64,000 nt of DNA from Octopus sinensis (Eukaryota). Shown here piece by piece: positions 1 to 64,000 of this stretch; positions within the stretch are counted from its first letter, which is position 1, and the number at the start of each line of letters is the position of its first letter. The position numbers were made by a program, and so were the translations under genes. The notes beneath the pieces were generated by a model that saw nothing but the letters and a program-made list of their open reading frames with translations, searched no databases and had not been told where the DNA came from. Location: the NCBI RefSeq assembly GCF_006345805.1, contig NC_042997.1, forward strand, positions 33,914,001 to 33,978,000, read 5' to 3'.

Positions 1-128
1 TATATTTGACTTGAGCTGAAAATCTTGGTAGCATGCACCACTTTTTAATGTAACATTGAAGATATATATATATATATATAGATATATATAGATATATAAG
101 ATATATATATATATATATAGATATATAA

Positions 129-352
129 GGTGGCGAGCTGGCAGAAACGTTAGCACGTGGGGCGAAATGCGTAGCCGTATTTCGTCTGCCGTTACGTTCT
201 GAGTTCAAATTCCGCCGAGGTCGACTTTGCCTTTCATCCTTTCAGGGTCGATAAATTAAGTACCAGTTACGCACTGGGTTCGATATAATCGACTTAATCC
301 GTTTGTCTGTCCTTGTTTGTCCCCTCTATGTTTAGCCCATTGTGGGTAGGAA

Positions 353-355
<3 letters not shown>
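129..355 (+). mobile_element. tRNA-derived SINE, family A (ggcggcgagctggcagaaacgttagc...gtaaagaaata)
   Basis: ~230-bp unit with B-box-like 'gagttcaaattccgcc'; the same sequence recurs more than 8 times in the window on both strands. Confidence 0.85.
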
Positions 356-389
<34 letters not shown>

Positions 390-483
390 TATAGATATAT
401 ACTTAATAATTAAGGATAAAATCTTGAGATTTTATGAAGTAGTCAGTATGTATAAGTAATGTTTAATATGAGTATATACAATT

Positions 484-721
484 AAAACACCATCCGATCG
501 TGGCCGTCCGCCAGCCTCATCTGGCACCTGTGTCGGTGGCACATAAAATCACCCACTACACTCTCGGAGTGGTTGGCGTTAGGAAGGGCATCCAGCTGTA
601 GAAACACTGCCAGATCTGACTGGCCTGGTGCAGCCTTCGGGCTCCCCAGACCCCAGTTGAACCGTCCAACCCATGCTAGCATGGAAAACGGACGCTAAAT
701 GATGATGATGATGATGATGAT
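484..721 (+). mobile_element. 5'-truncated RTE LINE 3'UTR end with (GAT)n tail (family D)
   Basis: Matches the 3' end of the copy at 54633-55287, which still carries the ORF2 C-terminus; ends in ccatgctagcatggaaaacggacg...(gat)n. Confidence 0.8.
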
Positions 722-933
722 ATATATATAATTATAATAAGGGCTCTTTTGAGTAGGATCACATGTGGTCCTACTTGGAGAGCCCTTATTATTATAATCA
801 TATATATATATATATATATAATTATGATGCATTGCTAAGTTAAGATTCACTCGTTCTTTTCTATCTTTTGTACATTCATTTGCCATTAACACTTTAAATG
901 TATTACTTACTTACAGCTAGTTTTCATAAGCTA

Positions 934-1637
934 ACTAGGCTGCTGGAGTTCTATGATGCATGCAACCTTTTAATTGGCAATGCTAAGTTCAGGAAGCCAG
1001 TCAGCCACTTGCTAACCTATCAATCAGGTGACTCTGCTAGCCAGATTGATTTCATCCTCACCAGACAGCGGGACACAGGGTTGCTCTTAAATACAAAGAC
1101 CCTCCCGGGTGAGGAATGCACCCCACCCAGCATAGACTAGCCATTAGTAACTTTCGACTCAAGACCAGAAGGATACCAAGAAGCAGACCAATCCAGAAAA
1201 GAAGGATTTGGAAGCTAATGAACCCTTCACATGGTCAGAAATTTAGAGATATCCTCATCAAGAAATTTGATGGGAGGGAGGAGGAGCTACAGTCCTCGGA
1301 CATACAAGGTAGCTGGAAATTCCTATGGGACAGCTTACTGAGTACCACAGACCAAGTTTGCTGATGATGCAAAGTCCCTTTCAGGCCTAGAGTAACGTGG
1401 TGGTGGAATAATATGGTAGATAAAGCCATCAGAGAAAAGAAACTGGCCTGGAAAGCTTGGAAGGGTGGGGGTAACAGGGAACCGTACCAGATAGGCAGAA
1501 GGGAGGCTGGGCGACAGATATACATAGCCAAGGGCGAAGAGGAAATGAAGTTTGCCAATGTTCAGCAATGTGAAGACCAAAGAACTGAAGTATTTGAGAT
1601 TGCAAGACTATGTGTGAGAGAAAATTGTGATGTCACA
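934..1637 (+). mobile_element. Degenerate RTE-clade LINE fragment (APE endonuclease C-terminus plus linker)
   Basis: Frameshifted pieces RLLEFYDACNLLIGN..LTYQSGDSASQIDFILTR..GEECT/PTQHRL match APE endonuclease motifs (QIDYIL, SDHR-equivalent); followed by RTE linker W..F..SLL...DQVC, WWWN-type segment and FEIARLCVREN. Confidence 0.85.
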
Positions 1638-1700
1638 CCTTAATACAACAGAATTTACCCTGCATTGCTACTGTTGCGCAAAGTGTTGCCAAAAAGTGTT

Positions 1701-1738
<38 letters not shown>

Positions 1739-2270
1739 GCTTTGTGTCTGTGAAGCAGAATTATTATCAATGTTGTTGTCCAACCCCAGGTAGAACCTGT
1801 TTATGCAAATCTGTCATTAAAGGGGCCCCGTTTGCAATCGCCAGGTTCCCCTCTCCCTTACTACGTATATAATAACAAAACCCCTATTATCTAATACGCC
1901 GCTTCTTTTTCTAAGACTGCAAAAATGATTTGAGTGGGACTGGGCTGCTATTCCTAGCATGAATATTTCAGCTCAAATCGAGTTGAGTTATGTGTTGCTG
2001 TAAAATTTTTGAATTTATGACAAAATATCATCTGCACTATATATCATTCGTAATAATAATAATAATAACAATAAGGAAGCAAAAAATATGGGAATGGAGG
2101 AATCATCCCCAGAATTGAAGGTTAGTAGTGATGGCTTGCGTTAGCAAAATGGAAGACAAGAACAAAACCCACTTAATCAAATTCATAAAATGAAATAAGG
2201 TCCTGCCTGTCAGAACTCACCTGTCATCTTCCATATATATATATGTGTATATATATACATATATAAATAT

Positions 2271-2337
<67 letters not shown>

Positions 2338-2784
2338 TTCATCTCTCTCATACTGCAAATAATATATGAAATATTTGAATTGAATTGAGATTCCTCTTGT
2401 ATCATGAGTCATGATGTTAACCTTACCATTCTGATATCAATTTGCTTAAGACTTCTGCCCCTGAAGTGATTATATTTGAAAAATAATTCCAACCTTTCTG
2501 TCAGAATTTTATGTAAGAACAATTTTTTTTTTATTGAGTTCTGTTTTAAACTGCCAACTTAATACTAGAGGAGTTTGTTATTTTATTAAATCCCTCAGTA
2601 TCATGACAATAAAAAAAAAAGAAAAAGAAAAAAAAAGAAAAAGAAAAAAAAAGGCTTAATTGAAACATATAGACTGTGTATTTTATTAGGAATTTGCTTG
2701 CAGAAGGGTTAAAAAACTATGCCTGATCTATTGCAGGTAGCTAGAGGATTTCTCTTTTATTTCCTCTCTCTTCTATTACTTCTT

Positions 2785-3125
2785 GCGAAGGTGCATGGCT
2801 CAGGGGTTAGAGCTTTGGGCTCACAATCACGAGGTAGTGAGTTTGATTCTTGGACCGGGCTCTGTACTGTGTTCTTGAGCAAGACACTTTATTAAATGTT
2901 GCTTCAGTTCACTCAGCTGTGAAAATGAGTTGTGACATCACTGGTGCCAAGCTGTATTGGCCTTTGCTTTTCCCTTGGATAACATCAGTGGTGTGGAGAG
3001 GAGGAGGCTGGTATGCATAGGCGACTGCTGGTCTTCCTTAAACAACCTTTACCTGGACATGTGCCCCAGAGGGGAACTTTCTAGGTGCAACCCCATGGTC
3101 ATTCATGACCAAAGGGGGGTCTTTA
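2785..3125 (+). mobile_element. tRNA-derived SINE, family E (gcatggctcagtggttagag...gaccgaagggggtc)
   Basis: A-box-like tggctca(g)gggttagag and B-box-like gagtttgattc; homologous copies at 39904-40199, 42818-43115 and 49157-49752. Confidence 0.8.
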
Positions 3126-3375
3126 TTTCCTCTCACTCTATCTCCCTTTCTCTCTCATTCATTTACTCAGCCTGTCTTAAATAAATAAATAAATAAGACA
3201 AATTATAAAAATATCTGACATTTTAGTGAGAGCTTAGCTTTCCAAACAATTAAGCAGCTGTGAGATAAAATCTCTCCATGGATGGGATGCTAGTTTAGTT
3301 GCCACTAACACTCCTAGGTTTCATGGTACTTCTCAACAGTGAAGCAAACAAGAGTAGTACCAGAATAAAAGAGAG

Positions 3376-3744
3376 GTTGTGTGCTGTCTGTCTCCTACGA
3401 TTTAGATTCCTAACTACTCCCACATTTTGCGGTGCAGTGGAACCAAAAGCGGGTATTTTATAGTCGTGATTCATATCGAGCCCTTCTGGGTATTAGCGCG
3501 CGTCTACGATGAGTCTACGATTTTAAAAATAATTTACCATCATTTTTTTCCTTTTTAATGCATTTTTTCGCTATTATATAAGGGAAGTAACTCTCTAAAA
3601 TGTCTACGATGAGTCAACGATTTAAAAAAAAATTTACCATCATTTTTTTTCCATTTTTAATGCATTTTTTGGCTATAACTCTCTAAAAATGCTTATATAG
3701 TTATTTCCCTTACAAACCCGAGCAATGCACGGCGATACTGCTAG
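3376..3744 (+). mobile_element. Non-autonomous Helitron, 5'-truncated
   Basis: Same body as 36646-37033; ends with the degenerate hairpin cccgagcaatgcacgg followed by CTAG|T. Confidence 0.8.
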
Positions 3745-3819
3745 TGCCCTATAAGACGATTGGAACTCAGAACCTGTAAGACCTATAAGATGTTTGTCCA
3801 GTCTTATATCCACATGGCC

Positions 3820-4620
3820 ACTTCATTTCTATTTTGCCTTTCTCTCTCTCTCTCCCCACTACTCTCATTGTATAAATTCAGCTATACCTCTCACCCTATG
3901 TTTTCCTCTCTTCAATCTCTGACAGGTTCTCATTCCATTGAACATCTCTGTTCATTGTTCTCTCCCTTCTCTCTATTTCTGTGTAGTCCTTGCTCTCCTG
4001 CATCACTCTTCTCTGTACAAGTACCTCTTAATTCGTTGCACATCTCACCCTCTCAACATTTAGTTATGTGTATCATTTTTTATCTCTCATCTATTATTTC
4101 TTCTTACCATTTCTCTCTCTCTCTCTCTCCCCCCTCTCTCTTTACTTCTTATTTCTCTCTGTACATCTTTCACTACACCTCATTATCCTTTTCTGCAAAA
4201 CACTTTCTCTCTCACTCATCTCTCATTTCTCCTTATCAGTCTTTCGTTTCTTGTCTCTCTCTTGTCTCCCTCTTCAGCTTTTCCCATCTTTATTTTTCAA
4301 TCCCTCCCTTTCCTCCTCTGTACATCTAATACTTTCTTTTACCATTTCCTACCTCTGTCTTTCATAGTCTCTTTCTCTCTCTCTCTCAATCTCTCTATCC
4401 TGTTTTCTCATTATGGTTCCTGTTCTCTCTTTCTCCCTCTCTCTGCTGTCTCTACCTTGTTTGCTCTCTTTCTTTTCTTTCCCTGTCTTATACTTTCACT
4501 CTTATCACTCACTCTGTCTTTTTACCTGTCTGATCCTCTCTCTCTCTCTCTCTTACTACTAATCTAGGCCTACCTGTCTTATAGCCTGTCCTTCGATCCT
4601 ACCTTCTTCCTTTCTTCTGT
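3820..4620. repeat. CT-rich low-complexity pyrimidine tract
   Basis: Degenerate (CT)n; explains the S/L/F-rich ORFs at 3760-4567. Confidence 0.85.
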
Positions 4621-5151
4621 CCATTTTCTTTTAATCTGTCCATCCATGGTTCTGTTTTACCTGTCTATGTATTTATATCTTAATGGTAGGACCTCACTGT
4701 TATGATATAGCATATTAATAAACTTTGATTAACCAACATTATCCATGTGATTAGTTGACAAAAACTCCCTTTAGTGGTGTTCAAAATGACTCCAGCTGTA
4801 TCAATCGATCAAAATGTTTGGAAAATAAAGATGATGCTGATGGGAAATTCATGTCATTACATTCCCTTTATTTATGTATATACCAAGTATTCTAAGTCTA
4901 ACGAACTGAACTGAATATGCTTAGCTGAAGAGATCTAATGAGACTGAAACAATATTGGTTTGTCAATTATTATCATATTTCACTCATTTGTTGTTTATTT
5001 TATGTCTGTTTTTTTTTTTTTTCAATGCTGGCATGACTTTGGGTGAGGTGTTTTTTGAGGCAAGATTTTACAGCTCTTTCTTTGGCCACGCCTTACCTGA
5101 AGACCATCATGTATATCCTCCTCTTCTACCTTCTCCTCTTCATTATCATTA

Positions 5152-5574
5152 TCTGTTTCTTTATTACCGACAAGGAGCTAAACATAGAGGGGACAAACAA
5201 GGACAGACAAACGGATTAAGTCGATTACATCGACCCTAGTGCGTAACTGGTACTTAATTTATCGACCCCGAAAGGATGAAAGGCAAAGTCGACCTTGGCG
5301 GAATTTGAACTCAGAACATAAAGACAGACGAAATACCTATTTCTATTTCTTTATTACCCACAAGGAGCTAAACATAGAGGGGACAAACAAGGACAGACAA
5401 ACGGATTAAGTCGATTACATCGACCCTAGTGCATAACTGGTACTTAATTTATCAACCCCGAAAGGATGAAAGGCAAAGTCGACCTTGGCGGAATTTGAAC
5501 TCAGAACGTAACGACAGACGAAATACGGCTACGCATTTCGCCCGACATGCTGACATTTCTGCCAGATCGCCGCC
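5152..5574 (-). mobile_element. SINE family A, tandem dimer
   Basis: One full copy plus a duplicated 3' ~190 bp; the two halves share non-consensus bases (gaccttggcgg, ccctagtgc, ggagctaaac). Confidence 0.85.
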
Positions 5575-5899
5575 TTAATTATCATCAACATCAGTGCCAT
5601 CATTCAATGATATGAGTCGAATGGTTTGACAGAATCTGACTAGTTGGAGGACTGCATTGAGCTCCAATGTCTACTTTGTCATGCTTTCTAGGGTTGGATG
5701 CTCTTCATAATGACACTCATTTTACAGAGTATACTAAGTGCTTTTTTTTGTGGCTCCAGCACTAGTGAGGTTACCAAGTAATTTGCAACACCCTCCACCT
5801 CACCAGAAGGGTTTCAGTAGACAAAAGTATGATAGCTTTATATACTAGGTGTTGACTGATGTAGAGGAAATACATGGTTACTCCATTTTATATAAGGGT

Positions 5900-6500
5900 T
5901 AGGATTAGGTAAGTGGATGTGTCTAGAGAGATAAAGATGGTGATGTGGTGGCAGTGTTATACCCTGAAGGTGCAAGAAGATGAATAAAAGAGAGAATAGG
6001 GATGGAAGATTGATAAGGATAGGAGGTGTAAGTTTACAAATATGTGAAATGTGAGGGACAGGTGGTTAGAGATAGAAGTAGAGGTTAATGTAGTGAATGG
6101 TGAGCAAGGATGGAAGTGTGGTCAGTGGTAAGAAGCTGCTGCATCCAAAAATGGAGCGGGAGCTGGTGGCACAGAAAGGGCAATCATTGGAAATTACTGT
6201 GGGGAAGAGATGATATTGAGACTGTGGGATGAATGGCTTAGGAAAGTGTTTCCAAGTAGAGGGATAACTAGTAGCATAAAAAGGGGATGGAATATGTAGT
6301 TCTGCTCTTGTATAATCACAACAGCTGAATAATGTTATAGAGTTAGAAGAGTGATGGAGGGATGGGTAATAGGAAGAGGGGAGGGTGGGAAAATTTTGAC
6401 AAGAACTATGTGGGTGTGGAGGTGAGGCTCCTTGCATGTATAGACATAAGCATAATGCTTTCAGTACCACTATTTTGCCATGGTGGCTGGGTCTTCTCAA
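5900..6500 (-). mobile_element. Possible highly degenerate Penelope-like element relic
   Basis: Translation SSYYPSLHH...LFSCCDY...FYATSYPS weakly resembles the Penelope RT C-terminal S(S)HP..SIP.SQF.R..R.CS....FF..RGYP pattern; resemblance by eye only. Confidence 0.3.
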
Positions 6501-8604
6501 GCACAGAAAATTGCTAAATCATCTGGTCCTTTCTTATTTCTTCCATGGGGCTCAACATTTTGTTAGTAGTCTTCACTACTTTCTCCCTGTTTTCTTGGAT
6601 CTCTTTTACTAAAGGTTCCATCCACATTTTTCATGCAGGGCTTCCAGTACTCTACTTGGCTTCAGTTTAAGCTTAGACAAAAACAACAGTAACAGTAAAT
6701 ATCAAGGAAAAACAACCAGGAAAACAAAATCTATTATTTAAAAAAAAAATTTACTATCTTGATGCCAATCTGTCCGAGACCACCCTTGGCCCTGATACAA
6801 ACTTTCAGTTTAGTTAGAACTTCTTGCAGCTGCTTTCATACATATATATTACATGCCCATACAAGTGCAGCCTTCTGTCTTGCACACTGCATCTGATTCC
6901 CCTCTGCGCATATGTATTTTGTCATGCCTGCACACTAACGTTACACTTCCACTGGAGCATGGCAGTCTTGTAGTTTTCACATGCTAACTGTATTCAACAC
7001 CCATGCCTCCACTACCATGTAGTACAGTGTGTGTATGTGTGTTTACATATTCTTTGAATATTATGGAATGCAAGTGGTGTCACTATTGTGATTTCTTCTA
7101 CTAAAAAAAAATCATCTGCTGGCTTTGTACCTCCAAAGACATGTGAAGCAAGAAATCCGTTACTTGGTCTCTTCAAGGTCTATGAAACAGACACAACTAG
7201 ACATCTGTGGGTACGCAGTTTATTGAGACAGGTTTTAGTAAACTGAATCATCTTAATTTTGACGAATTCTGTAAATTAAATTCTTCCTATACGAAGTTGT
7301 ATTTCTTCCACTCTAAGAAATTATTATCATTGTTTCAGTCACATTTTATACTTTTACTGTTCTGCTACTGAGCACAGTTTTTGTTCCTACTTTGTTACAT
7401 GCAAATGATGTAACCACTTATTTTCAACCCTGTTATTAATATTGCAATCGTTTCACATTACAAAATAAATAGCACAAATACAAATGTTCATGAAAGGTGA
7501 TTATGGGTCTAAGAAGTGATAATTGTTTATTTTCACCCTGTATTCATTAATAACAGGGTGGGTCTACAGAAATATACAAAACAATTAATTTAACTTAAAG
7601 AAATGCTTTAGGATAATTTTTTAAAGTGGAAAAAACTATTTTCTGGTCATCTACTTAGCTCTAATTTCAGGTTCATTGTAACTTGCCATCATGCTGGAAG
7701 ATATTGAATTTCATGTGTCGTTGTAGTTGTTGTTGTTGTTGGTGGTGGTATTAATTGAAGCAATTTCAGTATGCCCCATATGCAAACTCATTACCACCAC
7801 CTCAATCACCAACACCTTTATCATCCCTTGTCGATTCCATATGTTTTCCAGTTTTTTTAGTCATTAACAGAGAACCTAATATTAGAGGTAAAGTAGATGG
7901 CCAAAACATATATTTTCAACAATAACAATTATCTCAGATCATTCCTTATGGCTGAATTAAACATTTCAGAAAATGATGTGTATGCGTTTCTATAAACCCA
8001 TTCCAGTATTGGTAATAACAGGGGTGGAAGATATACAATTACTATGTGAAGTTAGTGAGTTTAGGTGAGTTGGTTATGCCATTAGGAGAAGAGAAATCTA
8101 ATGTTTAGTAACTGACCCTTTGTCTGAGAGATGAAAATAAGAAATTTTTTTGTTCTCTCTCAGACAAACGGTCAGCTTTGAAACATCTGATTCCACTTCT
8201 CTACAACATACAATCTTATCCAAACTCACAAGCTTCACTGTATAATTTTTGCTGATAGAGACCTCCACCAGTTTCTTTAGACTTTGATATTTTTTTTACT
8301 TAGTTATCATATTAGTTATCTTAATGTTTTTTGTTTATGTTTGTATTGTTTATTTTGCAATAATATCATGAAAGACATGTTCTGTGACTAAGTATGCTTT
8401 ATACTTTAAAAAAAAAAAAAATTTTTTTTTTAAGGATATTGTTGTGTAATCTTGTCAAATCTCATTATCTTGTAAACTAATGTATTTTTAAAAAATATAC
8501 TTAATTTCTTTATCACCAGTGGAGATAACCCATTGCTTTTAGGTTTTCAAATCTAGCACTCACATTGTATGTATTTCTTAGTTTTCTCTTTTTTTTCTTT
8601 TTTG

Positions 8605-8765
8605 CCTTCTCCATACATTGAAAGTTTTACCAGTTTGTTCAAAGAGTTATTTTCATCTGCCAGGATTGAAACATCTATAAAGAGGCGCATATTTTCTATA
8701 TGATCTTTAACAATAAAGTCTGGGCATTTGAACTTTATCTCTTTGTATGCACAAGAATATCTCTC
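8605..8765 (-). mobile_element. Relic of the restriction-like endonuclease of an R4/NeSL-type non-LTR retrotransposon
   Basis: KEIKFKCPDFIVKDHIENMRLFIDVSILADENNSLNKLVKLSMY fits the RLE pattern KEIKANRPDI.VKD......LID(V/M)S.P.D.N.S.K..EKLSKY. Confidence 0.6.
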
Positions 8766-9000
8766 ACTATTGAAACTCTCACTTTTGAAAACTGTTTGAG
8801 GTGTGTAACTTGTGTAAGTTGTGTGATCTGTTTTCTGTACTGATATCATTGTAGAACTATAGTTTCCAGTATACACAACTTATCTTACCCAGTTTTGATT
8901 TATATTTACTTTTGACTCACTCTGCACAACATGAGTAGTCACTTGTCTCTTTGCAGTCTCTATACTGTCACTGCAGTTGCTGCAGGTCTCCTCTACTTAA

Positions 9001-9218
9001 TCTTTCTCTTACCATATTTCCATTGAAATACTCTATCTTCATTTCAATTAATTTTGCAAATAATGAAGAATTTAATAAAATAAATTTGCTGTTATTAAGT
9101 TGGTGTTTGGAAATAGATTAACATAAAATTTTGATAGATGGTTTTAATTTAGTTCACTTTTAAACTGAAAGTTTGTATCAGGGCCAAGGGTGGTCTCGGG
9201 CAGATTGGCATCAAGATA
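9001..9218. mobile_element. Degenerate piggyBac-type MITE
   Basis: Eroded ends (ttaatctttctcttacc / ggcatcaagatagtaaa) resemble the TIR of the intact MITE at 9462; the body is homologous to 46087-46260. Confidence 0.5.
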
Positions 9219-9461
9219 GTAAATTTAAAAAAAAATATCACAGATTTTGTTTTCCTGGTTGTTTTTCCTTGATATTTGCTGTTACTGTTGTTTTTGTCTA
9301 AGCTTAAACTGAAGCCAAGTAGATTACTGGAAGCCCTGCATGAAATATTTTTCAACTCCTAGGAGAACTTGAACTTCATAAGTTATCTAATATAAGAACC
9401 TGGGTCTAATGGATCTGATGGGAAAAATACCATGCAGGTCCTAGAGGAGATAAGGGATTAA

Positions 9462-9681
9462 CCCTTTCGTTACCAACCCGGCTGAAACCCGCTCTGGTTC
9501 TCACTACAAATATCTTGTTTTCAAAAGTTTTCAATTAAAATCTTTCATCAAACCTTAGCCACAATTTATGATCCTAACACTAGCTTAATGATAACTAAGT
9601 TATTTTACTAAATCCTTTGTTATATTTAAAGTAATTGAAAGAAACACAAAGCATCTCAAAATAAATACAGTAACGAAAGGG
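9462..9681. mobile_element. piggyBac-type MITE
   Basis: Perfect 12-bp TIR ccctttcgttac/gtaacgaaaggg flanked by TTAA on both sides (9458-9461 and 9682-9685). Confidence 0.9.
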
Positions 9682-10744
9682 TTAATATGTCAACCTTTAA
9701 TATCTTTGAAGAGGCATTACCTAGTGGATGTGAGAGACTTTGGGGGATTGGTTAAGATTAAAGATGTTCATGGGCAACTGTGTAGGATTCAGTTGGTAAA
9801 TGATAATTAGAACAGAAGGTGATTGAAACTGTAGAGGCCTTGATTCTACTTAGGTGGGGGTTTCTGACCCCCTTTGTGTGTTGGTGAATATTTATTTGTG
9901 TGCCAAATATTTAAGCTATTTTAATATATTGTAATTATTTTCAAATTCCACTGAGGTTGACTTTGCCTTTCATCTCTTTTGGGGGTTGATAAAATGAATA
10001 CCAGTAGAGCATTGGGGTCGATATAATCGACTTACCTCCTCCCCCAAAATTGTTGATTTGTACCAAAATTTGGGAGCAATATATTATAATTATGTTTTAA
10101 GGAAGCAAACTGATAATTATTAGAGCATTAAACAAAATGCTTTGGAGTTTTAACTCTTTCCATTCTAGGTTCAATTCCCAGTAAAGTCAGTTTTGCTTTT
10201 CATCTTAAGTATTGCTACAATAAAGCACCAGTCAGGGTCAATGACTGTTAGAGACTTGGACAAAGTGCTTTGTAGTAGTTTCTCTGCCTCTTTCCATTCT
10301 GTGGTTGCAGGCAGGTGCAGTGAACTAGTTTGTATTTAGTTGATGAGATGATGTCTTGTACAAAAAAAAATAAATAAAATAACCAAAACAAAACAATAGA
10401 AAATCATATTTGTACTCGTTTACAAATATTCTATAACAATCATGTCGCGGTTGTAAAGTAAATCTCTAGGCGCCTGGGGTCATTCACTAACATTATGGTT
10501 CAAAGAAGGAATTATACTTTTCCTCCTTGTTTATATATATATATATGAGAAAAGAGATGACAAAGGAATAAATGTTCATCTTATGAACTTCATTAATTTA
10601 CAACTGTTTCCACTATAGTTGAGTGCCTAATCAATGCCTTACAGGTTTATCAGAGCCTCAGACATGAAGTGCCTGTATATATATATATATGTATGTATGT
10701 ATGTATATATGGTGGTAGTTTTCTACTCTTTATGCAGAGTTTGG

Positions 10745-11020
10745 CCACCTCCTGTACCTACACCTTAGCACCATCATGGGATCTGATGTGGCTTTTTAAA
10801 CCAGACAGTGTTTAAAAGACACCCACATAGATTGCATCTCCGATTTGGACAACCAAGAGCTCTTTGTGGATCTTAAAATGCCTCTTGAGGCCTCCACTGG
10901 ATTTGCAAACCTTCTGGCATACACTGCATTCAAAGGTGTGCACAGACATATAGGCAGAATAGTTGGTGGAGGTTTGTTTTCTATGCATTCACAGATGAGA
11001 TTTGAGGCCCGCAAAAGACA
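10745..11020 (-). mobile_element. LINE ORF2 C-terminus relic with two C2H2 zinc fingers
   Basis: FECSVCQKVCKSSGGLKRHFKIH and frameshifted CNLCGCLFKTLSGLKSHIRSH; homologous to 46900-47075. Confidence 0.6.
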
Positions 11021-11061
11021 TGAATATATATATATATATATATATATATAGCAAGTTTCCT

Positions 11062-11400
11062 ATCACACACAAGCATGGCTGTGTGGTAAGAAGCTTGCTT
11101 CTCAACCACATGGTCCTGGTTTAAGCTTTCTGAGTGTATTTTGGTTGACAGAAACTGAAAGAAGCCTGTTGCATATATATATATATGTGTATTTCTACAT
11201 GTGTGTGTTTTTATGTCTGTGTTTGTCCCCCACCATTGCTTGACAACTGGTGTTGCTTATGTCCCTGTAACTTAGTGATTTGGCAAAAGAGACCGATAGA
11301 ATAAGTACCAGGCCTTAAAACACAAGTCCTGTTGTTTTGTTCTGCTAAAACCCTTCAAGGTAGTGCCCCAGTATGGCCAGAGTAAAAATTGATTGAAACA
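11062..11400 (+). mobile_element. Degenerate SINE family B
   Basis: Diverged match to 16151-16562 with an internal deletion. Confidence 0.7.
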
Positions 11401-11859
11401 AAACATTAAATACACCACACACACACACACAACCTTTACAAGGAAAAGGTTGACAGTGATTTTGAAGTTTGGGCTTGTTTGGCTTCTTCAGGCTGTGCTT
11501 TTTGGTTTTATTCGATCTTTAGCAAATTGCTTCTTGAGGGAGCATGGAGCTGTGGAAAGGGATAATTAGGTGTGGTGTATGTAGTTATGTAGGAAGTGGG
11601 TAGAGGCAGGCAGGAAAGAAAGCATGTGTTTGTTAGATGTAAGTTGACAGAAAGTAATGTGAGGAGGTTTTATTTGGTTTGATCTAGGAATTTTGTTATT
11701 GTTTATAGTTCAGTCAAGCATGCATATAACTTGTTAACAGGTGTGTCAGATTCAGGTTATGACATTCCCACATCTTTTATAGCCCTGTTTGTGTGACACA
11801 TTTCCTATTGTATATTTAGTTGTAGCTGACTAAGAACTAATAATAGTAATAATAATAAT

Positions 11860-12260
11860 CCTTTCTACTGAAGGTACAATGCCTGAAATTTTGAGGGAGG
11901 GGATTAGTCAATTACATTGCTACTTAATTTATTGACCCTGAAAGGATGAAAGGCAAAGTCGACCTCAGCGGAATTTGAACTCAGAACATAGTAAAGGCAG
12001 ATGAAATGCCGCTGAGCATTTTGGCTGGTGTGCTGCCTTAATGATGATGATAATAATAATAATCCTTTTTGCTATAGGCACAAGGCCTGAAATTTGATTA
12101 TATCAGCCCCATTGCTCGACTGGTACTTATTTTATCGACCCTGAATAGATGAAAGGCAAAGTCGACCGTGGCAGAATTTGAACCCAGAACATAAAGATGA
12201 ACTAAATACCACTAAGCATTTTGCCTGGCATGCTATCAATACTGCCAGCTCACAGCCTTC
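11860..12260 (-). mobile_element. Two degenerate SINE family A copies
   Basis: The core gaaaggcaaagtcgacc..gaatttgaac occurs twice. Confidence 0.7.
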
Positions 12261-12537
<277 letters not shown>

Positions 12538-13239
12538 AATTTACAGGAAAAGCTTGAATATGATTTGTGGTATTGATCTATATCTCTTCATGTTCTAAGT
12601 TTGAATCAAGCTTTTTTTTTTTGTTTTTGCTCTTTTGAGGTTGATAAAAGGAAAATACTTGTTAATTGACAGTGTCTCAACCAACCAACCAACCAACCAA
12701 CCACGCCACCCCACTCCGCTCACCATTAGTGAGCTTGTCCAAATGTTACAAGTCATTATCATTAAAAATTCTCATTTTTGGTATCTGTTTTGTTTTGTTG
12801 TTTTGTATTGTTTTGTTTCATCGCCCCCCCCCCACCACCTCACTCCCTCTCTCAACCAACCACCCACCCACCCACCCACCAACCAACCAACCAACCAACA
12901 AACAAACAAATGAATCAAATGAGCATGAATACAAATGATGAAAATAGACAATGATATTAATTTTCCTCTCCTCACCATTATCTACACATTCATACTTATG
13001 TTCACTTACACGCATGCACACACACACACACACACAACACGTACTTATCCATCCCTCCATCCATCCCTCCATCCGTCCATCCATCCATACATACATGCAT
13101 AAACGATGCACCATAATGACATACATGGTGCATCATAAATGTTGCATTGTGCATGTATACTAGAACGAAAACAAAAATTGGAATTGAAACAAAGCCGCAG
13201 CCCTGACACTCCCTCATCACTTACCCAGAGCTCCTCATC

Positions 13240-13345
13240 ATCTAACAGCCACCACCACCACCACCACCACCACCACACCACCACCACCACCACCCCACCA
13301 CCACCACCACCACCACCACCACCACCATCGCCACCCCACCCCACC
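13240..13345. repeat. (CCA)n microsatellite
   Basis: Directly visible. Confidence 0.9.
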
Positions 13346-13699
13346 CAACCAACCGAGTATCCCCCCCCACTCCCTTGTCACGACCAAACCTTTTTCCAAT
13401 TATGTCAACAGCTATAAACTATACAAACGCATCCACCACTGAAGTTAAACAAAATTTGTTTTTATTCCCTCCACCACCACCTCCCTCTGAATAAAGTGAA
13501 ACCCATAAAAGTAAAAAAGATGATGATGATGATGATGATGATGATGATAATAATAATAATGGTTTGTGAAATCATTGGGTAAAAAGAATCACCACCACAA
13601 TAACAACAACAACAACAGCAACATAAAAGTTGTAGTAAACACATTACCGAAAGCAACAAACTCAACGACAATAATAGCGACAATAATTATCATTTCTCT

Positions 13700-13932
13700 T
13701 AATAATGATGATAGTAATAATAATAATAATAATAATGATGATAATAATAATGATAATAATGATAATAATAATAATGATAATGATAATAATAATAATAATG
13801 ATAATAATAATAATGATAATAATAATAATGATAATAATAATAATGATAGTAATAATGATAATAATAATGATAATAATAATAATAATAATAATAATGATAA
13901 TAATAATAATGATAATAATAATAATAATAGTA

Positions 13933-13968
<36 letters not shown>

Positions 13969-13970
13969 GT
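13700..13970. repeat. (AAT/GAT)n microsatellite
   Basis: Directly visible. Confidence 0.95.
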
Positions 13971-14239
13971 TCAGTATGAAAAATTCAAATGAAAATAAGG
14001 GTTTTCTTTCTCCTAGAAATCAAATCTATTCTCATCAGAAATGAAATTAAATATTAAAAAATATAAAGAAATTTTAAAATGAAAACAAAAAAAAAAGAAT
14101 ATGTAACAAAAGAATGTAATATTAGAAAAGAAGTAGGATACAATAGTGATGATGATGATGATGATGATGATGATGGGACAAGTGATGGTGGTGGTGGTGT
14201 TGGTGGTGTGGTCATGAAAATCGTAGCAGTAATTAATGT

Positions 14240-15110
14240 TGGTGTTGATGGTAGTAGTTGTGGTGATGATGGTGGTGGTGGTGGTGGTTGTGGTGGTGGG
14301 GGTGATAGTGGTGTTGGTATTGATAAAGATGAGTTTTATCACAGTATAGTGTTGGTAACAATGTTGTGACGATGCTGATGATGATAGTAGTGGTGATGGT
14401 GGTGATGGTGTTGGCGGTGGTACAGATAATGATGATAGCACTGGTGGTGGCGGTAGTAGTGGTGTTGGTGTCGAAGATGATGATGATGATGATGATGATG
14501 ATGGTAGTAATGGCGTTGGTTGTAATGACAGTGATGGCGTTGGTGGTGGTGCCGTTGCTGATGAGAGTAGTGAGAGTGGGGATGGTGGTGGTGGTATTGA
14601 TGATGGTTGTAGAGATGGTTGTAGAGATGGTTATAGTGGTAGTGATGATGGTGGCGATGTTGGTGATGATGATGATGATGATGATGGTGGTGGTGGGGAT
14701 GGTGATGGTGGTGGTGATGGTGATGATGGTGGTGGCGATGTTGGTGAGGATGATGATGATTGTGATGATGATGGTGATGGTGATGATGATGGTGATGATG
14801 ATGTTGGCGATGTTGGTGAGGATGATGATGATGATGATTGTGATGATGTGATGGTGATGGTGATGATGATGGTGATGGTGATGATGGTGATGGTGATGAT
14901 GATGATGGTGGCGATGTTGGTGAGGATGATGATGGTGATGATGATGATGATGATTGTGATGGTGGCATTGATGGTAATGATTACGATGACGATAGAATGG
15001 CATTGGCTGGTGAGGCTGGTATTGATGATGCTGACGAAGAAAGTAATTGTTGTGGTAGTGATGACACTGATGGCAGCAGCAGCAGTAGCAGTGTCATGAT
15101 GGAGTAGGGG
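14240..15110. repeat. (GAT/GGT)n cryptic trinucleotide block
   Basis: Source of the poly-H/I/M/S ORFs; no stop-free frame spans the block with recognisable protein content. Confidence 0.9.
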
Positions 15111-16150
15111 GTTACAGGTTATGAATAGCATTTAATGAGGTAATTTTTATTTCTCGTACTGATTAATTACTCGTTGTCGTTGATGACTGTTTGATAAGCT
15201 CTCCATAATGGCAGCTATGCCACCATAACCTGTTCAGATTGCTGTAATTCAGAATTTGTCCTCTGCGATTTGCCATGCAGCAAACATTCATCATCACCGT
15301 TGTTTATTGTTGTTGTTGTTGTTCTCGTCATTACCATTGCTGCCATGCTTGGATTGTTGTCGGTAGCGGTGGAGGCGGCGGCGGCGGCAACGGCAACGGT
15401 GGTGGCGATAACGATTATTGTCGTTATCATTATCATTATCATTATTAGTATTATTTCCCCCGTGGTGAATTGACATAGCCATTAAAAGCATCCGATAGAT
15501 AGAAAAGCCCTTGTCATATTTATTCTGGTTCTTTTGCACTCTGAGTTCATATCTCGCTTCATCCCGTTTCGGGGTTGGGGTTGGGGTAAGGGGGCTGCTC
15601 GTTAAATAAAGTATCAAACCGAAGATGGTAGTAGATTGGGTGGAACTGTTTTTACAGGTATTTGACAAGATTCTTTCCAAGATTAGGTGCCTAATTTAGC
15701 TCTTTATGTTCTGAGTTCAGAAGCTACCTAAGGATCTAGAACCAGAGCTAATCACCCATCCATGGGACCACAGCTAATTATGAAAGCTGCACTAAGTGGA
15801 AGGAGGAGGAGGAAAGGCTACAGTTGCAGATAGCTACTGTAGTTGAACAATGATTATTGTTATTCATCATCATTGTCACCAATATCATCATCATCATCAT
15901 CGTTTTAATGTTCACTTTTCTTCCATGCTTGAATGGGTTAGGTAGAACTCTTTGAGGCAAATTTTCTATGGCTGGATGTCCTTCCTGTTGTCATCAACCC
16001 TCACCTGTTTCCAAGCAAAGTGATATTCCTCCATGGATGGGCTTGTTTTCATGGTAGACTGGAAATAAAAGGCATTGCTTGTCTATTAGTGACACTCATT
16101 TGTAACTATTGGGTGTTCTCAAGACATGGAAGTACAAACGTACACATATA

Positions 16151-16562
16151 GGCGCTGAAGTGGCTGTGTGGTAAGTACCTTGCTTACCAACCACATGGTT
16201 CCAGGTTCAGTCCCACTGCGTGGCATCTTGGGCAAGTGTCTTCTGCTATAGCCTCGGGCCGACCAATGCCTTGTGAATGGATTTGGTAGACGGAAACTGA
16301 AAGAAGCCTGTCGTATATATGTATATATATATATTTGTATGTGTGTGCATGTTTGTGTGTCTGTGTTTGTCCCCCTAGCATTGCTTGACAACTGATGCTG
16401 GTGTGTTAACGTCCCCGTCACCTAGCGGTTCGGCAAAATAGACCGATAGAATAAGTACTGGGCTTACAAAGAATAAGTCCCGGGGTCGAGTTGCTCGATT
16501 AAAGGCGGTGCTCCAGCATGGCCGCACTCAAATGACTGAAACAAGTAAAAGAGTAAAAGAGA
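16151..16562 (+). mobile_element. tRNA-derived SINE, family B (~410 bp, internal (TA/TG)n, tail (aaaagagt)n)
   Basis: Head ggcgc.ggagtggctgtgtggtaag with B-box-like ggttcagtccc; about 10 near-full copies occur in the window. Confidence 0.9.
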
Positions 16563-17219
16563 TACTTCCACATGCACACACATGTGCATGTAGAACACAC
16601 ACACATACATACGTACACACACACACACACACACACACATGCTCATATATGATGGGCTTCTTTCAGTTTCCATCAACCAAATCCATTTCACAAGGCTTTG
16701 ATATGTCTGGGGCTGTAGTAGAAGACACTTGCCCAAGGTGCCATGCAGTGGGACTGAACCTGGGACCGTGTTGTTGGGAAACAAACTTTTTACCTATACA
16801 TCTATGCCTGCGCCTTGCCACAAAATGGCAGTAAGAAGGAGAAGCAGTTTAACTACATCCTTTTACATATTGTGTTTAAATCCTGCCTGGTCAATCTCAC
16901 CTCTGTTCCCTCAGGAGCTGACATAGTAAAATACAACCCAAATACGGTCATCAGACATTTTTGTGCGTTCACATCATCTGAAATTGGTGACCTTGTGCAT
17001 GCCAATTGTAGGAAATCATTATTACTGTGATACCATCAACACCAACATTAATTACTACTACGATTTTCATGACCACACCACCAACACCACCATCATCACT
17101 TATCCCATCATCATCATCACTATTGTATCCTACTTCTTTTCTAATATTACATTCTTTTGTTACATTTTTTTTTGTTTTCATTTTAAAATTTCTTTATATT
17201 TTTAATATTTAATTTCATT

Positions 17220-17723
17220 AAATCAAATCAAACCAAAATCAAAATAGATGAACATCAATGGAATTTGTATCTTTGTGGTACCAGTGCCGGTGGCACATAA
17301 GAAAACCATCCGAACGTGGCTGTAGCCAGTACCGCATCGACTAGCCTCCGTGCTGTGGGCACGTAACAAACACCATCCGATCGTGGCCGTTCGCCAGCCT
17401 CGTCTGGCACCTGTGTTGGTGGCACATAAAAAACACCATCCGAGCGTGGTTGTCTGCCAGCCTTGTCTGGCACTTGTGTCGGTGGCACATAAAAAACACC
17501 ATCCGAGCGTGGCCGTTCGCCAGCCTCGTCTGGCACCTGTGTCGGTGGCACATAAAATCACCCACTACACTCGCGGAGTGGTTGGCGTTAGGAAGGGCAT
17601 CCAGCTGTAGAAACTTTGCCAGATCAGACTGGAGCCTGGTGCAGCCCCTGGTTTCCCAGACCCCGGTCGAACCATCCAACCCATGCTAGCATGGAAAACG
17701 GACGCTAAACGATGATGATGATG
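17220..17723 (+). mobile_element. RTE LINE 3'UTR copy (family D) with internal ~60-bp tandem repeats
   Basis: Starts at the (caaat)n module, carries three aaacaccatccga.cgtgg.. units and has a (gat)n tail. Confidence 0.85.
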
Positions 17724-19599
17724 AATACAGCTATCACTCTCTCTCTTACTCTCTTCCTTTACTCCTTCCTCTCATTTCTGTCACTCTGTCCCCACTCCCA
17801 CCATCACATTCATTCTCTCTCTTCTTTCACCTGTTTGATCATCCTTCTCTTCAGTTTCTTGTTCAGATTTGCTTTGAAAGAACAGAGACAACATAGAAAA
17901 GATTCTTTAGTCTTGCATTGGACAAGGCAGCTCCTCTAGTGCTGTTGCCATCATAAAATATGCTTAGTACAGATTGTAATGTAGTTGACAAAGGATCAGA
18001 AACAATGATGGGTAGAGAGGAATTTTTAACTTTGTTGAAGACAAAATATATTCTCTACTGGTTGTACCATAAGAAAATACATCCTGTACACTATATAAAG
18101 GGGTGGTGTTAAAACATCTAGCCATAGAAAGTATACCCCATATGGAGTGCATGTATGAGATGTAGCCCTTCGACTTGTCTGGGGAAGGCAATGATTCTGG
18201 ATATGAAACAGCTCAGATTACGATAATGCCTCTAACCATGCCAGCATGGAAAGTAGACATAAAAGCAATGATGATGATGATTGTAATAGTAGTGGTAAAG
18301 TTTGTGTGTGATTTGAAAGGTTGGGTATTAAGCCGACAACTTAGACTTTTTTAGGAAAAAAAATGGAAAAATTTGTTCTTCATGTCTCAACTGAATGGCT
18401 GAGATATGAAAATGAAATTCAAGGTGTTAGCGTATTGTACCAACTCTCACCTTGATGCAAGTTCCGATATGCAGGGTGAGTGAGGGATGGGTGTTTACGA
18501 CTGACTTGGGCAATAAATAATATTACACTTTGAGCTAGATTGGTGTGCGAAAGAACTAACAAAAAAAAAAGCAAAAAAGAAAAAAACAAACAAAAAAACC
18601 CAAAAAAAATCTGTGTAAAAAAACAAAACAGTGAGAAACAAAACAGCTTTTAATACATAATGTTCTTCCGCTCACTCACCACTTAGCTTTTCTTTCTTTA
18701 TTTCTATCCTCTTGACCAGTCTTCCATGCTGTAGACCGACTACATTTCTGCATCATGACTCCTCTCTCTTTTCCTTTCTCTCTCTCACTCACTCTCTCTC
18801 TACTGCTCTGCATCTCACTTCTTCACTCCTCTCTCTCTCTCTTTACTGCCTTGTCATCTCTCCTCCTCTTCCTCTTCCAATCTCTTTCTCTCCCCCTCTC
18901 TCTTTCTCTTCCAGTCCGTTAAATAAATTTCTCCAGACTAATGTACAGTACTCTACGGAATCATTTTAAAACAAACAAAAACGCAAGAAAAAACATCTCC
19001 AGATGCATTAGTTTTTTAATGATCCAAATCATAATAAAAAAAGTTTTTGTTTGCTTGTTAACGAGACTTTATTTGTCTATGTTTTTTGCTTGTTTCATTA
19101 ATTTATTTTTTATTTTTATTTACTAAAACATATTTGAAACAAACAAAAACACCCCCCCAAAAACAAAAACAAAAATTTTCTTCCCCCATATTAATATCAG
19201 TTGATGGACACTGCCAGTGACACTGTTCTCTTTAAAACCTGTTGATATCCACAAATGTTAGAAAGTACTCATATACAGCATGTAGTTACAGCACACGAGA
19301 CAACATTTTTCAACAATTTTGCTGGTGGATTGACTGACTTTAGAGCATCAGTCAAAGTGCTTTGCACTGTCTTTACATTCTGAGTTCAAATTCTGCCAGG
19401 TCAACTTTGCCTTTCATCCTGCCAGTATTGATAAAATAAAATTTCAATCAAGAAACGAAAATGATACACACATTATATAAATATGTGTTAGAATTCCCAG
19501 AGGAGGGCTGTCACCTGAACCTAATCAGAATTAACCTTATTGACAAAGATATGTGTCTGCTCTCATCTGTTTTTCTCTGAACTTTGGGCACATGCCGAG

Positions 19600-20760
19600 A
19601 GAAGTTCCATTTACTTGTCTTCTTGTCTTGTCTTCTTGTCTTGTCTTGAGACAGCATTTACCCGGGGTGGGTTGAGCTGGCTTCATTCATCCTCAATGCT
19701 GCATCTCTCACAAACGCCAACCAGACCTGGCGATCCTTCAAACATTCTTCATTTACTTGGGCCACACTTGTCACTCTTATCTACCTTTCAAGAACTTACT
19801 TACCAGAAGGCATTCTTCATTCTGACTTCTTTTTCTATGTGGAACTTGGAAAAGCTGATGGAAGATTCACTAAAGAAGAAAGTTTCTGTCTTTCATCCTT
19901 TCAGTCATGTTCACTATACAACATCTTTTGCCATAGTCACCAGACTCAGGGAGACTACCTGCCCTTTGTGAGCAGAGGAAGGTGGCAGGATGATCTTCAT
20001 GATGGATTTGGACGATAGCCAGATCTGTTATACATGTGCAAACCATTGATCAGCAATGGTCAAACACTGAACAAGTTTCTACAGTATGATTTTGTTTCTC
20101 TGCATCCATTCTCAGACAGGCCTATTGCAATGCTTATATAATTTATCTTCAAAAAGCAATACTCTTACCTTCTCATAACACTGTCACACCACATATTTTT
20201 TAAAGTAATCCATTGTCCCTTGGTCAAAAGTCTCCCAAAACTAACCAATCACTTGATTTTTATCGTACACTGAGTTACCCCCAAACTGTTGTCAATTTTC
20301 TGCAATGTCAGTCCTCTACAGAATATTGAGGTGTAAGTTCCATGGCTGACTGATCTCATTAGTAGAGATCTGTTGGTGCTTGACAACATTTGAGAGACCA
20401 GGGGCCCAAACTTGGTCTATGATTGACTCAGGGTTGCAGCTCCATCAAAGAGATCAGTTGTGACCAAATGTGCTTGCAAAAGGGCAAATTCACCTGCTCA
20501 CCATCCAAGAATCTTTGTAGATGTAGCAGTCTCAATGCACATCTACTTATCTTAAACCATGGTATAACACCCTTATCATGCAGAGGGTTGTTAGTAGTAG
20601 ACGGATGGTCTGAACACACTAGAACATTTCCCTTCCTCAAGAAATGAAAGATCTGACACTCCAATGGAATCAGATGGAAACTGGGGCAAGACAGAACAAT
20701 CATGCGAGACACAATGACTGGGGCAAGACACAATAGAGTTGATTTATGCATTCATCTCTT
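19600..20760 (-). mobile_element. Degenerate RTE-clade LINE 3' fragment with (CAAGA)n tail
   Basis: Minus-strand relics WFKIS (~WF.I.SGVRQG), TDLFDGAATL (~DL.FADD), QWFAHV (~RWFGHV) and terminus DRQVWLAFVRDAALRMNEASSTHPG*; tail of acaag repeats at 19605-19650. Confidence 0.7.
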
Positions 20761-20832
20761 CTGTTTGACCTTCCTAGGATAGCTTCCTTCTGGACAATTT
20801 TTGGGTGAGGTTTTAATCTCATTCTAGTTACT

Positions 20833-21411
20833 TATTTCTTTACTGCCTTCAAGGGGCTACACACAGAGGGTACAAACAAGGCACAAACGGATTAAGAAAG
20901 TTTCTGTCGTCCATCCTTTCAGTCATGTTCCTTATACAACATCTTTTGCCATAGTCACCAGACACAGGGAGACTACTTGCCCTTTGTGAGCAGAGGAAGG
21001 TGGCAGGATGATCTTCATGATGGATTTGGATGATAGCCAGATCTGTTATACAGAAACTTATTTAATCGACCCCGAGAGGATGAAAGGCAAAGTTGACCTC
21101 GGTGGAATTTGAACTCAGAACATAACGGCAGATGAAATATCTATTTCTTTATTACCCACAAGGGGCTAAACATAGAGGGGACAAACAAGGACAGACATAG
21201 GTATTAAGTCGATTACATCGACCCCAGTGCGTAACTGGTACTTAATTTATCGACCCCGAAAGGATGAAAGGGAAAGTCGACCTCGGCGGAATTTGAACTC
21301 AGAACGTAACGCAGACGAAATACCGCTAAGCATTTCACCCAACATGCTAATGTTTCTGCCTTCTGGCAGATGAAATACAACTAAGCATTTCGCCCGGCGT
21401 GGTAACGTTTC
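20833..21411 (-). mobile_element. SINE family A tandem copies; the left copy is interrupted by a 159-bp templated insertion
   Basis: Family A sequence lies on both sides of 20894-21052. Confidence 0.8.
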
Positions 21412-21565
21412 GTTACTATCCATTTAGAAGTCCTGTCCAAACCATATCTGAAGCAGCTTAACTTATAACTTGTTCATTGGGCAATGATGGTCAGTGACAC
21501 ATACTTGCACTCACAGCTGCTGATCTGGAAATCTACTGACTTGTTTATATGTTAGTCTTGCTCTG

Positions 21566-21951
21566 TTACTCTCTTACTTACTACTTTTTACTCTTTTACA
21601 TGTTTCAGTCATTGACTGCAGCCATGCTGAGCACCGCCTTTAGTCGAGCAAATCGACCCCGGGACTTATTCTTTGTAGCCAGTACTTATTCTATCGGTCT
21701 CTTTTGCCGAACCGCTAAGTGACGGGCCTAAACACCAGCATCGTTGTCACAATTCTAGGGGGACAAACACAGACACACAAACACACATACATATTATATA
21801 TACGACAGGCTTCTTTCAGTTTCCGTCTACCAAATCCACTCACAAGGCATTGGTCGGGCCGGGGCTAGCAGAAGACATTGCCCAAGATGCCAGCAGTGGG
21901 ACTGAACCCGGAACCATGAGGTTGGTGCAAGCTACTTACCACCAACCACTC
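21566..21951 (-). mobile_element. SINE family B (many 1-bp deletions)
   Basis: Reverse-complement match to 16151-16562. Confidence 0.85.
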
Positions 21952-22174
21952 ACTGTTTCTTTCTTTTAGAATGGATCCAGCCTCTTTCGACTTTTTGCTG
22001 CCTGGCACCATTTTAGCAATGATTACACAAGTCACTTGGCTCTCTTGCATCTCAAGTTCCATTGTAATTGCTTAAGAATTAGTATATACAGAGGAGATTA
22101 TAGAGGACACTCATAACATGTTGAGCATGTGATTTGAAACATTTACTCAATATGTTATGGGTGTTTTTCTACAC

Positions 22175-22887
22175 CAGGGGTTCTCAACCATTTTCTTTTA
22201 TTTATGAGCCCCCTTTGATTACTTTTTTTTTTATTCTGGTGGACCCCCATAGCCAGTTGATGTTGAAAAACTTGTTTTTAAAGAAACTTCTTTCAGCATT
22301 TCTATTTTGTTATTCACACATTCCCTTGCATATTACTGAACTCTCTCTTTACTCTTTTTACTCTTTTACTTGTTTCAGTCATTAGACTGTGGCCATGCTG
22401 GAGCACCACCTTTAGTCGAGCAAATCGACCCTGGGACTTATTCTTTGTAAGCCCAGTACTTATTCTATCGGTCTCTTTTTGCCGAACCGCTAAGTGACGG
22501 GGACATAAACATACCAGCATCGGTTGTCAAGCAATGCTAGAGGGACAAACACAGACACACAAACATATAGAGACACATACATATATATATATATATACAT
22601 ATATACGACAGGCTTCTTTCAGTTTCTGCCTACCAAATCCACTCACAAGGCTTTGGTCGGCCCAAGGCTATAGCAGAAGACACTTGCCCAAGATGCCACG
22701 CAGTGGGACTGAACCCGGAACCATGTGGTTGGTTAGCAAGCTACTTACCACACAGCCACTCCTGTGCCTACTATGTATGGGATACATATCAATACATACA
22801 TCTAATGCTAAATTTTTTCAGGGGCCCTTATAATGCTATTCTGGGTCTCTAATTTATTATTAGATGGATCCTGGTTGAGAACCACTG
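22175..22887. mobile_element. hAT (Charlie-type) MITE with a nested SINE B
   Basis: TIRs caggggttctcaacc / ggttgagaaccactg; 8-bp flanks ttctacac and tgctagac agree at 6/8 positions and fit the NTCTAGAN Charlie target. Confidence 0.75.
22341..22768 (-). mobile_element. SINE family B nested in the hAT MITE
   Basis: Full-length reverse-complement match to family B. Confidence 0.9.
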
Positions 22888-24047
22888 TGCTAGACAGTCA
22901 TTTAGTTTGATCACTGAAATGATCCAGTCTTTGAAACCTGGACTGGAAGCAACTGCGTTGAGGACAGCTTCCAAGTAGTGATGATTAACCCTATTGAAAA
23001 AACTTTCAATTGATCCAAATTGAGCTGAGCTTCATAGGAGCCAGGTATTTCATGGCAGACAGGGAGGAAAGGATAGTAATGAGGAAAAAAGAAAAAAGAA
23101 AGAGAGAAAAATAAAACAAACAAAAAAAAAACCTCTTAAAACTCTTGGAGCAAATGGAACATAATTTGTGTGTTTATCTTAACGTGTTAAGAGCTACACC
23201 AACCTCTACCTTGAAAACTTCTTTCTCAGTTCCATACCTGTGTTTTTCGAAGTGTGCGAGTGTCATCATATACTAATTGTATAACATTCAACGGTTTTTC
23301 CATCTCAACACTATATTTTTTTCTTTTATTTGTTCCTTGTTATTGTTTGTTTAGTTTGTTTACGCTTAGCCTCATCATATGTTATTAGTTCTGTTGATGT
23401 TGTTGTATTGGTATTTTTTAGTATTTCTTGTTTTTATTATCTTCATTTGCTGCTCTTTGAGCAAAAAAAAAACTATATGGTAGCAAATTCAATAGTGAGT
23501 TATTTTTACTAGAAATATATTTTGCATGTCTGATAAAAGAATTGTTTAATACTCACACAGCATAGGAATTAACTCTATATCATGAATAAAGTTTGTATAT
23601 GAAATTTATTTATGCATAATAATACTTTTTTTTCTTCTAAAAAATATGAGTATGTGATTTCTTAACTTTGGACCTTACAACAGGTGATCTTGTACAGCTT
23701 ACACCAGTAAAGTTCAAAGGTCACTTTCAAATTTGAACTCTTTCAGTATATTTTTTATGCAGAAATTATAATCTAACTAAATACCTCTATGGCTCTGGTA
23801 CTACGAACATGTGATTAGAATGTCCCAGGAAAGAAGTGCAAGACAATTCTTCAAGCTAAACCAGCTGGTAGGAGACCTAGGGGTAGACCAAGAATGTGAT
23901 GGTTGTATAATGTCCATAGCCTCAGCTGATCATGCTTGGGAATCTAGCCAGATGTTTAATGACTGTTATTTCTGATAGGACCCTTTTTAGGTACTCAAAG
24001 ACTCTACCTCCAGGACCCTTTCAGGAATATCGAGCAGAGAATATCGA

Positions 24048-24454
24048 GGCGTAGGAGTGGCTGTGTGGTAAGTAGCTTACTTACCAACCACATGGTTCCG
24101 GGTTCAGTCCCACTGCATGGCACCTTGGGCAAGTGTCTTCTACTATAGCCTCGGGCTGACCAAAGCCTTGTGAGTGGATTTGGTAGACGGAAACTGAAAG
24201 AAGCCCATCGTATATATGTATATATATGTATGTGTATGTAGTTGTGTGTCTGTGTTTGTCCCCCAACATCGCTTGACAACCAATGCTGGTGTGTTTACAC
24301 CCCCGTAACTTAGTGGTTCAGCAAAAGGGACCGATAGAATAAGTACAAGGCTTGCAAAGAATAAGTCCTGGGGTCAATTTGCTCGACTAACAGCGGTGCT
24401 CCAGCATGGCTACAGTCACATAACTGAAACAAGTAAAAGAGTAAAGAGAGAGAG
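24048..24454 (+). mobile_element. SINE family B
   Basis: Full-length match. Confidence 0.9.
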
Positions 24455-24542
24455 AAGGCTAGATAAATACCTTTTTAATCATCTTTGTAATACAAAAAAT
24501 GTCAATGCCTGTTTTGCATTAGAACAAATATTTTCCTTAAAT

Positions 24543-25486
24543 CTTGTTCTTAGTCTTCATAAATCACTTGCCCGACGACCTCACGCAACACACCCTTCTA
24601 TTTGCCGACGATATCAAACTGGTCACTCCTCGAGGTAATATAGAGGATCTTCGTCGATGCCTCCACCAAATTTGGAAGTGGTCTAACGATTGGGACCCGT
24701 GTCTGAACGTGTCAAAGTGCTGTCATCTGCCTGTCGGCTCTACTCCTGCAACTCAACTTGATTTCGAGCCGGGTCGTCTGCTGCTGGAGAGGACCGATCA
24801 GGTAAAGGACCTGGTTATCTTGGTGGATCCCTCCTTTTCGCCTTCGGCCCAGTGCGTCCATGCTGCCAACAAAGCACGCGGAATTCTGTTCTTGATTCGA
24901 CGGTCATTCGGAATGCTCACAGCAGCCATATTCCTACCACTCTATGTCACGCTGGTGAGACCCATATTGGAGTATGGGATTCAAGCCTCTTCTCCTTATC
25001 TCCTCAAAGACATACAGCATCTCGAAAGAGTCCAGAAGCTGGCTACCCGCATGGTTCATGGTCTCAAAAATTTGTCCTACGAAGAAAGGCTGAGGACGCT
25101 CAACCTTTATTCTCTTGAAAGACGCAGCCGCCGTGGTGATCTCATTCTCGCCCACAACATCATAAGCGGAAAGTGTAACCTCTCGAAAGAGCTGTTCTTC
25201 ACTCCTGCTCCAGAGCGTCGGCTGCGGGGTCATTCCGAAAAGCTCTACCTGCAACGATTTCATCTCAATCGAAGGAGAGGAGCTTTCTCCGTCCGGGTTG
25301 CGGATCCGTGGAACAAGCTGCCAGACGAGATGGTGAAGATGCCGACGACCGCTTTGTTCAAAGCCTCCCTGAACCTCAAGTGGCCTGAACTCTTTACATG
25401 AACACCACCCTGTACTTAACTCCATGTCCCCCCACATGGCCTTGCTATTTGCTTTTGAGCCAAATTAACTAACTAACTAACTAACT
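24543..25486 (+). mobile_element. 5'-truncated CR1-clade LINE with (TAAC)n tail
   Basis: Contains the RT C-terminal ORF, a 3'UTR and the ctaactaactaac tail; 3' ends of the same family occur at 49396-49671 and 63707-63855. Confidence 0.9.
24544..25401 (+). CDS. CR1 LINE ORF2 reverse transcriptase, C-terminal 285 aa (transposon fragment, not a host gene)
   Basis: LFADDIKL catalytic motif, VKDL.ILVD, LY.TLVRPILEYG, LERVQKLATRMV and LYSLERR..RGDLI are characteristic CR1 motifs. Confidence 0.85.
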   Translation: MFLVFINHLPDDLTQHTLLFADDIKLVTPRGNIEDLRRCLHQIWKWSNDWDPCLNVSKCCHLPVGSTPATQLDFEPGRLLLERTDQVKDLVILVDPSFSPSAQCVHAANKARGILFLIRRSFGMLTAAIFLPLYVTLVRPILEYGIQASSPYLLKDIQHLERVQKLATRMVHGLKNLSYEERLRTLNLYSLERRSRRGDLILAHNIISGKCNLSKELFFTPAPERRLRGHSEKLYLQRFHLNRRRGAFSVRVADPWNKLPDEMVKMPTTALFKASLNLKWPELFT

Positions 25487-25868
25487 TGTGCAATTTTGTT
25501 CTGTATATACTAAATATAATTGTTAATCACTGTGTTATTTTAGATATCTAATCTTTTGTACACATAGTAATTTCTTTCATGGGCTTGCTGCAAACCAAGT
25601 ACGTGAGCATAGGAACACAGCTTAGAGGGAACAGCTCATGTGAGGTAGTTTATTTTTAGGATTATTTTTCCTATAGTTATGTGTGTGTCACTTTGGGTAA
25701 GTATTTCTACTATGGCCTTTGATGGATCAAAGTCTTAAATTTTGTAGACAGAAACAGAAAGAAGCCCATCACACACATGTACGCATGCATGCGTGCATAT
25801 ATATAAAAGAGCATGCCACAACAGCAACTAACTCTGGGTTGGATCTATGGTTTATATTAGACTGGCTT

Positions 25869-26124
25869 CCATGCAGGTGGCATGTAAAATGCACCAATCC
25901 GACCGTGGCCGATGCCAGCCTCGCCTGGCACCAGTGCAGGTGGCACGTAAAAAGCACCCACTACACTCATGGAGTGGTTGGCATTAGGAAGGGCATCCAG
26001 CTGTAGAAACACTGCCAGATCAGACTGGAGCCTGGTGCAGCCTTCTGGCTTCCCAGATCCCCAGTTGAACCGTCCAACCCATGCTAGCATGGAGAACGGA
26101 CATTAAACGATGATGATGATGATG
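25869..26124 (+). mobile_element. RTE LINE 3'UTR end (family D)
   Basis: ggttggcattaggaagggcatcc core and (gat)n tail. Confidence 0.8.
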
Positions 26125-26678
26125 GATCTCATTCAGTTACAATACCATCAGAACTACCCTCTTGCCCTCTTTGTTGTAGTTGTTTAGCTCTGTATCAACC
26201 TTGATCCAACAGGCCTTTGATTAGAGATGTGCGAGTCACAACCGTCCTAGCTTTTATGTAGACATAGTGTATCTAAGAACACATTATTTAGTATGTCCTT
26301 TTTTCATGGTGAGGTGCATGTGATTTGAAAGAGATTTATTTGGCTGCTATTTCTTGGAGATCATATGACTGCATACAGGTTTCCTTCATGGGTTATACTC
26401 TCTTAATTAAATATATACCTCTAGATATCCCAGAATTAACACTGTAGTCATTAATCACGACTGTAATGAAGATAAATGAGCCTCAACACGCTTGAAAATG
26501 TGATCTTTCAGTTGTCAAATCTGGATCTTCTCTCTTGGGGTTGTGAACTGAGCAATATTTTAGATTAAGGATAAATATATATGTTCTAAAATTGAATTAA
26601 CTAGCAGTGCCTGTGGAAATTCCATGAACCCTTTTGCGATACGATGTTTACCGTAAACATTTCCTCATCCTCTTTAAT

Positions 26679-26869
26679 TCTTTTACTCTGTTACTTGTTT
26701 CAGTCAGTTGACTGTGGCCATGCTGGAGCACCGCCTTGAGTCGAGCAAATCGACCCCAGGACTTATTCTTTGTAAGCCTGTACTTATTCTATCGGTGTCT
26801 TTTGCCGAACTGCTAAGTTACGGGGACGTAAACACACCAGCATGGGGAAACAAGCACAGACATGCAAAC

Positions 26870-26915
<46 letters not shown>

Positions 26916-27083
26916 GCTTATGACAGGCTTCTTTCAGTTTTTGTCTACCAAATCAACTCAAAAGGCTTTGGTTGGCCTGAGGCTATAGCAGAAGACACTT
27001 GCCCAAGGTGCCTTGCAGTGGGACTGAACCCGAAACCACGTAGTTCGTAAGCAAGCTACTTACCACACAGCCACTCCTACACC
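26679..27083 (-). mobile_element. SINE family B
   Basis: Reverse-complement match. Confidence 0.85.
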
Positions 27084-27222
27084 TGTTAAACATTTCACAA
27101 ACTTTCATTTAATTTCCAAGAAACCTTGCTTATTTTCTTCAGTCATGTTTTCTCTTCTAGTCTGTTTTCTCATTCTGGCTTGCAAAACATTCTTGCTTAT
27201 CATCATTGTTCATATTTTATCT

Positions 27223-27621
27223 TACTCTTTTACTCTTTTCAGTCATTTGACTGTGGCCATGCTGGAGCACCGCTTTTAATCGAGCAACTCGACCCCGGCA
27301 CTTATTCTTTGTAAGCCCAGTACTTATTCTATCGGCCTCTTTTGCCGAACCGCTAAGTGACGGGGACATAAACACACCAGCATCGGTTGTCAAGCAATGC
27401 TAGGGGGACAAACACAGACACACAAACACACACACACATATATATATATACATACATACGACAGGCTTCTTTCAGTTTCCATCTACCGAATCCACTCACA
27501 AGGCTTTGGTCGGCCCGAGGCTATAGTAGAAGACACTTGCCCAAGGTGCCACACAGTGGGACTGAACCCGGAACCATGTGGTTGGTAAACAAGCTACTTA
27601 CCACACAGCCACTCCTGCGCC
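27223..27621 (-). mobile_element. SINE family B
   Basis: Reverse-complement match, near consensus. Confidence 0.9.
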
Positions 27622-28370
27622 TATCTTGTTACCAATTCTTATTCTTTCCCTATTAACTTCAGCTTAGTCATTCATTCTATGACATCTGTTTCTATTTCTT
27701 GCATTAATTTCATTCCTTACCACCTGAGTTAATGTTCCTTATAATTCCTAATTATTTTCTAAATCTAATTTCTTCACTTTGCGCTTTCCTCAATCTTTTC
27801 TTGTATTGTCTCTGCTTCTCTTGATTTTTGCTCAATGATCATTGTCCACCTTGACACACCAAACTCAGTAGTTCAGAAGCCCTTGGTTTTAGATAATTGG
27901 TAACACCTGTACCTAGGGTTTATTGTTACACGGAACATAGTTATTGATATAACAGATGATTGGAAACACTCCATACTTATGTGCACACATACACATGCTT
28001 ACACACGTGTGCACACACATACATACACACATGTGCACACACATACATACACAGCTGATTATTATCTGTGTGTTGTGTGTGTGTATAATGTGTGCATATA
28101 TGTGTGAGTGTGTATGTGTTTGTAGTAATCATTTAAATCTCTGTCTCTCTCTATTTGCACACCCATGTTTACTATTTGCTTTTTGCAGTGTGTTGTATTG
28201 AAGTGCTATCATTAGCACTTAAATATAACAAGTAGTGGATAAAGTAGTGGATAGAAATGTCCAACTTCCAATGTGTCACATTCACTACGGCTAAGAAGCC
28301 ATGTATCTCCTTGTCATTACTATATAGGTTGGGGAAGAGATCTTGCAGCATGATTTTGGATACAAATATA

Positions 28371-28601
28371 TATTTCTTTACTACCCACAAGGGGCTAAAC
28401 ACAGAGGAGACAAACAAGGACAGACAAAGGGATTAAGTCGATTACATCGACCCCAGTGCGTAACTGGTACTTAATTAATCGATCCCGGAAGGATGAAAGG
28501 CAAAGTCGACCTCGGCGGAATTTGAACTCGGAACGTAACGGCAGACGAAATACGGCAACGCATTTCGCCTGGCGTGCTAACGTTTCTGCCAGCTCGCCGC
28601 C
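28371..28601 (-). mobile_element. SINE family A with 16-bp target-site duplication
   Basis: TSD tttggatacaaatata at 28355-28370 and 28604-28619. Confidence 0.92.
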
Positions 28602-29444
28602 TATTTGGATACAAATATATATGAGTATATGGTTGTAGTGGTGGTGATAGTTGGGGGGGGGGCTTAACCATCAGGGGAGTGTTTAACTGATGGGCCATGG
28701 CTTATCAATGTTGGTGACAAGAGTGGAAGGTTTGTTACACCAGCAAAAGCTTTCGACACTTGAATAAATGAGAATTTATAGCATATACCCATAATTTAAT
28801 ATTGTTATACACACACACACACACACAGGGGGGGGGGAGCAGTTGGGGAGTTGTGTGTATCCAGTAAAATTGTGAAAGTTATGCAATGGATTTGTGCCTG
28901 TCATAGGTCACATATACATAATGAATCATCTTTTCGACATTTCATTATGCATTTTATTATTAAGAAATAAAAGTGAATAAAGCCATTTTTGTGCGTTCTT
29001 AAGTAGCTAACATTGCTTTTCTATGTTGTACTTGTTTCAATTACAATACATTTTCAGATGTGGTCACTTGCCAGACAAACACAACCTTAACATTAGATTG
29101 TATTTAAATTATCCAACTGGTTCTCTTAAAGGTAGTAGTTTGGCTGTGATATCAGATTTTATGTGTAATGATTATTTAGTGTATATTTTTGTATGGGTTC
29201 AAGAGGGCAACTGGTGAAATACATCAAATTAAATATGTAAATGATAGAGGACAGTTTGATAATCAGAGTTATTAAGGATTATTCATTGGTTTGGGACATT
29301 TATAGCTGCTGCTGTATAACCCCTGATGAGCTTTTATTACCAATGATAGATTCCTGTGGTGTAAAATATGTGACATTGTCAAAAGGGGAAAGCAAAAGTG
29401 TGTGCAATAGAGAGAGAAAAAGAGAGAAAGAGAGAGAGAGAGAG

Positions 29445-29519
<75 letters not shown>

Positions 29520-29805
29520 CAGTTTAGTCCCAGCCATGATCAGCCATCTTCTTTTCTATCTGGGATTACATTGCATTTTATTTTTGAAAGTGCTAAGGCA
29601 TGGTTTGATTTAATTTTGGCTGCTTTTTCTAGCAGATCAATAGACTGTATAGAAGCTTCTTTAGTAGTTATTCAATCCCAGATTGCAATAAATAGCAATA
29701 AATAGCAGTACAACTGTGATTGTCTCATCTATTTGTATATCACAGTCTACATTGTGCAATGCATCCTTCCTCGGCTGTGGTTACTCATGATCCAGACATA
29801 TCGAG

Positions 29806-29941
29806 CCCAGAAGGGCTCGATATGAATCACGACTATAAGATACCCGCTTTTGGTTAAACTGCACCGCAAAATGTGGGAGTAGTTAGGAATCTAAATCGAA
29901 GGGGACAGACACTCACACAACTACAGTTTTATATATAAAGA
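29806..29941 (-). mobile_element. Non-autonomous Helitron, 5' part only
   Basis: Reverse complement begins TCtttatatataaaactgtagttg, as in the copies at 36646 and 63193. Confidence 0.8.
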
Positions 29942-30246
29942 TATTCTCCTCTCAGATTCACACACTTATTGCAGCAGTCCTTCAGTTTTACTAAGCCCTG
30001 TAAAAGAATTCAGAAGATTGGGCCTCCAATCAGGCCTTTCAGCCCCCCCCCCCACCATCCCGCATATATGTGTTTTAGTTTTCTTTTGTTTTGTACATAT
30101 ATGGTTCTCAAGGCACAGCTACTGTAGACTATGTGCATGTTTGCGTTTGTGAATTGTTCTTTAACTTTCTCATGAAAACAAGTGGCATGGGTGTGTGTTT
30201 ATGCATCCATTGATGTGTGTGTCTGTTTGTGTATAAGTCTATGTAT

Positions 30247-30650
30247 AGGAGTGGCCGTGTGGTAAGTAGCTTGTTTACCAACCACATGGTTCCGGGTTCA
30301 ATCCCACTGCGTGGCACCTTGGGCAAGTGTCTTCTACTATAGCCTCGGGTCGACCAAAGCCTTGTGAGTGGATTTGGTAGATGGAAACTGAAAGAAGCCC
30401 GTTGTATATATGTATATATATATATATATATATAATGTATATATATGTGTGTGTGTGTCTGTGTTTGTCCCCCTAGCATTGCTTGATAACCGATGCTGGT
30501 GTGTTTATGTCCTCGTAACTTAGCAGTTCGGCAAAAGAGACCGATAGAATAAGTACTGGGCTTACAAAGAATAAGTCCCGGGGTCGAGTTGCTCGATTAA
30601 AGGCGATGCTCCAGCATGGCCACAGTCAAAATGACTGAAATAAGTAAAAA
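30247..30650 (+). mobile_element. SINE family B
   Basis: Match to family B; tail replaced by an A-rich run. Confidence 0.88.
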
Positions 30651-30684
30651 GAAAAAAAAAAGAAAAAGAAAAAAAAAAGAAATA

Positions 30685-30899
30685 TGTAGTGCTGAAAAGT
30701 TCCTGGCTTTAAGGGTTATTGTGAAAGGCCTGGTTGGAGGCCCAACCTTCTGAGTTCTTTTACAGGGCTTAGAAAAACTGAAGGATTGTTGCAATAAGTG
30801 TGTGAATCTGAGAGGGGAATATGTTGAGTAAAATCATAATTACCTGATCTTCCTGTATTTTCTTTAACCCAAGGCCAGGAGCATTTGAGTACACCCTTG
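30685..30899 (+). mobile_element. Mariner deletion derivative (MITE-sized)
   Basis: TA flanks; imperfect TIRs gtgctgaaaagttcctggcttt / aaggccaggagcatttgagtac; encodes a mariner-like C-terminus LQGLEKLKDCCNKCVNLRGEYVE*. Confidence 0.75.
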
Positions 30900-31190
30900 T
30901 ATATGGTTCTCAAAACAGATACTCTTGACACTGTGAATGTGTGATTGCATGTATTGTTGTTTAACTTTCTTCTGGGAACAAATAATATAAATGTGTGTAT
31001 GCATCCATTGATGTGTGTGTCTATTTCTGTATAAGTCTATGTATATATATCTCCATGTGCATGCATATATGTATATGTGTGTGTATAGTATTTGTTCATG
31101 TATGATTGTAGGAATATTTGTATATTATACTTATGCTTGTCAGTAAATATGTGTGTTTATACATATACTCATGTGCAGATATGTATGTAT

Positions 31191-31604
31191 TTACTCTTTA
31201 CTCTTTTACTTGTTTCAGTCATTTGACTGCGGCCATGCTGGAGCACTGCTTTTAGTCGAGCAAATCGACCCCAGGACTTATTCTTTGTAAGCCCAGTACT
31301 TATTCTATCGGTCTCTTTTGCTGAACCGTTAAGTGACGGGGACGTAAACACACCAGCATCGGTTGTCAAGCAATGCTAGGGGGACAAACACAGACACACA
31401 AACACCCACACACATACATATATATACATATATACATATATACGACAGGCTTCTTTCAGTTTCCGTCTACCAAATCCACTCACAAGGCATTGGTCGGCCT
31501 GGGGCTATAGCACAAGACACTTGCCCAAGGTGCCACGCAGTGGGACTGAACCCGGAACCATGTGGCTGGTTAGCAAGCTACTTACCACACAGCCACTCCT
31601 GCGC
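31191..31604 (-). mobile_element. SINE family B
   Basis: Reverse-complement match. Confidence 0.9.
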
Positions 31605-31802
31605 GTTGATGTTACACCCATTTTTCTATGCTAGAATGGGTTGGATATTACAGAGTTAATTCATATGAAAACTGTCTTGAAATACACTCAGTGTGTGTGT
31701 TCTTTGATTAGCAATATGACCCTCCCAATCCAAAGCACTTCAAACAATATCTGTTGCAACACAAGATTTCATATCAAGAATTTTGCCAAACTACTACAAA
31801 AG

Positions 31803-31872
<70 letters not shown>

Positions 31873-32999
31873 CACATACACACATATACATATTCATTTT
31901 CATATCTATTTGTTTCATGTATGTGGTCTACACACACACACACATATATAATACACACAGACACAGAGTTATACACTCATACTTATGTGCGTACATACAC
32001 ATTTTACTTATATAGGTAATGTATTGTATCCACTTTTCCATGCTAACAAGAGTGAGATAGTTTGTTGGAGCAATTGTTTTTACAGCTGGATGCCCTTTCT
32101 ACTAATAACAGCTCAACCGTGAAGTGAGTGGATGATGGGCTGCATATTTTTTCTCTCCTTTATACACAGAATTATTGACTTTCTCAAAACAATTTCTCTT
32201 CTTTCTTCATTGTTTTTCTCACAGTTTTTGCGTTTGTTTTCTTTGTTTGATTACTTCGTTCACTGGTCTACTTAGCCTCTACGATACATACACCCGCACA
32301 CACATATGCGAAGAAGAAAAACTACAAATGTGTACAAACACACATACACACACACACGTCTTTAGATGTAACTTATTAAATTAGATATTGTGATAGATAC
32401 ATCTCTGTTTGATGGTAATGTGCAGATGTTTTGAAGTCTGTAGCTTAGAGTCAAAATTGATCTTGAATTGAAATTCACAGCTCTCCTCTCTAATTCTTTT
32501 GATATGTGTTGTTTGCAAATCAAATTGAAACTATGGTTGCTTGGATAAGAAATTCACTTTGTAATCATAAGGTTTCAGGTTCGATTCCACTGAGTAGAAT
32601 TTTGGGCAAGTGTCTTCTCCCTTATCTTCAGTTTGACTAATGCTAAGACAGAGTTGGTAGACGGAAACTATCCCAATGCCATCATGTACACAATGCAGAT
32701 CTGGTTGTCATGTTGAACCTCCATGTTGTCCTCCTCCTCCTCCTCCTCCTCCTCGTTTAACGTCCGTTTTCCATGCTAGCATGGGTTGGACCTCTTTGTT
32801 GTAATTCATTCTCTCTCATTGCACATTATCATCTAGATGATCATCGAACCTGTGTCATGCTGGAGCAATTTTCAGCTTCACTACCTTCCTGTATCAGGTT
32901 TTCTTGTGTTTCTGAGTTCACCTAGCCCTTATCCTAAGTCACTGATCACTAGCCTATTGATTAATAAGACCTTCAGTGTCCAAGGGCTTCATAAGTACA

Positions 33000-33264
33000 T
33001 CGCACTACCTAGGTAAATCTATCCAGTTCGTGTGTTCACCTAATTGGTAGGTGATTGGATGGCCAGATGATTTTTCTGAAGTTTATGTTGTATGTAAATG
33101 ATTAAAACACTTGCTTTGCAGAACTTTAGCAGACTTGTTTCTTCCTCATTCTTTGTACCATGACCGTAGCTTCTGTGTACGTTGGGGAATCCATCATGGT
33201 GTTGCACAACGTGTCCAATAAAGCCACTGGCCTTGATAAAAATGTCACTGTCATTCATAGTCAA
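33000..33264 (-). mobile_element. RTE LINE endonuclease relic
   Basis: GFIGHV...GF..VH..YG.GTKNEE...LLKFC matches APE DFNGH/G.G..N.EG..LLEFC. Confidence 0.7.
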
Positions 33265-33440
33265 TATAGTTCATAAAAAGCCTTTGCGAAAATAGTTCTT
33301 TTGTTCATCTCTCAGTCCTGATTATTGTGTTTATGCAGAAGAAATTGTTGCTGTCATATTGCCCATAATTAGTCTAAGTATTGTATTATGTACTACCTTG
33401 ATAGTTTTTTTTATCTACCCATTTCACTACCAACAATATG

Positions 33441-33860
33441 GGATCTCTTCGGTTTGAACGGCAGTTTTTAACATAATTTCTAGGTAACTAAAAAATTTAA
33501 AACTTCGTATACCGGTAGAATGTGTTTATAAAACATCTTTTTCTCTTGGCTTTATTGAGAAAATTCTATAGTTTGTAAGATATTTGTTGTTGTTTTTCTT
33601 CAATTTCTGCAGTTTCAACCAATCACTGACGTCCATTGAGGTAAACAACATTCTGTGCCGTATGAATATGTCCCTCATTTAGGAAACAGATTGGGTTTAT
33701 TTACATTTGTGAAGAAAAAAAAGATACCCTTCCCCCCACCCCTAACCCTAACCCTAAAATAGATTTAAATGCAATAGATCGATACTAGGGTCATAATTAT
33801 GGGTGACAATTTCATATGACACCGCTAGAAAAAAAACTGCCGTTCAAACTGAAAAGATCC
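33441..33860. mobile_element. TIR MITE, Merlin-like or hAT-like (GG-starting TIR, 8-bp TSD)
   Basis: ~29-bp TIR ggatctcttcggtttgaacggcagttttt / aaaaactgccgttcaaactgaaaagatcc; flanks acaatatg and gcaatatg agree at 7/8 positions. Confidence 0.75.
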
Positions 33861-35174
33861 GCAATATGTGTATTTCACACCCTAGTACCGTTAAGTGAAA
33901 GTGCTTGGCTTAGTGGTTAGGGTATTCAGCTTATAATCAGAAGGCCATGAGTTCAATTCCTGGTGGCATATTGTCTCCTTGAGTAGGTGTTTTATTTTAC
34001 ATTGATGAAATCCACTCAGGTGATAAAAATAATTTGTACCTGTAGTTCAAAGGGCTAGCTTTGTCACATTCTGTGTCATGCTGAATCTTCCTGAGAACTA
34101 TGTTAAGGGTCTGCATTTCTGTTGTGTGCTCAGCCACTTGCATGTTAATTTCATGAGCAGGTCATTCCATCAATTGTATCAACTAGGACCCTTGTAGTAA
34201 ACGACAGAGTGTTGCTTAGTATTGCTAACCACCCAAAAGAACTTTGTACTTACTTTCTGTGTCTCGAGGAGTCTAGCTGAGGCTACCCTTCTATATTATT
34301 GTTTGGCACAAACATCTCACTTTCTCTCAAATATTTCTACATTCTCTCCTGATTTTCTTTCCTTGCACCGAAATTGATCATGGCTGATCTGAGGTTTTGT
34401 TCTTGACAGGAAGACAGGCGTTTCCAATGGTGAATTGGTAGATTTGTATCTATCTTCCTACATCTGAAAGGAAGAGAATTTGTGCAGACATTTCTTGATG
34501 GGTGCTACCTTCCTCCATACATCCACGTTATTTTTTCACTTATAATTGATTTGCTGTTTATTCTTTCATTCACCATCAAATTATTATCAATAATTATAAT
34601 TTTTGTCTATCCTGTATACGTTGCTTTTTTATTTGAGACCACAACAGGCCAGATATCAGAAACCATTTATATATGCACAATGATGTGTCTGCATTTGTCT
34701 GTCATTCTTTTGCTGCCTACTTTTCTCCATCTTTTGCTGCTGTCGTTTTCTCTGTGTGTGTATGTGTGTCCACACATGCACATTAATATCTATATATCCA
34801 TGTGTATGTCTGTATACACACACACAAACATATATATACTGTGATGTTTCCTATAGGTATATGTAGTAATGCTTTTCTTATGGGTAACATATAAACACAC
34901 ACACATATATTAGATAGTTTTGGTGCATCATACAAACAATGTATTGCATTAAGATGGATGAGGATGGTATGCAGGTATTGGGGAAATTCAAAATGTCTAT
35001 GAAGGTAAAAAAAAAAGAAAAAAAAAGAAATAGCCAGAAAATATGAAAAAGACATAAAAAACAAACCAAGATTGTCCTCACTTGGCAGTGGATTCTGTTT
35101 TTTCTCAAAATACTTGGAAGGTTCTAGAATTTTGAGAGAAAGAAGGAGAGTTATAATGTGTGTTTGAGAGAGAA

Positions 35175-35235
<61 letters not shown>

Positions 35236-36399
35236 TACAGCATTTTGCTACAGATTCTACTAATGCACAAAGAAGCATACATTCGTTCGTGTACATCCAC
35301 CCTGATACACATGAGCGTAGCACACCCTTCAACATTGAAGGAAAACTTAAAGGGAGAAAAAAACAAAAACAAAAACAGAAGAGAAAGCAAACAAAGTTAA
35401 AAAACAAATATGATAAAAGCATTTGAGTAACACACGAAATCTATTTGTAAGAGCAGAATTAAAGATTAAAAAAAAGAAGTTTCCAAGCATAACTAATAAC
35501 AACCAATTTTTGTGTTCCAATGATGAAGAGAGATAGGGGAGAGAGAAGAGAGAGGAGAGAGGAAAAAAACAAATCAAAGAAGAGTGAGGGTTAACAGAAG
35601 AAGAAGAAGAAAAAGAAGAAATTACAACCTTGAAAAAAAAACCCATATAAATGTAAAAAAAAAAAAAAAAATTAGCTTTTTTTTTTTTCCTTATTACTGT
35701 GAACTATCTCCTAATTAAGCATATCGCATATTATTTAAGATAATGTTATTAATGGCATGTTGCTACTGTTGGGCTTGTGTTGTCTTTTATTTTTTAATTT
35801 GGATTTACACGAAAGGAAGAATAATGTTCTGATGTCCTCTCTCTCGCTCTCTGTGTTTTTGCATCTGTGTGTTTTTGCATCTGTGTGTGCTTGCATGTGT
35901 GTGTGTGTGTGTTTTTTTTAAAGTTGTCGGGGGAGGGGGTGGTTCAGAAGAAAAAAAAAAAGGTGGAAAAAAAAAAGTGTGATGGTAAAATTGAAAAGAA
36001 TGTTGCTGTGCTATTTTTGCTTGAATGAATGAATGAAAGAATGAATGGAGAAATAACTTGAATGAATGAATGAATGAATAAAATTGAATAAAAGAAGAGC
36101 AAACAAAAGAGCAAAAATGGGTTGGGGGGTGATGGGGGCGGGGGTGGAGGGAAACAAATGAACAAAGAAAAAAAAAAAGAAAATGAAACTAAGGAAAAAA
36201 TAAAAAAAAAATAATAGCATTTACTAATCTAACTAATAACAGTGGGAGAATGTTGGACCTTTTCAGGTGTGAAAACATGAAGACAATAAGATAATAGGTC
36301 AGAGTTCAAGAGATATCAGAGAAACTCTGGAAGTGATGTGGCTTGACTTCTCACAAACAAAAGGAATCAAATACATACATGTGCATCCATACATGTGCA

Positions 36400-36484
<85 letters not shown>

Positions 36485-36645
36485 ACGACATACATGTATA
36501 CATATGTTTGTATGTACATAGTCCACTTTGGTACCAATTGGTTTTGAGTTCAACCTCACTGTCTGGCACCTGGCGCAAGTGTCTTCTACTGTAACTTCAG
36601 CTGATTGTTGCTCTGTAAGTGAAATTGGTTGATGGGAACTGTATA

Positions 36646-37033
36646 TCTATATATATAAAACTGTAGTTGTGTGAGTGTCTGTCCCCTTCGATTTAGATTC
36701 CTAACTACTCCCACATTTTGCGGTGCAGTTTAACCATATAGTTGTGATTCATATCAAGCCCTTCTGGGTATTAGCGCGCGTCTACGATGAGTCTACAATT
36801 TAAAAAATAATTTACCATCATTTTTTTCCATTTTAATGCATTTTTTCGCTATTATATAAGGAAAGTATCTCTCTAAAAATGTCTACGATGAGTCAACGAT
36901 TTAAAAAAAATTTACCATCATATTTTTTTCCATTTTTAATGCATTTTTTTGCTATTTTTTGGCTATAACTCTCTAAAAATGCTGTATAGTTATTTCCCTT
37001 ACAAACCCGAGCAACGCCGGGCGATACTGCTAG
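36646..37033 (+). mobile_element. Full-length non-autonomous Helitron
   Basis: 5' TC, 3' hairpin cccgagcaacgccggg then CTAG, inserted between A and T with no TSD; internal duplicated ~100-bp unit. Confidence 0.9.
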
Positions 37034-37909
37034 TATGTATATATATATGTATATAAGTTACGTCCACAGTGCTTTGTGCTTTTAACCTGGCACCAGCACA
37101 TTAAAAGTACTCACCATTATTATATACATATATATACATTGTTGGAACATATTCAAGAAGGATTCTGATTAGAGCTTTGTTTATAGTGTGATTCTGCCTT
37201 CCTTCTTTGGCTTGATTTCAGATTTTCATAGAACCAAAGGCTTTGTACATACAAGTGCATGTGAACACATGTGCATGTACACATGCATACAGGTATGGCA
37301 ATGTGCTTAAAAGGTTCACTCCCCAACTACATAGTTTCGGGTTTACTTCCACTGCATGGCACCTTGGGCAAGTCCTTTTGCTATGACTCTAGGCTGATCA
37401 AACTTATGTGAGTTAATTTGGTAAACCTGTTATGTGTGTGTGTGTGTGTGTCTGAAAAAGAAGTAATTTCTACTCTTCTCCTCTGGAAGCCATCTACTCG
37501 CAATACCAGAGGGCGCACACTCTCCTACCCTGATGTAATCTCCAGGGATACAGGCATCCAGCAACAGGACCTCCGTAATGCCATGATGGACCATGAAGTC
37601 TGGCGTAGCATGGTAAATTCTATTGTCTCGACCACGGTCGAACAATGATGATGATGATGATGTAAGTGTGTGCGTGCAGTATGAAAATTGTAAGCTATGA
37701 GTAGTATTATTGTTACTTTATCTGTCAACAGACCTTCTGCTCATTTTAAGCTGTTGAAGATGTGGGAAATAAAAGATCCCTTATTTGGAAAACAGGTAAG
37801 GGTTAGCAACAGGAAAGGCATCTGGCTGTAAAACAATGCCTCAGTAATGTATTCATCTAACATATTCTTGTAGAGTGAAACAGATGCAAAATGGACTAAC
37901 TAATATATA

Positions 37910-38140
37910 TATTTCTTTACTACCCACAAGGGGCTAAACATAGAGGGGACAAGCAAGGACAGACAAACGGATTAGGTCGATTACATCAACCCCAGTACGA
38001 AACTGGTACTTTATTTATCGACCCCGAAAGGATGAAAGGCAAAGTCGACCTCGGCGGAATTTGAACTCAGAACGTAACGGCAGACGAAATACCACTAAGC
38101 ATTTCGCCCGGCGCGCTAACGTTTCTGCCAGCTCACCACC
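37910..38140 (-). mobile_element. SINE family A with 14-bp TSD
   Basis: TSD ctaactaatatata at 37896-37909 and 38141-38154. Confidence 0.92.
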
Positions 38141-38897
38141 CTAACTAATATATACATTATAGTCATAGATATGTGGTTAAGAAGTTTACTTTTCAACCAC
38201 ATGGTTTTGGGTTCAGTTCCACTGTGTGGCACCTTGGGTAGCTATCTTTTTATTATAACTAGAGGACTGTGGACGTAACTTTACACTGAATTCTGAAGAG
38301 TTTTGACTAACAGGAATTTTGTAAAAAATATTTAACTGCTGCAGCCTGTTTCTTGTGTTGCAGTTTGTTAATTGTGATGTTAGTGATTTTTTTTCTTCAG
38401 CTTCAGCAGTATCTCTGCAGCATTCTTAAGAGTTTTCATTTAGGCTGCAATGAGTTGTTGGAACATATTCAAGAAGGATTCTGATTAGAGCTTTGTTTAT
38501 AGTGTGATTCTGCCTTCCTTCTTTTGCTTGACTTCAGATTTTCATAGAACCAAAGTCTTTGCACAGTTCTATTACACAGAATGGTGATATTGGAAATATT
38601 ACCTGCCTACACCAGTTTGCTGAATATAGTTATCAGTTACTCTCAGCCACCTGTATATTAATTATGGGAAGCCATGTACTTTTCCCATAGTAAGACACCT
38701 GTGCTGGTCCCTATGTCAAACTTTAGCCTTTTGACACTTGGCATAAAACCACTTCCCCTTCTCAGGTGCTCCCCCGCTACTTAGATTGTCAAGAGACTTT
38801 TTTGTGTGCCCTTTTCTTGTTTAGTATGTTACTTGGCAACCTCACTTATGCCAATCACATGAAGAAAAGCACCCAGTACACTAAAATGGCTGGCATT

Positions 38898-39906
38898 ACG
38901 AAGAAGAGCATCCAGCTGTAGAAATATTGCCAAAGCTAACATTGGAGCTCGATGTGGCCCTGCACCTTGCAAGATCTTGTCAAACCATCCAATCCATGCC
39001 AGCATGGAAAAAAGGATGTTAAATGATGATGAATCTCATGCTTGTTTTATAAAGTTAATTCCCAAAGTGCAATGGAAGCTTTTTTTTTCTGAATTTTGAT
39101 GGCTTCACTGTTACATTGACCAGATTATTTATGAAGATTAAGAGCAGAAGTGGCCCAATTGTAGAGTTGACACTCTAACCACTGAGCCATGCGTCTTCAC
39201 AATATATGTATATATGTATATAATAATGGAGGGTACCTTTAATGTGCTGGTGCCAGGTTAAAAGCACAAAGCACACACTGTAAAGAGGTCGGCATTAGGA
39301 AGGGAATACACATGCACACACAACAGTCTTCCTTCAGTTTCCATCTACCAAATCCATTCACAAGGCTTTGGTTTGCCCAAGGCTATAGTAGAAGACACAT
39401 GTCCAAGGTACCATGCAGTGGAACTGAACCCAGAACCATGTGGTTGGAAAGCAAGCTTCTCACCATACAGCCATGCCTGCACCTATATATTGATGATGGT
39501 AGTGGACCTCATGTAGTTTTAATGTGTTTCATGGATCTATCTACTTGATTTGTTACAGTGCCAGTAGGAGATACATGGTCACCCATTCATATCAAGACCT
39601 ATAAGTCATGGCCTAGCAATGCATCAGTGTCACAGAACTCTACAATTGGGCCACTTCTACTCTTAATCTTCATAAATAATCTGGTCAATGTAACAGTGAA
39701 GCCATCAAAATTCAGAAAAAAAAAGCTTCCATTGCACTTTGGGAATTAACTTTATAAAACAAGCATGAGATTCATCATCATTTAACATCCTTTTTTCCAT
39801 GCTGGCATGGATTGGATGGTTTGACAAGATCTTGCAAGGTGCAGGGCCACATCGAGCTCCAATGTTAGCTTTGGCAATATTTCTACAGCTGGATGCTCTT
39901 CTTCGT
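38898..39906. repeat. 271-bp inverted repeat (arms 38898-39168 and 39636-39906)
   Basis: Arms are reverse complements with one mismatch found by eye; the spacer is 467 bp. Confidence 0.95.
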
Positions 39907-40199
39907 GAGGTTGTGAGTTCGAATCCCGGACCAGGCTGCGTGTTGTGTTCTTGAGCAAGACACTTTATTTCACATTGCTCCAGTTCACTCAGCTGTAGAA
40001 ATGAGTTGCGACGTCACAGGTGCCAAGCTGTATCGGCCCTTGCCTTTCCCTTGGACAACATCGGTGACATGGAGAGGGGAGGCCGGTATGCATGGGCGAC
40101 TGCTGGTCTTCCATAAAAACAACCTTGCCCAGACTAGTGCCTCAGAGGGTAACTCTCTAGGTGCAAACCCATGGTCAGTGTCTGACCGAAGGGGGTCAC
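39904..40199 (+). mobile_element. SINE family E body; its head is displaced and inverted at 39169-39200
   Basis: The body starts gtgaggttgtgagttcgaatccc; 39169-39200 is the reverse complement of gtgaagacgcatggctcagtggttagagtgtc. Confidence 0.85.
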
Positions 40200-42371
40200 C
40201 TCATACATGTATATATAATTTTATGTTGAGAAACACTTTATGGTTGTACAGTTATTTCAATGCTAGGGCATTTTCTTAAAATTCAAATTAATACAAAATC
40301 ATCGTTCAATATTTATGAAAAAATTTTATGTGTAAAAAAGACTAGAGAGTGTCGTAAAAATCCTTCTATGTCCCAAGTTCAAATCTCACTGGGTTACGTT
40401 TGCCTTTTACTCATTCTGACTTCAATAAAGAAGACATCATTCAAATACTTGGGATTGATTTATTGGACAGTTTCTTTTCCCATTTGATAAAAATCATCAT
40501 TATTAAATGATTTTGGTGCTTTCTATTTCTTGTAAATGGATAAGTCGAACATTACAAAGAAATGGGTGCAGTGAGAGAAAGCTAGATCTGCTGGAATTGA
40601 TAGTTTGTTTTGGCATGTTTGAAAAACAAAACAAAAGAAAGTCAAAAATCAAAAAAAAGAAAAAGAATTAAGAAAAAAAAAAAAAAAAGAAGCCAGCTTA
40701 TCTTCAGTTTTATCAAACTATTTATGTGATGCAACTTTCGGTCACTGTAATGTTCATTTATCATGTGAATGAAGTTTTTTTTTTTTTTTTCTTTTCTTTT
40801 TGTCTTTCATAGCAATTCAGTTTATATAATAATGATGAAGACACATGTCTTTTGAATGCTTAGGTGTTTTTTCCTCTCACTCTTTATTTAATTTAGCTCA
40901 CATTATGTTGTTTTCTGAAGTTCAGGTAAAAAAAAGAAAAAGAAAAAAGAAAGAAAAAGCAAAAACAAAATAAAACTATACCCCCCACCCAAAAAAAAAA
41001 CAACAACAAAAAACAAAAAAAAAACAATACCACCCTATTTCAGAAATGTTTTTTTTTTTTTTACTTTTAGTTTTGATATTCTAAGAGAAAGTTTTGTCTT
41101 CTCATCTGCAGTAAAGCTAATTATTGTTTTGTTCATTTCTAGAAGACAACCTTTTTTTTTTTTTTTTTGTTTTGTTACTTTAGTAGATCACATGTGTCTT
41201 TTGTCTCCTTCTCATTCCAAAATTCTAAGTAATTCCCCAGTATTTTTGGTTACTTTCCTTGCCCAAAGAAAAGTCATTAGTTATTTTGTCCAGCCAAATG
41301 GCTACAGATATTTTATAACTGGCTGCAACATGATGGATCAAAGAAGTTGTTGGAAAAGAACTTCTCTAATACATATGTAGATAAATTCATGACAGTTCAC
41401 AGCCTAGCGGTTAGGGTGTTGTCATGTTCACGAGTTCACTGGTTTGATTTCCAGACTTATTGATGCACGATGTCCTTGAGAAAGGTATGTGGTTTTGTGT
41501 TGTTCTAGTTTGCTCAGCTAAGAGTGAGTACGTGTTAGCTTCTAGGGCAGCTCTTTCTCTCTCCATCTGTCACATCTTTGATGTTATGCTGCAAGGGCAG
41601 AGAGGTGTTTATATCTGCTTGCAACAAAACAATTAGCAAAAGTAGGGTGCATGCTACAAGATGATACTTGCTTGCAAATAATGAGCCAACTTCTAAATTC
41701 ATGGCAGAACTTTTGGGTCAAGAAATGAAGTGATAGAGCAATATGTGGATCTATGTGCATTCTATGAGAATGGTCCTAGGTCTAAGTGAATTTTAGGGGT
41801 CAACATGAGAGATTCTGTATAGTAACCTAACTTGTTCAGTGTAGTTGCTAAATCTATTTCGAAGGTAAAAGTGATATATATTTTTCAAGCTAAAACTGTT
41901 AAATACAGAATTTTATGCCACCAGAACATCATGCCACCTTGGCCTACACTAGAAATGCTTCTTTACCCTCTTGGGACACCTGGGCTGATTGATTGGCCCA
42001 GGTGATACAATCTGAAAAGATTCTGAGGCTAATCCATCAGCTCAATGAAACAAACATTTTGATTTGTAATAGTCAATCAGAGATTGTCTTTCAGTAGATA
42101 TAATATAAAACTATATAATATATATAGTTTTACATACTAATTAGTAGTTTTAGGCACGTTATCCTTTGTTTTCTACTTGCACCCATCAATTTCAATCTCA
42201 ACTGGAAAAACATTTTGGTCTTTTTGACCTCACATACCAAAATACTGTGTGTCTCAAAAGGGTTAAATGCTTGGTTAGTTTTGTTAGTTGTATTGTTTAT
42301 GTACTACAGGTCTATTCAAGTATGACTGATCTGAACTGCATTACAGCAACAATGTTTTCTCATTGACTCAT

Positions 42372-42610
42372 AAAAAGCACCAACCAATCGTGGCCATTGC
42401 CAGCCTCCCCTGGCACCTCTGCCAGTGGCACGTAAAAAGCACCTACTACACTCACGGAGTGGTTGGCATTAGGAAGGGTGTCCAGTGGTAGAAACACTAC
42501 CAGATCAGACTGGAGCCTGGTGCAGCCTCCTGGCTTCCCAGACCCCGGTTGAACCGTCCAACCCATGCTGGCATGGAAAACGAACATTAAACGATGATGA
42601 TGATGATGAT
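42372..42610 (+). mobile_element. RTE LINE 3'UTR end (family D)
   Basis: Core plus (gat)n tail. Confidence 0.8.
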
Positions 42611-42817
42611 AGTAATTTTGAAAGGAGTAAGTCTACTACATTAACCTTAGTACTTGACTGGTACTTTAATTTTATTGACCTCAAAATGACGAAAGGTGAA
42701 ATTAGCCATGGCAGGATTTAAATTGATAATATGTTAAAAAGCCAGAAGAAATGTAGTGAAGTGCTTTGTCTGGTATGTTGGTGATTCTTCCAACTCATCG
42801 TTTTGAAGGACTGGCTT

Positions 42818-43115
42818 TGGTCATAAATGACCATTAGATTGCACCTAGAAAGTTCCCCTCTCATGCACAAGTCAAGGCAAGGTTGTTTTATGGAAGACTA
42901 GCAGTCACCCATGCATGCCAGCCTTGCCTCTCCATGCCATTGATGTTATCCAAGTGAAAGGCAATGGCCAATACAGCTTGGCATCAGTGATGCTGCAACT
43001 CATTTCTACAGCTGAGTGAACTAGAGCAATGTGAAATAAAGTGCCTTGCTCAAGAACACAACACACAGCTTGGTCCAGGAATTGAACTCACTACTTCATG
43101 ATTGTGAGCCTTGTG
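42818..43115 (-). mobile_element. SINE family E, degenerate
   Basis: Reverse-complement match to 2785-3125. Confidence 0.75.
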
Positions 43116-43780
43116 TCTTTGTTTACTCACCACCTTATACAACATTAATAATAACAACAATAAGTCAACCTACGTTGACTGAAGTTCCTCAACATCAAAG
43201 CAGAGAGGAACAGGTTGAGCACATCTTTGTCAAGTAAGAGTTGATAGGACATCTATGAATTGTCAGAACCTAGAAAGGGTACTGATGAAAGGAGAATTCT
43301 ATTGCACTGTTAAATTGCTTGTTGTTGAATGCCTTTGATCAACTCTGCTCCTGTAGAACTGTGACTCAAAGGTGACTGATCAAAGAATCAGTGTTCAGCA
43401 TCCCAAATGACTGCCCCATCCTTGAATGGGGATATTGTTTGAAGCTGTTGGACTTAAAGCAAGATCCCTCTTTCAAAGTCATTAAAGTGTTTGTAACTGG
43501 ATCAATTCATTTTCCTTTCGCTTTTCTTTTACATGTTTCAGTCATAGGACTGTGGCCATGCTGGGGCACTGCCTTGAAGGGTGTAATTCAACAAATCGAC
43601 ACTGGCACTTATTTTTTAAATCTGGTATTTATTCTCTTGGCTTCTTTTGCTGAACTGCAAAATTATGGGAATATAAACAAACTAACACAGTTTGTCAAGT
43701 GGTGTGGGGGGGGGCACACACACACACAAACACAAGGACACACATGCATATATACATACATATATATGTATAAATATATG

Positions 43781-43829
<49 letters not shown>

Positions 43830-43944
43830 TCATTACTCATTTACTCATTTGACTGTGGCCATGCTGGAGCACCGCCTTTAATTAAGGAAATCGACCCCAG
43901 GACTTATTCTTTGTAAGCCTAGTACTTATTCTATCGGTCTCTTT

Positions 43945-45250
43945 CTGAACTTTGCCCAGGCTATTCTTATTCTTGTGGTAACACTCTCTGAGCATCCACC
44001 CCCACTACAGAGTTGGTCACCTAGGTAGCAGAAGCTATCAACTACTTCTAGTTTCTTCCCCTGGCATGTGATAGAGTCTGTTTTCTGAGCATCTGTGGCG
44101 TTTATTGCCCCTGTGCATCTTCTGCATGTGAAAGCTATCTTCCCAGTTAATCTTCCTTTGATATTGCTGCACCTCTTATGTGTCCATAGCTTACACTGGG
44201 TACATCTTATGGAGTTTCTACCTACACCTTTTCTACAGATCGAGCAGGGCCACCTACCTGAAGGGGTGTGTGATGTGTTTGCCTTCCTACTTACTAGAAC
44301 TTTGTCTTTGCAACATTGATTCTAAGGCTCTTCGATTCCTAAACCTTGCTTCCACAATTGAAATTTTTTCATAGTTCTGGTAGTGATTCTGCTATGAGGG
44401 CCAAGTCATCAGCATAGAGGAGCTCCCAGGGTTAACCTGTCTTGAATTCCTCTGTTATTGCCTGGAGGACTATGATGAATAAGAGGAGGATGAGGGCTGA
44501 TCCTTGGTGGACCCCTTCTTCTACCCTGAATTCTTCACTATACTCATTTCTAATCCTAATCCTACTCATGGCATCTCTGTATAGGGCCTGTACAGTCCCT
44601 ATTAACCATTCGTCAAACCCCAGTTTCCACATTGCCTACCAGATAAGGGATTAGGGGACCCTGTTAAAGGCTTTCTCCAAGTCAAGAAAAGCCAAGTATA
44701 GGGGTTTATCTTTGGCTAGGTATTTCTCCTGCAGTTGCCTTACCAGAAATATAGCAACAGTGGTGCTTCTGCCTTGCACAGAACCAAACTGCATCTCATC
44801 TAAGCAGACTCTCACCCTAATTAGTTGGACTATGACCCTCTCTGTGACCTTCATCACCTGATCCAGCAGTTTGATACCCCTGTCGTTATGTCTATCTAAA
44901 GCATCATCTTTACCTATGTAGCAGTTGACTATGGTGCTGCTACGCCAGTCATTGGGTATACCTCCATCATGAGCTGCCTGATTTACAATGCAGGTGAGGG
45001 TGACTAGGCTATGGCCCACACCACCAGCTGGAGGCTTTTCCTGTCTTCATATCCTTAATTGCTTTATCTACCAGGGTGCTGATTTGGCAGGCTCTCCTCC
45101 TCCCATTCATTCTCCACATTCAGCAGCCTTTCATAATGGCCACTCCAAGCCTCTTTCTTTTCAGAATCATTAAAAGCAAGTGCACCATCATCCATGCGAA
45201 CACATTTCTCTCCTGTGACATCACAATTTTCTCTCACACTGTCTTGCAAT
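43945..45250 (-). mobile_element. RTE-clade LINE reverse-transcriptase fragment (frameshifted) with an internal PHD-type finger
   Basis: DWRSSTIVNCY.GK.DALDR.N.RGIKLL, QFG..QGRST..AIFLVRQLQEKY, AFLDLEKAFNRVP, GVHQGSAL..LLFIIV, WELLYADDL equivalent, then C4HC3 and FCYLGD. Confidence 0.9.
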
Positions 45251-45339
45251 TCGGAATATATATATATAAATGCAAAATCATTATATATATATATATCTCC
45301 AAATATATACGTTTTCTTTATTATTTTGCACATTACTTA

Positions 45340-45930
<591 letters not shown>

Positions 45931-46262
45931 GATATCCAATTCAGTCATCATATATGAATATTACAACATTACCTTTTGTATTTTTCCATACAGAATGGCT
46001 AGAGTGGCAGACAGAATATGTTGTGGTATTCAGTGGCATACTTTTTGCATTCTAAAATGGAATCCACTGAGGCTAATAATGCTTTTAACCCATGTTTTAC
46101 CGAATTTCTGCTGAAATACACTGCTTTCATTTCGATTAATTTTTGAAGCTAAAGAAGAATTCAGTAGAATAATTTTGTTGGTATTAAGCTGGTGTGAATT
46201 AGAATGGAATTTTGATGGAAAGTTTTAATTTTGCTGATTTTAAACATGAAGCTTGTATCATA

Positions 46263-46670
46263 GGTGCAGGAGTGGCTGTATGGTAAGTAGCTTGCTAACC
46301 AACCACATGGTTCCGGGTTCAGTCCCACTGCGTGGCATCTTGGGCAAGTGTCTTCTGCTATAGCCCCGGGCCAACCAATGCCTTGTGAGTGGATTTGGTA
46401 GACGGAAACTGAAAGAAGCCTGTCGTATATATGTATATATATATATATATATGTGTGTATGTGTGTGTGTTTGTCCCCCTAGCATTGCTTGACAACCGAT
46501 GCTGGTGTGTTTACGTCCCCGTCACTTAGCGGTTCGGCAAAAGAGACCGATAGAATAAGTACTGGGCTTACAAAGAATAAGTGCCGGGGTCGATTTGCTC
46601 GACTAAAGGCGGTGCTCCAGCATGGCCACATTCAAATGACTGAAACAAGTAAAAGAGTAAAAGAGAGAGA
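46263..46670 (+). mobile_element. SINE family B
   Basis: Full-length match. Confidence 0.9.
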
Positions 46671-46899
46671 GTATAGTACTCAGAGTTATCTCACATGGGT
46701 TTGTATCATAAGGGTTAATTTTTCAGGGTGGTTGTTAAAGTAAATGCCTGTTGTGTACTGGGATTCTTTTATTCTTTTACCTGTTGACTCTGACCATGCT
46801 GGAGCACTACCTTTAAGGAATTTTTAGTCAAAGAAATTGACCCCAGGACTTATTCTTTGTAAGTCTGGTACTTATTCTATTCGTCTCTTTTGCTGAACT

Positions 46900-47075
46900 G
46901 CAAATCTAACAGAAGCCTCAAAAGACATTTCAAGATCCGCAAAGGTCAGAACTTAACTGCAGTTTCTGGTGGTCCAGAGCAGGTATGCAATTTATGCAGG
47001 TGTCTTTTCAAAACATTGTCTCTTTTAAAAAGTCACATTAGATGCCATGTTAGATCTAAGTCTAGGTGGTCAAAC
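46900..47075 (+). mobile_element. LINE ORF2 C-terminal C2H2 zinc-finger relic
   Basis: CKSNRSLKRHFKI..CNLCRCLFKTLSLLKSHIRCH; homologous to 10745-11020. Confidence 0.6.
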
Positions 47076-47262
47076 TCTGTATAAGGAGTAGACAACCACT
47101 ATACACACACACACATCACAAACTTCTTCCAGTTTCTGTCTACCAATTCTACTCACAAAGCTTAGGTTGGTCCAAGGTTATATTAGAGGACACTTGCCCA
47201 AGGTGCCATGCAGAGGGTCTAAACCTGGAACCACACCTGCCACACCTGGTATTGATATTAAA

Positions 47263-47501
47263 GGCGGCCAGCTGGCAGAAACGTTAGCATGCCAGGCGAA
47301 ATGCGTAGCCGTATTTCGTCTGTTCGTCTGCCGTTATGTTCTGAGTTCAAATTCCGCCGAGGTCGACTTTGCCTTTCATCCTTTCGGGGTCGATTAAATA
47401 AGTACCAGTTACGCACTGGGGTCGATGTAATCAACTTAATCCGTTTGTCTGTCCTTGTTTGTCCCCTTTGTGTTTAGCCCCTTGTGGGTAGTAAAGAAAT
47501 A
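47263..47501 (+). mobile_element. SINE family A with 11-bp TSD
   Basis: ggtattgatat at 47248-47258 and 47502-47512. Confidence 0.9.
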
Positions 47502-48035
47502 GGTATTGATATGAGTGACTAAAATCCAATCCTTTTATTTGAGGCTTTGTGTTTAGGTCAGAAATAAAGAAAATATACATAGTTCCTACTAAAACAAATT
47601 TGGCCAAAAAATAAAGATCAGTTAAAAGGAATTAATATTTAGAAATATTTGCTTGCCATTGATTAAGATGAAGTTCAGTAAATGCTTCTGTGAAAGATAT
47701 GCTTGTTGTAACATACCCTTGTGTAGTCAACAAGGAATTCATGTTATAGGTAATGGTTTGTTTTGGAATAAGGTAGTAAGCTCCCTATGAGCTGAGTGTA
47801 TTTCTACCCAGTTTAGTTAGCATTCGCTTTTATTTATACTATTAGGGGCTTTTGGTAAGTTAAGAGCATTACAATTCATTTACCCTCCTTTTCGTCTTTT
47901 AATGTAGGCTGGAGGGGGAAAACATTAAGGGAGTGAGCATGAGGAGGAAGGGGAGGAAGAGGAGGAGACAATTCTATATTTTTTAAAGTGTTGTTTATAA
48001 AAAACTTTATAAATCATTTATCACAGATTGGTTAG

Positions 48036-48074
<39 letters not shown>

Positions 48075-48606
48075 ACACATTCACTCACTCACTCACCCAG
48101 CGTAACCTTCCTGAAGAAAAAAAACATCGACAAAGGAAAAAAACAAAAAAAAAACAAAACAAATCTAGCATACAGACAACAAAAACAAGTACAGCAACTA
48201 AAAACAAATTTGAAGGCAACTAATCCAAGAAATCTTAATCTCTGTAGACTATACAGAAAACACCAAGTAAAATGTGATTTAAGATTTACTTTAAAACATC
48301 TGTCTTGAGGCTGTCACATGTCAAGATGTCAAAGGGGATTATTATTATTAACAGAAGCAAGAGAGTTGTTGACATGTTTGGTTTACTTGCTTTAAACAAG
48401 TGAGAATGGGTTCTTACTATATGCTCTTGTTAACTTCTAAGTTTTCTCTACCATTTCTTTTCTCTTTTGTTTTGCAACTAATGTTTAAACATGAAGTATA
48501 GTCATAGCTAGACATTACCACCATGGCTCACCTGGCTGAGCGGATACAGTAGCTAGCAAACAAACATCCATCAAAAGAGGTTGCCAGTTTGTATAGAAAG
48601 GATAAT

Positions 48607-49011
48607 GGCAGAAATGTTAGCACGCCGGCTGAAATGCGTAGCCGTATTTCGTCTGCTGTCACGTTCTGAGTTCAAATTCCGCCAAGGTCAACTTTACCTT
48701 TCATCCTTTCGGGGTTGATTAAATAAGTACCAGTTAAACTCTGGGGTCGATATAATCGACTTAATCCGTTTGTCTGTCCTTGTTTGTCCTCTCTGTGTTT
48801 AGCCCCTTGTGGGTAGTAAAGAAATAGGTATTTCGTCTCCTGTTATGTTCTGAGTTCAAATTCCGCCAAGGTCAACTTTACCTTTCATCCTTTCGGGGTC
48901 GATTAAATAAGTACCAGTTACACTCTGGGGTCGATATAATCGACTTAATCCGTTTGTCTGTCCTTGTTTGTCCTCTCTGTGTTTAGCCCCTTGTGGGTAG
49001 TAAAGAAATAG
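48607..49011 (+). mobile_element. SINE family A tandem dimer
   Basis: The 3' ~180 bp is duplicated; both halves share non-consensus bases (ccgccAaggtcAactttAcc, actctgggg). Confidence 0.88.
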
Positions 49012-49156
49012 GTAGAGCATTTGAAGTTCATGCTTTGTGATTGGGGAGAGATTTAGGGTAATAAGGAATAAGAGAAGATGGGTTCGAGTGTTGGAGAGGT
49101 GAGAGGATCCCATGACATCCCTTGTGGTATAATGGATATAGGCAGTATATAGTGAA

Positions 49157-49752
49157 GGTGCATGGCTCACTGGTTAGAGTGTCAGGCTCACAATCATGTG
49201 GTTGTGAGTTTGATTTCTGGGGCAGGTTGTGTGTTGTGCTCTTGAGCAAGACACTTTATTTCACTTTGCTCCAGTTCACTCCGGTGTAAAAATGAGTTGT
49301 CATGTCACAGATGCCAAACTGTATTGGCGTTTGCCTTTTCCTTGGATAACATCAGTGACATGGAGAGAGGAAGCTGTTATGCATGGGAAATTGCAAGCGT
49401 CGGCTGCGGGGTCACTCCGAAAAGCTCTATCTGCGACGATTTCATCTCAATCAAAAGAGAGGGGCTTTCTCCGTCCGGGTTGTAGTTCCGTGGAATAAGC
49501 TGCCGGACGAGATAGTGAAGATGCTGACGACCGCTCGGTTCAAAGTCTCCCTTGACCACAAGTGGCCTGAACTCTTTACATGAACACCACCCTGTACATA
49601 ACTCCACGTCCCCCTATATGGCCTTGCTTTTTGCTTTTTGAGCCAAAAAATTAACTAACTAATTAACTAACAATCTTGCTGGGACCTGTGCCTTAGAGGG
49701 GAACCTTCTAGGTGCAATCCTATGGTCATTCATGGTTGAAGGGGGTCTTTAC
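49157..49752 (+). mobile_element. SINE family E interrupted by a CR1 3' fragment
   Basis: Family E sequence lies before 49396 and after 49671. Confidence 0.8.
49396..49671 (+). mobile_element. CR1 LINE 3' end with (TAAC)n tail
   Basis: RRLRGHSEKLYLRRFHLNQKRGAFSVRVV.PWNKLPDE..WPELFT*, nearly the same as the end of the ORF at 25401. Confidence 0.9.
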
Positions 49753-50116
49753 TTTTAGGTGGTGTATTTGTGAATTCTTAGGGTGTTGGATAGAATTGCT
49801 CATGGTATTTGTTCCTTCTCTTTCTGTACTCTGGGTTCAAATCCCATTGAGGTCATCTTTGCTTTTCACCTTTTGAAGCTGATAAAAAAAAAAAGGGACC
49901 AATGAAATGTAGTGGATTGGCAGGACTATTAGAATTGAAGGCTGATCTCAAAACATTGAACCTTACGAAGGAGATGACAGAGGACCAAGATATGTGGTGC
50001 ATTGCTCTACTTAAGAAGACCTGCCCATCATAACAAAATTGAAATCCTAAACCCAAGGTGCCATGTAAAAAGTATTGGTGCTAGTGCCATGTAAAAAAGC
50101 ACTGGTAATTTTTGTA

Positions 50117-50807
50117 ATGGATAAGTTGGAACAAAGAACCAGCATGAAATTTTGCATTAAACTTGGGAAGAGACATTGAGAATACTTTGGCAAGCTTATG
50201 ACGATTAGGCAATGGGTTGTATGCAATGTTTTGAGTGTCGTGGGAGTTTCAAGTGGAAGAACATCCCTAGAAGATGATCAGCAATCTCGAAGACCTGCCA
50301 TGAACATCACCCCCAGAAATGTGGTATTGTGCATCAAGAATTCTACCCCCAGAAGCAGACCATCAATTGAAAGTTCTACTGTGACATTTTGAAGTGTTTG
50401 AGGGAAGACATTCAGCGAAAGTGACTGATCTATGGAGAGCAAAGAACTGGATTCTTCACCTTGCTCTCCTCACTCGTCTTACCAAAAACAACATAGTATT
50501 GCTTTCACACTTACACTCTTTGCCAGATTTAGTTCCTGCAGACTTCTATCTCTCCCCCAAGATGAAAATGCAGCTCAGAGGCCACCATTTTAACACCATT
50601 GTGAAGATCCAGTGTGAATTGCAGGAGGTCCTCAACTCACTTATGGAAAATGACCTCTAGGCTGGATTCCAAAAGTGGCAGGAACACTGGGACTGTTGTA
50701 TTCCTGCACAAGGTGACTATTTCAAAGGAGTTGCTGTCAAAATTTTGGTAAATAAGTTATTTTTTTATTAAGCATAACTAGTCTGGGAACCTTTTGATAC
50801 CACCTCG
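50117..50807 (+). mobile_element. Internally deleted mariner (Tc1/mariner) transposon
   Basis: MDKLEQRTSMKFCIKLGK, FK SGRTSLEDD..S.RP, WILH, (YS)PDLVPADFYL.PKMK and QGDYF motifs; the right TIR ends ...gataccacctcg|TA. Confidence 0.85.
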
Positions 50808-50809
50808 TA

Positions 50810-50834
50810 TATCCATCCATCCATCCATCCATCC

Positions 50835-50878
<44 letters not shown>

Positions 50879-50910
50879 ATCGATCGATCGATCGATCGAT
50901 CGATCGATCT
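50810..50910. repeat. Compound (ATCC)n-(ATCA)n-(ATCG)n microsatellite
   Basis: Directly visible. Confidence 0.95.
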
Positions 50911-51028
50911 CGCAATGTTCCTCCAGCTAAGATAAAGTTTTGTAATGCAAAATGAAGGAAAAAAAAAAAAATGTGGCTACTGTTGTATTTTGGTATTCTT
51001 AAAGGATATCCAATCAGATATATATATA

Positions 51029-51456
51029 TCATCATCATCATCGTTTAACGTCTGCTTTCCATGCTAGCATGGGTTGGACGGTTCAACTGGGGTCTGGGAA
51101 GCCCGAAGGCTGCACCAGGCCAGTCAGATCTGGCAGTGTTTCTACAGCTGGATGCCCTTCCTAACGCCAACCACTCTGAGAGTGTAGTGGGTGATTTTAT
51201 GTGCCACCGACACAGGTGCCAGACGAGGCTGGCGAACGGCCACGGTCGGATGGTGTTTTTTACGTGCCACCGGCACAGAGGCCAGGCAAGGCTGGCACGG
51301 CCACGATCGGATGGTGTTTGTTACGTGCCACCAGCACGGAGGCCAGTCAATGCGGTACTGGCTACGGCCACGTTCGGATGGTTTTCGTATGTGCCACCGG
51401 CACTGGTACCACAAAACTACAAATTCCATTAATGTTCATCGAGTTTGCTTTTGATT
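51029..51456 (-). mobile_element. RTE LINE 3'UTR copy (family D)
   Basis: Reverse-complement match, with the (cat)n tail at the left end. Confidence 0.85.
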
Positions 51457-51751
51457 ATATATATAATTTTTTTTATATGGTATGATTTAAGTATATCATT
51501 GTTGAATTGCTTCATGGTGGTTCTTCTCTAATTTATATATATATATATATATTATATATATATATTATATATATATCCGGAAACTGTAGGGAGCTTGCCT
51601 CCCTTGTCAGTCATAAGATAAGTGCTTTATCATAACTAAGAGTTGTTATGGCTCTTATTTCTAGCAATGTGGTGCTAAATAGGTATCCTCAGTTACTTTA
51701 GTGATGTCTATAGTTCTGCCTTTCTGTTGTAAAATGTGAATAAGCCACCTT

Positions 51752-51788
<37 letters not shown>

Positions 51789-51793
<5 letters not shown>

Positions 51794-53859
51794 CGGTGGC
51801 ACATAAAGACACCATCTGAAGACCCGGCGACGTAGTCAGTCCACCTGTGCATACCTTCCCTCTTATGACACTTGTGAAGACCTGTTGAGGCAGAGGCAAG
51901 TGTGTGACACTTGTGGAGGTGTGTCGGTGGCACATAAGACACCATCCGAAGACCGGCGACGTAGTCAGTCCACCTGTGCATACCCTCCCCTTATGACACT
52001 TGTGAAGACCTGTTGAGGCAGAGGCAAGTGTGTGTGACACTGTGGAGACCTGTTGAGGCAAGTGTGTGACCCTGTGAAGACCTGTTGAGGCAAGTGAAAA
52101 TCAAACCAAATCAAAATAGATGAACATCAATGGAATTTGTATTTTGTGGTTCCAGTACCGGTGGCACACAAGAAAACCATCCGAACGTGGCCGTAGCCAG
52201 TACCGCATCGACTGGCCTCCGTGCTGTGGGCACAACAAACACCATCTGATCGTGGCCGTTCGCCAGCCTCATCTGGCACCTGTGTCGGTGGCACATAAAA
52301 ACACCATCCGAAGACCCGGCGACGAGTAGTAGTCCACCTGTGCATACCTTCCCTCTTATGACACTTGTGAAGACCTGTTGAGGCAAGTGTGTGACAGTTG
52401 AGAAGTCCTGTTGAGACAGAGGCAAGTGTGTGACACTTTGTGAAGACCTGTTGAGGCAGAGGCAAGTGTGTGACACTTGTGGAGACCTGTTGAGGCAAGT
52501 GTGTGACACGTGTGACACTTGTGAAGACCTGTTGGGGCAAGTGAAAATCAAACCAAACCAAAATAGATGAACATCAATGGAATTTGTATCTTTGTGGTTC
52601 CAGTACCGGTGGCACACAAGAAAACCATCCGATCGTGGCCGTTCGCCAGCCTCATCTGGCACCTGTGTCGGTGGCACATAAAAACACCATCCGAAGACCC
52701 GGCGACGTAGTCAGTCCACCTGTGCATACCTTCCTACTTATGACACTTGTGAAGACCTGTTGAGGCAAGTGTGTGACACTTGTGTAGACCTGTTGAGGCA
52801 AGTGAAAATCAAAATCAAATCAAATCAAATCAAACCAAATCAAAATAGATGAACATCAATGGAATTTGTATCTTTGTGGTACCAGTACCGGTGGCACACA
52901 AGAAAACCATCCGAACGTGGCCGTAGCCAGTACCGCATCGACTGGCCTCTGTGATGTGGGCACATAACAAACACCATCCGATCGTAAGACCTGTGAAGAC
53001 CTGTTGAGGCAAGTGAAAATCAAATCAAATCAAATCAAAATAGATGAACATCAATGGAATTTGTATCTTTGTGGTACCAGTGCCGGTGGCACACAAGAAA
53101 ACCATCCGAACGTGGCCGTAGCCAGTACCGCATCGACTGGCCTCCATGCTGTGGGCACGCAACAAACACCATCCGATCGTGGCCGTTCGCCAGCCTCATC
53201 TGGCACCTGTGTCGGTGGCACATAAAAACACCTCCGAAGACCCGGCAAGACTAGTCAGGCCATAACCCGTGGCCCCTACCTGGGACGTAGTCAGTCCACC
53301 TGTGCATACCTTCCTTCTTGTGACACTTGTGAAGACCTGTTGAGGCAAGTGAAAATCAAATCAAATCAAAACAAATCAAAATAGATGAACATCAATGGAA
53401 TTTGTATCTTTGTGGTACCAGTGCCGGTGGCACACAAGAAAATCATCCGAACGTGGCCGTAGCCAGTACCGCATAGACTGGCCTCCGTGCTTTGGGGACG
53501 TAACAAACACCATCCGATCGTGGCCGTCGCCAGCCTCATCTGGCACCTGTGTCGGTGGCACATAAAAACACCATCCGAGCGTGGCCGTCTGCCAGCCTCG
53601 TCTGGCACCTGTGTCGGTGCATGGCACATAAAAACACCATCCGAGCGTGGCCGTTCGCCAGCCTCGTCTGGCACCTGTGTCGGTGGCACATAAAATCACC
53701 CACTACACTCTCGGAGTGGTTGGCGTTAGGAAGGGCATCCAGCTGTAGAAACACTGCCAGATCTGACTGGCCTGGTGCAGCCTTCGGGCTCCCCAGACCC
53801 CAGTTGAACCGTCCAACCCATGCTAGCATGGAAAACGGACGCTAAATGATGATGATGAT
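51789..53859 (+). repeat. Tandemly amplified RTE 3'UTR array ending in an intact family D tail
   Basis: Five copies each of the acgtagtcagtccacctgtgcatacc module and the gtgaaaatcaaa..tagatgaacatcaatgg or truncated module, plus (gaggcaagtgtgtgacac) subrepeats. Confidence 0.9.
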
Positions 53860-54402
53860 ATATAAAAGCACATATACCCAAATACTCATACCTATGTGTG
53901 TACGTATGTACATTTGTGTGTGTATATTCACACTTTGTCTCTTTCCAGACACAGGAGCACGCACATGTACACACACTCCCATTTTACATTTTTACTAAGT
54001 TATTCACTTGGTATAAAGAGTAAGATATGCTGGTGCACTCAAAACAAAACCAACTTGTTTTCCCCCATTGGTTACTGTCTATAGTAAGGTCAGCGGTTTT
54101 ATTAAATCTAATATTCCGTCTGACTTGGTCCTCATTAGTTTCTAAAATCTTGCAATGTTCCTCCAGCTAAGATAAAGTTTTGTAATGCAAAATGAAGGAA
54201 AAAAAGAAAAAAAAATGTGGCTACTGTTGTATTTTGGTATTCTTAAAGGATATCCAATCAGAATTAATCTTTCTGGGCGTAAAATGCTATCTGCTGAGAA
54301 AGTCTGTGTTCTTGCAATTAGCCATTTCCATTATTTATTGTTTGTGGAAAATGAACTGCGAGTTAATCATAAAAGAGAATCTTCTGTTTACAATTTAGTC
54401 AT

Positions 54403-54436
<34 letters not shown>

Positions 54437-54600
54437 GGGGCCTCTTTCAGGTTCCATCTACCAAATCCATTCTTTTGCTGACCTAGGGCTTTAGCAAAAG
54501 TCACTTGACCAAAGCGATGCATGGTGGAACTGAACCCAAGACCATTTGGTCTCTGCTTCTTAACCACACGGTCACATCTGCATCTGTACTCATATCTGCT

Positions 54601-54632
<32 letters not shown>

Positions 54633-55287
54633 AAGCACGACCTTCGAACTTTAGGTCTCACTAAGGAAATGACTAGAGACCGAGACCTATGGAAGTATGC
54701 TGTGCGTGAGAAGACCCGGCAAGACTAGTGAGACCATAACCCATGGCCTCTACCTGGTATGTAGCCAGTCGACTTATACATACCTTTCCTTCTTGGGACA
54801 CAAAACTCCACTTGTGAAGACCCGTTGAGGCAAGTGAAAATCAAAATCAAACCAAATCAAATCAGATATCAGAAAGCAGAACCAAAATCGAAGTCGATCA
54901 ACATCAATGGAAATTGCAGCTGTGATACCAGTGCCGGTGACAAGTAAGTGAACCATCCGATTGTGGCCATTGCCAGTGCCGGTGGCACGTAAAAGGCACC
55001 ATCAGTTCGTGGCCATTGCCAGCCTCGCCTGGCCCCCGTGCCGGTGGCATGTAAAAAGCACCATCCGTCCGTGGCCATTTGCCAGCCTCGTCTGGCACCT
55101 GTGCGGGTGGCACATGAAAAGCACCCACTACACTCTCGGAGTGGTTGGCGTTAGGAAGGGCATCCAGCTGTAGAAACACTGCCAGATCAGACTGGAGCCT
55201 GGTGCAGCCTCCTGGCTTCCCAGACCCTGGTCGAACCGTCCAACCTGTGCTAGTGCGGAAAACCGACGTTAAACGATGATGATGATG
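54633..55287 (+). mobile_element. 5'-truncated RTE LINE: ORF2 C-terminus, full 3'UTR and (GAT)n tail
   Basis: 54633-54728 reads KHDLRTLGLTKEMTRDRDLWKYAVREKTRQD* (RTE terminal DL..LGL...M..DR..W motif), showing that family D is a LINE 3'UTR. Confidence 0.85.
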
Positions 55288-55859
55288 TATATTATATACA
55301 TACATTGCAGTGGTTGGCTTAAGGAAAGGCATCCAGCCGTAAAATCCATGCCAAATCAGAATGGTGTCTGGTGCAGCCCCTCAGCTTACTAGCCCTAGTC
55401 AAACTGTCCAACCCATACCAGCATGAACAATGGATGTTAAATGATGGTGATGACATACACACACACATGCTAGCATGGAAAGCGGACGTTGAACGATGAT
55501 GATGATGATGATGATGATGATTCATATATGCATGCATTCATGAACCAAATTGTAGAGTATGAGAAAACTTTGTGATACTTCATAATAGACAGTGCTGTTA
55601 AGAAACAAACGAAAGAATAATTCAACGGTCCTTGCGTGTTTTTAGAATGCCTAGTAGCTTTCTCCATTGGATAGTGTAGAAATCCAGAAGAAATTCCAGA
55701 AGGCATTTTTATTGAGTTCTAAGGATTCTGCCAATTCACCATCAAGAATGGTGGATAGTGACGCTACCTCCACTGGCTATTTCTGGTTTAGGTACTTTTT
55801 TTTTTTCATCTAGTTTCAGCTCATGAGCTGTGGCCATACTGGGGCACTGCCATTTGGTG

Positions 55860-56220
55860 TTGCTACATAATTTTACTTCATGAATGCCTTTTAACAATTG
55901 ACATTTGGTGCATGAGAGAGTTTGATGCAGCTGCCCTCATCTGCACCTCCTGCTGCGAAGTTGGTTCATCTTGTACACCTGACAGGAAGAGGTGCAGCTT
56001 TATTTTGAAGACACCTACATCCACCCCATGCAGGTCTCTCAGATCCTTCGAGAGAATATTAAAGAGCTGTGGACCTCTGAAGCCCAGGCTATTGCAGTAT
56101 CTTGTCCTACATCTTGATGGCAAATTTGGAGTCCTTGGCACTATGTAGTGGCGCCCAGTTCTAGTACTTGTGTAACTCTTGATGCCAAAATTTGGGACAA
56201 GTACTTCCAGATGTATATTA
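55860..56220 (-). mobile_element. CR1/L2-group LINE ORF2 C-terminal relic
   Basis: SLGFRGPQLFNIL.KDLR...VFK.KL..FLSGV.DEP....RAAASNSL fits the GP.LFN.LP / FK..LD.FL / SNSL pattern. Confidence 0.7.
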
Positions 56221-57165
56221 TGGCATATCTTCTCACCTATGCTCTAAGGAATAGAGTCTTAATCTCTTGAGTCTTTCCCGATAGTTATATGCTGTATTTG
56301 GTCAGAATTTTTGGATGGGAGTGTTACTAACCCAGGTACTTGATTTGTACTTCATTTTATTAATCCTCTAAGGATGAAAAGCAATTTTGACCTCACATGC
56401 CCAAGATGCTATGCAGTGGAATTGACTCCAAAATCACATAGTTGCAATGTGCAAAGCTAACTTCTTAACTACATGGTCCCAGCTAAAATGAGCAGATTAC
56501 TACTTAGCTCTCTGTGCAATATACTACTGCATGAGCCAATAGGGAATCTATGCTTTTACTTATCCTGCTAGGAATGGCAGCTAAATCACCTTAAACTATG
56601 CGTTACCGTACTTTTGAAAACTTGTGAAATAAGAAAATCCTCACTTGAAAACATGCAAATGTCTGTGATAGGAAAGCATTTGGCTATAAAATCCTGCCTC
56701 AAATACGTCACCATCTGACCCATGCTACATGGACAAAATAGATGTTAAATGTATAAACAAATGTGTAGTTTTGTGGCTTTTGATAGTATATCTACATTAA
56801 GTATGAGATGCAAAATGCTATTTTGAACCAACACTGCTCCTGTTGCTAATAATGGATTTTTATCCAGCTTTCCAGCTATTTGTGATACCATTGATTTGTT
56901 AATTATTGTTTTCCTATAATCAGTAGAAATGAAATTTGTCATAGCATGCAATTAGTTGTGGATACTTGCAACTGATGAAATGCAAATACACAGAAACCAT
57001 AATTAGGCAACTTCACTACCACTGCCGGATGCTTTTCATTTACTCTGATATATTTTTGTGAATTTTTGCACCATGTCTCCATATGAGAAGCTTTCTTATA
57101 ATGAATACTGCAGTTTTGTGGCTTTTGATAGTTTATCCACTGTAAGTAAGACATACAGAATGATA

Positions 57166-57413
57166 TACTCTTTTACTTGTTTCAGTCATTTGGCTGTGGC
57201 CATACTGGAGCACCGCCTTTAGTCAAGCAAATCGACCTCAGGACTTATTCTTTGTAAGCCTAGTGCTTATTCTATAGGTCTCTTTTGCCGAACCGCTAAA
57301 TTACGGGGACACAAACACACCAGCATCGGTTGTCAAGCGATGTTGGAGGGGACAAACACAGACATACAAACATATACACACACATACATATATATTATAT
57401 ATATATATATATA

Positions 57414-57451
<38 letters not shown>

Positions 57452-57606
57452 CTTCTTTCAGTTTCCATCTACCAAATCCACTCAAAAGGCTTTGGTCAGC
57501 CCAAGACTATAGTAGAAGACACTTGCCCAGGGTGCCATACAGTGGGACTGAACCCAGAACCATGTGGTTGGTAAGCAAGCTTCTTATCACACAGCCACTC
57601 CTGCGC
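57166..57606 (-). mobile_element. SINE family B
   Basis: Full-length reverse-complement match. Confidence 0.9.
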
Positions 57607-57949
57607 TTGCAATGTAAACAAACATTAATTTGATATCGTTTCTATTTCTTTTTCTCTTACATCTCTTATTGCTTTTCTTTCTCTTTCATAAAAATGTATA
57701 ACCTGAAGCATATTCTCTTATCTTCATGTCATTGACATATTTTCATTGTACACATTCTTTAATTGTTGTTTCTTTTCATAGTTGTATGCTTCTTCCCCCA
57801 GGTGTTTTATTTGTCTATCTTCATGTATTATTTATTCATTCTCTCATAATCTTTATTGTTTAATTCGTGGGCTCTTTATCTACCTGTCTACATATGTGAA
57901 TGTGTGTGTGTGTATGTGTGTGTGAGAAAGAGTCTGTTTGTGTGTTTAG

Positions 57950-58169
57950 CCCTTTAGCATTCAGATTATTCTATCAAATATAATGCTTATTTATTCACAT
58001 TGCTCTGAATTAATTATACATTATCTTGCAGATTTTAGATTTTGATGATGTGATTGTTTATTCTTAGAATGGCATTATAGGATAGATGGCAGAGGCCAGA
58101 TCTGGGCAGTTTGAACACAAAGCAGGTAGAATATTTGGTCCGGATATGGCCAGTTTGAATGCTAAAAAG
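57950..58169. mobile_element. Degenerate piggyBac-type MITE (second family)
   Basis: Ends ttag|ccctttagcattca and tgaatgctaaaaag|ttaa. Confidence 0.6.
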
Positions 58170-58316
58170 TTAAGGACTGGTGCAATGAAAAAAGAAAAAA
58201 ACAGCCTTACTTGAAAAATAAGGGTTGGTGGCAAGAAGGGCATCTGGCTACAGACAATCTACCTCAATAAGTTTTCTTCTAACCCATGCCATCCTGAAAA
58301 TAACATGAAAGAGCTG

Positions 58317-58351
<35 letters not shown>

Positions 58352-59556
58352 GTAATAATAATAATAATAATAATATGAGGGAATATTATTCCAAACTTAC
58401 AGGGAAAAATTCAATTTAGAAATACTAAAAAAAAACACCTTTTATCATTTCAATAATGAAAAATTAAATTATACCATCTAGAAATTTTATTTGTCTATTC
58501 ATTCTCTCATAATCTTATATATATTTAATCTTTCTATAATATGTAAATTTCTAGATGGTATAATTTAATTTTTCATTATTGAATTGATAAAAGGTGGGTT
58601 TTTTTTCTAATTTATATATATATATATATATAGACTCTTCTATTGATGAGGGTTCCACAATTTTTTACTGAACGTTGTGCACAGATGATTGTTTAGAGTC
58701 ATCAAATGTTTGTGCTGCACATTTGCTAACTCCTTCCATCAAAATTGATATTACCTGTACAGGTGCACAGTGTGCCACCGCACATCAAATGTTGAAGTGA
58801 TTGGAGAGCAATGTGAAATGACGTGTTTTGCTTGAGAACACAATGCAACATCCAGTCTATGAATTAAAATCACAATTGCAAGATTCTGGGTGCAACAGTC
58901 TTGGCTATTAGGACACGTGCATTTTCACACGCATGCATGCCTGCACACACACACACACACAAATGATGGACTCCATACAGTTTTAGTCTCCCAAGTTCCA
59001 CTCACAAGGTATTGGTCAAACTAAGATTACAATAGAAGAAACTTATCCACAATGCCATACAGTGGAGGTCAAGCCCTACCGAAAAACATGATTCTAAAGC
59101 AGACCTTTTAACCATAGCGCCACACTATGCCACCAACAAATATATTTCCAGTGTTATAATATTTTGCAATTATAGTATAGAACTCATGCAATTATTATTG
59201 TAAAAGACTTTGTCTTATTTTCTTTTATCATTTTTCTGTTTAACATATTAAGTTTATCTCCACCTCTTCCTATCTGAATGTGTTTAGACCATATATTAAG
59301 TTTGTTCTTATAAACTACTATTTAAATAGTAATCTGCACTCAGCATTACTTCCAAATGAGATTGCAAATATACATACAAATATAAAGCTGACGTAAACCC
59401 AAAGAATCTGATAAGAATATTAAATAACTGGTTTGAATATATATATATATATATTCCTGTATAGAAGCCATTTACGAATTTCATACAATCGCTTTTTCTT
59501 ATCAGAGTGGATTATTATATTATAATTGTTTTTATACAACCACGCCAACACACATT

Positions 59557-59591
<35 letters not shown>

Positions 59592-59762
59592 ATATATGTA
59601 TGTATGTATATTATATATATATAATATATCATCATCATCATCATCATCATCGGAAAGTGGACGTTAAACGATGATGATGATGATGATGATGATGATATAT
59701 TATGTATATATATGTATATTATATATGTATATTATATATATATATGTATGTATATATATATG

Positions 59763-59803
<41 letters not shown>

Positions 59804-60346
59804 TATATATATATGAATATATATAAATGTATAGCATATATAATATAGTGCACTGTATATGTATAATATAGACTTTATTATATAAGCATAATATATATAC
59901 ACATTATATATTCAGTACACACACACAGCTTATCAGCATTTCAGCTTAGAACTGCTCAGTGAAACTACTTATTACATACAATAAAAGTATGCAATAAAAT
60001 ATGAACAGTGTTAATTGTGCCCCTCTGCTATCATTATGGCTATCGTACGAATCTAGCCATCACAAAGTTGTGTGCCACTGTTAATGATATCTTTGTTAGC
60101 TTGATTTTCTTGTTTGGTTCTGATTGCTCTCCCATCTCAGATACTACTAAAGCTAAGACTTCCAAATATTTTTGAATGATTACCAACTAATTATAATAAA
60201 TGGAGTTGGTCTTGTTTCTTTAAACGGTGCTTGATTAGCAAATTAATCGAATATTAAGCATGCTGCTCATGTCCAGTATGTCATATGAGCTACGCTACTA
60301 ATTATTCTGCATACAAAATTAGCGGTGTAATAAATGGAATATAATA

Positions 60347-60533
60347 GAAAGACATTCTGTTGTGTCTGGGGAGAGTCATTTTCTTTTTGTGCCTTATAAT
60401 GTAACACATTTGCCAGTAAAATTTCCACTGAAAAATAAAAATAAGAAATAAGTGGAAATTTTACCAGTGAGTGTGTTATATTATAAGGGACAAAAAGAAA
60501 ATGACTCTCCCCAGACACACCAGAATATGTTTC
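60347..60533. repeat. 83-bp inverted repeat with a 21-nt loop
   Basis: Arms 60347-60429 and 60451-60533 are reverse complements with about 11 mismatches. Confidence 0.9.
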
Positions 60534-61624
60534 AACACACGAACTCATATAAAGAATCTTGCAAACCAAATCCAAAAACGAAATAGAAACACATTTGTAG
60601 GTACAAAAAACATGCTTATGTTGTTGAAAAGTTTGCTTTGTAAGGTGCATAATTCTAGCTTGATTTCACTGCATAGCACCTTTAGAATCAGGTTGATCAA
60701 TACCATGTGAGTAGAATTTGGTTGACAAAAATTCTGTGTGGTTGCCCATTGTGTGTACACGTGTATATAAAAATGTGTGAGTGTGAGCATTTCCATGATT
60801 GTGTTACATCTGATAACTTAGTGGTGCAACAATCAGAGATTGATAATTTGAGTGTGAAAGTTCAAAATATGTTGGGGTTGATTTGGATTGACCACTTTAT
60901 CCACTTTAATTATATAGTAGAAGACACTTGCCCAAGGTGCCACGCAGTGGGACTGAACCCGGAACCATGTGGTTGGTAAGCAAGCTACTTACCACACAGC
61001 CACTCCTGTGCCTGCAATGTAAACAAACATTAATTTGATATCGTTTCTATTTCTTTTTCTCTTACATCTCTTATTACTTTTCTTTCTCTTTCATAAAAAA
61101 GTATAACCTGGAACATATTCTCTTCTCTTCATGTCATTGACCCCAGGACTTATAGCTGCAGCCTGATGGCTGGAACCAATAAATGGATAAAAGAATATAC
61201 AGTTACATGCCAATATAGTTACTTTCTGATATTAGTAGTTTAGTTTGTATTCAAATAATGGCCATGTATGTGGAGAAAAACTTTCTGATTGGTAAATGTT
61301 GAGTCATATATATTTTTTTTCTGATTATGTAAAGTAATGGATGTGTTGTGCAAATTGAATGTTATCCTACTTAATCTGTTATGACTATTATACTTTTAAA
61401 TGCTTTAAAATGCTATTAGCAGTGTATTAAAGAAAAATTTTTTTTCTTTTTTTTTTTTTTACCTTAATCAGTACCTGTAAATTCTTCTATGTGTTGAGTA
61501 ATCAGGTCAGCTATCAATATATGGAGGGAAAAAAGTTTTTGGCCTTTCATCATTCCAAGGCAATTAAATTCTTTTATTTCTTATTCTATACAAACTGTTT
61601 CTTGTTTTACATTCAGTATATATC

Positions 61625-61669
<45 letters not shown>

Positions 61670-61989
61670 GTGTGTGTGATTAAGCCATAGAAAATCTAAT
61701 ACTTAATTTTTAACATATATTTATTTTTTTATATTTTATCCAGTAAATTATTCTAAACAAGAATGTTTTAAAGTGCTTTCCTCTATATGAACAAGTTTAA
61801 CTCTTATCCCCACCAAACTAACCAATCTTTCTGTTTATATTAAGTTCTATGCCATTCTATAGAAAGAGTTGAAAGGTGAAATAAACATCAGAAATACTTT
61901 GTCCCATGCAGAACCTGCTGGAGCTACTCAAGGGCTTAGCAAACTCTTCTTTTAAATCAATCACAATATTGGAAACCCTTCTGTATCAT

Positions 61990-62300
61990 CACAGGTATCT
62001 CAGGGTCATAAGCATTTCACCCACATAACCTGTGCACTTTGCCTGAGTGGGGCATGTGTTGTATTCCCAAGAGCAACCTCACCCAGAGCCTGCCAATTTC
62101 AAACCTATTGCTCTCCCTCTCTCTCTCTTTGCTCTCTACATCTCTAAAGACAGTCACAAAAAACTGCTACCTTTTTCTTCCCCCTTGTGTCTTCTCCCTT
62201 CTCTCATTGACTCCCAGTTCTCAGTTTCATTTACTTCTATTACAATAACCTCTGAACTAGTAAACTGCATATCTTCCTCCATCTAGGACAACCTGATGCA
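61990..62300 (+). mobile_element. CR1/Jockey-group LINE RT N-terminal relic
   Basis: Frameshifted IPK...PANFKPIAL...LIDSQF matches IPK...P.NYRPI.L...L.D.QFGF. Confidence 0.55.
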
Positions 62301-63192
62301 CCTGCTTCTTCTTTTTCTTCTTCTTCACTTAACCATTCTTACTATTTGCCATTCTTCAGTTCTCACACAAAACACTTTGTCCAATCAATCTTTCCAAAAG
62401 CTGCAATTTTAGGATTCTTTCTCCACCCCCATCTCTTTACCACCAAGCATCGATCTACAGATGTTCAAACTGGACATTAATTTTGTCAATCTTACCTGTC
62501 TGGGCGGGTCTGTAAAAGTGATCGATGCTTCTCCTCTTCCTCTTCTTCTTCTTCCTCCTCCTATGATTAAAAAAGAAATTATATAAAAATAGAAATATCC
62601 TTATGAATAAATTTAATGCTACATTTCAATTCTAAATTGATTGAGAAGTTATAATTAACTTGTTTTACTAATTTTTATTCCTAATAAAAATGTTTAGATC
62701 AAATTGAAGGATGTTATTAAGCATTCACAACAAAGATATAATTTGTAAACATTAACTTGCCTTGAAGTTAACTTGAAATGAGGTTCAGTTATTTATTAAG
62801 AAATGTCTGCATTAGCAAATATATTGCTAATACAATTGTCTATCTACATAATTACATCACCTTATTGGTGGTACTGAGAGTAAATTCTCAGCTGGTTTTC
62901 ATACATCAATCTCTTTCTTTTCCTTACTACTCACTTTTTCATTCCTTCTTTTTTGCCCGTATGTATGTGTGTGTGTGCTTGTGTAGAAAGATAAATAGGT
63001 ATATACACTTGCACATATCGATAGGTAAATGTCATTATGAGGTCATTTGACAGTACTGAGAAGCATTGTTCAGTCGTTCCTAGATACCTGACACTGAAAG
63101 GAAAAAGAAGAGATTCACAACAGAGATGATGGGTAGGCTATATCCCAGTGCAACGATGGACATGTATAAAGATAGATTCAATTCTCTTGATA

Positions 63193-63486
63193 TCTTTATG
63201 TATAAAACTGAAGTTGTGTGTGTGTCTGTCTACTCCGATTTAGATTCCTAACTACTCCCACATTTTGCGGTGCAGTTTAACCAAAAGCGGGTATCTTATA
63301 GTTGTGATTCATATTGAGCCCTTCTGGGTTTTAGCACGCGTCTATGATGAGTCTACGATTTAAAAAAAAATTTACCATCATTTTTCCGCATTTTTTGCTC
63401 GGTTTATATAAGGGAAGTAACTCTCTAAAAATGCTTATATAGTTATTTCCCTTACAAACTCGAGCAACGTCGGGCGATACTGCTAG
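63193..63486 (+). mobile_element. Non-autonomous Helitron (internally deleted)
   Basis: 5' TC, 3' ctcgagcaacgtcggg hairpin then CTAG, with an A|T insertion site. Confidence 0.88.
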
Positions 63487-63706
63487 TACTCAATAATTTG
63501 TGTTCAATCTCATTGTGTGATACCATGGACAGTTGTCTTCTATTATAGTCTCAGGCTGCTCCATGCCTTGTGAGTGGATTTGGTAGATGAAATCTGTACA
63601 GAAGCCTGCCGTGTATCTGTGTGTGTATTATAATGTACGATAAGGTACAAAACAAAAGAGTACTAGTGATACAAATGTTTTATGGTTTTTATTTTAGAGA
63701 CCACAG

Positions 63707-63855
63707 TAGTTAGTTGTTAGTTAGTTAGTTAGTTAGTTAATTTTTTGGCTCAAAAAGCAAAAAGCAAGGACATGTAGGGGGACATGGAGTTATGTACAGG
63801 GTGGTATTCGTGTAAAGAGTTCAGGCCATTTGTGGTCAAGGGAGACTTTGAACCG
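63707..63855 (-). mobile_element. CR1 LINE 3' end with (TAAC)n tail
   Basis: Reverse complement of 49540-49671. Confidence 0.85.
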
Positions 63856-64000
63856 ACTTTGAACAGCTGTTTCGGTTAGTTTTGGTCAAATGTGATGTAT
63901 AAAAGGGTAGATTATAGGAATAATGTATATGGATTGTGATGCTGTGTTGTAGTGCGGTGTGGGCACTGAATGCAGAGAATGAGTGAAGATTGGAAGAAAG

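What the first reader, a model, noticed from the sequence alone, without database searches (positions are those of the whole stretch)
38898..39906. Near-perfect 271-bp inverted duplication produced by an inversion that split a SINE
Arms 38898-39168 and 39636-39906 differ at one base. The SINE E head (gtgaagacgcatggctcagtggttagagtgtc) sits inverted at 39169-39200, while its body resumes at 39904. The structure therefore reads A-[head,Z] inverted-A inverted-body, i.e. an inversion of A-Z-head that duplicated A. The junctions show microhomology: aactc(t)acaat vs the SINE's expected ..ctcacaat, and cgt. Near identity implies a very recent event, possibly still polymorphic. If transcribed it would form a 271-bp hairpin stem.
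Basis: partly seen in the sequence, partly recalled or inferred. Interest (0 to 1): 0.7.

Follow-up and report, generated by a model that had tools for sequence, protein, structure and literature searches.

The report
Small inversion-duplication that split an octopus SINE
A recent, roughly 1-kb DNA rearrangement in a repeat-rich, non-coding stretch of an octopus genome flipped about 470 bases and made an inverted copy of the 271 bases next to them, cutting a SINE retroposon in two; it is a clean example of a known kind of mutation and not a functional element.

Summary
Arms 38898-39168 and 39636-39906 are reverse complements over 271 nt with one mismatch (39145/39659). A SINE head (positions 1-32) lies inverted at 39169-39200. 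The same SINE resumes at position 44 at 39904, with 11-13 nt missing.

An older repeat ('F') runs unbroken across the outer edge of the left arm. The right arm leaves F at exactly that base and joins the SINE body. So the left arm is the parent copy and the right outer junction is new.

An inferred ancestor L-A-rc(Z)-head-11 nt-body, put through two template switches, reproduces the observed 1,801 nt with one difference.

This is a known mutation class. It matches four-point event '3-1-2-4', the human complex-variant class 'dupINVdel', and the one-sided inverted duplication at Drosophila inversion breakpoints.

I favour replicative template switching, helped by a short quasi-palindrome at the breakpoints. 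Staggered breaks give the same product.

No reads, alleles or outgroups could be reached. Assembly artefact, polymorphism and transcription therefore remain untested. No function is indicated, and interest is low to moderate.

The parts
38864..39032 (+). 3' part of an old, diverged copy of a dispersed repeat family ('F', ending in GATGATGA). It crosses the outer boundary of the left arm.
   Evidence: Alignment with six other F copies. The flank 38864-38897 matches F right up to 38897, with score 37 against shuffles of 13 +/- 2. About 10 copies occur in the window. F segments are also found in Octopus bimaculoides gene models.
38898..39168 (+). Arm A, the parental copy. It consists of the F 3' part (about 38898-39032) plus 136 nt that are single-copy in the window.
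39169..39200 (-). SINE E head, positions 1-32, inverted. It includes the A-box-like TGGCTCAGTGG at 39179-39189.
   Evidence: The A box was read directly from the sequence.
39201..39635 (-). Spacer Z, the inverted former 5' flank of SINE E. It contains a copy of another tRNA-like SINE ('G', about 39306-39482, minus strand), a TATACATA-type simple repeat next to the SINE E head, and 145 nt (39491-39635) that are single-copy in the window.
39636..39906 (-). Arm A', the derived inverted copy of A. It differs from A at 39659.
39904..40197 (+). SINE E body, position 44 to the 3' end (...GACCGAAGGGGGTC). The B-box-like GAGTTCGAATCCC lies at 39915-39927. The first 3 nt (CGT) overlap arm A'.
39158..39174 (.). 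Junction J1 (39168|39169), arm A joined to the inverted SINE head. No inserted bases, 1 nt of strict microhomology, flanked by imperfect homology to SINE positions 27-43.
39900..39910 (.). Junction J3 (39903-39907), the outer end of arm A' joined to SINE position 44-46. There are 1-3 nt of microhomology (CGT) and no inserted bases.

Best explanation
This is a real germline rearrangement in a TE-rich, apparently non-coding part of an octopod genome, made in one step. The inferred ancestral order was L - A - rc(Z) - SINE E (head, 11 nt, body) - R. That order has one copy of A and an intact SINE E, inserted just after the simple-repeat tail of another SINE. During replication or repair synthesis the growing strand copied L and A up to 39168 (point 1). 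It then switched to the complementary strand at SINE position 32 (point 2). It copied backwards through the head, the 435-nt flank and all of A (738 nt, to point 3 = 38898). It then switched back to the original strand at SINE position 44-46 (point 4). The product carries an inverted duplicate of A (271 nt), an inverted 467-nt spacer and an 11-13-nt deletion in the SINE. The first switch was probably helped by a pre-existing short imperfect inverted match between the end of A and SINE positions 27-43. The second used 1-3 nt of microhomology. The structure itself is shown. The ancestral order, the one-step history and the replicative mechanism are inferred. The rearrangement separates the SINE's A and B boxes onto opposite strands, so that copy can no longer act as a Pol III unit. 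Nothing else suggests a function. The one mismatch in 271 nt, against about 15% divergence among SINE E copies, makes the event much younger than the repeats it rearranged.
For: The arms are 270/271 complementary. Head (1-32) and body (44 to end) complement each other. The rebuilt 337-nt SINE aligns end to end with copy 2787 at 84% identity. F-family continuity across L|A, lost at A'|body, polarises the event. Applying points 3<1<2<4 to the inferred ancestor regenerates window 38600-40400 with one difference, at 39659, once the CGT overlap is treated as microhomology. Neither junction has inserted bases. The 11-mer beside the head is closer to the lost SINE 11-mer than 99.8% of window 11-mers. 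The inferred ancestral 21-mer at point 1 matches the reverse complement of SINE 27-43 at 16 of 17 positions with 3 gaps. Only 4 of 40,000 random window 21-mers score as well. Event type '3-1-2-4', an inverted repeat around an inverted spacer, is a described outcome of template switching (PMC5453318).
Against: No outgroup, second allele or read data could be reached, so the ancestral state is inferred only. The product is identical to that of the staggered-break model. The copied fragment (738 nt) is far longer than the tens of bp typical of documented short template switches. The homeology test used a window chosen after seeing the data, and the unanchored versions are not significant (p = 0.065; p = 0.15-0.23). 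The SINE's target-site duplication is uninformative because both flanks are TATACATA-type simple sequence.
Confidence: 0.5

Rival explanations
1. The ancestor and product are the same, but the event arose by breakage. Two single-strand nicks 271 nt apart on opposite strands bracketed A, and a double-strand break cut the SINE. The 5' overhangs were filled in, the freed A-rc(Z)-head fragment was re-joined in reverse, and 11-13 nt were lost at the SINE break. This is the staggered-break model of Ranz et al. 2007.
For: The model predicts exactly this product. In Drosophila the inverted duplications at inversion breakpoints have a median length of 321 bp (range 46 bp to 1.9 kb). In 12 of 18 inversions the duplication came from only one breakpoint (PMC1885836). 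The 271-nt one-sided duplication here fits that range.
Against: The model needs three coordinated breaks within 750 bp, unwinding of 271 bp, and recapture of a free 738-bp fragment. The documented cases are chromosome-scale inversions. The breakpoint homeology is not required by fill-in plus classical end joining, although microhomology-mediated joining would tolerate it.
Confidence: 0.25
2. The structure arose in two steps. First an inverted copy of A was inserted into the SINE (event '3-2-1-4'), giving L-A-rc(Z)-head-rc(A)-body. Later, recombination between the two 271-nt arms flipped the spacer.
For: The junction sequences would be identical to those observed. Inverted repeats can flip their spacers, and type 3-2-1-4 is the commonest repeat-creating switch in the human-chimp comparison.
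Against: It needs two rare events inside the very short time allowed by 1 mismatch in 271 nt. The one-step 3-1-2-4 path gives the observed orientation directly.
Confidence: 0.07
3. The structure is an assembly or library artefact, for example a chimeric or template-switched molecule carried into the consensus, and does not exist in the animal.
For: Near-perfect inverted duplications are a known long-read and whole-genome-amplification artefact class (PMC6218980; PMC12870357). No read evidence could be examined here.
Against: Foldback artefacts have one junction, with the second segment mapping within about 200 bp on the other strand and never returning. This structure has two junctions, a 467-nt offset, a return to the forward strand, an 11-13-nt deletion, and one mismatch between the arms. 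There are no Ns or gaps nearby.
Confidence: 0.1
4. The head and the body are unrelated SINE E fragments that happen to end and begin at neighbouring positions. The inverted repeat would then be a separate inverted duplication, or a transposon with long terminal inverted repeats.
For: 5'-truncated SINE copies are common, so the body alone is unremarkable. This rests on general knowledge of SINEs.
Against: The head ends and the body begins within 11 nt of each other in a roughly 335-nt element, and each lies exactly at an arm boundary. 3'-truncated SINE heads are unusual. There is no target-site duplication around 38898-39906. The arm is half an older F element that continues outside the arm. 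The rest of the arm has no other copy in the window.
Confidence: 0.03
5. A retrotransposition 'twin-priming' inversion produced an inverted 5' part and a direct 3' part of one retroposed RNA.
For: The topology is of twin-priming type: an inverted head, a direct body and a small deletion at the inversion point.
Against: The two SINE parts are separated by 706 nt. That stretch includes a 99.6% copy of the locus's own neighbouring DNA, part of it single-copy in the window. A retroposed RNA from elsewhere could not carry that sequence.
Confidence: 0.02

Closest known systems
Four-point template-switch event type '3-1-2-4' (mirror '1-3-4-2'), Loytynoja & Goldman 2017, PMC5453318
   Same: The output is F1 plus the reverse complement of fragment 2->3 plus F3, with points ordered 3<1<2<4. 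That yields a new inverted repeat around an inverted spacer and hairpin potential. The order requires an inter-strand switch.
   Different: The scale differs: the copied fragment is 738 nt and the arms 271 nt, against events of tens of bp. Here the reference (ancestral) sequence is inferred from a split SINE rather than observed in a sister genome.
Inverted duplications at inversion breakpoints under the staggered-break model (Ranz et al. 2007, PMC1885836)
   Same: Ancestrally single-copy DNA from one breakpoint is duplicated in inverted orientation on both sides of the inverted segment. The duplication size falls within the reported 46 bp to 1.9 kb range (median 321 bp). One-sided duplication is common. 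The duplication itself polarises the event.
   Different: The inverted segment is about 0.5-0.7 kb rather than a chromosome-scale inversion. The arms are 99.6% identical against about 88% in the fixed Drosophila cases. The organism is a cephalopod.
Human complex structural-variant class 'dupINVdel', a CNV-flanked inversion (Collins et al. 2017, PMC5338099)
   Same: There is a duplication on one side (271 nt), an inversion (467 nt) and a deletion on the other side (11-13 nt).
   Different: That class was defined from large variants detected with jumping libraries. This example is sub-kilobase and is seen only in one assembly.
Hairpin-RNA / de novo stem-loop birth by template switching (PMC8794818, PMC10710096)
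   Same: A single mutation creates a perfect long stem. The predicted fold has a 271-bp stem at -630 kcal/mol.
   Different: There is no evidence of transcription, processing or conservation here. The stem is far longer than a miRNA precursor.

Membership tests
Four-point template switch, type 3-1-2-4 | The derived sequence equals ref[..1] + revcomp(ref[3..2]) + ref[4..], with order 3<1<2<4 | tested here: met
   Reconstruction from the inferred ancestor reproduces 38600-40400 with 1 difference. The ancestor itself is inferred.
Four-point template switch, type 3-1-2-4 | The ancestral (reference) state is observed in a sister genome or allele | not testable with these tools
   No orthologous or allelic sequence was found.
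Four-point template switch, type 3-1-2-4 | Short-range event, with a 2->3 fragment of tens of bp inside one fork | tested here: not met
   The 2->3 fragment is 738 nt, although all four points lie within 750 nt. It therefore works like this class at a larger scale.
Inversion with breakpoint inverted duplication (staggered-break class) | An inverted duplicate of ancestrally non-repetitive breakpoint DNA flanks the inverted segment | tested here: met
   The arms flank the inverted head plus Z. 136 nt of each arm has no other copy in the window, and the rest is one specific old F copy.
Inversion with breakpoint inverted duplication (staggered-break class) | The event was not mediated by recombination between inverted copies of a repeat | tested here: met
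   The arm's unique part shows no similarity to SINE E above shuffles. The only homology at the breakpoints is a 17-21-nt imperfect match.
Inversion with breakpoint inverted duplication (staggered-break class) | The segment is inverted relative to an outgroup arrangement | tested here: inconclusive
   Inversion is inferred internally from one SINE whose head and body face opposite ways. No outgroup was available.
DNA transposon / foldback element with long terminal inverted repeats | A target-site duplication flanks the element, the arms are element-specific, and other copies exist | tested here: not met
   The flanks differ (..ggcatt | gaggtt..). The left arm is the continuation of an F element lying outside it. 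No other copy of the unique arm part or of the spacer end occurs in the window.
Twin-priming inversion of a retroposed element | The inverted 5' part and the direct 3' part of the same RNA abut each other within one insertion | tested here: not met
   The two parts are separated by 706 nt that include a copy of the adjacent genomic DNA.
tRNA-derived SINE (the split element 'E') | A tRNA-like head with A and B boxes, and dispersed diverged copies | tested here: met
   TGGCTCAGTGG and GAGTTCGAATCCC were read from the sequence. Four copies at 83-91% identity occur in the window. A related segment occurs in an O. bimaculoides gene model. It is not a tRNA gene and matches no Rfam family. The target-site duplication is ambiguous.
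Long-read foldback artefact | A single junction, with the second segment mapping within about 200 bp on the opposite strand and no return to the forward strand | tested here: not met
   There are two junctions, a 467-nt offset, a return to the forward strand, a small deletion and one arm mismatch. The reads themselves were not available.
Hairpin-RNA / endo-siRNA or ADAR-substrate locus | A long inverted repeat that is transcribed and processed or edited | not testable with these tools
   The fold predicts a 271-bp stem. No expression, small-RNA or editing data were available.

The most novel reading that the evidence does not exclude
The locus may record a kilobase-scale inter-strand template switch in a cephalopod germline, seeded by a chance 17-21-nt quasi-palindrome between unique DNA and a SINE. 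It may still be segregating. If it lies in a transcribed intron or UTR, it has created at one stroke a perfect 271-bp double-stranded RNA. Such an RNA would be a strong substrate for the very active cephalopod ADAR editing system or for small-RNA production. If events like this are common in the SINE-saturated octopus genome, they would be an overlooked source of new hairpins and micro-inversions.
Probability: 0.12. Interest if true: 0.45.

Novelty: new member of a known kind. Interest (0 to 1): 0.25.

Why it matters
The SINE acts as a built-in marker, so this young example shows the ancestral order, the direction of change and all the breakpoints of an inversion-plus-inverted-duplication without needing an outgroup. 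It suggests that the mutation class described in humans and flies also operates in cephalopods, at a scale between short template switches and chromosomal inversions. In practice it is a candidate polymorphic marker and a locus where short-read mapping will misbehave. It has no evident gene-level consequence.

Tried and rejected
1. I tried to obtain alleles or orthologues and got nothing.
   - Exact look-ups of the two longest local ORFs found no record.
   - A protein search with concatenated stop-to-stop translations across all four boundaries gave no hits.
   - A 24-nt junction pattern had no match in metagenome contigs.
   - The prokaryotic and viral collections were not tried, because the DNA is octopod.
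2. Recombination between inverted SINE copies is rejected. The unique part of the arm has no similarity to SINE E beyond shuffles. An apparent TGGGCCACT... match in the multiple alignment was chance.
3. A second, degenerate SINE E head at the Z/A' boundary is rejected. An unanchored alignment is not significant and does not extend into the A-box region.
4. A TIR transposon is rejected. There is no target-site duplication, and the arm continues an outside repeat.
5. Twin priming is rejected (see rivals).
6. The SINE E target-site duplication could not be used to prove that head and body share one insertion. Both flanks are TATACATA-type simple repeat.
7. I considered whether the 11-mer AACTCTACAAT in both arms is SINE-derived. 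That would need a third switch onto the nascent strand, so treating it as part of ancestral A is more economical. The lost SINE 11-mer cannot be recovered.
8. Rfam and tRNA scans found nothing in the window.

Full report
**What is there**

Window 38898-39168 and 39636-39906 are reverse complements over 271 nt. They differ at exactly one base, a non-CpG transition at 39145/39659. The match ends abruptly on all four sides. The spacer is 467 nt.

In a self-comparison of the whole window this is the only repeat of 100 nt or more at 99% identity or above. Every other inverted pair within 3 kb is at most 97% identical and consists of copies of dispersed families. Chance is not a candidate explanation.

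**Host and setting**

The window has no tRNA genes and no Rfam matches. Its only Pfam hits among the long ORFs tested are reverse-transcriptase fragments.

Translated pieces of two of its repeat families occur at 78-83% identity inside Octopus bimaculoides UniRef gene models. The DNA is therefore octopod, and the locus lies in SINE/LINE-rich sequence with no evident exon.

**The split SINE**

The reverse complement of 39169-39200 is GTGAAGACGCATGGCTCAGTGGTTAGAGTGTC. This is the first 32 nt of a tRNA-like SINE ('E'). Other copies lie at 2787-3118, 49152-49387 and 43098-42815.

At 39904 the plus strand reads CGTGAGGTTGTGAGTTCGAATCC... and continues colinearly with those copies to ...GACCGAAGGGGGTC at about 40197. 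All three other copies have 11 nt (A/GGGCTCACAAT) between those two points.

So head and body are complementary parts of one element, lacking 11-13 nt and facing opposite ways. Joined through the consensus 11-mer, they give a 337-nt SINE that aligns end to end with copy 2787 at 84% identity. The A-box-like motif (39179-39189, minus strand) and the B-box-like motif (39915-39927, plus strand) are now on opposite strands about 730 nt apart.

**Polarity**

The first roughly 135 nt of arm A belong to a diverged copy of another dispersed family ('F'), which has about 10 copies in the window.

The alignment with six F copies shows that F continues leftward through 38897|38898 into the flank. The 34 nt up to 38897 align to F with a score of 37, against 13 +/- 2 for shuffles. 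The DNA beyond arm A' shows nothing.

The left arm therefore sits in its original context. The right arm is a copy cut off in mid-F and joined to the SINE body. The remaining 136 nt of the arm and the last 145 nt of the spacer have no other copy in the window.

**Reconstruction**

The simplest ancestor is L - A - rc(Z) - head - 11 nt - body - R. It has a single A. It also has SINE 'G' (now inverted at about 39306-39482) and SINE E in the same orientation, with E inserted beside a TATACATA-type tail.

I applied the four-point template-switch operation to this ancestor. With the start of A as position 1, point 3 = 1, point 1 = 271, point 2 = 738 and point 4 = 750. This regenerates window 38600-40400 with one difference, once the 3-nt CGT overlap is treated as microhomology.

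[quoted passage not shown] In the vocabulary of human complex variants it is a 'dupINVdel' (PMC5338099).

The same product follows from the staggered-break model for Drosophila inversions. There the inverted duplications have a median length of 321 bp, and in 12 of 18 cases they come from one breakpoint only (PMC1885836).

**Junctions**

Neither new junction has inserted bases.

At J1 (39168|39169) the 11-mer beside the head, AACTCTACAAT, is 3 edits from the lost SINE 11-mer. Only 0.2% of window 11-mers are that close.

The inferred ancestral sequence at point 1 is ATTGTAGAGTTCTGTGACACT. It matches the reverse complement of SINE positions 27-43 at 16 of 17 positions with three gaps, and 4 of 40,000 random window 21-mers score as well. 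That test window was chosen after the fact. The unanchored versions are not significant, so I treat the match as suggestive of a pre-existing quasi-palindrome that guided the first switch.

At J3 the overlap is CGT. Other copies read CAT or CAC there, so the overlap counts as 1-3 nt.

**Mechanism**

I favour inter-strand template switching (about 0.5). One event explains the duplication, the inversion and the deletion. All four points lie within 750 nt, and the junctions show annealing-type signatures.

Staggered breaks with fill-in and end joining (about 0.25) cannot be separated from this on the product alone. A two-step path, inverted insertion followed by a spacer flip through arm-arm recombination, is possible but less economical.

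**Rejected alternatives**

- A TIR transposon is excluded by the absence of a target-site duplication and by the arm being part of an outside repeat.
- SINE-SINE ectopic recombination is excluded because the arm has no SINE E homology.
- Twin priming is excluded because the two SINE parts are separated by 706 nt that include a copy of the adjacent genomic DNA.
- A simple long-read foldback artefact is not met. It would have one junction and no return to the forward strand.

A more complex artefact cannot be excluded without reads (about 0.1).

**Age and consequences**

One difference in 271 nt compares with about 15% divergence among SINE E copies and about 25% between this F copy and others. 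The event is therefore far younger than the repeats involved. Gene conversion between the arms could also keep them alike. Polymorphism is plausible but untested.

If transcribed, the region folds into a 271-bp stem (-630 kcal/mol). Nothing here shows that it is transcribed.

**What could not be done**

No allelic or orthologous sequence was reachable. Exact ORF look-ups, a junction-ORF protein search and a metagenome pattern scan all returned nothing.

**Verdict**

The structure is a new instance of a known mutational class, without indicated function. Interest is low to moderate, mainly as an unusually legible, very young example in a cephalopod.

Noticed in passing
window 37055-37249 (with 38263-38281, 38455-38565, 39199-39274): This stretch is a mosaic of pieces that recur near the finding. 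37069-37142 matches the reverse complement of 39199-39274 at 92%; that is the DNA flanking the SINE E head inside the spacer. 37139-37249 matches 38455-38565 at 96% in direct orientation. 37055-37073 matches the reverse complement of 38263-38281, but over only 19 nt, so weakly. The pieces overlap by 4-5 nt at their joins and are not high-copy in the window. It may be an older local duplication or serial template switch, or it may be tails of a low-copy SINE subfamily.
   Followed up: partly
window 24544-25401 (+) and 44651-45019 (-): These ORFs are reverse-transcriptase fragments of non-LTR retrotransposons. The best database relatives carry RVT_1 plus endonuclease domains at 50-53% identity. 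They are possible autonomous partners of the SINEs.
   Followed up: partly
window 51031-51260 / 53630-53859, also 481-712 and 17217-17722 / 53355-53859: These are young copies of the F family, 92-98% identical to each other. The 51-54 kb region holds internally repeated arrays of F-related units. By contrast, the F copy inside arm A is only about 73-75% identical to them.
   Followed up: no
window 30247-30630 and 31222-31600: This is a second sizeable inverted repeat, about 384 nt per arm at 91-92% identity with a 591-nt spacer. It is made of two SINE G-family copies in opposite orientation. The identity is typical of the family, so these are probably independent insertions rather than a duplication.
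   Followed up: partly
window 48644-49014 and 5152-5526: Each site holds a head-to-tail tandem duplication of about 185 nt at 97% identity. The first lies just upstream of SINE E copy 49152.
   Followed up: no
window 13566-15131: This low-complexity stretch of trinucleotide-type repeats yields long artificial His-, Asn-, Thr- and Ile-rich ORFs on both strands. It is not coding.
   Followed up: no
window 49152-49747: SINE E copy 49152 is itself interrupted. Its body matches to 49387 and resumes at 49669-49747, which implies an insertion of about 280 nt in that copy.
   Followed up: no
window 38000-38135 (-): This is a copy of a further tRNA-like SINE family, reading ...gttcaaattccgccgaggtcgactttgcctttcatcc on the minus strand. 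It lies about 0.8 kb upstream of the finding.
   Followed up: no
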